A program made the translations under genes and the position numbers. The notes under the pieces were generated by a model that was given only the letters and a program-made list of their open reading frames with translations, was not told the origin of the DNA and searched no databases. A stretch of 64,000 bases of DNA from Syntrophorhabdaceae bacterium. GTDB lineage: Bacteria > Desulfobacterota > Syntrophorhabdia > Syntrophorhabdales > Syntrophorhabdaceae. The stretch is taken from positions 4,384,001 through 4,448,000 of the forward strand of contig OY762209.1 of the NCBI GenBank assembly GCA_963665295.1. Direction: 5' to 3'. Of the stretch, positions 1 to 64,000 are shown one piece after another (positions within the stretch are counted from its first letter, which is position 1; each line of letters starts with the position of its first letter).

Positions 1-384
1 GACCTCAAGGGAGATGACGATGGAAATAAGCTCGACCGAACTCACGAGCATCATAAGTCCGAGCACGGAAAAAGAGAGGAACATAAAGTATTCCGCTATG
101 TACTCTCCCTCGATGTCATCCGTTCTGTCGATCATAAAAATAACCATACACAGCCCGAAGGCAAGCATCACCTTAAAGAGCTGCGAAAAAAGGTCCACAC
201 TATAGGCGCCGTTAAACAACTGCGCCTTCGCCGGGATACAAAAAACAGCCAGCACCAGAGGCACCAGAGCGGCTACCCTTAAGAGGGGAAGAGACACCCC
301 TCCTCTGCCTTTGTTCAGAGATACGAACACAAAGATCACCGCGAGGAGGAGAACGGATATTTCAGGAAGCACAAACGTAAGCAT
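1..384 (-). CDS. nuoN: NADH-quinone oxidoreductase subunit N (5' part; runs off the window edge)
   Basis: Manual translation from ATG at 384 gives MLTFVLPEISVLLLAVIF...DLFSQLFK...EYFMFLSFSVLGLMMLVSSVELISIVISLEV, a typical NuoN N-terminus. Directly follows nuoM. Confidence 0.88.
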   Translation of the reverse strand, partial: MLTFVLPEISVLLLAVIFVFVSLNKGRGGVSLPLLRVAALVPLVLAVFCIPAKAQLFNGAYSVDLFSQLFKVMLAFGLCMVIFMIDRTDDIEGEYIAEYFMFLSFSVLGLMMLVSSVELISIVISLEV

Positions 385-395
385 AATCGGACCCC

Positions 396-1889
396 TTAAT
401 GGAGATAATTCTGTAATTGGCTGCTGAGATGCGCCAGCGTCTTTTCCACGGTCAATACAAAGGGACGGGGAAAGAGACCCATCCAGATTACAAATACCAC
501 TAACGGGGCGAGATAGACGATTTCCCTCAGATTCATATCGGGAATCAACCTCTTATCCTCTCTGCCCCACACAATCTGCTTTAAGAGACGAAGCATATAT
601 GCTGCGGCAATGATCGCGCCCACCACCGCAAAAAACCCCGCTACCTTGTTGTTGATGAATGTGCCTATGAGTACGTATAACTCACCGACAAAGTTATTGG
701 TGCCCGGGAAGGCGAAGGACGAGATCGCGAAAACACCGAAGAAACCCACGTATATGGGCATAATCTTACTGAGCCCCGAGTTGTCGTAAATCTCCCTGCT
801 GTGAGTGCGCTCATAAATGATACCCACACAGAGAAAGAGTCCTCCTGTGGTAATTCCGTGGTTAAGCATCTGCAGGAGCGCCCCTTCGAATCCGAACAGA
901 GTGAGACAAAAGATACCCAAGGTGGCAAAACCCATATGTGCGACGCTTGAATACGCAATCAGTTTCTTCATATCGGTCTGGCTGAGGCACACGAACCCGC
1001 CGTATATGATCCCGATCACGGACAGTATGATCATTAGAGGTGCAAAGTAGACACTTGCCTTCGGCGTCATAGGCAAGCAGAATCTCAGAAATCCGTAGGT
1101 CCCCATCTTAAGAAGCACACTTGCCAGGAAAACACTACCCACCGTAGGCGCCTCCGTATGCGCAGCAGGCAACCACGTATGAAATGGAAACATGGGCACC
1201 TTGATGGCGAAGGCCAGGGCAAATGCGAGAAACACCCACATTTGAAAGTTGAAACTATAATCTCTGAACATGGCTTCGGGAATGCTGAAGGTTCCCGTGG
1301 CGAGATAGATCGCAATGATGGCGACAAGGAGAAATACGCTTCCGAAAAGCGTGTATATGAAGAACTTGATGGATGCATAGTCTTTCTTCGGCCCGCCCCA
1401 TACGGCTATGAGGAGGTACATGGGAATAAGCATGGCCTCCCAGAACACATAGAACAATATGAAATCAAGGGCACAGAAAACCCCGATCATGGCGGTTTCC
1501 ATCATCAGAATGCAGAACATGAACTCCTTCACCCTGAGTTGGATGGCCTTCCACGAAGAGAGCACGCATAAAGGCGTGAGCATCGTCGTGAGAAGAATCA
1601 GGAAAATCGTGATTCCATCAATACCAAGAACATAATTAATATTGTACGCTGGTATCCAGGGGATCAGTTCCGCGAACTGAAACATGTGGGTGGACGAATT
1701 GAAATTTGTATAAAGAGCGAGAGAGATAAGGAAATTGATGATTCCCGTAACCAGGGCAGTTACCTTTATAGCCCTGTCGTTCCTGAGGAGCAGAAGCACG
1801 CATGCCCCCACCAACGGCAGAAATATCGTGGTCGAAAGGATCGGAAAGCTGAGGGGATTCATTATGAGAAATTGGTCCGTACGCATCAT
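396..1889 (-). CDS. nuoM: NADH-quinone oxidoreductase subunit M
   Basis: Motifs LFYVFWEAMLIPMY, AIKVPMFPFHTWLPAAH, LLKMGTYG, KKLIAYSSVAHMG; hydrophobic, 497 aa. Start may be the Met a few codons downstream. Confidence 0.93.
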   Translation of the reverse strand: MMRTDQFLIMNPLSFPILSTTIFLPLVGACVLLLLRNDRAIKVTALVTGIINFLISLALYTNFNSSTHMFQFAELIPWIPAYNINYVLGIDGITIFLILLTTMLTPLCVLSSWKAIQLRVKEFMFCILMMETAMIGVFCALDFILFYVFWEAMLIPMYLLIAVWGGPKKDYASIKFFIYTLFGSVFLLVAIIAIYLATGTFSIPEAMFRDYSFNFQMWVFLAFALAFAIKVPMFPFHTWLPAAHTEAPTVGSVFLASVLLKMGTYGFLRFCLPMTPKASVYFAPLMIILSVIGIIYGGFVCLSQTDMKKLIAYSSVAHMGFATLGIFCLTLFGFEGALLQMLNHGITTGGLFLCVGIIYERTHSREIYDNSGLSKIMPIYVGFFGVFAISSFAFPGTNNFVGELYVLIGTFINNKVAGFFAVVGAIIAAAYMLRLLKQIVWGREDKRLIPDMNLREIVYLAPLVVFVIWMGLFPRPFVLTVEKTLAHLSSQLQNYLH

Positions 1890-1893
1890 TTAT

Positions 1894-3654
1894 TTACCTG
1901 CCCATTATAATAAACCAGACGATGAAGAAGAAAATGAATAAAGACATCCCGATATAGGCCTGAACCTTTCCGGTCTGCAGCTTCCTGACCACAAAACCCA
2001 AGGTCCTCACTGAAACTGCTGATCCGTCCACCACGCCGTCAATGATATGCTGGTCAAAGGCATAGGAAGCTTTTGCTTTTGCAAAAAGACTCCTCAATCC
2101 TACCGTCCGATACAGCTCGCCCCAGAAAGCGTCCACGGGCGCAATAATCCTGTTGTCAACCCACAGGAAAGCCCTACCTCCCTTTCTGTAGAAGTAATCC
2201 ACATCCAGGTTCATCTTATCCTCGGGTGTCAGTTTCTTCACCAACAGGAAGAACACGAGTCCTGTAAAAGAAAGGATCTGCAGCATCTCCGCGAAATGAT
2301 GCGATGTGTACGGGTGATACTCCGCCTTGAACGGAAGAAGTACATACAATGCGCCGGGAAACACACCGATAAGGAAACACAGAGCTGACGTAAGGCCCAT
2401 AGCCCAAAGCATGTTCTTTGGAGGTTCTTTTGCCTTTATAGGCGCTTCCTTCCCGAAGAACGCAAAGTAGGTCACTTTCAAACCAACGGAGAGGAACGTA
2501 CCGATACCCGCCAGGTTCATGAAGGTGAAGAGCCACAGCCGCCCCGTCTCGTGGGCCGACGCGGTAATCATCGACTTGCTCACAAAACCGCTGAAGAACG
2601 GGAAGCCGGAAATGGATATAGCCCCCACTATGTAGAAAATCATGGTAACAGGCATATATTTGTAAAGGCCACCCAACTGAGACAGCTTTGCCGTGCCCGT
2701 CATGTAGAGAATGGACCCGGCACCCATGAACAGAAGCGCTTTATAAAGTATGTGAGCGAAGGCGTGGGCGCACGCCCCGTTGAGCGCCAACTCCGTGCCG
2801 ATCCCCACTCCCGCCACCATGTAGCCGACCTGACTTACTATATGGTACGCAAGAACCCTGCGGATATCGTTTTCTATCACGGCGTAAAACACCCCGTAGA
2901 CTGTCATTGCCGTCCCAAGAATCGCGAGGATCTCGAAGCCTGCAAATCCCCTCGCGAGCACATAAACTGCTGTTTTCGTGGTAAAGGCGCACATGAGAAC
3001 CGCCCCTTCCACGGTCGACTCCGGATACGCGTCGGGTAGCCATGCATGGAGCGGTATCACCGCAGCGTTAAGGGAGAATCCGGCGAGGATCAGATACTCC
3101 GCCAGTCCCGCCTGCTCCTGCAAAATCCTCGTGAAAACGAAGTTACCCGTCTTCCCGTAGTAAAGCATCATACCCATGAACAAACAGAGTCCGCCGAATA
3201 TGTGCACCAGGAGATACCGGTATCCCGCATCGACCGACTTCTGTTCTCTTCTGTACCAGACCAGGAAGACCGACGAGAACGCCATGACCTCCCAGAAGAT
3301 GAACAGTGTCAGATAATCTCCCGCGAATATGGCCCCGAGTGATCCGCCGATATAGAAGGATCCGGCTATGTAATGACCGTCCTCCTTGCGGTGAAGGCCG
3401 TACAGGGCGCCCAGGAATGCCATGATCGTAAAGACCCATGCGAAAACCAGACTGAGTTTGTCCACCCTGCCTAAAACGATGTCCGTATTGAGAAACCGGA
3501 TCGACCCAAAGACTCCCTCCTGCATGAGGGCCACGTCAATGATAGAGAGAATCGGGATGAGAAGGGCGAAACCCTTCTTTGCCTTGCCCTTAAAAAGGGG
3601 AAGGAGAAGACTCCCGATAAAGAAAAAGATTGCCGGATGCACCCACTTATCCAT
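1894..3654 (-). CDS. Na+/H+ antiporter subunit D-family / NuoL-like proton-translocating subunit with C-terminal extension
   Basis: Motifs FWEVMAFSS, PLHAWLPDAYPE, FTTKTAVY, RRVLAYHIVSQVGYM; NuoL-like tail DQHIIDGVVDG...LQTGKVQAY. Start set at MDKWV (3654), overlapping the stop of the upstream small ORF. Confidence 0.85.
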   Translation of the reverse strand: MDKWVHPAIFFFIGSLLLPLFKGKAKKGFALLIPILSIIDVALMQEGVFGSIRFLNTDIVLGRVDKLSLVFAWVFTIMAFLGALYGLHRKEDGHYIAGSFYIGGSLGAIFAGDYLTLFIFWEVMAFSSVFLVWYRREQKSVDAGYRYLLVHIFGGLCLFMGMMLYYGKTGNFVFTRILQEQAGLAEYLILAGFSLNAAVIPLHAWLPDAYPESTVEGAVLMCAFTTKTAVYVLARGFAGFEILAILGTAMTVYGVFYAVIENDIRRVLAYHIVSQVGYMVAGVGIGTELALNGACAHAFAHILYKALLFMGAGSILYMTGTAKLSQLGGLYKYMPVTMIFYIVGAISISGFPFFSGFVSKSMITASAHETGRLWLFTFMNLAGIGTFLSVGLKVTYFAFFGKEAPIKAKEPPKNMLWAMGLTSALCFLIGVFPGALYVLLPFKAEYHPYTSHHFAEMLQILSFTGLVFFLLVKKLTPEDKMNLDVDYFYRKGGRAFLWVDNRIIAPVDAFWGELYRTVGLRSLFAKAKASYAFDQHIIDGVVDGSAVSVRTLGFVVRKLQTGKVQAYIGMSLFIFFFIVWFIIMGR

Positions 3655-3892
3655 AGAAATCCTCGTCCTTTGCCAGAAATAAATGGGCAATGCCCTTTGC
3701 TACCTTAATGAGGAGGAAACAGCCCACTATTCCGAACAGGGTCCAGAAGGCGTAAATCTTGTCGATGAGGTAGTGGGCATGGGCCCTCGACAGCATCACA
3801 TCGAACAGTACCAAAGCAACCAGATAGATAATCAATACCTTCTTCAGGGCTGCCATGTGCGATCTTAAAAACTCGATATACCTTAGTATCAT
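3647..3892 (-). CDS. Small two-TM membrane protein of the complex I-like operon
   Basis: 81 aa with two hydrophobic segments, ending KGIAHLFLAKDEDFYG. Overlaps both flanking genes by a few bases, suggesting translational coupling. Confidence 0.75.
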   Translation of the reverse strand: MILRYIEFLRSHMAALKKVLIIYLVALVLFDVMLSRAHAHYLIDKIYAFWTLFGIVGCFLLIKVAKGIAHLFLAKDEDFYG

Positions 3893-5361
3893 GAGAAGAG
3901 CCTTCCTATGAGGTGCGTGAAAAAGCCCGGGAAAAGACCAAGGGCAACAGAAATCAGAGATGCCAGCACAAGGGGAACTACCATTGTCATGGGCGCTTCC
4001 TTAATGCCTGCCTTAGTCCAGCCGTGTTTCCTCCCCTGAAAGAATGCCCTTATGGTTATGGGAGCGAAATACGCCACGTTCAGGATCGTGCTCGCCATAA
4101 GGACAATCAATATGGGAATGTTATGGATCTCGAGGGCGCCGTTCAAAAGGTACCATTTCGTGACGAAACCCGCCACGGGAGGCGCGCCGATCATACTCAA
4201 CGAACCAATGGCGAAGGCACCCATAGTAAAGGGCATGGCGTAGCCTATACCCGCCATATCGCTGATCTTCTTCTTGTGAGTGGCCACATAAATCGCCCCG
4301 GCACAGAAGAAGAGGGTGATCTTGCTGAATCCGTGATTGACGATGTGAAGCACCCCGCCTGTAATGCCCGACACATCAAGAAGGGCGACACCCAGGATAA
4401 CGTAGGAGAGCTGACTTACCGTAGAGTAGGCAAGCCGTGCCTTGAGGTCATCCTTCGTGAGAGCGATAATGGACGCCACCAGGATCGTGAATGAAACCAC
4501 ATAGGCCGTACACAGGCCGAGATTGAGGTTCTGAAGTAACTCAACTCCAAAGGTAGAGAGCATGACCCTCGTTATACAGAACACGCCGGCCTTCACGACT
4601 GCGACTGCATGGAGCAGCGCGCTTACCGGTGTGGGAGCGACCATTGCAGAGGGGAGCCAATTGTGGAGAGGCATGATCGCGGCCTTCGCGAACCCCGCGA
4701 TAAAGAGCACGTACGTGACGCTCACCCACACGCTATCCGCGTTTTTGGGGAAGATTCCTCCTGTTATATTGTCTGCGAAATCCAACGTCCCCGTGAACAC
4801 ATAGGTGAGAACCACGGCTGGAAGGAGAAAACCCTTCGACGTTCCCATGAGGTATACGATGTATTTCTTTGCCCCAGCGTATCCTTCCCGATCCTGGTGG
4901 TGGGCGACAAGGGGATATGTAAAAATTGTGATAACCTCATAGAACAGGTAAAGTGAGAAAAGGCTTCCCGAGAAGGCGACTCCCTGCGCTCCCAGGATGG
5001 CGATGGCGAAACACGTATAATACCGCGTCTGCGCGTGTTCATCCAAAGACCTCATGTACCCGATGTTATAGGAGGTCGCGAAGATCCATAGAAAGGACGA
5101 CACGATGCCGAAGATCAACGATAGCGCATCGACTCTGAAGTTAAGCGAAATACCCGGCGCGATAGATGACAGGGTGTAGACAATCCTGCCGCCGTGCATC
5201 ACTAGGGGCACCATGGCCGCTACGGATATGAAGGTCAGCACCGCGCCCGCCAGTGACCAGAATTCGCGGACGTTCGGCTTCTTCCCCGACAACGATATGA
5301 GAAGGGTCGTTATGAGTACGATTATTATAGGTATGAGAGGTTGTGCGCTTTCAATCAACAT
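3889..5361 (-). CDS. Monovalent cation/H+ antiporter subunit D family (MrpD-like) subunit
   Basis: Motifs LFYEVITIFTYPLVAH, AKAAIMPLHNWLPSAMVAPTPVSALLHAVAVVKAGVF, KARLAYSTVSQLSY. Confidence 0.87.
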   Translation of the reverse strand: MLIESAQPLIPIIIVLITTLLISLSGKKPNVREFWSLAGAVLTFISVAAMVPLVMHGGRIVYTLSSIAPGISLNFRVDALSLIFGIVSSFLWIFATSYNIGYMRSLDEHAQTRYYTCFAIAILGAQGVAFSGSLFSLYLFYEVITIFTYPLVAHHQDREGYAGAKKYIVYLMGTSKGFLLPAVVLTYVFTGTLDFADNITGGIFPKNADSVWVSVTYVLFIAGFAKAAIMPLHNWLPSAMVAPTPVSALLHAVAVVKAGVFCITRVMLSTFGVELLQNLNLGLCTAYVVSFTILVASIIALTKDDLKARLAYSTVSQLSYVILGVALLDVSGITGGVLHIVNHGFSKITLFFCAGAIYVATHKKKISDMAGIGYAMPFTMGAFAIGSLSMIGAPPVAGFVTKWYLLNGALEIHNIPILIVLMASTILNVAYFAPITIRAFFQGRKHGWTKAGIKEAPMTMVVPLVLASLISVALGLFPGFFTHLIGRLFS

Positions 5362-5367
5362 AGTCTA

Positions 5368-5694
5368 TCAGTCCTTCATCTCCTTGAGCTTATCGCCTTC
5401 AATATGCCCATACCGTCTGAATATAAGAATAATGATGCCAAGGGCGATGGCGGCCTCCGCTGCTGCGATACCCATAATGAAGAGGGTGAATATCTGGCCT
5501 GCCGTATCTCCCGCTCTGGTGAACCGATTGAAGGCTACAAAGTTAACGCCTGCACCATTCATAATCAGTTCAAGGGATATGAGCATCCCTATAAGGGTCC
5601 GTCTGTAGAAGAGACCCAGTATACCGGCACACAGGAGAAACAGGGCGACATAAAGGTAAATGCTCAGATTGTTGTAAAGGAGGGTTCCCGTCAT
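5368..5694 (-). CDS. nuoK: NADH-quinone oxidoreductase subunit K
   Basis: LISLELIMNGA, GQIFTLFIMGIAAAEAAIALG. Confidence 0.92.
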   Translation of the reverse strand: MTGTLLYNNLSIYLYVALFLLCAGILGLFYRRTLIGMLISLELIMNGAGVNFVAFNRFTRAGDTAGQIFTLFIMGIAAAEAAIALGIIILIFRRYGHIEGDKLKEMKD

Positions 5695-6200
5695 TTTTCC
5701 CCCTTAGAGAAAAGGGCAAGCATAATTGCGCCGATGATACTCACTACGATAAGTAGAGAGATTAGTTCGAAAGGAAGCATATAAGTGTCAAAAAGGGCTC
5801 TTCCGATGTCCTTCGTCGTGATGACCGACAACTTGTTCTCAGTCCGGAAGGTACCTTTGATGAAGGTGACAAATACGAAGAAGCTGAAAACCGGCACGAT
5901 GAGGGCGGTGAGAAGCTTGGATAACGAATTCCATCCTTTGGGCGCCTTCATGTGCAAGTAATGGGGCCCGGCTATCATCACCGCGAAAACGATGAGAATC
6001 GAGATGGCGCCCACGTATATGAGTATCTGCATCATGGCGATAAACGGGGCGTTCAGGTAAATGTAAAGACCCGAAATCCCGAACATGGTGATGATAAGGG
6101 AGATGAGTGCATAGATCATGGAGCTTGCCGCCGCAGTTGCAAGCGCACCAAAGAGGGTAACCGCAATCATAAGGATAAAGACAATTTCGCCGAAGGTCAT
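5691..6200 (-). CDS. nuoJ: NADH-quinone oxidoreductase subunit J
   Basis: QILIYVGAISILIVFAVM, YMLPFELISLL. Confidence 0.92.
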   Translation of the reverse strand: MTFGEIVFILMIAVTLFGALATAAASSMIYALISLIITMFGISGLYIYLNAPFIAMMQILIYVGAISILIVFAVMIAGPHYLHMKAPKGWNSLSKLLTALIVPVFSFFVFVTFIKGTFRTENKLSVITTKDIGRALFDTYMLPFELISLLIVVSIIGAIMLALFSKGEK

Positions 6201-6644
6201 CTATTTCCTCTTCTCATATTCTTTCACAAGGTCAAATTGACATCCTGCCCTGGTGTATACCGCGATATTGTAATCCGCAGAGAAAGCGAGGGCGTCCACG
6301 GGGCAGACCTCAACACATATGCCGCACTGACTGCACGTGGTGAAATCAAGAACATATTCAGTGCATGTCTTCTTTTTATCGCCTTCTTTCTTCTCTCCCT
6401 CGATCTTTTTTATTGTTCCTGAGGGACAAGCCTTGATGCACGCCATACACACGATGCACTTCGTACGCTCGGGTCTCTCATCGTCGCCGACGAGCTTCGT
6501 ATGACCACGGAACCTCGGCGCCATTTCAAAAGTCCGCCTCGGGTACTGCACGGTTACCACAGGCTGGAACATGGCCTTGATGGTGACTCCCAATCCTGCG
6601 ACAAGGGAGACCGCACCTTTTACGATTTCGAAAGGTAGTATCAT
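6201..6644 (-). CDS. nuoI: NADH-quinone oxidoreductase subunit I (2x[4Fe-4S])
   Basis: VTVQYP...RFRG, CIVCMACIKACP and CSQCGICVEVCP. Start placed at the ATGA overlap with the nuoH stop. Confidence 0.9.
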   Translation of the reverse strand: MILPFEIVKGAVSLVAGLGVTIKAMFQPVVTVQYPRRTFEMAPRFRGHTKLVGDDERPERTKCIVCMACIKACPSGTIKKIEGEKKEGDKKKTCTEYVLDFTTCSQCGICVEVCPVDALAFSADYNIAVYTRAGCQFDLVKEYEKRK

Positions 6645-7615
6645 AAGAGCTTTAACATTCCTCCCGTTAAGAGCAGCCATAGAAACGAAACCGGTATCAG
6701 TATCTTCCAGGAGAAGTTGAGGAGTTGATCAAATCTGACCCTCGGGAAGGTCCACCTGAACCAGACGATGACGAAGACAAGGCTGAAGGATTTTATGAAG
6801 AACCAGATGATTCCCGGCAGAAAGGGTCCCTGATAGCCGCCCAGGAAGAAAGTCACGGCAACGGCGCTTATAATGAATATGTTCGTGTACTCGGCAAGAA
6901 AGAAGAGTGCAAACCTCATTCCCGAATACTCCGTGTGAAAACCCGCCACCAATTCACTCTCTGCCTCGGCAAGATCGAAGGGCGTCCTGTTCGTTTCGGC
7001 TACGCCTGCAATGAAATAGATGAGGAAGGGAATGGGGTGGTACAGGATGAACCAGCTTCCCTTCTGCGCCTCCACAACGTCCTTGAGGGAAAAGGAACCG
7101 CACATGAGGATGACCGGCAGAAGGGCCAGGAGAAGGGGTATCTCGTAGGCGATATTCTGAGCGACACTTCTCATGGCGCCGATGATCGAATACTTGTTGT
7201 TTGATCCCCAACCCGCAACAAGCAAAGACAGCACCGACAGGGAAGAGAAGGCGAAGATCACCAGGATTCCCACGTTAATGTCTTTTACCTGGAGGAAGGA
7301 GTCAAAGGGTATCACCACAAAGGACACAAGAACAGGGATGAAGATAAGGATGGGGGCCAGGAAGTAAAGCGGTCTCTCCACGTGCTTAGGGGTGATAATA
7401 TCCTTGCCCAGCAATTTCAGCCCGTCGGCAATAGCCTGAATAAGACCGAAAGGACCAACTTCCTTGGGGCCTATCCTCCTTTGCATATGCGCTGAAACCT
7501 TACGTTCCACCCACGTAAGTATGAGTGTGTTGACCACCACCATGGCGATTACGCCCACGAGACCGATGACGGTCCTTACCACTTCCGCTCCCAGTATGTT
7601 TATGATCTCGTTCAT
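6641..7615 (-). CDS. nuoH: NADH-quinone oxidoreductase subunit H
   Basis: ERKVSAHMQRRIGP, AETNRTPFDLAEAESELVAGFHTEYSG, PRVRFDQL. Confidence 0.95.
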   Translation of the reverse strand: MNEIINILGAEVVRTVIGLVGVIAMVVVNTLILTWVERKVSAHMQRRIGPKEVGPFGLIQAIADGLKLLGKDIITPKHVERPLYFLAPILIFIPVLVSFVVIPFDSFLQVKDINVGILVIFAFSSLSVLSLLVAGWGSNNKYSIIGAMRSVAQNIAYEIPLLLALLPVILMCGSFSLKDVVEAQKGSWFILYHPIPFLIYFIAGVAETNRTPFDLAEAESELVAGFHTEYSGMRFALFFLAEYTNIFIISAVAVTFFLGGYQGPFLPGIIWFFIKSFSLVFVIVWFRWTFPRVRFDQLLNFSWKILIPVSFLWLLLTGGMLKLL

Positions 7616-7649
7616 TCGTTTATCTTCTCAGCTTCGCGCGTCACGTTTT

Positions 7650-9224
7650 TCACCTGTCTATCTCCGGTATGACAAGATCAAGGCTTCCCAATATGGAAAT
7701 GGAGTCCGAGAGAAGGGTCCCCTCTGCAAGATACGGAAAAACTATGAGGTTCGAGAAAGAGGGCACCCGCCACCTCATTCTATATGGCGTGTCGGTCCCG
7801 TCACTCACGATGTACACCCCGACCTCTCCCCGTGGGGATTCGACTGTATGGTATACGTCACCCACAGGGGGCTTCATCTTCTTGGGAACCTTTTCTGCGA
7901 CAAAAGGACCGTCGGAAAGGATCTCCAGCGCCTGTTCTATTATTTTCATGCTTACTTCCATGTCGTGCACCCTGATCATGTACCTGTCGAGGGCGTCGCC
8001 GCTTGTTTCGCACGGCACGTCGAAGTTCAGCCGGTCATAGGCCGCGTAAGGCTCCGCTTTTCTGATATCATACGGGATGCCCACACTTCGAAGCACGGGG
8101 CCGGAAAAACCGTATTTTCTGGCTTTCTCCGCGTTCAGGATGCCTATGCCCTTGGTTCTGTTGATGAAAATGACATTTTTGGTAACGAGGGTCTCGTACA
8201 TTTTCAACCGACCGTACATGCGTTTTACAAATGCCCTGGTTCGATCGACAAACTCCTCGTCCACATCATTGTATAGCCCGCCGAATCTCATGTAGCAGTA
8301 GGTGAGCCTCGATCCCGTTACCCTCTCAAGGATATCGTTGATCAACTCCCTGTCGTCGAATATATAAAGGAAAGGTGTGAGCCCTCCAAGGTCTGCGAGG
8401 TAGGCGCCAAGCCAGAGGAGATGGCTTGATATTCTGTTCAGCTCTATAGTGAGCGTCCTCAGCACCTGTGCCCTCTCGGGGACCGCAATGTTGCAGAGTT
8501 TCTCCACGGTGCATACGTAGGCCGCATTAAAACTCATGGGACCCAGGTAATCCATCCTTCCCGTGTTAGGCAGGAACTGCATGTACCCGCGGTTCTCGCC
8601 CATCTTCTCCTGCATGCGGTGGAGGTATCCCAGGACGGGTTCAGCGGACATTACGTACTCGCCGTCCATTTTCAGGACGACTCTCAGCACTCCGTGTGTG
8701 CTTGGATGCTGAGGGCCAAGATTAATATTGAAGGCGTCTTCCTCTTCCCTTACTTTGAATGAAGCAAGACGTTCTCTATCCTCGGGCGGGACGAGCACCT
8801 TCCCCTTACGAAGGGGATAGATGTCTATACCGTCATGAAGGAAGAAATATCCCATATTAGGGTGCCCGTCAAACACTACTCCGAAGAACTCGTGAATCTC
8901 CCTCTCATACCACGCCGTACCGTCGAATATGGTCGACATAGTGTCCACATGGGGATTATCGGGGTCTACCTTGAGCGCTACCTTTACTCTGCACGGGGAT
9001 TGATAGCTGTTAAAAAAGTAGAGAACCTCCAGGTATTCCTTGTAATCGACGCAAAGCATATCTTCGAGATAGAACTTTTCGTCATCAAAGAATTGCACTA
9101 TGTTGCGGAGGTTGTCCTTCGACGCGGACACACTGACGTGGTAGCCTCTTTCCGAATAGGCTATTTCCGTGGGTTCCGCTCCGGCGACGGCCGTTTTGAG
9201 TTTTTGTATGACGTCTGTTACCAT
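7650..9224 (-). CDS. nuoCD: Fused NADH-quinone oxidoreductase subunit C/D
   Basis: NuoC motif [18 protein letters not shown], then NuoD motifs [19 protein letters not shown] and C-terminal EIDR. No Ni-binding CxxC pairs, so not a hydrogenase. Confidence 0.92.
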
Positions 9225-9730
9225 TTAGCCTCTGGTTTAGGGAATCGTCTTGTCCCGGTCAGTTTTTCTTCGAGTTTGAGGAAGCCTTCAAGAAGGGCTT
9301 CGGGTCTCGGGGGGCAACCGGGAACGTACACATCCACGGGGACGAGCTGGTCAACCCCTTCGATAACATTGTATTGACCCTCGAACAGAAAAGGGCCTCC
9401 CGATATGGCACAATTACCCATGGCTATTACCCATTTGGGTTCCGGCATTTGATCATACAGAGTTTTGAGGAGGGGCGCCATTTTCTTTGTGACAGTCCCT
9501 GAAACGATCATCACATCTGCCTGACGGGGGGATGCCCGGAAAATCTCAGCGCCGAATCTTGCCAGATCGAACCGTGCCATAGCCACTGCCATCATCTCGA
9601 TTGCGCAGCACGCAAGGCCGAAGGTCATGGGCCAGAGGGAGTTCGCACGGGCGAGATTGAGGACGTCGTCGAGAAGCGCGAATTTTATTATAGGATCTTT
9701 CGTTTCCAGGTAAACACTCCTTTTCCCCAC
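9218..9730 (-). CDS. nuoB: NADH-quinone oxidoreductase subunit B
   Basis: [35 protein letters not shown]. Start codon uncertain. Confidence 0.94.
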
Positions 9731-10071
9731 GCATAGATTATGGCGAGAGCGAGAATGAGCACAAAGGCGAGGAGTGAGTAAAACTCGTAAACCTTGGCCC
9801 CTTTCGTGTAGCTCAACGCCACGGGGAAGAGATAAAGGACATCAACGTCAAAGGCTATGAATATGAGAGCGTATATATAATAGGCGGCGCTGTATCTGAT
9901 CCATGCACCGCCAAAAGGTTCAACGCCGCACTCATAGGTGGCAAAGGTTTTCTTGCCCCTTGTACGAGGTGCCAGGAGGTAGGAGATTCCTACGGGTACC
10001 AATGTGAAAATAATCGCCACCACGAAGAAAACAAGGACGTGAAAGAATTCCGGTAAGCTGTCCGCTATCAT
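9688..10071 (-). CDS. nuoA: NADH-quinone oxidoreductase subunit A
   Basis: [23 protein letters not shown]-terminal [10 protein letters not shown]. Confidence 0.93.
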
Positions 10072-10139
10072 TGTAGGGTCTCCATTGTTAGCCTGTGGTT
10101 AATATTTAGTATGATTGCCGATCGTCTGTCAAGACATTT

Positions 10140-10157
10140 TTGTGAAAAGTTTCTCAT
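10140..10157. promoter_or_regulatory. Rex-like operator upstream of nuoA
   Basis: TTGTGAA-AAGT-TTCTCAT, 2 mismatches to TTGTGAA-N4-TTCACAA. Adjacent to a minus-strand TTGACA at 10127-10132. Confidence 0.45.
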
Positions 10158-10627
10158 GACATGCAATTTTTTCAGATTGAATACCTGCCTGACTGGACGG
10201 CCCCTTTCTCCTTGAAATATGGCCTCCGTTTATATTCCATACTGGATGCAGAATCTTTCCGGGCGGAGACCATTGCGGCGAGTTACGGCGAACCCGGGTC
10301 GGCGGCAGGATTCATCCAAGAAACCTGGGCTGCCTCTTCCGGCAGCAGTACCCTGCAAGCAGGCATACGCCGTTATAGCCGTATTATCAGTGGCTTCCGA
10401 TAATATCTGAATCCGGCCGCCTCTTGCGTTGAAGGTCAAACATATCCGAATTTTCACAATCTCCGGGATTTGTACACAGTTCTTGACCGAAAGCGGCCCG
10501 AAGGCGTTCCCTCCGGGAAATGAAGACCGGCCTGCGTCGGGCGGCAGTTGACGGACGTATTACAAGGATATAGTATCCAAGTGATATTGCGGGATTTCAA
10601 AAACGAATAAGCAGGAAAGGAGGAAAT

Positions 10628-10831
10628 ATGCCATATGTAAACTTTAAGGTGACAAGGGAAGGTGTTACGCCCGACCAGAAGGCGAAGCTGATCGAGGGAG
10701 TAACCAAATTGCTCCATGACGTCCTCGGCAAGAATCCCAACACCGTGTTCGTAGTCATCGACGAAGTAGATACGGATAACTGGGGCGTGGGCGGAGAAAC
10801 GATCACCGCGAGACGGCAAAGGGAGAAATAA
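10628..10831 (+). CDS. 4-oxalocrotonate tautomerase family protein
   Basis: Met-Pro start (catalytic Pro1), QKAKLIEGVT, VVIDEVDTDNWGVGG; strong SD AGGAGG. Confidence 0.9.
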   Translation: MPYVNFKVTREGVTPDQKAKLIEGVTKLLHDVLGKNPNTVFVVIDEVDTDNWGVGGETITARRQREK

Positions 10832-10969
10832 TCCTCCCTCTTCCTCCGGACCCTGCCCGGAACAGCGGAACGCGGGCGAGAAACAAGGTGGAGGATTTCG
10901 CCGTCCTCTGGTATAATGGCATCGTTATCGCCCTTGCGCCCGAGAAAAACAATTAAGGAGAAACAGCCA

Positions 10970-11785
10970 GTGACCATCAAGAGTTCCCCGTGGGAAAACC
11001 GTGCGACAGAGAAAAAGGGAGACCGGCAGTCCGCGGCCGCAGAGGATGAGACGGCCGATTTTGGATTTCAGAAGATTCCGGCTCGGGAAAAGGTAAATTG
11101 GGTGCGCAACCATTTCGATGTGGTGGCGGAAAAGTACGACATGATGAATACCCTCCTGAGCTTCGGCATCCATTACCTCTGGAAAAGAACAGCCATACGC
11201 ATGTTGGGCCTGAAACCCGGAGACCGGGTCCTCGACGTATGCGGGGGGACGGGCGACCTTTCCATCCTTGCCACAAGAAGAATTCGGCCCTCCGGACAGG
11301 TAGTCCTTTATGATATCAACAGAAAGATGATGGTGGCAGGGAGAAGCAAAGGGACCAATGCACGGGCGAGACAGCAAATCATGTTCGTCCAGGGTGATGC
11401 CGAGTGCATCGCCTTCGGCTCAGGAGACTTTGATGCGGCCATGGTGGGATTCGGTGTGCGAAACCTCACCCATATGGAACAGGGTTTCCGCGAAATCCAC
11501 CGCGTCCTCAAACCCGGCGGCAGGCTCATGTGCCTTGAATTCTCAAAACCCGTCTTTCCTCCTTTCCGCCTGCTCTATGACTTCTATTCTTTCTCCATCA
11601 TGCCCCTCCTCGGTAGTCTTATCGTAGGCTCCGCCAAGGCATACACCTATCTACCCGAGTCCATCCGTCTGTTTCCTTCGCCGGACGAACTCGCCGACCT
11701 TCTGAGAGAAATAGGCTTCCGTGACGTCACTTATCGAAGGGTTTCGAACGGTATTGCCGCGGTTCACGTAGGCACCAAAGTCTAA
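10970..11785 (+). CDS. ubiE: Demethylmenaquinone / 2-methoxy-6-polyprenylbenzoquinol methyltransferase
   Basis: FDVVAEKYDMMNTLLSFGIHYLWK, VLDVCGGTGDL, GFGVRNLT, AYTYLPESI. GTG start at 10970 after AAGGAG. Confidence 0.9.
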   Translation: MTIKSSPWENRATEKKGDRQSAAAEDETADFGFQKIPAREKVNWVRNHFDVVAEKYDMMNTLLSFGIHYLWKRTAIRMLGLKPGDRVLDVCGGTGDLSILATRRIRPSGQVVLYDINRKMMVAGRSKGTNARARQQIMFVQGDAECIAFGSGDFDAAMVGFGVRNLTHMEQGFREIHRVLKPGGRLMCLEFSKPVFPPFRLLYDFYSFSIMPLLGSLIVGSAKAYTYLPESIRLFPSPDELADLLREIGFRDVTYRRVSNGIAAVHVGTKV

Positions 11786-12011
11786 CCCCTCCCCTGCGCC
11801 CATACCGGAACGGAAATATGCCCGAAGATGGTCACCCCGGAGCATCCCCGCGACCCCCCCGGCGACCCGCGTGAGTCGGCCGCCCCTCCCCTTCGCCTGA
11901 CGGGCCCCGATCAGCCTTTCACGAAGCTCTCCCGGCGCCCGGACGCCCGATTGGCCTTGACTTGTAACCCCGGTAGAATATATAATAAATGACTTTTTAA
12001 GGGGGTATACT

Positions 12012-13772
12012 GTGCGAGATAAATACTGCGGATTGGTTACAAAAGAAGACATCGGCAAGACGATCACCCTCTCCGGCTGGGTGTTTCGCAGAAGGGACCA
12101 TGGGGGCCTTATATTCGTCGATTTAAGGGATGTGAGCGGCATCGTACAGATAGTCTTCTCACCCGAAATATCCAAAGAAGCTCATGAACAGGCGGGCGAC
12201 ATCAAGCAAGAATACGTGATCACCATCACGGGCAAGGTGGACCGGCGACCCCAGGGCACGGAGAATCTCAACATACCTACCGGCGAAGTGGAATTATATG
12301 TGACTTCCTTTGAGGTACTCAACACATGCAAACCCTTGCCTTTCCAATTGGACGAAGAGGAACCGAACGAGTCGCTCAGGCTCAGGTACCGCTATCTGGA
12401 TATGCGGAGAGAAGAGGTGAAAAAGGCCTTCCTCATTAGGAGCCTTGCCTACAAAACCACCAGGGATTATCTCGCGGACAGCGGATTTTACGAATTTGAA
12501 ACCCCCATGCTTACCAAAAGCACCCCCGAAGGGGCTCGGGATTTCGTTGTGCCGAGCAGGCTCAATCCGGGAAACTTCTATGCCCTGCCCCAATCCCCGC
12601 AACTCTTCAAACAACTGCTCATGGTCGGCGGTTTTGACAGGTACTTCCAGATTGTAAGATGTTTCAGGGACGAAGACCTCAGGGCGGACAGACAGCCCGA
12701 GTTCACCCAGGTTGACATAGAGATGAGCTTTGTGGACGTTGATGACGTGATCGCCATGAGTGAGGGCCTGATAAAGTCCGTATATGAATCGGTCACCGGC
12801 GCCACTCTGGACACCCCGATCCTTCGCATGAGCTACGACGACGCGATGGAACTCTACGGGTCGGATAAGCCTGACATGCGCTTTGAACTCCTCATGACGG
12901 ACCTCACCGACATCTTCAGAGAGACCGGGTTCGGTGTCTTCAAGAAGACCGTGGAGGAAAAGGGCGCCATCAAGTCGCTGGTTTTGAAAGGCAAGACCCT
13001 TTCGAGAAAGGACCTCGACACCGCCGTGGACATCTCCAAGGAGATGGGAGCGGGTGGGCTCATATGGATGCGCAGAGACAACGAAGCGCTCCAATCGCCC
13101 ATCGTCAAATATTTGAGCGACACTGAAAAAGCGGCCATGGACGAGAAACTCGGACTTGCCGACGGCGACGTGGTCTTCATCATGGCAGGCCCCCGGAACA
13201 AGACAAATGAAATCATGGGGAGGTTCCGTCTTTATGTGGGCGAAAAATACGGCCTCGCGGCAAAGGACCTCTTCAAGTTTCTCTGGATCGTCGATTTTCC
13301 GCTCCTCGAGTACAGCGAAGATGAGAAAAGGTATATGGCAAGGCATCACCCCTTCACCTCTGCAAAAGAGAGTGTGCGCACCTTTGAGGGGGACTATGAG
13401 ACCATAAAGGCGAAGGCCTATGACCTTGTCCTGAACGGCGTCGAAATAGGCGGCGGCAGCATCAGGATATATAGAACCGACGAGCAGATGGCCATGTTCA
13501 AGCTCCTCAACATTAAAGAGGCGGAAGCCAGCGACAAGTTCGGTTTTCTTCTCGAAGCCCTGGAAATGGGCGCTCCTCCCCACGGGGGCATCGCCTTCGG
13601 CTTCGACCGGCTTCTCATGATGCTCCTCAGACTCGAAAGCATAAGGGACGTCATACCCTTCCCTAAAACCCAGAAGGGGGCGTGCCTCATGACCGGGGCG
13701 CCGTCCAGGGTGTCCGCAAAACAGTTGAATGAGCTTAAAGTAAAGGCCATCGTCGATCAGACGGGAGGATAG
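12012..13772 (+). CDS. aspS: Aspartate--tRNA ligase
   Basis: RRRDHGGLIFVDLRD, STPEGARDF, LPQSPQLFKQLLM, FRDEDLRADRQPEFTQ, PPHGGIAFGFDR. GTG start. Confidence 0.97.
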   Translation: MRDKYCGLVTKEDIGKTITLSGWVFRRRDHGGLIFVDLRDVSGIVQIVFSPEISKEAHEQAGDIKQEYVITITGKVDRRPQGTENLNIPTGEVELYVTSFEVLNTCKPLPFQLDEEEPNESLRLRYRYLDMRREEVKKAFLIRSLAYKTTRDYLADSGFYEFETPMLTKSTPEGARDFVVPSRLNPGNFYALPQSPQLFKQLLMVGGFDRYFQIVRCFRDEDLRADRQPEFTQVDIEMSFVDVDDVIAMSEGLIKSVYESVTGATLDTPILRMSYDDAMELYGSDKPDMRFELLMTDLTDIFRETGFGVFKKTVEEKGAIKSLVLKGKTLSRKDLDTAVDISKEMGAGGLIWMRRDNEALQSPIVKYLSDTEKAAMDEKLGLADGDVVFIMAGPRNKTNEIMGRFRLYVGEKYGLAAKDLFKFLWIVDFPLLEYSEDEKRYMARHHPFTSAKESVRTFEGDYETIKAKAYDLVLNGVEIGGGSIRIYRTDEQMAMFKLLNIKEAEASDKFGFLLEALEMGAPPHGGIAFGFDRLLMMLLRLESIRDVIPFPKTQKGACLMTGAPSRVSAKQLNELKVKAIVDQTGG

Positions 13773-13773
13773 A

Positions 13774-15582
13774 ATGAGAAGAAAGCCGGGTTTCATCTTC
13801 AAAAACATTTCAAAGGGCACGAAATACCCTCTGATTGACGTGGAGGAACCCGAGCTTTACCGGGAAGTCTTTCCCTTTACGGAAGTATGTAAAATAAAAT
13901 TCGATCATAAAATCGAGCTTATCGATCCGCCCGAAGAGATTTACATCACGGATACCACGTTCAGGGACGGCCAGCAGTCAAGGCCGCCCTTTACTGCAGC
14001 ACAAATCGCCGACCTTTTTGACTTTCTTCACAGGCTTTCCGGGCCCAAGGGCGTCATCAGGCAGAGTGAATTCTTCGTCTATACCGATAAGGACCGGGAT
14101 GCTCTCGACAGATGCCGTGAACGGGGGTACCGTTACCCTGAAATCACGGGATGGATAAGGGCAAAAAAGGAAGATTTGCAGATTGCAAAAGATCTCGGCC
14201 TCAAAGAGGTAGGAATCCTCACCAGTTGCTCTGACTACCATATCTTTCTCAAACTGAAAAAGACGCGTTCCCAGGCATTGGAAGACTACGTGGGGATCGT
14301 CGAAAGCGCTCTCGACTACGGGATTATACCCAGGTGCCATTTCGAGGATGTCACAAGGGCCGACATATACGGGTTCTGCGTGCCCTTTGCCCAGAGGCTC
14401 ATGCGTATCGCGGACGAGACGAAAATCCCCATCAGGATAAGATTATGCGACACCCTTGGCGTCGGCGTCACCTACCCCGGGGCAGCGCTCCCCAGATCCA
14501 TCGGAAAGCTCATAAGGGCCATGATCGACGATGCAGGGGTCCCTTCCGAGTGGCTTGAATGGCATGGCCACAACGATTTCAATAAGGTGGTGGTCAACAG
14601 CGTCAGTTCCTGGCTCTATGGATGCGCTTATGTAAACGGCACGCTCCTCGGAATCGGTGAGAGGACCGGAAACGCTCCTATCGAGGGTCTTATAATGGAA
14701 TACATAAGTCTCACCGGCGATACCAACGGCATGGACACCCAGGTGATTACCGAGGTCCGGAACTATTTCGAAAAAGAACTGGGACACCTCATTCCGAGAA
14801 ACCAGCCCTTCATAGGAGTAGATTTCAACGCCACGTCGGCAGGCGTCCACATAGACGGCATAATCAAGAATGAGGAAATATACATCCCCTTCGATACGGA
14901 CAGGATACTCAACAGACCCCTGACCATAAATATCACCGATAAATCGGGTCTCGCAGGCATCGCCCACTGGATAAACTCACACTTTGCCCTCGTGGGAAAG
15001 GACAGGATCGAAAAAACCGATCCAGGGGTGGCAAAGATAAACAAGTGGATACTGAAACAGTACGACGAAGGCCGCGTGACCGCGATTTCAGACAACGAGA
15101 TCGAGCACCTCGTGCGAAGGTATGTCCCGGGAATATTCGTATCCGAGTTCGAACTTCTCAAGAAGCGCGCCTACGATATGGCAGCTCACCTCATAGAGAA
15201 GTATATCGAAGACTCTGCCGTCAAGACCATGGTTCCGGAGAAACAGGAAGAAGTCCTTATGAATATCGTCGAGGAACACCCGTACATTCAGTTCGCCTAC
15301 ATCGTGGACCGCCAGGGCATAAAGATTACGAAGAATATCAACCAGGTAATCGACCGCGCCAAGTACCACAAGATAGGGCTCCACGAAGATTTCTCCGACA
15401 GGGACTGGTTTATCAATCCCATCTCCAATGGGAAGATCAGTGTCACGAGCCTTTATTCATCGAGGATCACCGGAGCCCTGTGTGTCACCGTCTCCGGCCC
15501 CATCAGGGATGAGGTAGGCGAGATCGTGGGGGTGCTGGGATTAGACATAAAATTTGAAGATCTCACGAAGGCTGAGGAGTAG
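13774..15582 (+). CDS. DRE-TIM acyltransferase, probable Re-citrate synthase, with C-terminal Cache/PDC-like domain
   Basis: [42 protein letters not shown]. Lies upstream of a dehydratase and icd. Confidence 0.75.
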
Positions 15583-15592
15583 AGACAGGCAA

Positions 15593-16885
15593 ATGGGCAA
15601 AACGATAGCCGAGAAAATACTGAGCATGAATACAGGGGCGGATGTGCGCCAGGGTGACTACGCGATAGTAAACGTGGACAGGATACTCCTTCAGGACGGC
15701 ACTGCTCCTCTTGCGATAAAGAGATTCGAGTCAATGGGATTCAAATCCCTTTTCAACGGAATGGCGGTCACCTTCTTCATAGACCACGGGTCCCCAAGTC
15801 CCAGGATGGAGCTTTCCAACGATCAGGTCGCCATACGGCGCTTTGCCGCTTCCCATGGCGCTGTCGTAAGTGAAGTGGGAGAAGGAATATGCCACCAGGT
15901 GATGGCGGAGTATATGCTTTCCCCGGGCCAGGTGCTTGTGGGATCGGATTCGCATACATGCACGGGAGGCGCCCTGGGCGCTTTTTCCACTGGAATGGGG
16001 TCCACGGACATTGCGGCCGCCATGGGCCTCGGAAAGACATGGATGAGGGTGCCGGAGAGTTTCAAATTCGAGATCAAAGGTCATTTTTCCGCGGGCGTTT
16101 CCGTAAAGGACCTTATCATCAGGATTATCGGGATGATAACCGCTGATGGGGCCACCTACAAATCCATCGAGTTCGTGGGAGACACGGTAAACCACCTCGA
16201 TGTGGAAGACAGAATGACCATGTCCAATATGGCGGTGGAAGCAGGGGCAAAGTGCGGCCTCTTCCCCTCGGATATTATGACCTTCCTCTACCTTAAACGA
16301 ATGAGAAGGGAGAAATCCTATCTTGAAATAGGACCGGATCAGGACGCGCGCTATGAAAAGGCCTTCGAGATAGATGTGAAAGGTCTCACACCCATGATAA
16401 GCCTTCCCCATCAGGTTGACAACGTGGTGAGCGTCACCGACGACCGGGCGAAAGGGTTGGTTGTCGATCAGGTCTTCATCGGTTCGTGCACCAACGGGAG
16501 GATAGAGGACCTGAGAACGGCCGCGCTCATACTGCGAGGTCGCCGCAAGGCCAAAAATGTGAGGCTCCTGGTCTGTCCCGCTTCGAGGACCGTGTACTAC
16601 CGGGCCCTCCATGAAGGCATTATAGCAGCCCTCTTCGAGGCGGGAGCCACAATACTTCCGCCGGGGTGCGGTCCGTGCATAGGACTCCACCAGGGCGTGC
16701 TCGGCGATGGCGAGTTGTGCGTTTCCACGTCAAACAGAAACTTTCTCGGGAGAATGGGCAACCCCGAATCCCGGATCATTCTTGCCTCGCCCGCGACTGC
16801 CGCAGCCACCGCTTTAAAAGGAAAACTGACAGACCCCAGGGAGGTTCTTGATGATTATAACGGGAAGGGCATGGAAGTTTGGTGA
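15593..16885 (+). CDS. leuC: 3-isopropylmalate dehydratase/homoaconitase-family large subunit (possibly acting as aconitase)
   Basis: [51 protein letters not shown]. Confidence 0.88.
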
Positions 16886-17348
16886 CAATATTTCCACTGA
16901 CCATATAACACCGGGAAGGTTCTACCACTTGAGGTCGAACCTCGACGAACTGACGAAGCATCTCTTCGAAGACATAGCCCCCGGGTTCCACGAAAAGATC
17001 CGCAAGGGCGATATTATAGTGGGCGGTGTGAACTTCGGTCTCGGATCAAGCAGGGAACATGCGCCCCTCATCATAAAGATGGCAGGAATCGACGCCATCG
17101 TGGCTCGTTCCTTTGCACGAATCTTTTACAGAAATGCGATCAACGTGGGACTTGCCGCCATTATCTGTGATGTCAATGGCATAGACGAAGGAGATACTCT
17201 CGAAATAAGGGTAAATGAAGGCATTCTCACGAACAAGACCAAGGAAGAGGAAAAGAGATTCGCCCCCCTTCCGGCAATCATGAGGAACATACTCGAAGAG
17301 GGTGGGCTGGACCACTACATAAGGAAGCATGGTGAGCTTAAGCTATGA
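16851..17348 (+). CDS. leuD: 3-isopropylmalate dehydratase/homoaconitase-family small subunit
   Basis: [39 protein letters not shown]. Confidence 0.88.
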
Positions 17349-18499
17349 GCGAAATTATCGAAATCCCCTATATTGAAGGCGACGGCGCGGGTGAAGATAT
17401 CTGGAGCGCTTCCCGTGAGGTCCTTGAAGAGGCGGTCATCGCGGCCTACGGCGGTGAGAAGCGAGTCTCATGGATCCCCCTTCTTGCAGGACAGAAAGCA
17501 CTTGATCGGGACGGTACGCTCCTCGCTCCCGCCACCGTAGAGGAGATAAGAAAGCACCGGATAGCCCTCAAGGGCCCCCTCACTACCCCGGTAGGAGGCG
17601 GCTTCAGGAGCATAAACGTCTATCTCAGGCAGGTTTTTGACCTTTACGTCTGCATGAGGCCTATCAGGCATTTCAAGGGACTGCCGAGCCCTCTCAAAAC
17701 GCCGGAGAAGGTGAACCTGCTGATACTGAGGGAGAACACGGAGGACCTTTACAGGGGAATAGAGTGGAGAGCGGGCACCGACGAGGCCCGGGCGCTTCTC
17801 GCGTTTCTGAAGGAGACCATGAAGGTGACTCTTTCCGACGATACTGCCCTCGGTATCAAGCCGATCAGCAGGACCGGGACAAGAAGGTTCACGAAATGGG
17901 CCATAAACTATGCGATTGCGAACAACCGCCGTTCCATCACGGTGGTCCACAAGGGCAACATCATGAAATTCACCGAAGGAGGATTCAAAGACTGGGCCTA
18001 CGAGGTGGCCCGGGAGTTTCCCTCTTCCATCACTTTCGACAACGAGGAAGGAAAGATATCCTTCAACGACCGGATTGCGGACAATATGTTCATGCAGGCT
18101 ATACTGAGGCCCGAGGATTATGATATATTACTATGTCCCAATCTGAACGGCGATTACCTCTCAGACGCGTGCGCCGCGCTGATAGGGGGACTCGGTGTGG
18201 CTCCCGGGGCCAACATAGGCGATCACGTCGCCATCTTCGAACCGACCCACGGAAGCGCGCCGAAGTATACGGGCAGGGACATGATCAACCCCACGTCTTT
18301 TCTCCTCTCCGGGGCCATGATGTTCCGTTACATGGGACTCGACAGGGCTTCATCGCTCCTCGGGGACGCAATTGAGGAGACCATCCGGGATGGGATCATG
18401 ACTTACGATCTCGCCCGCCAGGCGGAAGGGGTGAGTCCGGTGGCATGCAGCACATTCGGCGCCCAGGTCGCAAAGAGAATAACGCGTACCGGCCTTTAG
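17345..18499 (+). CDS. icd: NADP-dependent isocitrate dehydrogenase
   Basis: IPYIEGDG, KGPLTTPVGGGFRSINV, VHKGNIMKFTEG, NLNGDYLSD, THGSAPKY. Confidence 0.93.
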   Translation: MSEIIEIPYIEGDGAGEDIWSASREVLEEAVIAAYGGEKRVSWIPLLAGQKALDRDGTLLAPATVEEIRKHRIALKGPLTTPVGGGFRSINVYLRQVFDLYVCMRPIRHFKGLPSPLKTPEKVNLLILRENTEDLYRGIEWRAGTDEARALLAFLKETMKVTLSDDTALGIKPISRTGTRRFTKWAINYAIANNRRSITVVHKGNIMKFTEGGFKDWAYEVAREFPSSITFDNEEGKISFNDRIADNMFMQAILRPEDYDILLCPNLNGDYLSDACAALIGGLGVAPGANIGDHVAIFEPTHGSAPKYTGRDMINPTSFLLSGAMMFRYMGLDRASSLLGDAIEETIRDGIMTYDLARQAEGVSPVACSTFGAQVAKRITRTGL

Positions 18500-18684
18500 A
18501 CCGCCTACGCACGATACGGCAGAGGTGCCCGGGGAGATTCCATCCGAACCGGAGAAACACGGCTCCAGGCAGGAACGGGATAACGACGCGAACCAATAAC
18601 ACCCCTTTTGCAGGGTTACACATCAGGGGGTGGTTTAAACCGCTATGACGGCGGCAATGAAAATCACACGGGAAGGAAAGACCT

Positions 18685-19804
18685 ATGATACAAGACGACA
18701 TTAAAAGCAAGATCGACGAGTTGATTGAACGAATGACCTCTCTCAGAGGTTATCTTTGACCTCCCCAAAATAACGGCACAAATCCGACAACTGGATGCCG
18801 GTATAGGCACCAAGGAATTCTGGGACGACCAGGAAAAGGCCCAGCAGGTTCTCAGGGAAAGATCCAGACTCCAGGAAGAGATAGACCGATGGACAAAGAA
18901 GGAGAAGGATCTGGAAGAGATCCTCATCCTCACGGAGATGGTGCGGGAAACAGAAGACCCCGATGACCTTCAAGAACTCCTTTCCGCGGTCACCACCCTC
19001 GACGATTCCCTCGGCAGCTATGAAATGGAGAGGATGCTCGGTGGGGAGAATGACCAGGGAAACGCCATCATCTATATAAACGCCGGCGCCGGAGGTACGG
19101 AGGCCCAGGACTGGGCGGAAATGTTGTTCAGGATGTACTTGAAATGGGCTGAGAGGAAGAAGTTCGAAACCCAGGTGGTGGACATGCTCCAGGGCGAGGA
19201 AGCGGGCATCAAGAGCGCCACATTCCTCCTCAAAGGACCTTACGCATACGGCTACATGAAATGCGAGGTGGGTATTCACAGACTTGTCCGTGTGTCGCCC
19301 TTCGACGCGAACAACAGGCGTCATACCTCCTTTGCCTCCGTGTACGCCTATCCTGAACTGCCTGAGGACATCCCCGTAGACATACGGGAGGAAGACCTGC
19401 GGGTGGACACCTTCCGCTCCAGCGGACCCGGAGGGCAACACGTGAACAGGACGGAATCCGCCATCAGGATCACCCACCTGCCCACCGGCATCGTGGTCCA
19501 GTGCCAGAACGAGCGCTCCCAGCACAAGAACCGGGCTATCGCCATGGCCATATTAAAATCAAGAATATACGAACTTGAGAAGAAGAAGCAGGAAGAGAAG
19601 ATGAACACCTTGAACAAAGAGAAGAAGGACATCTCCTGGGGAAGTCAGATTCGATCCTATATACTGCATCCCTATAAGCTGATCAAGGACCACAGGACTA
19701 AAACGGAGATGCATAACGCCGAGGCAGTGCTCGATGGAGACATCGATGCCTTCATCAAAGCGTGCCTTTTATACTTGACTTTTGAGCAAAAAAACGATAA
19801 TTAA
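18685..19804 (+). CDS. prfB: Peptide chain release factor 2 (programmed +1 frameshift at 18754-18760)
   Basis: ORF0 MIQDDIKSK...RGYL ends in CTT-TGA-C. The +1 frame continues into the ORF carrying SPF, GGQ and WGSQIRSY motifs. Confidence 0.95.
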
Positions 19805-19810
19805 TCACCT

Positions 19811-20044
19811 ATGGAACTATTCAGCGAGACAAGAATAATCGAGTTAGAAGAGAAGATCGACAACCTCATCGGCAACTATCTGGCCCTGAAAGAAGAGCAT
19901 CGACAAACGTTGGAAAAGCTTGCGTCCGTTGAGACCGAGAACACGGATCTCAGGGACAAAGTTAATACGGTTAGGACCGAACGGGAATTGATAATCGAAA
20001 AGGTCACAAAGCTGCTTGAGAAGGTTGAAAAAGTAGAAGCCTGA
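19811..20044 (+). CDS. zapB: Short coiled-coil protein, ZapB-like
   Basis: 77 aa with heptad pattern (LEEKIDNLIGNYLALKEE); immediately upstream of zapA. Confidence 0.65.
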   Translation: MELFSETRIIELEEKIDNLIGNYLALKEEHRQTLEKLASVETENTDLRDKVNTVRTERELIIEKVTKLLEKVEKVEA

Positions 20045-20064
20045 AGGCTTACTTAAAGGTGTAG

Positions 20065-20325
20065 ATGGAGAAAAAGGTTGAGGTTAGGATACTAAATCAA
20101 CCGTTCACCTTTATAGGCGAAGACGAAGAAAGGATCAAGAAAGTTGCGGGTTTCGTCGACGGTAAGGTCAGGCTTGTACTCGACAATTATGGTATAGTTA
20201 ATACTATAAATGCGGTCATAATGGCGATGATGGAGCTTTCCGACGAGTATCTGGTCATAAAGGAGCAGGCGGAGAAGGTTGAAGGCAGAACGCTCCGGCT
20301 CCTAAAAAAGATAGAAGGGATTTGA
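20065..20325 (+). CDS. zapA: Cell division protein ZapA
   Basis: VEVRILNQPF...IKKVAGFVDGK...AVIMAMMELSDEY; conserved zapA-6S-rny context. Confidence 0.85.
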   Translation: MEKKVEVRILNQPFTFIGEDEERIKKVAGFVDGKVRLVLDNYGIVNTINAVIMAMMELSDEYLVIKEQAEKVEGRTLRLLKKIEGI

Positions 20326-20327
20326 GG

Positions 20328-20500
20328 TTCCCTGCGATGCTCGTGATAAATGGTAGACTTAGAACCAACACCTCTTTATCGGGGGCTTTGTCCTGCTACG
20401 GTGTGCATGCTCGCCTCGGCGAGACGCCTAATGTAGCAAAATAGCACCCACATTTATGAGAGGTTCAAGTTTCTATTGTTTACACGGCATTGCGGGGGTT
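20328..20500 (+). ncRNA. ssrS: 6S RNA
   Basis: About 175 nt, with 5' CCCTGCGATGC pairing to 3' GCATTGCGGGG, internal GAACC/GGTTC pairing and a terminal CTCGCC-TC-GGCGAG hairpin. Canonical position after zapA. Confidence 0.85.
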
Positions 20501-20663
20501 TTGATAGATTAGGGGTAGTTGTTGAGGAAACAGGGGTTTTGACATAAATACCTTAATGTTATTTGGAGGTAAGGAATAGCCTTAAGAGATACATAAAAAA
20601 AGAGAAGGATGTACTGGTTCCTCACCAGACTGACCCCCTACATGTTATACATAAGGGGGTATT

Positions 20664-22220
20664 TTGGATATACATATAATATTGCCAATCGTTTGTTTCG
20701 TCGCAGCTCTGCTCCTCGGGTTTGTGCTGGCCCGCTTTGTCCAGAAAAAGAAAATAGGCGAGTACGAAAAGATCGGGAAGAAGATTCTGGACGATGCCAA
20801 GAAAGAGGCGGACGTCCTGACCAGAGAAGCTTCGATCCAGGCAAAAGATATCGTCATCAAGGCAAATAATGAGATTGAGCAGGAAGTAAAAACCCGCAGA
20901 CTGGAACTTCAGAACTCCGAAAGGAGGCTTTCACAAAAAGAGTCGGGCCTCGACAAGAAACTTGAAAGTCTGGACAAGAAAGAAGATGAGCTTGCAAAAA
21001 AGGACCGTGACCTCATCCAGAAGCAAGTTCAGCTCGATGCCAAGGGGAAAGAGTATGACGACCTCCTGGTGAAGGGGAGAGAACAGCTGGAGAAGGTATC
21101 GGGTCTTACTGCCGAAGAAGCGAAAAAGGTCCTCATGCAGATGATGGAAGACGAGGCCAAGTATGAGGCGGTCAAGATCTGCAAGAGAATAGAAGAGGAA
21201 GCAAAAGAAAGATCGGACAAGAAAGCCAAGGAGATTATCGCCCTTGCCATTCAGAGATATGCGGGAGATTACGTCGGCGAAGATACGGTCTCGGCCGTCA
21301 CCCTGCCCAACGAAGAGATGAAGGGTCGGATCATCGGCAGAGAAGGTCGGAATATCAGAGCACTCGAGGCAGCCACCGGTGTTGACATTATCATCGACGA
21401 TACACCAGAGGCGGTTATCCTTTCCTGCTTTAACCCCATTCGGAGAGAAGTTGCGAGGATAGCAATCGAGCGTCTCATAAGCGACGGCAGGATCCATCCC
21501 GCCCGGATCGAGGAGATTGTCTCCAAAGTCGCAGAGGAGATGGAAAACAAGACCAAAGAGGCCGGGGAACAGGCGGTCTTTGATCTTGGCGTCCACAACG
21601 TCCACCCCGAACTGGTAAAACTCCTCGGACGGCTGAAGTTCAGGAGCAGTTACGCCCAGAACATCTATCAGCACTCTTTGGAAGTGGCTTTCATTTGCGG
21701 CGTCATCGCCGCCGAACTCAAGGCGAACGTCAAGGAGGCAAAGAGGGCCGGTCTCCTCCATGACATCGGAAAGGCCGTGGATCACGAGATAGAAGGCTCC
21801 CATGCGTCGATAGGAGCGGATCTCGCAAAGAAATACGGTGAACCCGAAGAAATCGTCCATTCCATTCTCGCCCATCATGAAGACGTGCCCGCCGCAGGTC
21901 TCCTGGACGTCATAGTCCAGGCTGCAGACGCCCTCTCGGGCGCACGGCCCGGAGCACGAAGAGAGATGCTCGAGACTTACATCAAGAGACTTGAAGAACT
22001 TGAGCGCATTGCGAATGGTTTTACCGGCGTTGAAAAGTCCTATGCAATCCAGGCAGGAAGGGAGATCAGGATCGTGGTCAACAGCGAACGGATCACTGAC
22101 GACACCACCTACAGCCTGTCAAAGGATATCGCGCGGAAGATAGAAACGGAACTCTCATATCCCGGACAGATCAAAATAGTCGTAATACGAGAGACAAGAG
22201 CTGTAGAATATGCCAAGTGA
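20664..22220 (+). CDS. rny: Ribonuclease Y
   Basis: N-terminal TM, coiled coil, KH domain ([14 protein letters not shown]), HD domain (GLLHDIGKA). TTG start. Confidence 0.96.
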
Positions 22221-22983
22221 GATAAGAGTCCTCTTTCTTGGCGACGTCATAGGGAAACCCGGGCGGAAGGCGGCGGAGCATTTTATCAAGACCGTTGACG
22301 CGGATTTCAAGGTCATAAACGGTGAAAATCTCGCAGGCGGGATCGGCATCACTCCTGCCGTGGCGATCGAGATGCTCTCTTCCGGCGTCGATATCATCAC
22401 CACCGGGAACCACATATGGAAAAAGAGGGATATCGCTCCTTTCCTCATGGAGGAACACAGGGTGATCCGCCCCCTCAACTACCCTCCGGGCACGCCCGGC
22501 TTCGGCCACGTCATCCTCAAGAAAGGAAACAAGGCCTTGCGTGTCGCGAACATCGAAGGTCGTGTTTTCATGAACCCCCTTGACTGCCCTTTCCGGGCAA
22601 TGGAGGGACTCATCGCCCACATGGACAAATCAATCCCCCTTATTGTCGATTTTCATGCGGAAGCCACATCCGAAAAGATAGCCATGGGCTGGTTTCTCGA
22701 CGGCGGCGCTGCGGCCATGTTCGGCACCCATACGCACGTCCAGACAGCCGATGAGAGAATCCTCCCCAAAGGCATGGGATATATCACCGACGCAGGCATG
22801 ACCGGTCCCGCCGACTCCGTCATAGGCATGGAAAAGAGCGGCATTCTCGAAAAATTTGTCACCCAGATGCCTCAGAGATTCGAAGTGGGCAGGGATGATG
22901 TTGAAATACAGGGGGTCATCGTCACCCTTGAAGCTACCGGTAACCGGTGCATCAAGATAGAGAGAATAAAAGAGAAGGCCTGA
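22210..22983 (+). CDS. ymdB: YmdB-family metallophosphoesterase (TIGR00282-type)
   Basis: [42 protein letters not shown]. Confidence 0.93.
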
Positions 22984-22992
22984 AGCTGAAGA

Positions 22993-24213
22993 ATGGAGCA
23001 GACCATGGATATTGAAAGAGAGATAGAAATACTCAAAAGGGGCGCCGTCGATGTAATCAACGAAGCGGACCTCCGGCAGAAAATCCTAAAAGCCAGGGCC
23101 GAAGGCAGACCGTTGAGGGTCAAGTTGGGAATGGACCCCACCGCACCAGACCTCCACCTCGGCCACACCGTTGTCATCCAAAAACTCAAGCAATTTCAGG
23201 AACTCGGCCATACTGCGGTCTTCCTCATCGGAGATTTCACCGGCCTCATCGGAGACCCCACGGGCAGGATCGAAACCAGACCTACCCTTACCAAAGAACA
23301 ACTCATGGTAAATGCGCAGACATACAAGGATCAGATATTCAAAATCCTTGACCCGGAAAAGACCGAGATACGGTTTAACAGCGAGTGGATGGAAGCCCTG
23401 AACGCCGCCGACATGATCCGCCTCTGCGCCCAGTATACGGTAGCCCGTATGCTGGAAAGGGATGACTTCAGGAAAAGACTCCAGAACAATTTGTCTATCA
23501 GTATCCATGAATTCCTGTACCCTCTGGTGCAGGCTTACGATTCCGTGGCTTTAAGAGCGGATGTGGAACTCGGCGGACATGATCAGATTTTCAACCTTCT
23601 CGTAGGCAGGGACATCCAGCGGGTGTACGGCCAGGAATCACAGATCGTCCTCACGGTTCCCCTCCTGGAAGGCACGGACGGCGTGAATAAAATGAGTAAA
23701 AGTTACGGGAACTATGTCGGCATAGACGAACCTGCCGACGTAATGTTCGGCAAGCTCATGTCCATATCTGATGAGCTCATGCTGAAGTACTACGAACTCA
23801 TGAGCGATATTTCCCTTGAAGAGCTTAACACCCTGAAGGCAGGCATAAAGAGTGGAGAGGTCCATCCGAAGGCCGCCAAGATCGCCTTTGCCAAAGAGAT
23901 CATCACGAGATTTCATGGGGAAAAAGATGCCCAGGCGGCTCATGATAACTTTGAAAAAATATTCAAGAACAGGGAGATCCCCGACAATATAGAAGTCGTA
24001 ACGGTCAGGAGGGAAGACGCGGGCCCATGGCTGCCCAAACTCCTCACCCATATAGGCATGATCTCTTCCACCTCGGAAGGTAAGCGGATGATCGCCCAGG
24101 GCGCGGTCACGATAAATGGGACCAAGATCAAGACAGAGGACGTCCCGCAGGAAAACGAGCTTATCATCAAAGTGGGGAAGCGCAACTTCAGAAAGGTCCT
24201 TATCGAGGACTGA
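22993..24213 (+). CDS. tyrS: Tyrosine--tRNA ligase
   Basis: [17 protein letters not shown]-terminal S4-like domain. Confidence 0.96.
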
Positions 24214-24485
24214 TTCGGCCCGGTGCCGGAGCCACCGTCTTGTCCGCCCCCATACGGAGTACCCCTCTCCCTTAACGCTCTGATCCCAAACCCCGTTGGC
24301 GTCGCCCCCTTTCAGGGGAACCCGGACCGAGGATCGTCCGGCACGCTCCTGCCGTCCCGTATGTCTCTCCGGGGCTTGAAATAAGACAGACTATATGGGA
24401 GAATGATGGTCGGTACGCACGTCTTTCGATCGCTTTTTAATCCATACCGCAAGATTAGGAAGCCGCGTGACAGGGAGGAACAGGT

Positions 24486-26198
24486 ATGGCATTCCGTTTA
24501 GGTGAACTTCTCGTAAGGATGTCCCAAATTACACAGAAACAGTTGGACGAAGCCCTTCTCCAGCAAAAGCTCGAGGGAGGCAGGATCGGAGAGGTCCTCA
24601 TAAGAAAGGGCCTTATCACGGAACCGGGGATCCTCGAGGCCCTGTCGAGACAGTTCGGAATACCCGTGGTCGACCTCGACAACACCACCATAGATGAGAC
24701 CGTCATAGGCCTCATCCCTGCGAACACGGCCCGCAAGTACACCATCATGCCTGTCAGCAAGAAGGGAAACACCCTCACCATAGCCATCGTAGACCCCACC
24801 AAGATTTTCGATCTGAAGGAGATTAAGATCTTCACAGGCTACAATATCGACCCCGTCCTCACCTCCGAAGCCGCCGTACTGAAAGCGATAGAGACCTACT
24901 ACGAAACGACCCACAACGTGGAGTTGAGGAAGTTGATGGATGACCTCGGCGCCACGGACAACGTTTCCCTGGAAATACTCGAGGAAGAAGAATCGGGAGA
25001 TGTGGCGAAGCTCGAATCGGATGCAAAACAACCGCCCGTGGTCCAGATAGTGAATCACATCTTTACCGAGGCCATCAAGAAGGGGGCCAGCGATATCCAC
25101 ATCGAACCCTTCGAAGACTCGGAGCGGATTCGTTATCGTATCGACGGTGTTCTATACGAGATCATCAGATTACCCATACGGTATAAGGACGGCGTAATAT
25201 CGAGGATCAAAGTGCTCTCACGCATGGACATCGCTGAAAAACGACTACCCCAGGACGGCAGGATCAAGATCCAGATGAAAATAGGCGGTCGTATGAAAAA
25301 TATCGACATCCGTGTTTCGTCGATCCCGACCCTCTTCGGCGAGAAGATCGTTATGCGACTCCTCGACAAAGAGGGTCTCATGCTTGATATGAGGAGGCTC
25401 GGATTCGAACCGGAGAGCCTGAACCTTTTCGAGAATGCCATCCTCAAACCGTGGGGCATGGTGCTCGTCACAGGGCCCACCGGCTCAGGCAAGACCAACA
25501 CCCTTTACAGCGCCATAGGAAGGATCAATACACCCGAGGTCAACATCATGACCGTCGAGGACCCCATCGAATTCAACCTCGACGGGATCAATCAGGTCCA
25601 GGTCCAGGAGTACATCGGGCTTACTTTCGCCTCAGTCCTTCGGTCTTTCCTGCGCCAGGATCCGAACATCATCCTGGTGGGCGAGGTCAGGGACAATGAA
25701 ACCGCGGAGATCGCCATCAAGGCCTCTCTTACAGGACACCTTGTATTGTCCACCCTCCACACGAACGACGCACCGTCCGCAATCATCCGCCTCATGGACA
25801 TGGGTATCGATCCCTTCCTGGTTGCCACATCGGTCATCCTTATAGCCGCACAACGACTCATTCGCAGGATCTGCCAGGAATGCAAGGAGCAGGTCACTCA
25901 TCCCCCAAGGGCGCTCATGGACATCGGTTTTTCCGAGGAAGACGCCAACAGCGTGCGCATATACAAAGGAAAGGGCTGCACCCGGTGCAACAACACGGGA
26001 TACAAAGGCAGGGTGGGCCTTTTTGAAGTAATGCCTGTAACGCCTGCCATCAGGGACCTCATCTTTGCCCGGGCGAACGCCTCTGACCTAAGAAAGAGGG
26101 CAATCGAGGAGGGCATGATCACCTTGAGGCAGAGCGGTCTCACCAAGATCAAGAACGGCGTGACCACCGTCGAAGAAGTTCTTCGGGAAACCTTTTGA
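24486..26198 (+). CDS. pilB: Type IV-A pilus assembly ATPase PilB (GspE/PilB family) with N-terminal MshEN domain
   Basis: ASDIHIEP, Walker A GPTGSGKT, LRQDPNIILVGEVRD, STLHTN, CxxC...CxxC Zn site. Confidence 0.9.
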   Translation: MAFRLGELLVRMSQITQKQLDEALLQQKLEGGRIGEVLIRKGLITEPGILEALSRQFGIPVVDLDNTTIDETVIGLIPANTARKYTIMPVSKKGNTLTIAIVDPTKIFDLKEIKIFTGYNIDPVLTSEAAVLKAIETYYETTHNVELRKLMDDLGATDNVSLEILEEEESGDVAKLESDAKQPPVVQIVNHIFTEAIKKGASDIHIEPFEDSERIRYRIDGVLYEIIRLPIRYKDGVISRIKVLSRMDIAEKRLPQDGRIKIQMKIGGRMKNIDIRVSSIPTLFGEKIVMRLLDKEGLMLDMRRLGFEPESLNLFENAILKPWGMVLVTGPTGSGKTNTLYSAIGRINTPEVNIMTVEDPIEFNLDGINQVQVQEYIGLTFASVLRSFLRQDPNIILVGEVRDNETAEIAIKASLTGHLVLSTLHTNDAPSAIIRLMDMGIDPFLVATSVILIAAQRLIRRICQECKEQVTHPPRALMDIGFSEEDANSVRIYKGKGCTRCNNTGYKGRVGLFEVMPVTPAIRDLIFARANASDLRKRAIEEGMITLRQSGLTKIKNGVTTVEEVLRETF

Positions 26199-26639
26199 GC
26201 CGATCCCCCTTACTCATTTCCTGACATTGCGCGCCTTCCCCTCACTCCCCTTCCCTCGAAGCATGCTGTTATAGCTGCGGGCCCGATACCTGCTCCCCGC
26301 CCCTTATCGCCTTCCTCCTCACCCCCACTCCCCGACGGAGATGACGACTCCACATCATTGTTCTTAATTATATACAATTGTGTTGCAATAAGATACGGCT
26401 CATGCTATCATTCTACCATGATCTTCAAGAGATAACACCATGATGGGTATGATCATATTTCACAATAAATTCGTTTTCCTGCAAATGTTTTCCCCTGGAC
26501 CGCCCCTTCCCTTTTGCCCCTGATTACCACGGGACCGTCGGTGTACGGCCCGGGGAGCCGCGAAAAAACGGGAGGAACGCGACCGTCCGGAGGTTACGGG
26601 CCCATGGCGGACGAGCATTGTAAGGACAGGAGGATAGAT

Positions 26640-27452
26640 ATGACTATAACGGACAGAGGTCTTAAGACCGCTGAAGGTCCCGATGCAGAACGCCTTTTCC
26701 GTGTTCGGAACCACAATTTTTGGGAACAAAAGGCCGCAGAGTTCGCGGAAAGTACCTTGGGGGCCGGATATGCCGAGGGCTTTCTCGATATCATAGATGT
26801 GGAACAGGAATGGACTGTCCTCGACATGGCTTCCGGGGGAGGGACCATTGCCATTCCCCTCGCAGGGAAAGTGAAGAGTGTCACCGCTGTTGATTCTTCC
26901 GAGACAGTCCTTCAAATATTGGAAAGACGTTGCCGTGAGAAGAACATTACCAACATCACCCGGATCCGGGGGAGGTGGGAGGATGATTGGGATGCACTGG
27001 GTATCGGAACCCATGATGTGGCGATTGCGTCACGGTCTCTTCTCGCCTTCGATCCCCTCGCCGGTATAGGCAAGCTGAACCGGACAGCGAAAAGGCGGGT
27101 ATATATTTCCATGAGCGTGGGTGATGGCCCCTTTGACCGCAGGGTCTTCGAAGCCACCGGCAGGAAGCTCGATACGGGTCCGAGCTACACCTATATCTAC
27201 TATAATGTGCTCTATCAGCACCTCGGATTGCTCGCAAATATCGCCTTTGTCCGTGAAGAGTACGACAACGGGTGGGGGAGCCGGGAAGAAGCCCTGGATG
27301 CGCAACGGTGGATGTTTCACGACCTGACGGAAGAAGAGGAGGAGAAGTTGAGGTTTCATCTCGGCACGACCCTTATAGATGTGGACGGGAAATGGCGGCT
27401 GCCTTACGAAAGGCATTGCACCTGGGCCGTCCTTTGGTGGGAGAAGAAGTAA
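26640..27452 (+). CDS. Class I SAM-dependent methyltransferase
   Basis: VLDMASGGGTIA, VTAVDSS, DVAIASRS; SD AGGAGG before ATG 26640. Confidence 0.8.
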   Translation: MTITDRGLKTAEGPDAERLFRVRNHNFWEQKAAEFAESTLGAGYAEGFLDIIDVEQEWTVLDMASGGGTIAIPLAGKVKSVTAVDSSETVLQILERRCREKNITNITRIRGRWEDDWDALGIGTHDVAIASRSLLAFDPLAGIGKLNRTAKRRVYISMSVGDGPFDRRVFEATGRKLDTGPSYTYIYYNVLYQHLGLLANIAFVREEYDNGWGSREEALDAQRWMFHDLTEEEEEKLRFHLGTTLIDVDGKWRLPYERHCTWAVLWWEKK

Positions 27453-27517
27453 CCGTCCCATCAGGACCGCGGGAGGGTCGAGTTCGGGCGACACCTGGAG
27501 AAAAGGGCCTCCTTTCT

Positions 27518-28453
27518 TCAGGTGCTCCCATCGTAAAGCCGCGACCCCTCAGCCCACAATTTCTCCGCCTCGTTCACGCCTATCCGCTTCAATATCACCC
27601 TGTCCCTGGGTTTCAGGTGGGCAAGACGGTCGCGGTCCGCCCTCGCCACCACCCCTACTCTCGCGTAACCCCCGATTGTCCGTTCGTAGAGCGTGATTAT
27701 GGGCGCCCCGTCTCCCGGGACCTGGATGGTCCCCGGCAAAATCCCCTCCGACACGATACTCCGTTCCGCCCCCTTCCTGAATGTCAGAGGTGCGCCGTCA
27801 AGCCTGATCCCTGTCCGGTTTATTCGCGGGGAGACCGTAAACCCTTCTTCTCTCCGGTCCCCGAAAAATCTCTCCAGCGACAGGCCGGTGAAGTTGCCCA
27901 TTTCAGGCCCCTCTACCACCCTCAAGATATGAGGCGGCACCACGGGAGGGACTGCGCCCGCAGGGGTCATTGACTTCCCGCCGGCTCTCACTTCCTCGAA
28001 AAGGATGAGATCCCCCCTCAGGAGAGGTCGTCCCGTAAATCCTCCGAACCTGCACTCCACATTGGTGGTGCGGCTTCCCATGCGCCTTTCGAGGGCCGGC
28101 GTACCGGAAAAACCTACATAATACCGGAACCCCTCCTTCACCTCTTTCACTGTCACCGTGCTGCCTTTGGGCACCGGGAAAGTTGCCCAGGGCTCCACCG
28201 GATCGTTATCGACGTGGATGACCACCTTCGCCCCCGTGACGGCGCACCACACGTCAAGTCCTGCCGTGAAAGAAAATCCGCTCCCCGTCACTTCAAGGGC
28301 GGGGGTGTCGGGCGGATTCCCGTTAAGGCTGTTCACCATACGAAAGGCGTAGCCATCCAGAGCGGATGACGGGGGAACGCCGATATCCGCGTAGCCGTGC
28401 CTTCCTCCATCCACAAAGAGCGCAAGCCAGGCCGGGTTTATCACCTCTATCAT
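27518..28453 (-). CDS. pxpC: 5-oxoprolinase subunit C (biotin-dependent carboxyltransferase / AHS2 family)
   Basis: GVPPSSALD, NRTGIRL, GTIQVPGDGAPII, TIGGY. Confidence 0.87.
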   Translation of the reverse strand: MIEVINPAWLALFVDGGRHGYADIGVPPSSALDGYAFRMVNSLNGNPPDTPALEVTGSGFSFTAGLDVWCAVTGAKVVIHVDNDPVEPWATFPVPKGSTVTVKEVKEGFRYYVGFSGTPALERRMGSRTTNVECRFGGFTGRPLLRGDLILFEEVRAGGKSMTPAGAVPPVVPPHILRVVEGPEMGNFTGLSLERFFGDRREEGFTVSPRINRTGIRLDGAPLTFRKGAERSIVSEGILPGTIQVPGDGAPIITLYERTIGGYARVGVVARADRDRLAHLKPRDRVILKRIGVNEAEKLWAEGSRLYDGST

Positions 28454-29091
28454 ATCCGCACAAACCTCACCGTATCGCCTATCTTAAGCGTGCTGTAGGG
28501 CTCTTTCTCCGGGTCGAAGAGGGTGGCGTCCGTTTTGCCGATGATGCGCCATCCCGCTGGAGACTCATAGGGGTAGATGCCTGTCTGGAGCCGTGCCAGT
28601 CCCACCGAACCTTCAGGGACTTTCAGCCTCGGCGTTTCGAGCCTCGGGACGTACAGCCTCTTATCCAGTGTGGCCAGGTACGGAAAACCGGGCATAAAGC
28701 CCACCGCGAAGACCGTATATACGGCTGCGGCGTGGATCTCGACCACCTCTTCCTCCGTAAGTCCTGAATATGAACAGACATACTCCATGTCAGGCCCATA
28801 ACCGCCGCCATATCTGACCGGCACCTCATGGACCGCCGGTTCGGGAACGTAGGTGTCCTGGGCCTCCCCTTCCCTTTCAGCCAGCAGGGCCGACAGGGAG
28901 TCAAAGGACACATACCCGGCGTCAAAGCGCACAAGGCAGGATCTGAAGGATGGAATTATGTCAAGAACGCCTTCAAGTTCGAGGGATTTGACGAAATAAT
29001 ACCATCGTCTCACCTTTCTGTGGACTTCAAGGTCGATGCCCTCACCGAAAATTACACGAATGCCCTCTTCTCCGAGTCTCAGGAAGTCCAT
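28450..29091 (-). CDS. pxpB: 5-oxoprolinase subunit B (AHS1 family)
   Basis: VPVRYGGGYGPD, GFMPGFPYL, PRLKVPEGSVG, YPYESPAGWRIIG. Confidence 0.9.
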   Translation of the reverse strand: MDFLRLGEEGIRVIFGEGIDLEVHRKVRRWYYFVKSLELEGVLDIIPSFRSCLVRFDAGYVSFDSLSALLAEREGEAQDTYVPEPAVHEVPVRYGGGYGPDMEYVCSYSGLTEEEVVEIHAAAVYTVFAVGFMPGFPYLATLDKRLYVPRLETPRLKVPEGSVGLARLQTGIYPYESPAGWRIIGKTDATLFDPEKEPYSTLKIGDTVRFVRI

Positions 29092-29094
29092 ATC

Positions 29095-29874
29095 TCAAAT
29101 GAATGTGTTGAGGGGCGCCACTTCTATACCTTCCTCGCCCGCCCGTTCGCGGAGTCGTCGCGCCGCATCCACGCTCTCCATATTATCGCCGTGGATGCAT
29201 ATGGTGTCGATGTCCATGGCGAGCCAACGGCCGTTCACACTCTCGATGCCGCCCTTCATTACCATCTCGACCGCCCTCTCCGCGATTGAGATCCGGTCTC
29301 TTATGACCGAATTCTCCATGGTCCTTGCGAGGAGCCCCCCTTCGTCGCCATATTGCCGGTCAGGGAAAGCCTCCAGCGCAAGCCTGATCCCTTCCTGCCT
29401 GCATCTCTTTTTGAGCCCGGTTGCCTTTTCTGAACTGAGGGTTAAGAATATTACATTGCCGAACGCCTTTCTTACCGCAGTCACGACCTTCAGAAACAAG
29501 GCCTCTTCCGTCACCAGGTGGTGGTAAAGAGCCCCGTGCAACTTCACGTGCTGCAGAGGCAGCCCCGCAATATTGAGAAATCCCTGCAAGGCGCCCACCT
29601 GGTATACTACATAGTTGATCAATTCTTCCTGGGAAACATCCATGAACCTTCTCCCGAAGGCCAATATGTCGGGATACCCGGGATGAGCCCCCACCATTAC
29701 CCCATGTCTTTTGCACAGGGAGACGGTCTTCTCCATAACGGTCGGGTCGGACGCGTGAAAGCCACAGGCTACATTTGAAGATGTGATATGGCGAACCGCC
29801 TCCTCATCGTTTCCCAGCCGGTAAACACCCAGAGACTCACCCATATCACAGTTCACATCTACACGGAGAGGCAT
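29095..29874 (-). CDS. pxpA: 5-oxoprolinase subunit A (LamB/YcsF family)
   Basis: DVNCDMGES, NVACGFHA, GAHPGYPD, HVKLHGALY, TICIHGD. Confidence 0.92.
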   Translation of the reverse strand: MPLRVDVNCDMGESLGVYRLGNDEEAVRHITSSNVACGFHASDPTVMEKTVSLCKRHGVMVGAHPGYPDILAFGRRFMDVSQEELINYVVYQVGALQGFLNIAGLPLQHVKLHGALYHHLVTEEALFLKVVTAVRKAFGNVIFLTLSSEKATGLKKRCRQEGIRLALEAFPDRQYGDEGGLLARTMENSVIRDRISIAERAVEMVMKGGIESVNGRWLAMDIDTICIHGDNMESVDAARRLRERAGEEGIEVAPLNTFI

Positions 29875-29972
29875 ATACTATATTACCAGAAAACCGGGAC
29901 TTTGAAAAACCCTAATCCTGTTTCACGCCATCGGCGGACGCCTCCGCCTGTCCTGCCGGGATCGGTCGGGTT

Positions 29973-30014
29973 CGACAATTTTGTCGTACCACACCTTTCC
30001 GGCCGACATTTGTC
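29973..30014. promoter_or_regulatory. Putative enhancer-binding-protein sites (GACA-Nx-TGTC palindromes)
   Basis: CGACAATTTTGTCG (29973-29986) and CGACATTTGTCC (about 30004-30015), roughly 90-120 bp upstream of the sigma54 site. Confidence 0.55.
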
Positions 30015-30092
30015 CCCCTTAAAGGACAATCCATGCCTAATATTCACGTACAATAACAACGTGTTGCATACATATACCCACCATACACTCCG

Positions 30093-30108
30093 TGGCATCG
30101 GTATTGCA
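30093..30108 (+). promoter_or_regulatory. Sigma54 (-24/-12) promoter
   Basis: TGGCATCGGTATTGCA: GG-N10-GC with TGGCA and TTGCA consensus. Upstream of an operon that encodes a sigma54 activator. Confidence 0.8.
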
Positions 30109-30355
30109 TTTTAAACTCCACGATTGAAATTACTTCCTAATGGGGGTTACAATGACGAAATGGCGTGCAAGTCCTGCAACAGCCCTTTTTTGCAGCTATC
30201 AAGGGTCCGGACGCCCCACGGCCATGTCCTTTGACAAACCCGGTCAGCTGCGTCACGCTGTCGGGCCATGGGGCCTGCATTCCTGGCATCGGTCGAAGGA
30301 CAAGCGGCGTTACCGGGGCTCGCCGGTTCGCAGGGGTGCGCGTTCCATATAGCTT

Positions 30356-30952
30356 ATGAACTACGGAAAACAGATCCTTCTGGTTATTCTTTTGCTGGCC
30401 CTCTTTCCGGCGGCGTCCCTCTATGCACAAAACAGGTACTCGGAATTTGAAAGGGACCTTCAGCTTTCAGAATCGCAGAAATCACAGGTAGAAGAGACAA
30501 AGAGAAGATACATGGACGAACTCAGGGGGCTTAACCAGGAGTATATCAACAAACGGTTGGAACTGAGACAACTGGACTCGAACCCATCGGCCAACAAGGA
30601 AAGGCGGGAAAGGCTTCAAAGAGAATTGGGAACGATAGAAGGCTCGCGGCATAACCTGTTCAATCAGTACCGGTCCGAAGTGACGAGGGCCCTGAACCAG
30701 GACCAAAGGGACAGGTACAACAATTTCGTTGACACAGAGCAGAGAAGAACCATGAATCGCCCTGTAAGCCCTCCCATGAACCGGTTGAGCCCTCCCCCTG
30801 TCGATCAGTATACCGGTCACCCTGCCCCCCGGGGCGTGAACCCTCCTTCCGGCCCCCAGTATGGCCCGACGCCCCCCATGAACCGGCCACAGGCCCCTTC
30901 TTCAATACGTCCGCCCGTCACGTCCCCTCGAATGAGAGGCTATGGAAGATAA
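30356..30952 (+). CDS. Periplasmic Spy/CpxP/ZraP-like protein with Pro-rich tail
   Basis: Signal peptide, LQLSESQK and LNQDQR (LTxxQ-like) helical motifs, repeated PPMNR tail; precedes a kinase/regulator pair. Confidence 0.65.
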   Translation: MNYGKQILLVILLLALFPAASLYAQNRYSEFERDLQLSESQKSQVEETKRRYMDELRGLNQEYINKRLELRQLDSNPSANKERRERLQRELGTIEGSRHNLFNQYRSEVTRALNQDQRDRYNNFVDTEQRRTMNRPVSPPMNRLSPPPVDQYTGHPAPRGVNPPSGPQYGPTPPMNRPQAPSSIRPPVTSPRMRGYGR

Positions 30953-32534
30953 ACGGGCCATAGTCTATCCATCCCTGCTCTTCGGCATTCTCTTTCTCCT
31001 TATTTCGATAACAGGGTACCTTCAAATACGGATAACCCAGAAGAATATCGGAAACCTCCTTCTGGACGAAGGCGAAATCCTGTTCAAGCACGTGAAAAGA
31101 GAGATCGACCTGAACCTTGAGTACCTTGATCAACTCGACAGGTCTCCCTCCCTGATAACGCCAAACCTTATCACGCTCATGTCATACGACGAGGCTATCG
31201 TGGAGGACCTTTACAACCTCATTCACAGCACGCCCGACGTGCCTCGGGAGCTTCCCTTTTCCAACCTGCTGGCAATGGACGACAAGGGTCGGACAATCTT
31301 CAGAAGGGGGGCCATAACCGTGCCTCCTGCCCGTGTGAAGCGGCTTCTCTCGGGTCAACTGGGGACCGTGGTGAGGATGCCTGACGCAAAAGACCGGACT
31401 CTCTTCATGGGGGTCAGGCTGAAGGACTCCATGGTGTTTGTGGTCCTGAATGACGGCGAGTTGAGGGCCCTCCGGAAGAAACTGGTGGTCAAGGATATCC
31501 TTGAAAGGGAGGAGAAGGGCTTTAACATTGTCGGTATAACCGTCTACGACTCGACAAATTCCCCTTTTGTCACGCTGGTCGGAAGGAAAGACAAGGCCTT
31601 TACCCTCCGCAAGACGCTCGGCTCCAGGTTCTTGCCCGGTTACACGCTGGAAGTCCTTATATCCCGGCAACCGGCCGACAATACCCTCAAAAGGACCGCT
31701 TTCAGCTTCATTGTCATGCTCCTTCTTCTTGCCCTGTCGGGAGCCTTGAGTACCTATGCCATATTCCTCCTGGAAAGAAGACACCGGGACAAGATGAAGG
31801 ACGTGGAAAAGGATATGGAACTGAAAGAAAGACTTGTCTCCCTGGGGAGACTCGCCTCCGGCATGGCCCATGAAATACGGAACCCGCTCAACGCCATCAG
31901 TATGTCGGCCCAGAGACTGAAGAGAGAATTTACTCCCGAAAAAGATCGGGAAGAATATTACAAATTTATCGATATCATGAGGGGAGAGCTTCTCAGAGTG
32001 AACAGGATCGTCGAGGAATTTCTCCTTTCCACCAGATCTCACGTTCCATTTGTCACTGAAAACCTCTATACTTTCATAGAGGAACTGGTTATGGTGCTCA
32101 CGGAAAAAGCACGGTCACAGGAAATCGTCCTGGCAAACAAGGTGGATTCGGTCATCACCCTCGAATGTCAGAAGGAACGGTTGAAACAGGCCCTCTACAA
32201 CCTCGTGCTTAACGGCATGGAAGCGATCAAGAACGGAGGGACGATTGAAATTGCCACGGAGCTGAAAGGCAAGACCGTGGAGCTTTCCATAAAAGACTCG
32301 GGACCTGGAATAAAGGCGGAAGACCTCCATACCATATTCGAGTATTATTATACAAGCAAGGATAAAGGGATGGGATTGGGCCTTCCTATATCATACATGA
32401 TCGTCAAAGATCACGGGGGCGACATAAAGGTGACAAGCGAGGAAGGAAAAGGCGCGACCTTTACAATAACGCTCCCCCTCATTCATCCGGTTACGGGAGA
32501 ACAAACGTCCACGCCGGACAGAATACCAAAATAA
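30942..32534 (+). CDS. Membrane sensor histidine kinase (ZraS-like)
   Basis: Two TMs, H-box LASGMAHEIRNPL, N-box NLVLNGMEA, G1 DSGPGI, G2 GMGLGL. Confidence 0.92.
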   Translation: MEDKRAIVYPSLLFGILFLLISITGYLQIRITQKNIGNLLLDEGEILFKHVKREIDLNLEYLDQLDRSPSLITPNLITLMSYDEAIVEDLYNLIHSTPDVPRELPFSNLLAMDDKGRTIFRRGAITVPPARVKRLLSGQLGTVVRMPDAKDRTLFMGVRLKDSMVFVVLNDGELRALRKKLVVKDILEREEKGFNIVGITVYDSTNSPFVTLVGRKDKAFTLRKTLGSRFLPGYTLEVLISRQPADNTLKRTAFSFIVMLLLLALSGALSTYAIFLLERRHRDKMKDVEKDMELKERLVSLGRLASGMAHEIRNPLNAISMSAQRLKREFTPEKDREEYYKFIDIMRGELLRVNRIVEEFLLSTRSHVPFVTENLYTFIEELVMVLTEKARSQEIVLANKVDSVITLECQKERLKQALYNLVLNGMEAIKNGGTIEIATELKGKTVELSIKDSGPGIKAEDLHTIFEYYYTSKDKGMGLGLPISYMIVKDHGGDIKVTSEEGKGATFTITLPLIHPVTGEQTSTPDRIPK

Positions 32535-32568
32535 CGGACGCATGGATAACGCGTCAGAGGATAACACC

Positions 32569-33921
32569 ATGGACAGGATAAACATATTGATAGTGGAAGA
32601 TGAGGAAACACAAAGGTCTCTCCTCGCGGGCCTCCTGAAGAAGGAAGGCTACCCCGTCTACGAGGGGCCGGACGGAGAGACGGCCATTGCCATATTCAGG
32701 AAAACACCCGTTGAGATCGCCCTTCTCGATTACAAGCTCCCTGATACGGACGGTCTTACCCTTCTTAAAAGGATGAAAGAGATAAACCCGGAGGTGGAGG
32801 TGGTCATGATCACCGCTTTCGGGAGCATAGAAAACGCGGTGGAAGCCTTGAAGGCGGGTGCGTCGGAATACCTGACGAAGCCGATCGACATCGACGATCT
32901 GCTGTTCAAGATAAAGAGAATAGAAGAGAAGACTCATCTCGTCAAGGAAAACAGGGTACTAAAGGAAACATTGAAGGACCGCTTCAAATCTGAGGCCTTC
33001 ATCTATTCAGGGGAAGGCATGCACGAGGTGGCAAGCCTCGTGGTGAGGGTTGCGCGAACGGACTCCACTTGTATCATAGAAGGCGAAAGCGGGGTCGGCA
33101 AGGAAGTCGTGGTCAACCTCATTCACGAACTGAGTGAAAGAAAAAACATGCCTCTCGTAAAGTTGAATTGCGCCGCCATACCGGAGTCCCTTCTCGAAAG
33201 CGAACTCTTCGGGTACGAAAAGGGGGCCTTCACCGGGGCGTACCAGAGGAAGATAGGCAAGTTCGAGCTTGCGAACAAAGGGACCATTTTCCTGGACGAA
33301 ATAGGTGATATCTCGCCCTTGCTCCAATCCAAGCTTCTACGGGCGATACAGGAAAGGGAGATCGAGAGGCTCGGGGGACTTCATACACTCAAAGTGGATG
33401 TAAGGATCATAGTTGCCACAAACAAACACCTCGAAGAGGAGGTTAAGAAGGGGTCCTTCAGAGAAGATCTCTATTACAGGCTGAATGTGGTAAAGATAAC
33501 CGTGCCTCCCTTGCGCGACCGAAAGGAGGACATTCCCCTTCTCATTGAATATTTCACCAAGAAATTCAACGACAGGCACAAACGCAACATAAAAGGGGTG
33601 ACCAGGGAGGCAAGGGATATACTGTTGAAATATGACTACCCCGGAAACGTGCGGGAGCTTGAAAACATCATAGAACGGGCAATAGTCCTTACGAGGGGTG
33701 ATTACATCTCCGTGGAGGATCTCCCTTCGGTTTCAGGAAAGGTGCCGCCTTCCTCCGAAGGAGGCATGAACGAGGTGGTGGAATCCATGGAAAAACACAT
33801 GCTCATAGATGCCCTCACGCAAAACGACTGGGTGCAGATCAAGGCGGCGCTGCAATTGGGAATAAGCGAGAGGATGCTGCGCTATAAGATGAAGAAGTAT
33901 AACATAGCTAAGGAACAGTAA
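32569..33921 (+). CDS. Sigma54-dependent response regulator (REC-AAA-HTH, ZraR/NtrC family)
   Basis: Receiver domain, GESGVGKE, GAFTGA, FREDLYYRLNV, C-terminal Fis HTH. Confidence 0.94.
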   Translation: MDRINILIVEDEETQRSLLAGLLKKEGYPVYEGPDGETAIAIFRKTPVEIALLDYKLPDTDGLTLLKRMKEINPEVEVVMITAFGSIENAVEALKAGASEYLTKPIDIDDLLFKIKRIEEKTHLVKENRVLKETLKDRFKSEAFIYSGEGMHEVASLVVRVARTDSTCIIEGESGVGKEVVVNLIHELSERKNMPLVKLNCAAIPESLLESELFGYEKGAFTGAYQRKIGKFELANKGTIFLDEIGDISPLLQSKLLRAIQEREIERLGGLHTLKVDVRIIVATNKHLEEEVKKGSFREDLYYRLNVVKITVPPLRDRKEDIPLLIEYFTKKFNDRHKRNIKGVTREARDILLKYDYPGNVRELENIIERAIVLTRGDYISVEDLPSVSGKVPPSSEGGMNEVVESMEKHMLIDALTQNDWVQIKAALQLGISERMLRYKMKKYNIAKEQ

Positions 33922-34119
33922 ATACCGACCGGGCAGCCTGCGACCGGATCAGGAGGTCCATTGCTGCCCCGGTAGGCAGACCCGGCAGCAGGCGGTCGGC
34001 CTACCGCCTCATTTTTTCGTTACTTTTTTCGAAAGACCCTGCTATGATATAGCGAATTGTGAAGTGAAATTTTCGGGGGCTGCAGAAGATGCAACTCCAT
34101 ACAAGAGGTATGTAAGGTA

Positions 34120-35274
34120 TTGTCCTCCGCCGGCAAGCAGAAGAGCCCCACCACCTATGCCATCTCTGTCTCGGGAGAGAAGGGCGGCCCTGTAACACTC
34201 ATGATATCGGGACGCATGGCTCTCGAGAATATAGAAAAGATACTGGCCGAGGTCACATCCATTTTCGACGAGCACCTCCCGTCCGGAGTTACCCTCGATC
34301 TCGCAGGCATTGAATTCATGGACAGCGCGGGGGCCTTGCTCCTTTTCCAGTTGGAGGATATCGCCACCCGGCGCTCCTTGCCGTTTTCGGTGGTAAGTCT
34401 ATCGAAAAAGGCAGACGACATGCTCGGCCTTATCGACAAGCAGGCCCTTACCATGAAACCCATCAACCCGAGAGAGCGGTACATGGGCTTCATGGAAGAG
34501 ATCGGGGTGAGTTGCCTCGCCATGATCAGCGACGTGGCAAGATTCATAACCTTCGGTGGTACCCTCATTGCCGAGATTATCTCGTCCCTCCTTCATCCCA
34601 CCACCGTGAGGTGGGGCGACACGCTCAACTATATGAAAAAGGCGGGCGTGGACGGCCTTCCCATTCTCGGCCTCATCAGTTTCCTTCTCGGCCTTATTAT
34701 GGCTTTCATGTCCTCCTTGCAACTCAAACAGTTCGGCGCAAACATATACGTGGCGTCCCTCGTGGGACTCGCCATGGTAAGAGAACTCGGTCCCATCATA
34801 ACCGCCATCCTCGTGGCGGGAAGGTCGGGTTCCGCCTTCGCCGCCGAAATCGGGACCATGAAGGTCAATGAGGAAGTCGACGCCCTCGTGACTATGGGTT
34901 TCGAGCCCATAAGGTTCCTCGCCATACCCAAGGTCTTTGCCGCCATGGTCGTGGTCCCCATCCTCACCCTCTTCTCCGATGTGTTCGCCATCTTCGGCGG
35001 ACTTCTCGTGGGGGTTATAGGGCTGGAGATTACCCCTTATACCTACCTTCGTCAGACAGCAAGTTCCTTTGATAGTTTCGATATCGTGGCGGGGACCGTG
35101 AAGTCCATGGTCTTCGCAGTGTTGATCGCGGGAATCGGGTGCCAGAGAGGTTTCGAGGTCAGGGGCGGAGCGGAGGCCGTGGGTAACGCAACCACGTCCG
35201 CCGTGGTGTCTTCATTATTTCTCATCATTGTGACAGACTCGACGTTTGCCATAATACTCAACTACATACGGTAA
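34120..35274 (+). CDS. mlaE: MlaE-family ABC permease with N-terminal STAS domain
   Basis: LDLAGIEFMDSAG (STAS), RELGPIITAILVAGRSGSAFAAEIGTMKVNEEVDAL. Confidence 0.88.
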   Translation: MSSAGKQKSPTTYAISVSGEKGGPVTLMISGRMALENIEKILAEVTSIFDEHLPSGVTLDLAGIEFMDSAGALLLFQLEDIATRRSLPFSVVSLSKKADDMLGLIDKQALTMKPINPRERYMGFMEEIGVSCLAMISDVARFITFGGTLIAEIISSLLHPTTVRWGDTLNYMKKAGVDGLPILGLISFLLGLIMAFMSSLQLKQFGANIYVASLVGLAMVRELGPIITAILVAGRSGSAFAAEIGTMKVNEEVDALVTMGFEPIRFLAIPKVFAAMVVVPILTLFSDVFAIFGGLLVGVIGLEITPYTYLRQTASSFDSFDIVAGTVKSMVFAVLIAGIGCQRGFEVRGGAEAVGNATTSAVVSSLFLIIVTDSTFAIILNYIR

Positions 35275-35283
35275 GGTGCACAG

Positions 35284-36063
35284 GTGAGCAACAGCGTTCA
35301 GGCCATGACGAGGGACAGGGAAAAGGTCATATCCGTGCGGGGACTGACAGTCCGTTACGGCGAAAACACGATACTCGAAGACGTGGACCTCGAGGTGTTC
35401 AAGGGAGAAATCCTCGTCATCGCGGGAGGGAGCGGTTGCGGCAAATCGACCCTGCTCAAGCACGTAATGGGGCTGTCAAAGCCTTCGGCGGGCCGGGTAG
35501 TGATCAACGATGTTGACATTACCACCACAGATTATGATATGTTGACCCGGTTGCGCAAGGGAATCGGCATGCTCTTCCAATCCAGCGCCCTCTTCGGGTC
35601 TATGACGATATCCGAGAACGTATCTCTGCCCCTCGAAACATTTACCGACCTCTCTCACGAGACCATCACCCTCATTATGAGAATGAAACTGGGGATGGTG
35701 GGATTGGCCGGGTACGAAAACCATTTTCCCGCCGAACTCTCCGGAGGGATGCAGAAGAGGGCAGGCATCGCAAGGGCCATGGCCATGGACCCCGGTATAC
35801 TCTTCTTCGACGAACCATCCGCGGGTCTGGACCCTATTACCGCGGCAGGCCTTGACCGACTCATCAAGAGCATCAACGAGTCCATGGGCACCACAATGGT
35901 GATTGTCACCCACGAGTTGGCATCCATCTTTGCGGTAGCTCAGAGGATAATCATGCTTGACCGGAGCAAGAAAGGCATCATCGCGGAAGGCGACCCGTGG
36001 GAGCTTAAGGAAAAATCCGCCGATCCCCTCGTAAGGAATTTCTTCAACAGGCAGCCGGCATGA
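35284..36063 (+). CDS. mlaF: MlaF-family ABC ATP-binding protein
   Basis: GGSGCGKST, LSGGMQKR, FFDEPSAGLDP, VTHEL. Confidence 0.88.
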   Translation: MSNSVQAMTRDREKVISVRGLTVRYGENTILEDVDLEVFKGEILVIAGGSGCGKSTLLKHVMGLSKPSAGRVVINDVDITTTDYDMLTRLRKGIGMLFQSSALFGSMTISENVSLPLETFTDLSHETITLIMRMKLGMVGLAGYENHFPAELSGGMQKRAGIARAMAMDPGILFFDEPSAGLDPITAAGLDRLIKSINESMGTTMVIVTHELASIFAVAQRIIMLDRSKKGIIAEGDPWELKEKSADPLVRNFFNRQPA

Positions 36064-36090
36064 AGGGAAAGGCACAGAAGGGATATAACC

Positions 36091-37020
36091 ATGCTTAAGA
36101 AACAGACATATTTTACGGTGGGCCTTTTTGTGATCATAGGGGTCGTTCTGGGTGCAGCGGCCATTGTGTGGGTAAGCACGACCAAATACTTCAAGAAAGG
36201 TGCATCTTTCGTTACCTATTTCGACGAGTCCGTTCAGGGACTCCAGGTCGACTCCATAGTGAAATATCGAGGAGTCGACGTAGGAAGGGTCGAAAAGATC
36301 GGGGTGGCGCCTGACTACCGCCTCATAGAGGTGGTAATGAAGATAGACTTCAAGGGAGATGTGATGCGCGAAACCGTGGCCAAGCTCCAGATGGCAGGCA
36401 TCACGGGTATTGTCTTCGTGGATCTGGACCGGAGAATACAGGGAGATGCCACGCCCTCACCAAAAATAACCTTCCCCACCCAGTATCCCGTCATACCGTC
36501 CCATCCTTCGGACATACAGCAGATATCTTCAGGGGTAAATGAGATAGTGGGAAGGATAAAGAAGGTGGACTTTCAAGCCATATCGGACGAAGTGCTGAGC
36601 ACCACCAAGGCCATGCAGTCGGTGATCGGTGGGGCTGCCGCGAAAAAGATGGTGGCAAACCTGGAATCGATAACAACCCGCCTTTCCAACACGACTGCGA
36701 GGATTGACAAGGTTGTGGAGGCAGGCGCCATCGAGGCCATCATCATGGAGGCTCAAGGCGCCATAAAGGATGCGAGGGGACTCATGGCGCGACTCAAGGC
36801 TGAAATTGATGCCGTCGATGTGTCCGAGACTGCCCGAAGGACCAATGCTCTCCTCGAAAATGCCGCAAAGAAGACCAACGCGGTCTCTATTGAGGCTCAG
36901 GTTACCCTGGAAAACCTTCGAAATGCATCCGAAACGCTTGACGGTCTTTTGAACAGACTGAAGGCGGACCCGTCCGAGATTATCTTCAGTTCACCGCCAA
37001 ACCAGGGGAGACAGAAATGA
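36091..37020 (+). CDS. mlaD: MCE/MlaD-family protein
   Basis: N-terminal TM, ESVQGLQVDSIVKYRGVDVGRV, helical C-terminus. Confidence 0.85.
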   Translation: MLKKQTYFTVGLFVIIGVVLGAAAIVWVSTTKYFKKGASFVTYFDESVQGLQVDSIVKYRGVDVGRVEKIGVAPDYRLIEVVMKIDFKGDVMRETVAKLQMAGITGIVFVDLDRRIQGDATPSPKITFPTQYPVIPSHPSDIQQISSGVNEIVGRIKKVDFQAISDEVLSTTKAMQSVIGGAAAKKMVANLESITTRLSNTTARIDKVVEAGAIEAIIMEAQGAIKDARGLMARLKAEIDAVDVSETARRTNALLENAAKKTNAVSIEAQVTLENLRNASETLDGLLNRLKADPSEIIFSSPPNQGRQK

Positions 37021-37679
37021 TGATGAAGAATATAAGAGGAAGGATGATATCATTAGCAATCAGGATACAGATGGTGGGCGTATGCGCCCTTCTTCTCGCC
37101 GGATGTTTTCCAGGCGCCAAGGCTCCGCTCATGGTCGATCATTATACCCTTGAGTATGCCTCTCCCGCCTTCGGTAATATCAAGGCAGTCAGCGAAGCTA
37201 TCAGGGTCGAACGTTTCGCGGTGGCCCAAGCCTACAATACTACCTCCATGCTATACAAGCCCGCGCCCTATAAACTGGAAGCATACGGCTCCGCCCGGTG
37301 GCGGGTCGGACCTGGAGATATTCTCTCCGACTATCTGGTCCGCGATATAAGATCGGCCGGTATATTCCGGGGTGCCTTCTCCTATCGTGAGGGCGAGAGT
37401 GCAAGGTTCGTGCTTGAGGGCGGAGTGGAGGAATTTCTCGAGGTCGATGAGAAGAACAAGGGGACCGCGCTTCTCATCGTGAGAATAGCCCTTATAGACT
37501 CAAAGGAAACGGAGAGCACCAAAAGGCTCGTCTTTCAAAAAAGCTACCGCTTTGCGGAGCCCTTGGCGGAACAGTCGGCCAAATCCCTTGCGGAAGGTAT
37601 GAGTGTTGCGGTACAAAGGCTGTCAGAGCAGGCCTTGAAGGACGTCCTGGAGTCCGTGCAGCGTCTGAACGCCACGTAA
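37017..37679 (+). CDS. PqiC-like ABC-transport auxiliary lipoprotein
   Basis: Lipobox LLAGC; last gene of the mlaEFD operon. Confidence 0.8.
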   Translation: MMMKNIRGRMISLAIRIQMVGVCALLLAGCFPGAKAPLMVDHYTLEYASPAFGNIKAVSEAIRVERFAVAQAYNTTSMLYKPAPYKLEAYGSARWRVGPGDILSDYLVRDIRSAGIFRGAFSYREGESARFVLEGGVEEFLEVDEKNKGTALLIVRIALIDSKETESTKRLVFQKSYRFAEPLAEQSAKSLAEGMSVAVQRLSEQALKDVLESVQRLNAT

Positions 37680-37754
37680 AAGGACCCGCCGCCGTGCGTC
37701 CTCCGGGACGTTCGGTTTTGTGGCATAATAAAAAGAAGACTGAGGGAGGCAAAA

Positions 37755-39404
37755 ATTCGACCCCGAAAGATAAAACAAGATAAGACGGGGGACCCGGCCA
37801 TACCGGTTGTCCCTAAAGACGGTACAGTAAGCTGCCGCACCTCTCTCGCCACAACAAACCGCAAGCTCCATTTCCTTCTTGAACTCGGTGAGATCATCGG
37901 TCTCGACCTTGAGATTGACGACATGCTTGTGAGGATAGCCGGGAAGGCAGCCCAAATCACTGAGTCGGAACGGTTTGCCATACTCCTCTATGACCAGGAC
38001 ACCAATGAACTATGGAGCAGGATCCCCACACCCCAAGGCGAGAAGGTCCTGAGGATGCCTTCTCGCCTTGGCATCGCGGGGTACAGTTTCACCACGGGCA
38101 TGACCGTAAATGTAAAAGACGCCCAAAGAGACAAAAGATTCTACAAAAATATCGATATCCTCTCCGGCCATCAGACGAGGAGTATTCTCAGTGTGCCGTT
38201 TCACGGCAGATCAGGCCAGCCTTTGGGCGTTATCGAACTCATAAACAAGAGCCGAGGGTTTTTCACAAAGGAGGATGAGACTTTTCTCAAGACATTCAGC
38301 AATTACATAAAGGTCTTTATTGAAGTCGCCCAACTCCAGAAAGCCCGCCTCGATGCAATGAAACAGTCCAGGGAGGAATTGGAGCATCTCAACAGGGCAA
38401 AGGGTAAAGCCCTGGACCACCTTTCCCATGAACTGAAAACCCCTCTCGCCTTAATGCAGGGTGTGACCAGGCTTCTCGACCACAAACTGGGCAAGGACGA
38501 GGCGCAGGCCCCCCTTTTGCACCTTCTCGATATTCTTCAGAGGAATATCTCCCGTCTGTTCAAGATGGAGGAGGAGACAGAAAAGATCATCAGGGCTTAT
38601 CGCGAAATAGAAGGACGATTCATACTCAAGGAATTCGACCGTCTCTGGGCCCGCCTTGCCGATGTGACAACCATCCCTCCCCACGTAAGGACCAAGGTCG
38701 CCGACCTTCACGCATGGCTCGCCGGCCACCTTCCCCACAGCCCTGCCTCCTTTGAGCATATTCTCGTGGCGCCCTTTGTCGAGGAAAGAATCGAACGGGC
38801 AAAACAAGAGATCCCCTACCGCACACTGTCTTTCTCAGTCATCGGAGGAGAAGGCCTCTACGTCCTCTCCGACCCGGCTATGCTGGCGAGCATCGTGGAC
38901 GGCCTTCTGAAGAACGCCATCGAAAACACGCCCGATGAAGGGAAGATCACCGTGATCGTGGAGGGGACACGGGATCACTTTATATTGAAGGTACAGGACT
39001 TCGGTGTGGGCATTACCGAGGAAAACAAGGGACGTGTCCTCGACGGTCTTTTTCATACCCAGGAGACGGTTGATTACGGTTCAAAAAGGCCCTACGACTT
39101 CAACGCGGGCGGTAAAGGCCTCGACCTCCTCCTCATGAGAATTTATGGTCACCTGTTCGGATTTCGCTTGTCTGTGGAAAGCCGGAGATGTACTTATTTA
39201 CCTACAGACAAAGACCTTTGTCCCGGCAGGATATCCCTCTGTACCCACTGTAAAAACCCTGAAATGTGCCTGGAGTCCGGAGGAAGTATTTTTTCGGTAT
39301 TCTTTTCCCTTACCGGTCAATATGTGTTAAAATACAACGAAAGTTCAGTTAGCGTTTTAGAAAAGGATAGGGTAGAGCATGAACAGGAAGGAGCCTCTGA
39401 TTGA
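37755..39404 (+). CDS. Cytoplasmic GAF-domain histidine kinase with Cys-rich C-terminal insert (start uncertain; first ATG at 37923)
   Basis: GAF domain, H-box LSHELKTPL, LLKNAIENT, DFGVGI, GGKGLDL. The frame is open from 37680 with no ATG/GTG/TTG before 37923. Confidence 0.8.
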   Translation: MRPRKIKQDKTGDPAIPVVPKDGTVSCRTSLATTNRKLHFLLELGEIIGLDLEIDDMLVRIAGKAAQITESERFAILLYDQDTNELWSRIPTPQGEKVLRMPSRLGIAGYSFTTGMTVNVKDAQRDKRFYKNIDILSGHQTRSILSVPFHGRSGQPLGVIELINKSRGFFTKEDETFLKTFSNYIKVFIEVAQLQKARLDAMKQSREELEHLNRAKGKALDHLSHELKTPLALMQGVTRLLDHKLGKDEAQAPLLHLLDILQRNISRLFKMEEETEKIIRAYREIEGRFILKEFDRLWARLADVTTIPPHVRTKVADLHAWLAGHLPHSPASFEHILVAPFVEERIERAKQEIPYRTLSFSVIGGEGLYVLSDPAMLASIVDGLLKNAIENTPDEGKITVIVEGTRDHFILKVQDFGVGITEENKGRVLDGLFHTQETVDYGSKRPYDFNAGGKGLDLLLMRIYGHLFGFRLSVESRRCTYLPTDKDLCPGRISLCTHCKNPEMCLESGGSIFSVFFSLTGQYVLKYNESSVSVLEKDRVEHEQEGASD

Positions 39405-40131
39405 TCTCTTGATCCACGACCTTACAGGTCCTATTTCGATCGTGCTTACAAGCGTCAGGAACCTCCTCGACAAAGAGGATAAATACAAAGACTCCACCCG
39501 CCGGAGAGAGGTCCTGGAGAGGATTCTCAGGAATTCCAGCAAAGCCAAAACCCTGTTGCAGGAGCTTGTCGAGGTGTACCGGTCAGAGGAAGGTCGGTTC
39601 TGCGTGGAGAGCGTTCCCGTGCGAGATCTCATGCGGGAGGCTTTTCTCGACGCATTTGAGATCACCAACTCCGCCGAGACGGAGAAGCTGTTATGTTGCG
39701 CCACCAATAACGATTTTTTCAACACCCTTCGGGCAAACGATATCATGGTGGAAGTATCCGGAAAATACGGTGACGCACCTTTTTCTCACGATTACAGGAA
39801 GGTGAGACAGATCGTGCGCAATCTCATCAGCAATGCGTTAAAGCACCGCAAGAAACAGGTAATTGTCTCCATAAGCGGGGAGACCGACCTCGTCGTCTCG
39901 GTGCAGGACGACGGGTGCGGAATATCCGGGAAGGAACAGGAAGAAGTGTTCAACAGGTTTGCCAATTTGACCGACAAGACTAATATTGATGTACAAGGGC
40001 TGGGATTCGGCCTTTCATGCGTGAAAACGCTGATAGATGCGATCGGGGGAGAGATCATGGTCAAAAGTGGGGAAGGCGCGGGCACGTGTTTTACCGTTCG
40101 CATCCCTCCCCTCTCTGAACCAAAACTTTGA
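39379..40131 (+). CDS. Sensor-less histidine kinase (HisKA-HATPase)
   Basis: LIHDLTGP, NLISNALK, DDGCGI, GLGFGL. Confidence 0.85.
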   Translation: MNRKEPLIDLLIHDLTGPISIVLTSVRNLLDKEDKYKDSTRRREVLERILRNSSKAKTLLQELVEVYRSEEGRFCVESVPVRDLMREAFLDAFEITNSAETEKLLCCATNNDFFNTLRANDIMVEVSGKYGDAPFSHDYRKVRQIVRNLISNALKHRKKQVIVSISGETDLVVSVQDDGCGISGKEQEEVFNRFANLTDKTNIDVQGLGFGLSCVKTLIDAIGGEIMVKSGEGAGTCFTVRIPPLSEPKL

Positions 40132-40148
40132 GCAAGGAGGAAGGAGAT

Positions 40149-40658
40149 ATGAGCAATTCAATTTTGGACGGCAAGAAAATCCTGGCTGTAGATGACGAAC
40201 CGGATGTGTTGAGCGTGCTTCAAGAAGAGATCATGGATGCCTGCCCGAACTGTAAGTTCGAGAAGGCTACCAACTATGAGGATGCCACCAAGCTGCTCGA
40301 ATCCAACACCTACGATGTGGTTATCCTGGACATCATGGGCGTTCGCGGGTTTGACCTCCTTGAAACTGCGGTAAAGAGGGGGTTTAAGGTGGCTATGCTC
40401 ACCGCACATGCCTTATCACCGGAGGCGTTGAAACGCTCCATCGAATTGAAGGCACGGGCCTATCTTCCCAAGGAGAAACTCGGAGAGATAGTTCCTTTCC
40501 TCGAAGACCTGCTCAAGCTGGATTACGAGAGCGGCTGGAACCGCCTCTTCGAGAAACTCTATGGGTTCTTTACAGAGAAGTTCGAGTCCGACTGGGAAAA
40601 GAAGACAGGCGCAACCTGGCAGGAATGGGTGCGTGAAAGCTCGATAAAGAAGAAATAA
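40149..40658 (+). CDS. Response regulator receiver protein
   Basis: ILAVDDEPD, VILDIMG, MLTAHA; no DNA-binding output domain. Confidence 0.87.
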   Translation: MSNSILDGKKILAVDDEPDVLSVLQEEIMDACPNCKFEKATNYEDATKLLESNTYDVVILDIMGVRGFDLLETAVKRGFKVAMLTAHALSPEALKRSIELKARAYLPKEKLGEIVPFLEDLLKLDYESGWNRLFEKLYGFFTEKFESDWEKKTGATWQEWVRESSIKKK

Positions 40659-40675
40659 AACTATTCCCAAGTTCC

Positions 40676-40717
40676 GGCTGCAACTTCCGAGTCGCATAAT
40701 CCGCGGGAGTTGCAGCC
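40676..40717. terminator. Stem-loop between convergent genes
   Basis: GGCTGCAACTTCCG / CGGGAGTTGCAGCC 14-bp inverted repeat; no clear U-tract. Confidence 0.5.
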
Positions 40718-40787
40718 CATATCACCCGCCGCAGCAGGCCGGTCCCTCTCAGAAAGGGTTCAGTTACAAAAATCTATTCCGGAACCA

Positions 40788-42407
40788 TCAGTTCACAAGT
40801 TCAATGAAGGCAAAGACCTCCCCGTCGAAAAGCCCTTTATCGCTCAATTTAAGCTTAGGTATCACGAGAAGGGCCATAAAGGAAAGGGTCATAAAGGGCG
40901 CATTCAGAAACGAACCGAGTTGTTTCGCCATATGGTCCAGCCTGTTGTATCTTCGTGCCACAATCTCCCCCTCTTCGTCGCTCATGAGCCCCGCTACCGG
41001 GAGAGGGAGTACTTCCGAGGTATGGTCATGCACCACGGATAAGCCGCCTTTTGCCTCTATCACCTGATTGACCGCCTCGCAGATATCCTCGTCCGTCACT
41101 CCGACTGCGATTATATTGTGGGAATCATGGGCAACAGACGAGGCTATCGCCCCCTTTTTCAAGCCGAAGTTCTTTACAAACCCTATTGCCGGGGGAAGGT
41201 CCTCATAACGGTTCACCACAGCGAGCTTCAATATATCCCCCTCTGTATCGGAGGCCAGTTTGCCCTTGTGAGATTTCAGCAGGGCCTTCGTCCTGCCTGT
41301 GATTACCTGATTATCAATGGCCTCAATGACGTTGACGGTCCTTTTCTGCCCTTGCACCGCGAAATCGCCGGGCACTTTCTTCGAGGCCCCAAAGGAGTTG
41401 ATCTTGAGAGCGGGCGCACGGGGAATAAGTGACACACCGTCCTTTGCCACGAGCCTGCCATCAATATATGTCTTGAGGATGTCGAGCCTGTTCAGGTTCC
41501 CCACCTCCAGAAAGTCTGCAGGGTCTCCCGTGCGGAGCAGCCCCACGTCGAGTCCATAATGTACGACCGGGTTGACAGAAGCACACTGAAGCAGGGTCAG
41601 TATATCAATGCCCATTTTCAGTCCCCTTTTTATCAATTCATTGATATGGCCGCTTACAAGGTCGTCAGGATGTTTGTCATCACTACAGAACAGGCACTGT
41701 TTGGGATACGCCGCAATAAGCGGGCTAAGGACATCGAAATTCTTCGCCGCTGATCCTTCCCTGATGATGAGCTTCATGCCGAGAGATAGCTTCTCCGCAC
41801 CTTCATCATACTGGAAGGATTCGTGATCCGTGGATATCCCCGCCATTACGTACTTTCTCAGCGCCTCACCCCTCACACCGGGAGCGTGCCCGTCAATCGG
41901 CACTCCAAGGCTCCGGGCGATCCTTATCTTTTCCATGACCTCCGGGTCACCATGGAGCACACCCGGAAAATTCATCATCTCGCTGAGGTATTTCACTCCG
42001 TCGTCCCTGAACAGGGACTCTATCGCCCGGGCATCCAGTTTCGCGCCCGCCGTCTCGAAGGGCGTCGCCGGCACGCAGGAAGGTGCCCCGAAACAGAACT
42101 TGAACGGCGTTGACCTACCGTTCTCTATCATGTACTTCACGCCCTCTACCCCGAGAACGTTGGCAATTTCGTGAGGATCGGAAACGCTCGCTACGGTACC
42201 GTGGATCACGGCGAGCCGCGAAAACTCGGCCGGCACCAGCATGGAGCTTTCGATATGAACATGAGCGTCGACAAAACCCGGCATGATGTACGTGCCGAAT
42301 TTTCTACTTTCCCTTTTGATGCCCGCAATTCTGCCGTCCCGCACGTCCACGGTTGCGGGATAGATCTCTGATTCCAGGACATTGATCAGGTTTCCCGAGA
42401 CACGCAT
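40788..42407 (-). CDS. ade: Adenine deaminase
   Basis: PGFVDAHVHIESSM, DPHEIANV, SEMMNFPG, DGHAPG, SSVAHDSHN. Confidence 0.95.
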   Translation of the reverse strand: MRVSGNLINVLESEIYPATVDVRDGRIAGIKRESRKFGTYIMPGFVDAHVHIESSMLVPAEFSRLAVIHGTVASVSDPHEIANVLGVEGVKYMIENGRSTPFKFCFGAPSCVPATPFETAGAKLDARAIESLFRDDGVKYLSEMMNFPGVLHGDPEVMEKIRIARSLGVPIDGHAPGVRGEALRKYVMAGISTDHESFQYDEGAEKLSLGMKLIIREGSAAKNFDVLSPLIAAYPKQCLFCSDDKHPDDLVSGHINELIKRGLKMGIDILTLLQCASVNPVVHYGLDVGLLRTGDPADFLEVGNLNRLDILKTYIDGRLVAKDGVSLIPRAPALKINSFGASKKVPGDFAVQGQKRTVNVIEAIDNQVITGRTKALLKSHKGKLASDTEGDILKLAVVNRYEDLPPAIGFVKNFGLKKGAIASSVAHDSHNIIAVGVTDEDICEAVNQVIEAKGGLSVVHDHTSEVLPLPVAGLMSDEEGEIVARRYNRLDHMAKQLGSFLNAPFMTLSFMALLVIPKLKLSDKGLFDGEVFAFIELVN

Positions 42408-42510
42408 CAGATGGTACTCACCCTTCCCCCTGCCCGGCCTTCAATGGCTCGGCGGTAAAGGTAAAGGCCTTTCTTATACATACGTTATCTGCAGAACGGT
42501 TACGATACCG

Positions 42511-43059
42511 TCAGTCCGCCTTCAGGATAACCGTTTCATTAAATGCCCTTGTATAGGCATTAATATTCTTCTGAGCGTTTATCCCGAACCTGTTTTTCAC
42601 AGGCTCCTCAAGAGATTCGAGAGGTACCACTCCGGTGGCCTTTACGAGGGCTCCCAGCATAGTGGTATTTGTTATCGGCACCCCAAGCTCTTCCTTGGCG
42701 ATCTTTGTCCCATCCACATAGGCAATATTATGCCCCGGAAACAGCATCATGAGATCTTCAACGGGCTTGTGGGTATTTATGATGACGAATCCGTCTTTCA
42801 AACCTTCCGTGGGGTTAACGGTCCCCAGCAGCGTTGCATCCAGGATGATCACCGCGTCAGGCTTATAGACTTTCGACCTCAGCCTTATCGGTTTATCCGA
42901 CACTCTTAAAAAGGCAAGGACAGGCGCCCCTCTTCTTTCCGGGCCAAAACTCGGGAATGCCTGGGCATATCTGCCTTTCGCGATGGCTGCCTGGGCTATT
43001 ATTTCTGCCGAGGTTACAGCTCCCTGGCCGCCTCTTCCGTGAAATCTCACCTCTATCAT
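42511..43059 (-). CDS. 2-oxoacid:ferredoxin oxidoreductase gamma subunit (PorC-like), orphan
   Basis: MIEVRFHGRGGQGAVT, FGPERRGAPV, NTTMLGA; ATGA overlap with the cysS stop. Confidence 0.88.
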   Translation of the reverse strand: MIEVRFHGRGGQGAVTSAEIIAQAAIAKGRYAQAFPSFGPERRGAPVLAFLRVSDKPIRLRSKVYKPDAVIILDATLLGTVNPTEGLKDGFVIINTHKPVEDLMMLFPGHNIAYVDGTKIAKEELGVPITNTTMLGALVKATGVVPLESLEEPVKNRFGINAQKNINAYTRAFNETVILKAD

Positions 43060-44519
43060 CTGTCCTCTCCTTTCGTCGTAACTCCACTTTTTATTCTCCA
43101 CTCGGTGCCCTTGGGCGAATCCTGCAAAAGGATTCCTTTCTGAGCGAGAGTATCTCTTATTTCATCCGACTTCTTGTAGTCCTTGTTCTTCCGGGCCTGC
43201 ACCCTTTCTTCGATCATACCCTCAATGGAGGCGGCATCCAGCCCCATACGACTCAGGTGCCTCGTTCTTTCCTTTTCCGAGAACGCGTCCACGTCGTCAA
43301 GCAAAAGACCTATGCCCTGCGCGAGGGTGACAAGAACGTCCCTGGCATAGAGAATGCGTGGGACCCTGCTCTCGTCATGCTCGTCCACCATCCGGTTTAC
43401 CATTTTCGACAGCTCAAAGACCGAACTGAGGGCAAGGGCTGTGTTGAAATCATCATCCATGGCCTCGTAGAACTTCTCCTCCAGTTCACGAGCTGCTCGA
43501 AAAGGCGCCGCTGATGCCTCTTTCCCTTTTCCTGCTTCCCGGGCTCTTTCCAGGGTATAATAGAGTCTCTGGAGCGCGTTATTCGTATCCTCTATCGATT
43601 TATCGGTATAATCAACAGGATTCCTGTAATGAGTCGATAGGAAGAAAAGTCTCAGGACCTCGGGATGATACTCCTTCATGAAGTCCTTTATGAGAAGAAA
43701 ATTGCCGAGAGACTTTGACATCTTTTCCTTCTCGATGTTCACGAATCCGTTGTGGACCCAGTAATTCACGAATCGAACGCCCGTGGCCGCCTCGCTCTGG
43801 GCGCGCTCGTTTTCATGGTGCGGGAAGACAAGGTCTTTCCCTCCCCCGTGTATGTCAAAGGGGGAGCCGAGGTATTTCGTGCTCATCACGGAGCACTCTA
43901 TATGCCATCCCGGTCTGCCTTTACCGAACGACGTCTCCCAGTACGGCTCACCCTCTTTCGAACCCTTCCACAGGGCAAAATCGAGGGGGTTCCTCTTCCT
44001 GTCATCCACATCGACCCGCGCCCCCGCCATCATCTCATCGAGACTCCGGTTGGACAGCCTGCCGTAACCGACAAAGCTTTCTACGGAAAAGTAGACATCG
44101 TCATCAACCCTGTATGCGTGTCCCTTGTCAAGGAGAGTTTCCACGAGACGTATCATATCATCGATATGTTCCGTGGCCCTCGGCTCATAGGTGGGAGTGA
44201 GGATGTTCAAGGCCCCCATATCTTCCTTAAAAGACCTGATATACTTCTCCCCTACTTCCTTCCACGGGACGCCTTCCGTATTCGCCTTCTTCAGTATCTT
44301 ATCGTCGATATCGGTGAAGTTCTTCACGAAGACGACGTCAAGACCTTTCGCCTTGAGATACCGGTAAATCACGTCGAATACGATGGCGCTCCTCGCGTGA
44401 CCGATATGACAATGGTCATAAACGGTTACACCGCATACATAGAGTTTTGCCCTGCCTTCCTCGACGGGTTTGAATTCTTCCTTGTTTCCAGTGAATGTGT
44501 TGTATATTTTTATAGACAT
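43056..44519 (-). CDS. cysS: Cysteine--tRNA ligase
   Basis: CGVTVYD, HIGH, GRPGWHIECS, KMSKS. Confidence 0.97.
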   Translation of the reverse strand: MSIKIYNTFTGNKEEFKPVEEGRAKLYVCGVTVYDHCHIGHARSAIVFDVIYRYLKAKGLDVVFVKNFTDIDDKILKKANTEGVPWKEVGEKYIRSFKEDMGALNILTPTYEPRATEHIDDMIRLVETLLDKGHAYRVDDDVYFSVESFVGYGRLSNRSLDEMMAGARVDVDDRKRNPLDFALWKGSKEGEPYWETSFGKGRPGWHIECSVMSTKYLGSPFDIHGGGKDLVFPHHENERAQSEAATGVRFVNYWVHNGFVNIEKEKMSKSLGNFLLIKDFMKEYHPEVLRLFFLSTHYRNPVDYTDKSIEDTNNALQRLYYTLERAREAGKGKEASAAPFRAARELEEKFYEAMDDDFNTALALSSVFELSKMVNRMVDEHDESRVPRILYARDVLVTLAQGIGLLLDDVDAFSEKERTRHLSRMGLDAASIEGMIEERVQARKNKDYKKSDEIRDTLAQKGILLQDSPKGTEWRIKSGVTTKGEDR

Positions 44520-44592
44520 ATGTTGCTATTTTTATCACAACGTGCGCCCCCTTGTCAAAACTTATCTGAGCCTCGGGGCCGGCCTTTTGGAA

Positions 44593-44622
44593 TTGACAAG
44601 GGTCACCTCCTTGAATTATTAT
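44593..44622 (+). promoter_or_regulatory. Sigma70-like promoter of the leader/metal-uptake operon
   Basis: TTGACA (44593-44598), N18, TATTAT (44617-44622). Confidence 0.55.
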
Positions 44623-44648
44623 TTGCCCATGAGATCGGAAGGACGCTC

Positions 44649-44963
44649 ATGAGTCTCGTGAGAAGGGAAGCGCACTCCCCTTCGTATGCCGGACGCAGAT
44701 CAACCGCCGGGAAGGTCCTGGCGGTTCTCTTTTGCGTTTGTCTTCTCCTTTCCCTCGGGATGGGCTTTCACCACCATACGGACGGGCTTGAACACCCCGA
44801 TTGCCCAACCTGTGCACTTTCGTCCCTACCGGTAATCGGATCGGCATCCTGCGATTCAGCGCCTTTTTTTGTGGACATCGTGTTTTTGGCGCCCCTCCGG
44901 GATTTCCGTCCTCTTTGTTCTTCCCTCGATTCCACTCATGCCATAAGGGCGCCTCCCGCCTGA
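44649..44963 (+). CDS. DUF2946-like leader protein (TM, HHH-x5-H-x2-CxxC, C-terminal RAPP)
   Basis: MSLVRREAHSPSYAGRRSTAGKVLAVLFCVCLLLSLGMGFHHHTDGLEHPDCPTCALSS...THAIRAPPA*. Hidden in the ORF track as the 3' end of shadow ORF 43752-44963. Confidence 0.8.
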   Translation: MSLVRREAHSPSYAGRRSTAGKVLAVLFCVCLLLSLGMGFHHHTDGLEHPDCPTCALSSLPVIGSASCDSAPFFVDIVFLAPLRDFRPLCSSLDSTHAIRAPPA

Positions 44964-45058
44964 CATTCTTCACCCGCACCACAAATCCATAATAAAAGAT
45001 TCCCAACGGAGGAGTATCACCACCGTACGCTCCGCCCTGAATTCGCGAGGAGGCACCA

Positions 45059-46411
45059 ATGCATAAGACGCTTGTCTTTGCCCTTCTCTTCGCGTGTCTC
45101 GGTTATTCAAGTTCATTTGCAGGTAATCTTGAATCGAGGCTGAACGCGATGGAGGAGACCTTAAGGAAGCAACAGGAGACAATCAACGAGCAGCGCAAAA
45201 TGATCGAGGAATTGAAAGGCGAATTGGCAACAGTAAAGAAGCAGGAGACCGCCCCCGCGGTTGCCGATATACCTCCGGGGACCGCGGGTGAGCCGAAGAT
45301 GTCCGGCATATCCGGTCTTTTCGGCGGCGCATGGATGACCAATCCGTATATTTCCTTTGTGTTGAACACCAATTTCTACTCCTCCAGCATCAATGAAAGG
45401 GAACTATCCAACAGGGGAATCCCCGGTTACTCAAACCTGGGTTTCGAGCAGAAGAAAGGGTTCAATATCAGCGAGGGTGAATTATTCCTTTTCGCTCCCG
45501 TGGATCCCTATTTTAATCTCTATGCCAATATACCCTTTACGGAAAGCGGCAGTTCCCTTGAAGAGGCATACTTTATTACCACCTCCCTCCCCGAGGGTTT
45601 GCAGGTAAAGGGAGGTAAATTCAAGAGCAACTTCAGTCGTTTCAATGCGCAGCACCCCCACGCATGGGATTTCGCCGACGCTCCTCTGTCGTACCGGGCC
45701 TTCCTCGGCAACGAAGGTCTCATCGAGAAGGGGGTACAGTTGACCTATCTCCCGGCTCTGCCCTTCTACACTCTCCTCGGAGTGGAAGTGCTCCAGGGGG
45801 AAAACGAAGTCATGTTCAACCAGAACGCCACAGGAGGTCCTCACGCCTTCACCGGGTATTTGAAACAATCCGTTGATCTGGGTGACTATTCCACCCTGCT
45901 TTTCGGCCCCTATGCCGTAGGCGGCCAAACGCGCACCACCACCGTTGCGAACGGTACCTTTCTGATGGGCAATACGCAACTCTATGGGTTTGAAACCGTC
46001 TTCAAATGGAAACCCTCGAAATACAGAAGCCTTATTGTCCAGGGAGAGTACATGATACGCAATCAGGACGGCACCCTTTACGATGCCTCGCCAAACACCG
46101 CCTCCAGTCTTAAGAGGTCCCAGGACGGCGCATACATTCAGGCCCTTTATCAGATCGACAGGTGGAGGTTCGGCGCGCGATACGATCGCCTCGGTCTGTT
46201 CAGGACCGATTACACGCTTGCGGGCGTGGAGCAGAGCTTCGGGCAGGACCCGTGGCGGGCCACTGCCGCAGTCGAGCTGAACCTGAGCGAGTTCTCCCGC
46301 CTGAGGCTTCAGTACAACTACGATCGGTCGGGCGGAGACGGACGGACAAACAACGAGGTCTTTTTGCAGCTTATTCTGGGCATCGGCGCACACGCCGCCC
46401 ATTCATTCTAA
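45059..46411 (+). CDS. Outer-membrane beta-barrel / porin of metal-uptake operons
   Basis: Signal peptide, coiled coil, amphipathic strands, HPHAWDF, C-terminal LGIGAHAAHSF. Confidence 0.75.
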   Translation: MHKTLVFALLFACLGYSSSFAGNLESRLNAMEETLRKQQETINEQRKMIEELKGELATVKKQETAPAVADIPPGTAGEPKMSGISGLFGGAWMTNPYISFVLNTNFYSSSINERELSNRGIPGYSNLGFEQKKGFNISEGELFLFAPVDPYFNLYANIPFTESGSSLEEAYFITTSLPEGLQVKGGKFKSNFSRFNAQHPHAWDFADAPLSYRAFLGNEGLIEKGVQLTYLPALPFYTLLGVEVLQGENEVMFNQNATGGPHAFTGYLKQSVDLGDYSTLLFGPYAVGGQTRTTTVANGTFLMGNTQLYGFETVFKWKPSKYRSLIVQGEYMIRNQDGTLYDASPNTASSLKRSQDGAYIQALYQIDRWRFGARYDRLGLFRTDYTLAGVEQSFGQDPWRATAAVELNLSEFSRLRLQYNYDRSGGDGRTNNEVFLQLILGIGAHAAHSF

Positions 46412-46423
46412 GGAGACGTCACA

Positions 46424-47308
46424 ATGAAGAAACCAACCATACTGATCTTTCTCATCACATTCCTTTTTGCCTGGCCCGCCTTTGCCGAACTGAACGTGGT
46501 GACCACCCTTCCATGGATAGGGAGTATCGTGAACGATCTGGGCCGGGACAAGGTGAAGGTGACGGTCCTGGTCAAGCCGAGCCAGGATCCCCACATGATC
46601 GAAGCGAAACCGAGCATGATCCTTGCGGCGAGAAGGGCCGATCTCATTATGTACAACGGCCTCGACCTTGAAATAGGCTATCTTCCTATCCTTATCGAGT
46701 CATCACGGAATCCGAAGATTCAGCCGGGCAGGCCGGGTAATTTCGATTGTTCCCGTTTTGTGGCGGCCATCGAGAAGCCCCTCGCCGCCGACAGAAGCCT
46801 GGGGGACGTCCATCCCCTGGGCAACCCCCACTATCATCTTTCGCCCGGGAATATGCGTAATATTGCGGAAGGCATTTCCCGGACCCTGTCCCAATTGGAC
46901 CCCGGAAACGCATCTTTCTACCAGGAAAACGCGTCCGGCTTCCGGAAGAAGCTCGACGAGAGAAGGAAGGAGTGGGGAACAGCGCAATTGCGGGGGAAGA
47001 AATTTGTCAGCTACCACAAGTATTTCGAATACCTTGCACAGGAATACGGGTTCCAGCTTGTGGGATACATCGAAGCCAAGCCGGGTATCCCGCCGTCTCC
47101 CGGCCATATCGAAAGTCTCATTGAACTCGCGAAGGGAACAAAACTGGACGGCATACTTACCACCGCATATTTTCCACGGACAGCTCCCGATTTTCTTGCC
47201 CGAAAAACGGGCCTCAAGGTAATTGTCATTCCCCATGAAGTGGGTGCCACGCCTCAGGCAACGGACTGGTTCAAACTCATGGACCTTGTATTCGCCTCAT
47301 TATCGTAA
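46424..47308 (+). CDS. Cluster A-I (ZnuA/TroA-type) metal ABC substrate-binding protein
   Basis: QDPHMIE, NGLDLE, GDVHPLGNPHY, YHKYFEYL, KPGIPPSPGH. Confidence 0.88.
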   Translation: MKKPTILIFLITFLFAWPAFAELNVVTTLPWIGSIVNDLGRDKVKVTVLVKPSQDPHMIEAKPSMILAARRADLIMYNGLDLEIGYLPILIESSRNPKIQPGRPGNFDCSRFVAAIEKPLAADRSLGDVHPLGNPHYHLSPGNMRNIAEGISRTLSQLDPGNASFYQENASGFRKKLDERRKEWGTAQLRGKKFVSYHKYFEYLAQEYGFQLVGYIEAKPGIPPSPGHIESLIELAKGTKLDGILTTAYFPRTAPDFLARKTGLKVIVIPHEVGATPQATDWFKLMDLVFASLS

Positions 47309-47319
47309 GGAGACAATGA

Positions 47320-48117
47320 ATGGAAGCGCTACAGTTGCTTATGTATCCCTTTCTCGCCTGCCTCTGCCTGATCCTGATCCACGCCTATTTCGGTATTCAT
47401 GTTCTCGAACGGGGGATCATTTTCGTGGACCTTTCCCTCGCGCAATTCACGGGCCTCGGCATCGCGTGTGCCCTCTATGCCGGGGCCGGCTCGCACGGCC
47501 AGTACCTCTACTCCGCCGCCTTTGCCGTAATGGGCGCCCTTCTCCTTTCTTTCTCCCGCCGCATATCCCGGTTCGTCAATATAGAGGCCTTTATCGGTGT
47601 GCTCTACATCTTCGGTCTCTCCGCGAGCGTCCTCATACTCGACCGCACGCCTCACGGCCTCGAGGAATTGAAGTCCATCTTCAACGGCAACATACTCTGG
47701 GTAAGCGGAGGGGATGTGCTGAAGGCATTCTTTCTTTATGCAGTAATAGGGGCCTTCCATTTCATTTTCAGAAGACGTTTCTTTGCCCTCACAAGGAACG
47801 GGGAACAGTCCGTGCTATGGGAGTTTCTTTTCTTTCTCAGTTTTGCTCTCGTCCTTGTAAGCTCGGTGAAACTTGCAGGGATACTCCAAGTCTTTGCCTT
47901 CCTCGTTATTCCCGCTCTGATAGGAAGGCTTTTCGGCAACGCTCCCGGTAAGGTCCTCATTGGAGGCTGGCTCATCGGAGTCGGGGCAAGCATTTTCGGT
48001 CTTGCAGTCTCTTATCGCCTGGACCTGCCCGCCGCTCCCCTGATTGTTGCCTCCCTCTGTCTGGCCTTCTTCTCTCTTCTGGGAGCAAAGGCGCTCCTTG
48101 CAGGGAAGTCATCATGA
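47320..48117 (+). CDS. Metal ABC transporter permease (ZnuB/MntB family)
   Basis: GIHVLERGIIFVDLSLAQ, GILQVFAFLVIPA; multiple TMs. Confidence 0.85.
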   Translation: MEALQLLMYPFLACLCLILIHAYFGIHVLERGIIFVDLSLAQFTGLGIACALYAGAGSHGQYLYSAAFAVMGALLLSFSRRISRFVNIEAFIGVLYIFGLSASVLILDRTPHGLEELKSIFNGNILWVSGGDVLKAFFLYAVIGAFHFIFRRRFFALTRNGEQSVLWEFLFFLSFALVLVSSVKLAGILQVFAFLVIPALIGRLFGNAPGKVLIGGWLIGVGASIFGLAVSYRLDLPAAPLIVASLCLAFFSLLGAKALLAGKSS

Positions 48118-48159
48118 CGCCCTTGGCCACCCCTGGTTCCGTTTCCTCCGGGCCCCTTT

Positions 48160-48849
48160 CTACACCATGAGGTACTTCTTCTTCACATCCTCGTTGGCTT
48201 CAAGCTCGGCAACGGTCCCCTCGAAGCGGATGATCCCCTCGTCGATGACGTAGGCCCTGTCGATCATCCTCAAGGCGGATCTCACGTTCTGCTCGGAGAG
48301 GAGGATGCTGATCCCCGCGTCTTTGAGCTTTACGATCTGCTCCTCCAGGTCCCGGACAATAAGGGGAGCGAGCCCTTCGGTAGGCTCATCGAGGAGAAGG
48401 AGGTCGGGGCTGCTCATGAGGGCCCGGCCTATGGTGAGCATCTGCTGCTCCCCTCCGGAGAGGTTCCCTGCGCGTCTGGTCTTGATGTCGGCGAGAGGGG
48501 GGAATACCTGGTAGACCCGTTCCTTGGTCCACTGGTCGGTCCTTTTGAAGGCGATCTCCAGGTTGTCGTCCACGGAGAGGTCGGCGAATACCCTGCGGTC
48601 ATCGGGCACATACCCCATGCCCGCCCGTACGAGGAGGAAGGGTTTGCGGTGGGTGATATCCTCGTTCTTGAAGGTGATGGTCCCCTCTTTCGGAGGGGTG
48701 AGGCCCATGATACTCCTCATGGTGGTGCTCTTCCCTGCGCCGTTCCTCCCTAAGAGCCCCACTACCTCTCCTTTGGAGACCCTGAGGCTTACATCGAAGA
48801 GTATGTGGCTTAGACCGTAATAGGTGTGAATACTGTTTACATTAAGCAT
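48160..48849 (-). CDS. livF: LIV-type ABC ATP-binding protein
   Basis: GRNGAGKST, LSGGEQQMLTIGRAL, LLDEPTEGLAP. Confidence 0.9.
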   Translation of the reverse strand: MLNVNSIHTYYGLSHILFDVSLRVSKGEVVGLLGRNGAGKSTTMRSIMGLTPPKEGTITFKNEDITHRKPFLLVRAGMGYVPDDRRVFADLSVDDNLEIAFKRTDQWTKERVYQVFPPLADIKTRRAGNLSGGEQQMLTIGRALMSSPDLLLLDEPTEGLAPLIVRDLEEQIVKLKDAGISILLSEQNVRSALRMIDRAYVIDEGIIRFEGTVAELEANEDVKKKYLMV

Positions 48850-49586
48850 ACGTCACTCCCGCCGAGATAGGCATCCTGCACCGCCTGGTTGCATCGCACT
48901 TCTTCGCAGGAGCCCTGAATGATGGTGGCGCCCCGGACCATGACCATGATCCGGTTCGAGATGGAGAAGACAAGTTCCATATCGTGCTCGCAGAAAAGGA
49001 TGGTGAGACCCATCTTTTCCGAAAGCTGCTTGATGAGGTCGATACAGCGGAGGGTCTCCTCAAGGGACATGCCCGCGGTGGGTTCGTCGAGGATCAGAAA
49101 CCGGGGGTTCCCTCCGAGGGCCATGGCGATCTCCAGGACCTTGCGGTCTCCGTGAGAGAGGGCGCCCGATACGGCGTCCCTTTTTCTGGTGAGGCCCACG
49201 CTTTCGAGGATGCCCTCCGTCTCCTCCCTTACGAGCTTATGGGAAGGGGTGAAGAGCTTCCACGTCATGTTTTCCCGGGCAAGGACCGCGACCTGGACGT
49301 TCTCGAAGACGGTCCTTCTCTGGAAGACGTTGACCACCTGGAAGGAGCGGGACATCCCTTTCTTGCAGACCTTGTAGGGGGGAAGGCCCGTAATGTTCTC
49401 CCCCTCGAAGAGGACCGTGCCGGAATCGGGCTTCAGTATCCCCGTGATGAGGTTGAAGAGGGTCGTCTTGCCCGCTCCGTTGGGGCCGATCACTGCGACG
49501 ATCTCACCCTTTTTCACTTCAAGGTTCGCGCCGTTGACCGCCTTGAACCCGCCGAATGTTTTTGTGAGAGATTTTACCTGTAGCAC
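48837..49586 (-). CDS. livG: LIV-type ABC ATP-binding protein
   Basis: GPNGAGKTT, LSHGDRK, DEPTAG, EHDM, AYLG. Confidence 0.9.
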   Translation of the reverse strand: MLQVKSLTKTFGGFKAVNGANLEVKKGEIVAVIGPNGAGKTTLFNLITGILKPDSGTVLFEGENITGLPPYKVCKKGMSRSFQVVNVFQRRTVFENVQVAVLARENMTWKLFTPSHKLVREETEGILESVGLTRKRDAVSGALSHGDRKVLEIAMALGGNPRFLILDEPTAGMSLEETLRCIDLIKQLSEKMGLTILFCEHDMELVFSISNRIMVMVRGATIIQGSCEEVRCNQAVQDAYLGGSDVCLM

Positions 49587-49589
49587 GCC

Positions 49590-50504
49590 TTACCCCTTTT
49601 TTAGCTTTTTATGCCAGTATCCGAGCACCCCGTCGGGGAGAAAGAATATGATGATCATGAGGATAATCCCCAGGAAGAGCGCCCAGTAGACCGTGTAGGT
49701 GCTGATGAAGGTCCGGAGCAACACGATGAGCGCCGCCCCGAGGAGGGGACCCATGAAGGTGAACCATCCCCCGAGGAGGCACATGATCATGATCTCCATG
49801 GAGAAGGTCCAGAAGAGCATGTCAGGGAACACGGTCGTATCGACCACCACGAAAAGAACACCTGCAACGCCTGCGAAGAAACCCGCGATCACGAGGCCCG
49901 CCAGTTGGTGCCTCCTTACGTTGACCCCGATCATCTCGGACCTTATGGGGTTGTCCCTGATCCCCTGGAGCACGCTCCCGAAGGGGGACTTGAGTATCTT
50001 GTAAATGACGAAGAAGGCGGCGGCGGTGATGATCAGGGTGAAGTAGTATGCGCCGTTGGCGGAGGAGATGATGTCGGGGACGGGGACGCCGTGGATGCCG
50101 TCGTCACCCCCGGTCAGGGAATACCACCGGTAGATGACGGCCCACACGAGGGAGCCCAGGGATATCTGGAGCATCCCGAAGTAGAGCTTCGAGAGGCGTA
50201 TGCAGATAAGGCCCATGATGAAGCTTAAGACCGCGGAGACGAGGGGTCCCACGATAAAGCACACCCAGGGAGGGAAGCCCGTCTTGGTGAGCATCAGTGC
50301 CGCCCCGTAGGCCCCTACCCCGTAGAAGACCGCGTGATGGAACTGGTATACCCCCCCGAATCCGAGAATGAAGTTGAGGCTCGTGGCCAAGAGGCCGTAG
50401 AGCAGGATGAGGGAGGCGATGTAGACATAGAACCGGGGGAAGATAAAGGGCAGCGCAAGGAGTATGACCACTCCCCCGTATGCGAAGATGCGATTACGTG
50501 CCAT
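49590..50504 (-). CDS. livM: LIV-type ABC permease
   Basis: TGGDDGI, SPFGSVLQGIRDN, LLGG...GPLLGA. Confidence 0.88.
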   Translation of the reverse strand: MARNRIFAYGGVVILLALPFIFPRFYVYIASLILLYGLLATSLNFILGFGGVYQFHHAVFYGVGAYGAALMLTKTGFPPWVCFIVGPLVSAVLSFIMGLICIRLSKLYFGMLQISLGSLVWAVIYRWYSLTGGDDGIHGVPVPDIISSANGAYYFTLIITAAAFFVIYKILKSPFGSVLQGIRDNPIRSEMIGVNVRRHQLAGLVIAGFFAGVAGVLFVVVDTTVFPDMLFWTFSMEIMIMCLLGGWFTFMGPLLGAALIVLLRTFISTYTVYWALFLGIILMIIIFFLPDGVLGYWHKKLKKG

Positions 50505-50516
50505 GGTGTAAACTCC

Positions 50517-51413
50517 TTACCACGTTGATTTGAGAAGTCCGGTAGGCCTGAAAAGCAGGACCACGATCACCGCAAGGTAGGGGAAGACGATACCGAATTG
50601 CGGCCATACCAGGATTCCTAAGGATTGGGTCAAGCCGAAGATGAGGGCGCCTAGGAGGGCCCCCCACATATTACCCAGTCCGCCCATGATGACAATGAGG
50701 AAGGCCTCCATGATGAGGGAGTGGTCCATCCCCAGGGTGACGCTCACCGTAGGGGCAACGAGCGCACCACCCAGGCCCGCAAGGAGACAGCCTATGACGA
50801 AGACCATGGCGAAGACCCAGCTCACGTTGATGCCCACGGCGCCCACCATCTCCCGGTCGACTGCCGCTGCCTGGGATACCTTGCCTATCTTGGTCTTCGT
50901 CACGAGGAGCCAGAGGGCAAGGGCCACGATGGGTCCCATGACAAGGAGGAAGACATTATACCGGGGGAAGGGAAGACCTCCGAAGAGGGGGACAAAACCC
51001 TGGAACACGTGGGGTACGGGCACGGATTTGTACTCCGCCCCCCAGACGAGCTTCACGAGGTCCCCGAAGACCAGGGAGATGGCGAAGGTAAAAAGGATGA
51101 GCATGAGGTGCTCCCTCTCGTAGAGATATTGAAAGAGGCCCCGTTCAGTGGCGAGGCTCACAAGTCCTACACCGATGGGGGCGCCTATCAGGGCGAGCCA
51201 GAAGCCTGTATCCCCTCCCACCAGGGAGGTAATGGTAAAGGCCATGAAGGCGCCGATCATGTAGAGCGACCCATGGAAGACGTTGGGGATGCGGAGCACC
51301 CCCAGGATAAGGCTCAAGCCGGAGGAGACGATAAAGAGTATGACCGTACGGCTTAAGCCCACGAATATCTGGCATAACACACCCGGCGGAATGATTGAAT
51401 AGATGAAATCCAC
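50517..51413 (-). CDS. livH: LIV-type ABC permease
   Basis: GLSLILGVLRIPNVFHGS, GGLGNMWGA, RPTGL. Confidence 0.88.
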   Translation of the reverse strand: MDFIYSIIPPGVLCQIFVGLSRTVILFIVSSGLSLILGVLRIPNVFHGSLYMIGAFMAFTITSLVGGDTGFWLALIGAPIGVGLVSLATERGLFQYLYEREHLMLILFTFAISLVFGDLVKLVWGAEYKSVPVPHVFQGFVPLFGGLPFPRYNVFLLVMGPIVALALWLLVTKTKIGKVSQAAAVDREMVGAVGINVSWVFAMVFVIGCLLAGLGGALVAPTVSVTLGMDHSLIMEAFLIVIMGGLGNMWGALLGALIFGLTQSLGILVWPQFGIVFPYLAVIVVLLFRPTGLLKSTW

Positions 51414-51549
51414 TTTGCTCTCCCTCTTTCAGTTAGTGGGGCTTGCGTCGCCCCCTCCACCGGCAAAGCCGCTGGAGCCTCCCCTTCGCGCGTGCCGTGC
51501 ACGCTAAATGACCCTGTTTCCTTTACTCTGTTTCCATCTCATTATTGGC

Positions 51550-51590
51550 AATGGCCCTTCCCTGCCCCATTGAAGCGGGGAAGGGCCATT
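51550..51590 (-). terminator. Stem-loop after the SBP gene (partial terminator / mRNA stabiliser)
   Basis: AATGGCCCTTCCCTGC / GCGGGGAAGGGCCATT 16-bp inverted repeat with one mismatch. Confidence 0.6.
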
Positions 51591-51601
51591 CGCTTCCTCG
51601 G

Positions 51602-52819
51602 CTATTTCTTCCGCAGCTTCAGGACCTCCTCACAGGTAGGCATGTAATCCTTCGGAGGTATGATCTGGTTCTCCGTCGATATGAGGAACGGATATTTGGC
51701 GTCTTTCTTTGTTACGCCGAAGTACGTGGGCAGTTCGAGCTGGTGGTCGCAGGCCCTGAGCGTGAGGGCGCCGACAGGACTGTCGAGAGTCATGCCCTCC
51801 ACCGCCTTGATAAGGGCCTCTCTGTCAACCTTGCCCGCCTTTTTGAAGCCCTCGGCTATGAACTGTGCGGTCATGTAACCAACCAGAGCTGACGCCTTGG
51901 GATATCTCTTGTAAGCCTTGGTGAACTCATCGACATAGGCCTTGTTGGCGGCCGACTCGGGATAGTAAAAAAGGTAATTAGCAGTACCGTATACGCCCTC
52001 GGGTGCATCCTTGCCCTGGGGCATGAGGGTTCCCAGTTCATTGGCCGTATGCTGGTAGAAGGGTATCTTCTGGCTTAAGCCCGTTGCCTTTGCGGCCTTC
52101 TGGAAATTGACCATGCCGGAGCCGCCCGTGGCGACGATGACGAAATCGGGTTTGGCGGAGAGTATCTGGGTGATGTAGGGGGTAAAGTCGGCCTCACCTA
52201 CCTTCCACCACGATTCTCCTACCTTCTGTACCTTGGGATTGAGTCTCTTCAGGTTGTTCCACACCGCGTCCGCGATGGCGTGACCGTATTCGTAGTCGTC
52301 GCCCGCGATCCAGTACTTCACGAAGGGCTTTTTCGCGAGGGCCACTGCCGCCGCCCTGCCTGCCATCTCGGTGTTCTCGTTCATATTGAAGACATACCGG
52401 TGTCCCTTCTCGCCGATGATCTTTTCACTTTTTGAATAGGTGACGAAGAAGGGGATCTTTTCCTTTCTCGCGAGGTCCGATACGGCAAGAGCGGTACCGC
52501 TGTTGATGGTGCCTACGAGGATATCGACTTTCTCTTTAAGGACGAGTTCCTTGGCCATGGCAAGGCCGATGTCCGGTTTGAACTTTTCGTCGCGGGTCGT
52601 ATATTCGATCTTCTTGCCCAGCACCCCGCCCTTTGCGTTGATCTTCTCGACAGCGAGCTTGAACCCGTCAAGCACGTCCTGGGTGAAGCTCGTCGCGGGA
52701 CCTGTGTAGGTGTCGACGATGCCTACCTTGATGGTGTCGGCCCCATAGGTAAAAGGACAAGCAAAAAAAACACCGATAACGGCGATCAGCAGAACAGAAA
52801 ACCATGATGATTTCTTCAT
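51602..52819 (-). CDS. LIV-type (periplasmic binding protein type 1) ABC substrate-binding protein
   Basis: Signal peptide MKKSSWF..., INAKGGVLG, DYEYG; SD GGAGG upstream of 52819. Confidence 0.88.
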   Translation of the reverse strand: MKKSSWFSVLLIAVIGVFFACPFTYGADTIKVGIVDTYTGPATSFTQDVLDGFKLAVEKINAKGGVLGKKIEYTTRDEKFKPDIGLAMAKELVLKEKVDILVGTINSGTALAVSDLARKEKIPFFVTYSKSEKIIGEKGHRYVFNMNENTEMAGRAAAVALAKKPFVKYWIAGDDYEYGHAIADAVWNNLKRLNPKVQKVGESWWKVGEADFTPYITQILSAKPDFVIVATGGSGMVNFQKAAKATGLSQKIPFYQHTANELGTLMPQGKDAPEGVYGTANYLFYYPESAANKAYVDEFTKAYKRYPKASALVGYMTAQFIAEGFKKAGKVDREALIKAVEGMTLDSPVGALTLRACDHQLELPTYFGVTKKDAKYPFLISTENQIIPPKDYMPTCEEVLKLRKK

Positions 52820-52913
52820 AATGCACCCTCCCTTCATTTTTTTGAAATAGTAAGAATTACCCCCAGTGTCAATTCTAAAAACAAACCCCTTTATTGTCAA
52901 CATAAAAGCCTGC

Positions 52914-53597
52914 CTATTCCCCGCGCCGCCCGGGCTTCTCCCCGAAAACATTCTGCACTATGTCGCTCTGTGCAGTCCGGAGGTGTTCTCCTATTTCCCT
53001 GGCAACCGCATCTCCATCAGACTCTTCGATCGCACGAAGGATACGGATGTGTCCGTCTTTTGACCTGAAGGCCGTGTCGATGAAGCGCGTGGCCTTCAGA
53101 CCGTATCTCAGCATGTGACGCCTCAGGGTCTGTACCAGTTCGAGTATGCGCTCGCTGCCGCTCAGAGATGCGATGATCTCGTGGAACTGTGTATCCAGTT
53201 CTATATAGGCATCAAAGTTCCCTTTCTCGATTTCCTGCTCCTGACGAGCCACGTTTCTGGTCAGGTCCGCGACAAGTTTCCGGTGGGCTTTCGCCAGAGC
53301 CCTGCGAGCTGCCAGTCCTTCGATCACTTCCCTGAGTTCACATATCTGTTGGAGGTCCTCGACGCTCATCTTTTCCACTACATACCCTACACGGGGTATC
53401 GATTTCACGAGCTTCTCCATTTCAAGGTTATGGAGGGCCTCCCGGATGGGGGTCCTTGAGGTGCCGATATCTCCGGCGATCCTGGTTTCCACCAGCCTTT
53501 CGCCCGGAGCAAACACGCCTGTGAGTATCTTTTCACGGATATAATGGTACACCCGTTTCCTGATTGTCACCTGATCCTCAAACAACGGTTTCTTCAT
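52914..53597 (-). CDS. GntR/FCD family transcriptional regulator
   Basis: PGERLVE, GTSRTPIREAL, FHEII; start at MKKPLF. Confidence 0.9.
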   Translation of the reverse strand: MKKPLFEDQVTIRKRVYHYIREKILTGVFAPGERLVETRIAGDIGTSRTPIREALHNLEMEKLVKSIPRVGYVVEKMSVEDLQQICELREVIEGLAARRALAKAHRKLVADLTRNVARQEQEIEKGNFDAYIELDTQFHEIIASLSGSERILELVQTLRRHMLRYGLKATRFIDTAFRSKDGHIRILRAIEESDGDAVAREIGEHLRTAQSDIVQNVFGEKPGRRGE

Positions 53598-53681
53598 GGA
53601 TTGTATACGGTACTTTACGTATTTTCCCCTGTCAAGAAAAAAATAGAACCTCTTCCACTGAAGTACAGTATGCACCTTCCA

Positions 53682-53710
53682 TTGACCCCCTTTTAGAGAA
53701 AGGGTATAAT
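53682..53710 (+). promoter_or_regulatory. Sigma70 promoter of the larA homolog
   Basis: TTGACC-N17-TATAAT. Confidence 0.7.
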
Positions 53711-53748
53711 ACCACTGTGAAATATTTAGCAACCTCAAGGAGGAGCCA

Positions 53749-55050
53749 ATGAGTAAAGACTACCATCTCCGCATGGGTCCCGCGGAACAAGAGTACTTCG
53801 CCCTGCCAAAGAAATGGAGTCCTTTGCCTTTTTCTGATATCCGAAGCGACTCACCGAAGCCCTCGGTAGGGCAGATGACCCGCGACGCCCTCTCGAGACC
53901 CGCAAAGACGGCCCCTCTTAAGGATTTGGTTGCCGATGCGAAGAAGATCGCCATTATAATCGACGACTGTACCCGCCCCACGCCTGTCTCCGGTATCCTT
54001 GAGGTGCTGCTTCCCTATCTGGAGGACAACGGTCACAATCGCGCGGACATCACCATCGTGGTTGCCCTCGGCACTCACGCTCCGGTGCCGGCGGAGGATC
54101 TTAAGGTCCGGGTGGGAAGCGATGTGGTGGCCGGTTATCGCATCGTACAGCATAACTCCCGCCAAGTGGACCTTACACCCGTCCTCCTACCCGACAACGG
54201 TATGGTGGTGGGGATAAACCCCGAGGTAGCAGGGGCCGACGCAAAAATTGGGATAAGTTCGATTTTGCCCCACCCCATGGCGGGGTACGGGGGCGGACCA
54301 AAGATCGTGATGCCCGGGGTATCGGACTTTGAGTTTATCCGTGCCCACCATATGAAGCAAACCATAGCCCCCGGATCGTATGCGGGGAACACGACAGGAA
54401 ACCCTTTTCACGAAGGGTGTTTGAAAGTAGCCCGCGCAGTAGGACTCGATTTTTCCATAAACTGCGTGTATAACCGACAGGGGGAGATTGTCCGCATCCT
54501 GGGTGGCGGACTTGACGCTGCTTTCGGAGCGGCGGTGGATGTGTGTCTGGAGGAACTGGGGATAAGATTTGAGGAAAAGGTCGATATAACGATTGCATCA
54601 ACCTACCCTCATACGCACGCCCATCAGTTTATCAAGGGTCTGAACGCCGCCGACGTGGTTACCAGGGAAGATGGTGCCATCTTGCTCGCCGTGCCCACCC
54701 TGACACGGCTGCCCGGTGATTTTCTCAACTCCTTCAACCTGGTAAGAGAAAGGTCTCACAATAAGCCTGTCGTTTATATGAAAGAGGCTATGTCTCGCGG
54801 GATGCCCTTCCTGCCGGAAAAACCTCTGGAGTTCAATATGGCCATGAAATGCGCGGTTATCAGGCCGGGAATACGGACCATACTTGTATCGCCCATGATT
54901 TCCGAGACTGAAGCCCGTACCATGGGGTTCGAGTACGCCCCTTCCGTTTCCGCGGGAGTGGACATGCTCGAAGCTTCATACCCCGAAGCGCGGGTTGCAA
55001 TATTTCCTTCAGGAGGACTCATCGTCCCCATAACCGCCTGGGAAAGATGA
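53749..55050 (+). CDS. larA: LarA-family nickel-pincer-dependent 2-hydroxyacid racemase/epimerase
   Basis: DDCTRPTP, ALGTH, PHPMAGYGGGPKIVMPG, IRAHH, QFIKG: the catalytic His/Lys positions of LarA appear retained. Confidence 0.8.
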   Translation: MSKDYHLRMGPAEQEYFALPKKWSPLPFSDIRSDSPKPSVGQMTRDALSRPAKTAPLKDLVADAKKIAIIIDDCTRPTPVSGILEVLLPYLEDNGHNRADITIVVALGTHAPVPAEDLKVRVGSDVVAGYRIVQHNSRQVDLTPVLLPDNGMVVGINPEVAGADAKIGISSILPHPMAGYGGGPKIVMPGVSDFEFIRAHHMKQTIAPGSYAGNTTGNPFHEGCLKVARAVGLDFSINCVYNRQGEIVRILGGGLDAAFGAAVDVCLEELGIRFEEKVDITIASTYPHTHAHQFIKGLNAADVVTREDGAILLAVPTLTRLPGDFLNSFNLVRERSHNKPVVYMKEAMSRGMPFLPEKPLEFNMAMKCAVIRPGIRTILVSPMISETEARTMGFEYAPSVSAGVDMLEASYPEARVAIFPSGGLIVPITAWER

Positions 55051-55078
55051 CATTCTCTGTCTTCCGAGCGGCGAGCGC

Positions 55079-55627
55079 CTACCGGTCCCGGTTCGTCGTT
55101 CCTCTCTCGGAATAGGCCGCGCCTCTTCTCCTGCGGCCCCTCCACCCCTTGATAACATCACGGACCGCCCGAAGGACTCCGGGAAGGGCGGCCTCAACCG
55201 GCCCGGAAAGGTCAAGCCCGTAGTCAATGCTGGCGGGCTCGACACCGATCACGCTTATCTCCGATAGTCTGCTCCTGTCGATCATATGGAGTGCATTGAT
55301 GATAGAGAGTTCGTGGAGAGACGCCGGGATGCCTCCCTCGTCGATATCGTCTCCCACAGCCCTGTAGACTGTACCAGGAACTCCACCCGCTTTCATGGCG
55401 TCGATGAGCAGAATCCTTTCCGCCCACTCCAGGAGGTACATGGCGTCAAAGACCGCGCAGCCCACCTCCGCCACCCGGATGCCGGCTGCGACAGGTCTGC
55501 GAAGCAGCCTCACCGCATGGACCCCCACCCCGTCGTCGCGGAGAAGGAGGTTGCCAAGGCCGGCAACAAGGATCCGTGGTTCCCTTCCTTTTGCCGCTTC
55601 GGCTCGTATCCTTTTCTTCCGTCTCAT
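55079..55627 (-). CDS. Hydrogenase maturation protease (HyaD/HybD family)
   Basis: ILVAGLGNLLLRDDGVGV, LIDA, SLHE, IGVEP; divergent from the hydrogenase genes. Confidence 0.9.
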   Translation of the reverse strand: MRRKKRIRAEAAKGREPRILVAGLGNLLLRDDGVGVHAVRLLRRPVAAGIRVAEVGCAVFDAMYLLEWAERILLIDAMKAGGVPGTVYRAVGDDIDEGGIPASLHELSIINALHMIDRSRLSEISVIGVEPASIDYGLDLSGPVEAALPGVLRAVRDVIKGWRGRRRRGAAYSERGTTNRDR

Positions 55628-56217
55628 TATATACCCGCCTTCACTCAAGAAAAGGGGCAAGCCGGGACGGCGCGGAGGAATAGGATGTGTCACGACGCCG
55701 TCTGAAAAATGGCATTCATACTTTATACTATAAGAGCTGTCCTCCTGTTGGTAAAGGTAACCGGGAGTCCACCCGGAACAGGTCATATGCATCCCCCCCT
55801 TTTGACTCTGCTTTCGCCATGGCTTATTTAATATACCATACTGAGAAATGGATTTATCCCTTTCGAAGTGTCTACTTTAATTCTGATCTAAAGGAGTCCT
55901 TTCCGATGGAGAAGAGACCAGGTGCCATAGCAATACTGTTGTCAAACCGGGTAAGCGCTTTTCACATCACCTCACTCCTCACCAGTTTCGCGGAACTTGT
56001 TTCAGCGCAGCAGGGCGTTCCTCTGCGCGACAATCAGGTTAATGTTGTCTCTCTCGTCCCCTCAAAGGTGCGCTGCCTTCCGCAGATTCGAAGGGCTATG
56101 GAGGCGAGGCAGGCTCTTGCCAGCCTATCACCATATATATTACTCCTCCATTCATGTTCTAACATCCTGTTTTTATTGTTTTTATATGCTCTTAATATCC
56201 CACTGTTTACAATATAC

Positions 56218-56246
56218 TTGACATGAATTATAATGTACAGTATAAC
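56218..56246 (+). promoter_or_regulatory. Sigma70 promoter of the hydrogenase operon
   Basis: TTGACA-N17-TATAAC in AT-rich DNA. Confidence 0.7.
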
Positions 56247-56414
56247 ATGTCCTTTCAATTTGGTGAACATATGTACCGCAAAGTTTCTCCACATGGTCCT
56301 GAATTTACTCGTAATGAACTCTCCTCCTGCGCGCACGGACCCTCGAAACGGCACAATTCCAGACAAGTCCGGTAGATTATACCGGCACAATTCCCGTAAG
56401 GAGGGAGGTAATGC

Positions 56415-57323
56415 ATGAATAATGTTTCCCGCCGCGACTTTTTGAAGTATTGCGGGTTAGGGGCCGCGGCCCTGGGTCTTAGCATGTCGGATCTGGGACG
56501 CCTTGAAAAGGCCTTTGCAAACCCGACCGGCCCATCGGTGATCTGGCTCCAGGGAACCGGCTGCACCGGATGTTCGGAATCCTTTCTCAACAGGATCTCG
56601 ACTTCCAGCCCCAAGACCGCGGCCGCCGTTCTCGTCGACTCCATCAACCTCGTCTATCACCCTAACCTCATGGGCCCCGCGGGCCAGGAAGCGGTGGCCG
56701 AAGCGGAGGCCGCTTACAACAAAGGAGGGTATGTACTCGCAGTCGAAGGAGGGATTCCCACGGCCTTTGGCGGAGCCGCGTGCATGGCGTGGACATACAA
56801 CAACGTTGAGGTTACTTTCGAACACGCGGTGCGTGACCTTGCGGACCGTGCCGCGGCGATCCTTTGTATTGGAACGTGCGCGTCTTTCGGCGGCATTCCC
56901 GCCGCGCCGCCCAACCCGGCAGGCGTCATGGGAGTCGGGGAACTCACGGGAAGACCTACCATCAATATTGCGGGGTGCCCGACACACCCCGATTGGATCG
57001 TGTGGGCCGTGGTGCAGCTTATACTCGGCAATCCGATCCCCCTTGATTCATCCGGACGCCCCACTCAGTTCTTCAGCAACACGGTGCACAGCCAGTGTCC
57101 GCGCTACGGGACGGAAAAAGCGGAGACTTTCGGAGAGGACTACCACTGTCTCATGGATCTCGGGTGCCGCGGACCCCGGACCATGTCGAACTGCCCCCAG
57201 CAAAGGTGGAATAATCAGGCCAACTGGTGCGTTGACGCCAATGGGCCATGCATAGGGTGTACCGAGCCGACATACCCCGGTACTCAGTCATTCTATACCC
57301 AGGAAGGCAAAGGAGGTACGTAA
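56415..57323 (+). CDS. Periplasmic [NiFe] hydrogenase small subunit (Tat signal; group 1a-like)
   Basis: SRRDFLK, CTGCSES, GTCASFGG, GCPTHP, HSQCPR, CLMDLGCRGP, NWCV...CIGC; no C-terminal TM. Confidence 0.93.
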   Translation: MNNVSRRDFLKYCGLGAAALGLSMSDLGRLEKAFANPTGPSVIWLQGTGCTGCSESFLNRISTSSPKTAAAVLVDSINLVYHPNLMGPAGQEAVAEAEAAYNKGGYVLAVEGGIPTAFGGAACMAWTYNNVEVTFEHAVRDLADRAAAILCIGTCASFGGIPAAPPNPAGVMGVGELTGRPTINIAGCPTHPDWIVWAVVQLILGNPIPLDSSGRPTQFFSNTVHSQCPRYGTEKAETFGEDYHCLMDLGCRGPRTMSNCPQQRWNNQANWCVDANGPCIGCTEPTYPGTQSFYTQEGKGGT

Positions 57324-58753
57324 TGTCAACAGTCAAGATAGTAGACCCTGTCACACGCCTGGAAGGTCATCTTAAAATAGAGGTCACCATAGACACGGTC
57401 AACAGTACGCAGCAAGTCGTTGATGCACGGGCCACGGGCACCATGTTCCGCGGGTTCGAGCAGATCCTTGTGGGCAGAGCGCCCCAGGATGCTCAGCATA
57501 TCACCCAGAGAATCTGCGGCGTCTGCCCCGTTCCCCACGGCATTGCATCCGTACTTGCCCAGGACAAAGCATTCAAGGTCACTCCTCCCGCCAATGCGAT
57601 CGTTATGCGCAATCTGGTCCTCGGCGCGAATTTTATCCAGTCCCATATACTCCACTTCTATCACCTTGCCCTTCAGGATTATGTGGACGGACCAGCCATG
57701 CCGCCGTGGCAGCCTTCATGGAATGTGGACAAACGCATCAGCGGCACCGGCGCCACAAGCCTGGTGAACAATTACGTGGCGGCCCTCGACATGACAAGGA
57801 AAGCTCACGAGATGGGCGCCCTTTTCGGAGGACGCATGCCCGATCCCGTGGCGTACGTCGCGGGAGGCTTTACTGCAACCCCAAGGCCGGACCGCATTTT
57901 GAAATATCAGTCATACCTGGCCGAATTAATCCCTTTCATCAGGAACACCTATCTTCCCGATGTGACCGGCTTGAGCCAGGCATATCCGGATTATTCGAGT
58001 ATCGGCACCGGATACGGAAACCTTCTTTCTTTTGGGGTCTTCGATCTCGATGCGGCGGGGGCGAACAAGCTCCTGAAGCGCGGGAGATCAGCAGGCGGAT
58101 CGCAGACGGTAAGCTCGGTTGATGTGAATCAGATATCGGAAGCGATCAATCATTCCTGGTATAAGGATTCGTCTTCCAGCCGGAAACCTTCGGCAGGCCA
58201 GACGAATCCCAGTTACCCCAAGACAGGGGCCTATTCATGGCTCAAAGCGCCCCGTTATGGCGGAAAACCCTATGAGGCGGGGCCTCTCGCGCGAATGTGG
58301 GTAAACGGGGATTACCGCCGTGGTATCTCCGTCATGGACCGACATCTGGCCAGGGCCCAGGAGGCTCTAAAAATAGCCGGCGCCCTTCAATCGTGGGTGA
58401 CGCAGCTGCAACCCGGAGGCCCTGTCTATACCGCCCATACACCGGCCGCCACCGCGACCTCGTACGGACTTACCGAAGCGCCTCGGGGCGCGCTGGGACA
58501 CTGGCTCCAGATTGCCGCTGGCAAGATTTCACGTTATCAGATCATTACACCCACATGTTGGAACGCCTCCCCCAGGGACGGCTCAAATAAACCGGGGCCG
58601 ATAGAAAAGGCGCTCGTGGGCACTCCCGTAATCAGCATCGACGAACCCGTTGAAGTTTTGAGGATTATCCATTCCTTCGACCCCTGCCTTTCCTGCGCGG
58701 TCCATGTATCGAGACCCAAAGAAAATGCAAAGGTTCACGTTGTCTACACATAG
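57323..58753 (+). CDS. [NiFe] hydrogenase large subunit (group 1a-like, Cys not Sec)
   Basis: DPVTRLEGH, QRICGVCP (L1), SFDPCLSCAVH (L2) plus a cleavable C-terminal tail. Confidence 0.94.
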   Translation: MSTVKIVDPVTRLEGHLKIEVTIDTVNSTQQVVDARATGTMFRGFEQILVGRAPQDAQHITQRICGVCPVPHGIASVLAQDKAFKVTPPANAIVMRNLVLGANFIQSHILHFYHLALQDYVDGPAMPPWQPSWNVDKRISGTGATSLVNNYVAALDMTRKAHEMGALFGGRMPDPVAYVAGGFTATPRPDRILKYQSYLAELIPFIRNTYLPDVTGLSQAYPDYSSIGTGYGNLLSFGVFDLDAAGANKLLKRGRSAGGSQTVSSVDVNQISEAINHSWYKDSSSSRKPSAGQTNPSYPKTGAYSWLKAPRYGGKPYEAGPLARMWVNGDYRRGISVMDRHLARAQEALKIAGALQSWVTQLQPGGPVYTAHTPAATATSYGLTEAPRGALGHWLQIAAGKISRYQIITPTCWNASPRDGSNKPGPIEKALVGTPVISIDEPVEVLRIIHSFDPCLSCAVHVSRPKENAKVHVVYT

Positions 58754-58802
58754 AGCGACAACGGTGGCATGGAGAATTTGCTGCATACGATAAGGAGACA
58801 GA

Positions 58803-60893
58803 ATGAAAAGACGAAAATTAACGACAGTTCTGACCGTGGCCTTTGTGACAATAATTGCAGGGCTGGCTTTCGGCGTAGGTTCCTATCTTACTCAATTCAA
58901 CACCCGTTACGGCACATCGGGCAGCGCTCTCGACTCGTGTAACCTGTGCCATCCAGGCGGCGCTACTTCGCAACTCAACGCCTACGCGAGTGCCTACGTG
59001 AGTGCCGGCCACAATTTTGCCTCTGTCGAGTCCCTGGACTCCGACGGGGACGGCTACACAAACCTCACCGAGATTAACGCGCGTACCAATCCGGGCGACG
59101 CTGCCAGTCATCCGGTCGCGGACGCGACGCCTCCGGTGGTTACGGCCTTCACCATACCCGCCACATCGGGTTCCCTTGTGGTTGCCATCAACAGTTTTAC
59201 CGCGACGGACAACGTAAGCGTAACCGGCTACCTCGTGACAGAGACGGCCCAGAAGCCCCTGGCCGCCGCAGCGGGCTGGACCTCTACACCTCCCGCAAAC
59301 CATACCTTCACCACCGCGGGTGTCAAGACGCTTTACGCATGGGCAAAGGACGCCGCGGGTAATGTCTCTTCCACCACGGTGAGCGCCTCCGTTACCATCA
59401 CCCTTGCCGATGCGACACCCCCCACGGTCACCGCTTTCACGATCCCTGTATCGTCGGCCTCCCTGACCGTGACAATCAGCGCCTTCACCGCTACGGACAA
59501 TGTGGGAGTGACGGGCTACCTTGTGACGGAAACGTCCACAAAGCCCCTTGCTTCCGCGTCGGGATGGAGTGCGACACGGCCGGCAAGTTACGCCTGTACT
59601 TCGGGCGGCGCAAAGACGCTTTACGCATGGGCCAAGGACGCCGCGGGTAATGTCTCCACCGGTGTGGTGAACGCCACTGTCAACATCACGGTTTCCGATA
59701 TGACGCCCCCCCTGATTACGGCTTTTGTCATACCCTCTGCCTCAAGTTCTCTCGTAATCACCATTACCAGCTTTACCGCAACGGACAACGTGGGAGTGAC
59801 GGGCTATCTCTTGACCACAACCTCTACGCCACCTTCGCCTACCGGCGCGGGCTGGACCGCAACGCCACCGGGAAGCTATACCTTTGTTTCTACGGGAGTG
59901 AAAACGCTTTACGCATGGGCCAAGGACGCTGCGGGTAATGTCTCCACCGGTGTGAGCCAGACCGTCAGCATCGTATCCGGCGACACCATACCACCGAACA
60001 TCACCAACTTCTCCCTTACCCCTTCGGCCGAGACGTTAAAGGTGCCTGTAGTCGCGTTCACCGCAACGGACGACGTGGCCGTTACGGGTTATATGCTTAC
60101 AGAGACCGCAAAAACTCCTCTTCCCACGGCAGCCGGCTGGAGCACCACTCCTCCCGCAAGCTACACCTTCACCTCGGAAGGACTCAAGGCACTTTACGCC
60201 TGGGCCAAGGACGCCGCGGGGAATGTATCGTTGCCGTGGAGCGACATGGTGGACATCGTGGTTACGGACGTTACGCCTCCCGACGTGATGGACTTCAGCC
60301 TCCGCAGCCCCAGTGATTCCCTTATCGTACCTATTACCGGCTTCACTGCCATAGACGACGTGGAAGTCACAGGCTATCTCGTAACGAAGAGTGCGTCGCG
60401 GCCAAAAGCGAATGCGGCCGGATGGAGCGCAAGCCCCCCGACCAGCTACACCTTCCCTCTTCATACGACGGGCACCAAAACCCTCTATGGCTGGGCAAAA
60501 GATGCCGCGGGGAATGTGTCCGATGGTCTTTCGGAACAGGTAGTCATCCAGATCGATGATCGTACTCCGCCGACGGTAACGGAGTTCAGGATACCTTCGT
60601 CATCGAGCAGCCTGACTGTCAGGCTCAGGACCTTCACCGCCACGGATAACAAGGTGATTGCAGGCTATATGGTAACCACGTCGTCCGCAAAACCGTCATG
60701 GTCGTCGCCCAAGTGGAACGCCGCTCCTCCCGCGAGCTTCACGTTTACGTCCCAGGGGACAAAAACACTCTACCCCTGGGTCAGGGACGCCGCGGGGAAT
60801 GTGTCCGGCAAATTTGTGGGCGCCGCCATGAAGGTCCGCATCTCTCTCGACCCTGAAGAAGAGGACAGGAACGAGCACGGCGATGACGATTAA
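58803..60893 (+). CDS. Secreted protein: CxxCH motif domain + DxDGDG Ca-loop + six ~96-aa Ig-like repeats
   Basis: Sec signal, CNLCH, DSDGDGYTNLTEI, six repeats ending K(T/A)LYxWxxDAAGNVS, acidic tail. Confidence 0.8.
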   Translation: MKRRKLTTVLTVAFVTIIAGLAFGVGSYLTQFNTRYGTSGSALDSCNLCHPGGATSQLNAYASAYVSAGHNFASVESLDSDGDGYTNLTEINARTNPGDAASHPVADATPPVVTAFTIPATSGSLVVAINSFTATDNVSVTGYLVTETAQKPLAAAAGWTSTPPANHTFTTAGVKTLYAWAKDAAGNVSSTTVSASVTITLADATPPTVTAFTIPVSSASLTVTISAFTATDNVGVTGYLVTETSTKPLASASGWSATRPASYACTSGGAKTLYAWAKDAAGNVSTGVVNATVNITVSDMTPPLITAFVIPSASSSLVITITSFTATDNVGVTGYLLTTTSTPPSPTGAGWTATPPGSYTFVSTGVKTLYAWAKDAAGNVSTGVSQTVSIVSGDTIPPNITNFSLTPSAETLKVPVVAFTATDDVAVTGYMLTETAKTPLPTAAGWSTTPPASYTFTSEGLKALYAWAKDAAGNVSLPWSDMVDIVVTDVTPPDVMDFSLRSPSDSLIVPITGFTAIDDVEVTGYLVTKSASRPKANAAGWSASPPTSYTFPLHTTGTKTLYGWAKDAAGNVSDGLSEQVVIQIDDRTPPTVTEFRIPSSSSSLTVRLRTFTATDNKVIAGYMVTTSSAKPSWSSPKWNAAPPASFTFTSQGTKTLYPWVRDAAGNVSGKFVGAAMKVRISLDPEEEDRNEHGDDD
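59121..60850 (+). repeat. Six tandem intragenic repeats of 285-291 nt
   Basis: Units start at about 59121, 59409, 59697, 59982, 60267 and 60558; near-identical DNA core ACGCTTTACGCATGGGC(A/C)AAGGACGC(C/T)GCGGGTAATGTCTC in units 1-3. Confidence 0.9.
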
Positions 60894-60974
60894 TTAACAG
60901 TCATCGGGCGAAGGCCACCCTCCATGGGCGCGGTCCCCGGTGACGATGGCAAAGCTCCTCTGTAACGGGTAAAT

Positions 60975-61007
60975 CGATAAGGGCGGGATTATTTCCCGCC
61001 CTTATCG
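60975..61007. terminator. Perfect 14-bp stem-loop after the hydrogenase/cytochrome operon
   Basis: CGATAAGGGCGGGA-TTATT-TCCCGCCCTTATCG. Confidence 0.65.
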
Positions 61008-61117
61008 TAACATTGCACGTAAAAGCAGGAATAGAAAGCCCACCAGCCCGTGCTATGAAGTATTGAATTATCCGGACCCGGAAGTTATAATCTCCCATCA
61101 TATACAGGAGGTCGGAT

Positions 61118-61432
61118 ATGTCCGTTATGCTGGAGTTTGCCATGTTTCCCACGGATAAAGGGGACAGCGTGAGTGAATACGTAAGCAGAATAATTAAAAT
61201 GATCGACGAAAGCGGCGTATCCTATAAGTTGACGCCCATGGGAACCATTGTGGAAGTAGAGACCCTCGATGAAGCGCTTCGCATCGTCGGTAAAGCCTAC
61301 GGTCAGCTTGAACCCGATTGCGGGAGGATCTATTCCTCACTGAAACTGGACATACGCCAGGGAAAAAGCGAGAGGTTGCAGCAGAAAATAGCATCGATAG
61401 AGGGGAAGATAGGGCGGGAAGTCAAGAAGTAG
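61118..61432 (+). CDS. MTH1187/YkoF family thiamine-binding-like protein
   Basis: FAMFPTDKGDSVSEYV, YKLTPMGTIVE, KLDIR. Confidence 0.85.
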   Translation: MSVMLEFAMFPTDKGDSVSEYVSRIIKMIDESGVSYKLTPMGTIVEVETLDEALRIVGKAYGQLEPDCGRIYSSLKLDIRQGKSERLQQKIASIEGKIGREVKK

Positions 61433-61524
61433 TGCCCGACTCGAAAGTTCCGCCATTTGCCGGAGGTGCCATATGATGCGACGATATTTCTTATCCGTAC
61501 AGTCGTCCCGAACAGGACTCGGCC

Positions 61525-61938
61525 ATGCATGAATGGGCATTGGCTCAATCAATCGTTGCCACCATCGCTTCAGAAATTGAAAAAAACGGGCTGTGCAAAG
61601 TATCGAGAGTTGAAGTCAAGGTGGGGGAACTGCAGCAGATCGACCTCGACATCTTCAGGTCTCTCATCGAGAGCGTTCTCTCAACCTATGACCTTCCTGT
61701 AGACATGTCTCAAATAGTCGTCTCCAAAGACAAGACTACCTTCAAATGCAGAATCTGCGGCTCGGAGTGGGGTTTTGCCGATACCGGCGATACCCTTACC
61801 CATGATGAAGGCGAGTCGATCCATTTCATCCCCGAAGTGGCGCACATTTACATGCGTTGTCCCGGGTGCGGAAGCCCGGACTTCGATATCTCGAAGGGAC
61901 GCGGCGTGTGGATCGAGTCCATCGAAGGAGAAACATGA
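61525..61938 (+). CDS. hypA: Hydrogenase nickel incorporation protein HypA (Thermococcales-type)
   Basis: MHE start, VGELQ, CRICG...long loop with IHFIPEV...CPGCGS, GRG. Confidence 0.9.
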   Translation: MHEWALAQSIVATIASEIEKNGLCKVSRVEVKVGELQQIDLDIFRSLIESVLSTYDLPVDMSQIVVSKDKTTFKCRICGSEWGFADTGDTLTHDEGESIHFIPEVAHIYMRCPGCGSPDFDISKGRGVWIESIEGET

Positions 61939-62696
61939 TAGACCCCAGACCTGCCGTAATTCAGGAGAGACTTGCCCATACCCGACGGATACTTGCCGTG
62001 TCAGGCGGTAAGGGAGGGATCGGCAAAAGCTCGATTGCCTGCCTTCTCGCCCTCTGCCTCTCCCGCAAAGGCCATAAAACAGGACTTTTCGACCTTGATT
62101 TCGCAGGCCCCACCGACCACGTGCTGCTGGGCATCAAGGGGGTCGGTCCCCACGAGATGAACGGGATTGTCCCTCCCGTGGTTCATGGGATCAGCTTCAT
62201 GTCCCTCACCTACTTTACCGGCGACCACCCATCCCCCTTCAGAGGTTCCGATATATCAAATTCCCTTGTTGAACTCCTTGCCATCACCCAATGGAACGAT
62301 CTCGATTTCCTGGTCATCGACATGCCTCCAGGGCTTGGCGACACTATCCTCGATGTAATAAGACTGATCAGACGGATGGAATTCCTCGCGGTAACTACAA
62401 GTTCGAAACTCGCCCTGGAAATAGTGAAGAAGGAGTTAACCATGCTGAAGGAACTCGGCATCCCGATCCTGGGCGTGGTTGAGAATATGAAGAGAAATTC
62501 CGACCCGCCGGTGGGACGACAGATATCCCCCCTTCAGGTCCCGTTTCTCGGTTCCATAGATTTCGATCCCGGTTTTGAGGAGACGCTGGGGGATATCGAC
62601 CGTTTGATAGGAACCCGATTCATGAAGCAATTGGAACTGATAGTCGATCGGGGCATGGTTGTCTCAGAAGAGGACCGCCACCGGCCGGAGCCCTGA
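61935..62696 (+). CDS. Mrp/MinD-family ATPase, probable ATPase-type HypB
   Basis: MIDPR, deviant Walker A GGKGGIGKS, DLDF, IDMPPGLGD, VVENM; no CxxC scaffold motif after VENM; ATGA-coupled to hypA. Confidence 0.78.
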   Translation: MIDPRPAVIQERLAHTRRILAVSGGKGGIGKSSIACLLALCLSRKGHKTGLFDLDFAGPTDHVLLGIKGVGPHEMNGIVPPVVHGISFMSLTYFTGDHPSPFRGSDISNSLVELLAITQWNDLDFLVIDMPPGLGDTILDVIRLIRRMEFLAVTTSSKLALEIVKKELTMLKELGIPILGVVENMKRNSDPPVGRQISPLQVPFLGSIDFDPGFEETLGDIDRLIGTRFMKQLELIVDRGMVVSEEDRHRPEP

Positions 62697-62745
62697 CCCG
62701 GAAACCCGGGCAGGCAAATTTGTCATATCATAAAGAGGAGGTCTC

Positions 62746-63501
62746 ATGGATGCGGTAAGAGAAGAATTCAAAGACGGTATATACACAATCATATTGAACA
62801 GGCCCGAAAAGAAGAACGCCATGGATTCCGAGCTTTTGCCGGCTCTTTTCCAGGCGCTTCAAAATGCCAGGGCGAAAAAGAGTTCGGTGGTCATTATCCG
62901 GGGCGCGGGAAAAGCGTTCTGCGCCGGTGGGGACATCGTTGAATTCCGGGAAAGCGAAGATACAGGCTCCCGTATCGATTACATGGCGGACGTACTCCAC
63001 AAAAGCATCGTCCTTATCAGACAGATGGACGCCATCGTGGTAGCGGCGGTGGAAGGTGTAGCGGTGGGAGCAGGCCTGGGCCTTGCCCTTGCCTGCGATG
63101 TTACCGCCGCGTCAAGAAATACGGTCATGAACATGGGATACAGACGGATCGGCCTCACCCCTGACGGCGGAGGCAGCTTCTTTCTCCCCCGCATCATAGG
63201 GGCAAAAAAATTCAGCGAGCTCTATCTTTTCTCCCGCAATATCACCATGGACGAGGCCAAGGACATGGGTCTCGTGAACTTCGTGTGGGAGGAAAGTGAG
63301 TTTGAGGAAAGATTGGAGAAGATGGTAGCAGACCTCACCGCCCTTCCCATGGAGACCATCGGGCATTTCAAGGACCTCGTGAACCACGCCGTGTTGTCGG
63401 GGCTTGAGGTCCACCTCGACAAGGAGCGGTTCTATGTATCCGAATTGGGAGGAAACAAACAATTCAAAGAGCGGCTGGACCAGTTCTTCAAGAAGAAATA
63501 G
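62746..63501 (+). CDS. Enoyl-CoA hydratase/isomerase family protein
   Basis: LNRPEKKNAM, AFCAGGD, AVGAGLGLALACD, IGLTPDGG. Confidence 0.9.
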   Translation: MDAVREEFKDGIYTIILNRPEKKNAMDSELLPALFQALQNARAKKSSVVIIRGAGKAFCAGGDIVEFRESEDTGSRIDYMADVLHKSIVLIRQMDAIVVAAVEGVAVGAGLGLALACDVTAASRNTVMNMGYRRIGLTPDGGGSFFLPRIIGAKKFSELYLFSRNITMDEAKDMGLVNFVWEESEFEERLEKMVADLTALPMETIGHFKDLVNHAVLSGLEVHLDKERFYVSELGGNKQFKERLDQFFKKK

Positions 63502-63570
63502 AGAAGGCAACCTTGCATTGTCAACCACGGCATGAGGGCAACATGAAGGCACAACCGTGAAAGGCGCCCC

Positions 63571-64000
63571 ATGAAGATGCTCTATCTTTTTTCCATTTTT
63601 GGATACATCTGTCTTTTATGGTTCGTCAGTATCTATGTGACGAGAAGATCGAGATCGACCGAGGCCTATCTTGTGGCATCCGGGAGCCTTTCGGTCCCAT
63701 TCATTTCAGTCCTCATCGCGGGCACCTGGATCGGTGGGGTATCGGTCGTCGGGATGGCCCAGGGCGCTTACATCCACGGGATAAGCGCCCTTTGGTTCCA
63801 GGCAGGCATCTGGATCGCCATGTGCATAACCGCCCTCCTGCTCCCCCGGATCATGCGGGGCAGGAAAACCTACTCCATACTTGATGTAGTAGGAAAACTC
63901 TATGACGCGAAGACAGCGCGTCTCGCAGGCATTCTTCAGCTCTTTTTCTCCATCTGGGTGGTTACCATGCAGATCGTGGGAGGGGGAGCCATACTGTCGG
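63571..64000 (+). CDS. Sodium:solute symporter family protein (partial; runs off the window edge)
   Basis: Manual translation MKMLYLFSIFGYICLLWFVSIY...AYLVASGSL...GTWIGGVSVVGMAQGAYIHGISALW...; absent from the ORF track because there is no stop codon inside the window. Confidence 0.8.
   Translation, partial: MKMLYLFSIFGYICLLWFVSIYVTRRSRSTEAYLVASGSLSVPFISVLIAGTWIGGVSVVGMAQGAYIHGISALWFQAGIWIAMCITALLLPRIMRGRKTYSILDVVGKLYDAKTARLAGILQLFFSIWVVTMQIVGGGAILS

Follow-up and report, generated by a model that had tools for sequence, protein, structure and literature searches.

The window analysed here, a stretch of 64,000 nucleotides, carries on its forward strand a 104-codon open reading frame that ends in Arg-Ala-Pro-Pro-Ala and is followed by genes for an outer-membrane protein, a periplasmic binding protein and a permease (Table 1). 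The next gene after the permease is on the opposite strand. The letters of the locus are identical in two full-length contigs (X1 and X3) from two studies, one of which may be the source of the assembly; contigs X4 and X5 cover the locus in pieces only. Neither the leader nor the barrel is matched in NCBIfam, and over positions 44000-45500 Rfam finds no family except a chance match to DnaX.

Table 1. Coordinates of genes and predicted features at the locus (positions in the window)
Feature	Position	Strand	Remarks
Cysteinyl-tRNA synthetase gene	43056..44519	-	divergent neighbour, outside the system
Sigma70-type promoter-like site	44593..44622	+	TTGACA-18-TATTAT; 11/12 matches; 0.7 expected in shuffles
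7-codon ORF	44629..44652	+	ATG at predicted transcription start; stop overlaps leader ATG (ATGA)
RAPP arrest-type leader ORF, 104 aa	44649..44963	+	ATG 44649, TGA to 44963; CruR/CutF-like, DUF2946-related
Hydrophobic helix, signal peptide or signal anchor	44703..44765	+	residues 19-39; AlphaFold helix
Predicted metal site	44769..44813	+	HHHTDGLEHPDCPTC, residues 41-55; H41-H42-H43-x-D45-x3-H49-x-D51-C52-x2-C55
RAPP arrest motif codons	44946..44957	+	P-site Pro at 44952-44954 by ApdA/ApdP analogy
Predicted anti-Shine-Dalgarno arm	44951..44959	+	Ala-Pro-Pro-Ala codons; z -1.98
C-rich, G-poor, largely unpaired stretch, possible Rho loading site	44964..45010	+	16 C vs 4 G (first 47 nt)
Predicted inner hairpin	44998..45043	+	GGAGGAG paired to CTCCG; joins the switch arms
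Porin Shine-Dalgarno, predicted 3' arm of switch helix	45045..45054	+	AGGAGG at 45048-45053
450-aa outer-membrane protein	45059..46411	+	long N-terminal helix and predicted 16-strand, plug-less porin; pLDDT 88
ZnuA-family periplasmic binding protein	46424..47308	+	PF01297, E 2e-49; invariant His 57, 130, 136, 198
ABC-3 family permease	47320..48117	+	PF00950, E 2e-23; shortened cytoplasmic loop

The promoter-like site recurs in 43 of 61 homologous loci, and in 32 of these 43 the leader's own in-frame start follows 5-10 nt after the -10 box, where transcription would begin or close to it. A rough background for the latter, taken with a different pattern, is given by this genome as a whole, where an ATG stands 4-9 nt after the -10 box at 122 of 563 consensus promoter-like sites; the sequence suggests that many mRNAs of the organism are leaderless. 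Around the leader promoter no Fur or Zur box was recognised (best matches 11/19 for Fur and 11/22 for Zur, which is background, with consensus sequences that may miss lineage-specific boxes), and upstream of the leaders no spaced palindrome is common to more than 2 of the 61 loci. If the promoter-like sites are active, the leaders would mostly be made from leaderless mRNAs without a common operator. In the window the 7-codon ORF precedes the leader, and its overlap with the leader start is as originally described. It is not conserved in the homologues and is likely a local variant that loads ribosomes onto the leader by coupling. A sequencing error as its source was rejected because the two full contigs have the same letters.

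The leader and its relatives

Among the first 21 residues of the leader are four Lys/Arg and one Asp/Glu, the hydropathy peak is 2.66 (17-residue window, from residue 23), and 44 residues separate the CxxC from the RAPP (residues 100-103), after which come Ala and the stop. The 104 aa, basic N-terminus, single helix, spacer of about 45 aa and RAPPA-stop of the original prediction are all present in the sequence. The AlphaFold model (pTM 0.42) has a C-terminal half that is predicted to be unstructured. A match to DUF5993 (E 0.0014) was rejected, since it spans the hydrophobic helix alone. The genome has 54,404 stop-to-stop frames of at least 50 aa. R[AG]PP terminates 50 of them, and a CxxC lies 30-60 residues before that end in only three, with spacings of 44-46 and all three ahead of metal-transport genes. 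The features of the leader are therefore beyond chance.

The same genome has a second His-rich CxxC-45-RAPP leader (G000:C1:3277263-3277547, minus strand; L086:7264-7548), which precedes genes for a ZnuA-type binder, a PF03773 permease and a DUF1980 protein, with no porin. A third leader (G000:C1:3288789-3289091, minus strand; L087:6790-7092), which lacks the His and ends in RGPP, precedes a CzcB/CzcA/TolC-like efflux operon. Between this third leader and a divergent Fur-family gene lie two perfect TGAGAC-N3-GTCTCA palindromes (at 3289105 and 3289177); the genome contains no other perfect copy.

Synteny before the barrel family, which had been proposed as a check, speaks clearly for a conserved leader. 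Eighty barrel loci were fetched, of which 70 have at least 600 nt upstream. By pattern search an ORF ending in R[AGS]PP stands directly before the operon in 64 of these 70, and inspection found a variant or frameshifted leader in five of the six others (end RPPP in two, HAPP in one, HDPP in one, frameshift in one); the sixth, L073 from Allochromatium, is leaderless. The carriers are Desulfobacterota-like, Nitrospirota, Aquificota and Pseudomonadota records. Over 61 aligned leaders the mean identity is 26%, the linker is unconserved, and invariant are only H41, C52, C55, R100, P102 and P103, with H43 in 90% or more; of these, the RAPP and Cys columns were selection criteria, whereas the His columns were not selected for. 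The spacing from CxxC to RAPP is 43-46 in 62 of 62 leaders, a set picked with a 42-47 filter, just two of the 64 pattern-positive loci being without such spacing. An export signal or anchor (15-residue hydropathy of at least 2.07) is seen in all 53 homologues compared.

Since a profile of the leader finds 4,390 protein clusters (50% identity) among 1.84 billion representatives, such leaders are common. They are distributed patchily across genomes (12/151 in a phylum sample, 8/69 in the family, 26/121 and 15/101 in two other groups). In a set of loci from Geobacter relatives and one Nitrospirota-group genome (L156, L157, L161, L141, L116, L158 and L160), leaders of this type stand before genes for TPS-domain exoproteins, multiheme cytochromes and other exported proteins.

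The family assignment needs some care. The query leader itself has no match to DUF2946 (PF11162) at E<=1 and stays below the gathering score of 23.7, so that on this check the assignment fails. Its relatives match weakly in 35 of 61 cases (E<=0.1), three of the 30 scanned singly reach the cut-off, and three of 61 weakly match DUF2607 (ZrgD). The nearest Atlas (language-model) cluster is named DUF2946-containing (0.95). By these sequence comparisons the leader is a distant DUF2946 relative, CruR/CutF-like in architecture and no member of the profile. Thus, of the proposed likeness to CruR, the conserved RAPP leader, the fixed spacing and the non-TonB porin/SBP/permease operon stand, and membership of the query in the DUF2946 profile does not.

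The 104-aa ORF is very probably a real arrest leader. Its conserved export signal would also suit an ordinary small periplasmic metal-binding protein whose RAPP is not regulatory. This we regard as highly improbable: conservation is confined to the site, the spacing and RAPP, the C-terminal half is predicted to be unstructured, and RAPP is depleted from proteomes except near the ends of small exported uORFs (PMC12992588).

The spacer and the Shine-Dalgarno sequence of the porin gene

Between the leader stop and the barrel ATG are 95 nt, the first half of which is C-rich and G-poor as had been noted. The start-less GGAGGAG (at 45008) and the CTCCG (at 45030) that had also been noted are indeed present and complementary. 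They were rejected as the switch, however, since they are predicted to pair with each other as a scaffold hairpin within the spacer. In the computed fold of 44930-45080 it is the Ala-Pro-Pro-Ala codons of the leader that pair with the Shine-Dalgarno sequence (SD) of the porin gene. With the stall register of RAPP peptides taken from PMC10951233, a ribosome stalled at Pro102 was represented by removing the RNA up to 44967, whereupon AGGAGG is computed to be unpaired. The cost of opening the SD falls from 13.1 to 7.0 and from 12.2 to 7.0 kcal/mol with two fragment starts and from 8.3 to 7.0 kcal/mol with a third. The predicted pairing of the RAPP Pro-Pro codons with the porin SD is what is new here; this anti-SD helix, the likeliest output, is overlooked in the original prediction.

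In 35 of 56 homologous loci the SD is predicted (p>0.5) to pair with the Pro codons or with the letters directly behind the stop, while 21 of 56 have no predicted helix at the stall zone at this threshold. Blocking the footprint makes the SD easier to open by more than 2 kcal/mol in just 34 of 56. From these helix statistics 6 of 62 loci without a parsed start are left out, and 2 more because of spacers >200 nt. The native duplex has a mean energy of -16.6 kcal/mol, as compared to -13.1 kcal/mol for cross-locus pairs (native above the median in 45/54), -12.7 kcal/mol after synonymous recoding and spacer shuffling (47/54) and about -10 kcal/mol for upstream windows; the duplex with the porin SD has -16.3 kcal/mol versus -11.6 kcal/mol with the SD of the SBP gene (33/41). 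The first Pro codon of RAPP is CCT in 31 of 62 leaders versus 586 of 3567 (16%) downstream Pro codons. A hand-picked set of eight loci has a consensus helix directly behind the stop, in which one pair next to the SD is compensated (U-A/G-C), and a second hand-picked subgroup has one on the Ala-Pro-Pro codons. It should be noted that Pro codons, being rich in C, pair with any SD, and that the helix counts, inflated by kinship among the loci, are not independent. In six Aquificaceae loci (L056, L057, L058, L063, L068 and L070) a small unidentified gene lies between leader and porin, and there the anti-SD helix targets the SD of the inserted gene.

Since the stall-site helix beats four controls, the output is likely translational, as in CutF and SecM, and not mainly via Rho; occlusion of the SD by the RAPP-codon helix is, we think, the probable form of it. 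If, instead, stalling acted as in CruR chiefly by keeping Rho off a C-rich site, the helix being secondary, one would expect a C excess such as is found behind the stop codon, where the first 45 nt contain more C than G in 59 of 62 loci, the excess being twofold in 24 of them. The genome has a rho gene, and CruR works in this way (PMC9426467). Nevertheless this alternative appears unlikely: the SD complementarity is locus-specific, some spacers have only 41-55 nt, and the anti-SD itself makes up part of the C excess. An intrinsic terminator was not found between leader and porin; the two terminator-like matches, in the promoter and in the 5' part of the leader, are about chance (1.0 expected).

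The operon and the candidate metal

The model of the 450-aa protein has its best fold matches in chitoporin, OmpT, OprP and DcaP, and no Pfam barrel family was matched. Its conserved His motifs are a QHPHAWDF loop and a C-terminal GAHxAHxF. The automatic Atlas label, TonB-dependent receptor, was rejected because the model has 16 strands (own count) and no plug, versus 22 strands plus a plug. With PF01297 and PF00950 for the other two products, the predicted non-TonB porin/SBP/permease operon is supported. On a Sulfurovum plasmid (NZ_CP087125; L110:3842-7148) genes for porin, zinc SBP and permease follow each other in the same order and are preceded by a small hypothetical gene.

The coupling helix of ZnuB-type permeases couples the ATPase. 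In the permease of the window the loop is, by alignment, at least 7 residues shorter than at the coupling helix of the three canonical permeases of this genome, and the deletion is seen in all aligned permeases except that of L026. No ATPase gene adjoins the permease gene in 65 loci, 53 of which have at least 900 nt of room; 2 of the 65 contain an ATPase gene, neither beside the permease. The sequences thus leave the importer without the two marks of a ZnuABC-type importer, an ATPase of its own and the permease coupling helix, and this is overlooked in the original prediction. The ABC-3 permease may be ATP-independent or may borrow an ATPase.

The four His of the binder are kept in 66 of 66 homologues, and among solved proteins its best relatives bind zinc. 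A leaderless paralogue of the porin, 52% identical and with a changed C-terminal His motif, is found in the same genome (G000:C1:3099771-3101400, minus strand; L111). Upstream of it are the genome's two best Fur-box matches (Fur box of 18/19), and downstream is a Fur-family gene. Since this paralogue has a Fur box and not a Zur-type box, the porin family is not zinc-only. The leaderless L073 has a Zur-like box (17/22 versus a consensus) resembling a site in PMC9817125. It thus seems that leader and repressor box stand in for each other, and this speaks for a regulatory role of the leader. Against the zinc reading it counts that in this genome a complete znuA/C/B-type operon is already present, with a Fur-family gene as its first.

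What else the leaders precede was determined for 55 parsed of 73 profile-found loci, 18 unparsed loci being left out of the count; the training set of the profile was porin loci, from which four of the counted loci are drawn. Of 51 parsed His-rich leaders, 34 stand before the porin family and 4 before a ZnuA-type binder (38/51), 11 stand before other exported proteins (TonB receptors 4, of which 3 were scanned; TPS 2, of which 1 was scanned; multiheme cytochrome 1; unknown 4), and 2 reach the contig end. All first downstream genes that were read encode exported proteins, some without a role in metal uptake (TPS, multiheme cytochrome), and the RAPP peptides ApdA and ApdP are export monitors (PMC10951233). 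One could therefore think of a leader that monitors not metal but export or periplasmic thiol oxidation, via a SecM/ApdP-like pull or a CxxC disulfide. That this is so we consider quite unlikely: the His cluster beside the Cys pair is conserved, the linkage to metal transport is strong, including all three leaders of this genome, and in the 55 parsed loci none stands before sec genes. The leader probably senses metal.

Among the metals, zinc is our best guess and a somewhat better one than all others together. It is favoured by the neighbours of the second leader, the His2Cys2 core, the ZnuA-type binder and the Zur-like box of L073, and also by the 38 of 51 His-rich leaders that stand before this porin or a ZnuA-type binder. 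Release of arrest by zinc is physically plausible, since an engineered His2Cys2 finger, at a shorter distance than here, releases SecM arrest on zinc (PMC4571824). The same arrest-and-helix switch could also have nickel, cobalt, iron(II), manganese or copper(II) as its cognate metal, for which speak the Fur box of the leaderless paralogue, the extra invariant His130 of the binder, which fails all NCBIfam zinc/manganese cut-offs, and the His-only CutF-like clusters that are linked to nickel/cobalt genes (PMC9973294). Small residues at -3/-1 ahead of X-H-x-H, as the cleavage rule has it, are found in 36 of 53 homologues. If cleaved before F40, the leader would have the mature N-terminus X-H-H, which presumably resembles an amino-terminal Cu/Ni site. 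In one of 65 loci (L022:6833-7252, Nitrospirota) the permease gene is followed by a candidate NikR-like gene. However, zinc in a tetrahedral site is favoured by a combination of His with two Cys, and the Cys pair is invariant here. Furthermore, the third ligand position of the SBP is His as in ZnuA, L073 has the Zur-like box, and no copper gene was recognised behind the scanned His-rich leaders. A metal other than zinc is therefore rather unlikely.

Taken together, a CruR/CutF-type leader whose ribosome stalls at RAPP under shortage of a metal (probably zinc), thereby opening the porin SD helix, has in our estimate an even chance of being the mechanism. From the constitutive-looking promoter, which is seen in the sequence, a short-leader or leaderless mRNA would be made. 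The ribosome would halt with RAP in the P site, as shown for other RAPP peptides, and its footprint would cover the Pro-Pro codons, the anti-SD arm, so that porin, binder and permease could be translated. Metal bound at the His/Cys site 47-61 residues upstream would, by folding or export, pull the chain free; the ribosome would then finish, the helix re-form and uptake be switched off. Untranslated C-rich RNA might then also be shortened by Rho. The fullest version of this scheme, a nascent-chain zinc sensor in which zinc at the His2Cys2 site releases the arrest, closes the SD helix, replaces Zur on a leaderless mRNA and controls a new type of importer (His-lined porin, four-His binder, ATPase-free permease) in many Gram-negative phyla, is doubtful as a whole and is put forward tentatively.

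Comparison with known systems

Leaders of this kind were established by CruR (PMC9426467) and CutF (PMC9973294; bioRxiv 10.1101/2025.02.05.636593), and both tested members of the class sense copper. A zinc (or nickel) version, if true, would add a second metal to those read by translation arrest and provide a metal switch free of a repressor. Peptide and spacer (95 nt) are of a length that suits a cell-free stall assay, which makes the question accessible to experiment. A further lead from the operon is a candidate metal porin, uncharacterised and labelled TonB receptor in databases, together with a permease that seemingly has lost its ATPase. The claim that metal and output are new has to be narrowed. 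In the open-access literature searched, whose supplements may list the pairing, no tested zinc- or nickel-sensing RAPP leader was found; non-copper CutF-like leaders, including nickel/cobalt ones from His-only clusters, were, however, proposed already in 2023 (PMC9973294), and the source data of PMC12992588 contain rows in which a RAPP leader precedes a 'zinc-regulated' outer-membrane protein.

The importer resembles the cluster A-I importers ZnuABC and AztABC in its PF01297 binder and PF00950 permease. It differs from them in having no ATPase gene, a loop shorter by at least 7 residues, a dedicated porin and, here, an extra His in the binder. ZrgD (DUF2607), from the Vibrio zrgABCDE operon, is likewise the small first gene of a zinc uptake operon, but in that case Zur represses the operon, and an ABC ATPase is part of it (PMC9817125). 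An arrest function for ZrgD was not found in the literature searched. In the source data of PMC12992588, uORFs before DUF2796/ZrgA end in RAPP in 137 cases versus AAPP in 2.

With ApdA and ApdP the leader shares the RAPP core, with these and SecM the export signal (PMC10951233), and with SecM, by prediction, the control of an SD by a stalled ribosome (bioRxiv 10.1101/2025.02.05.636593). Unlike the leader here, these peptides head sec genes, sense export and are without a conserved His/Cys site.

CutF from Rhodobacter capsulatus (PMC9973294; bioRxiv 10.1101/2025.02.05.636593) is also an exported leader with a metal site and a Pro-rich end, and its stalling opens a stem that hides the SD of the next gene, the same logic as is predicted here. 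As in the CutF-like proteins of PMC9973294, the leader is short (104 aa; <150), has PP within its 15 C-terminal residues (at 102-103), has its same-strand neighbour 95 nt away (<1000) and contains a hydrophobic export-type helix. CutF, however, has CxxxC and PPP, and copper induces its stall, which turns detoxification on. Since a RAPP leader here heads an importer, metal is predicted to release the stall. CutF needs its signal peptide (bioRxiv 10.1101/2025.02.05.636593), whereas CruR functions without it (PMC9426467), so the spacing would agree with metal sensing on the periplasmic or on the cytoplasmic side of the membrane.

In arrangement the leader resembles CruR (Bp2923) from Bordetella pertussis, which is also the first gene of an uptake operon, with an export signal and a CxxC, 45 residues before the C-terminal RAPP compared to 44 here (PMC9426467). 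The metal-off logic of CruR is predicted here too. Three supplements of that paper gave no match for the relevant taxa or ZnuA. Different from CruR are the His3-D-H cluster before the CxxC and the genes downstream: CruR heads a TonB receptor and copper genes, whereas the leader here heads a porin/ZnuA-type/ABC-3 operon and not a copper-homeostasis operon as expected for DUF2946. The spacer has 95 nt as compared to 162 nt in CruR, and, unlike in CruR, an SD helix is predicted at the stall site.
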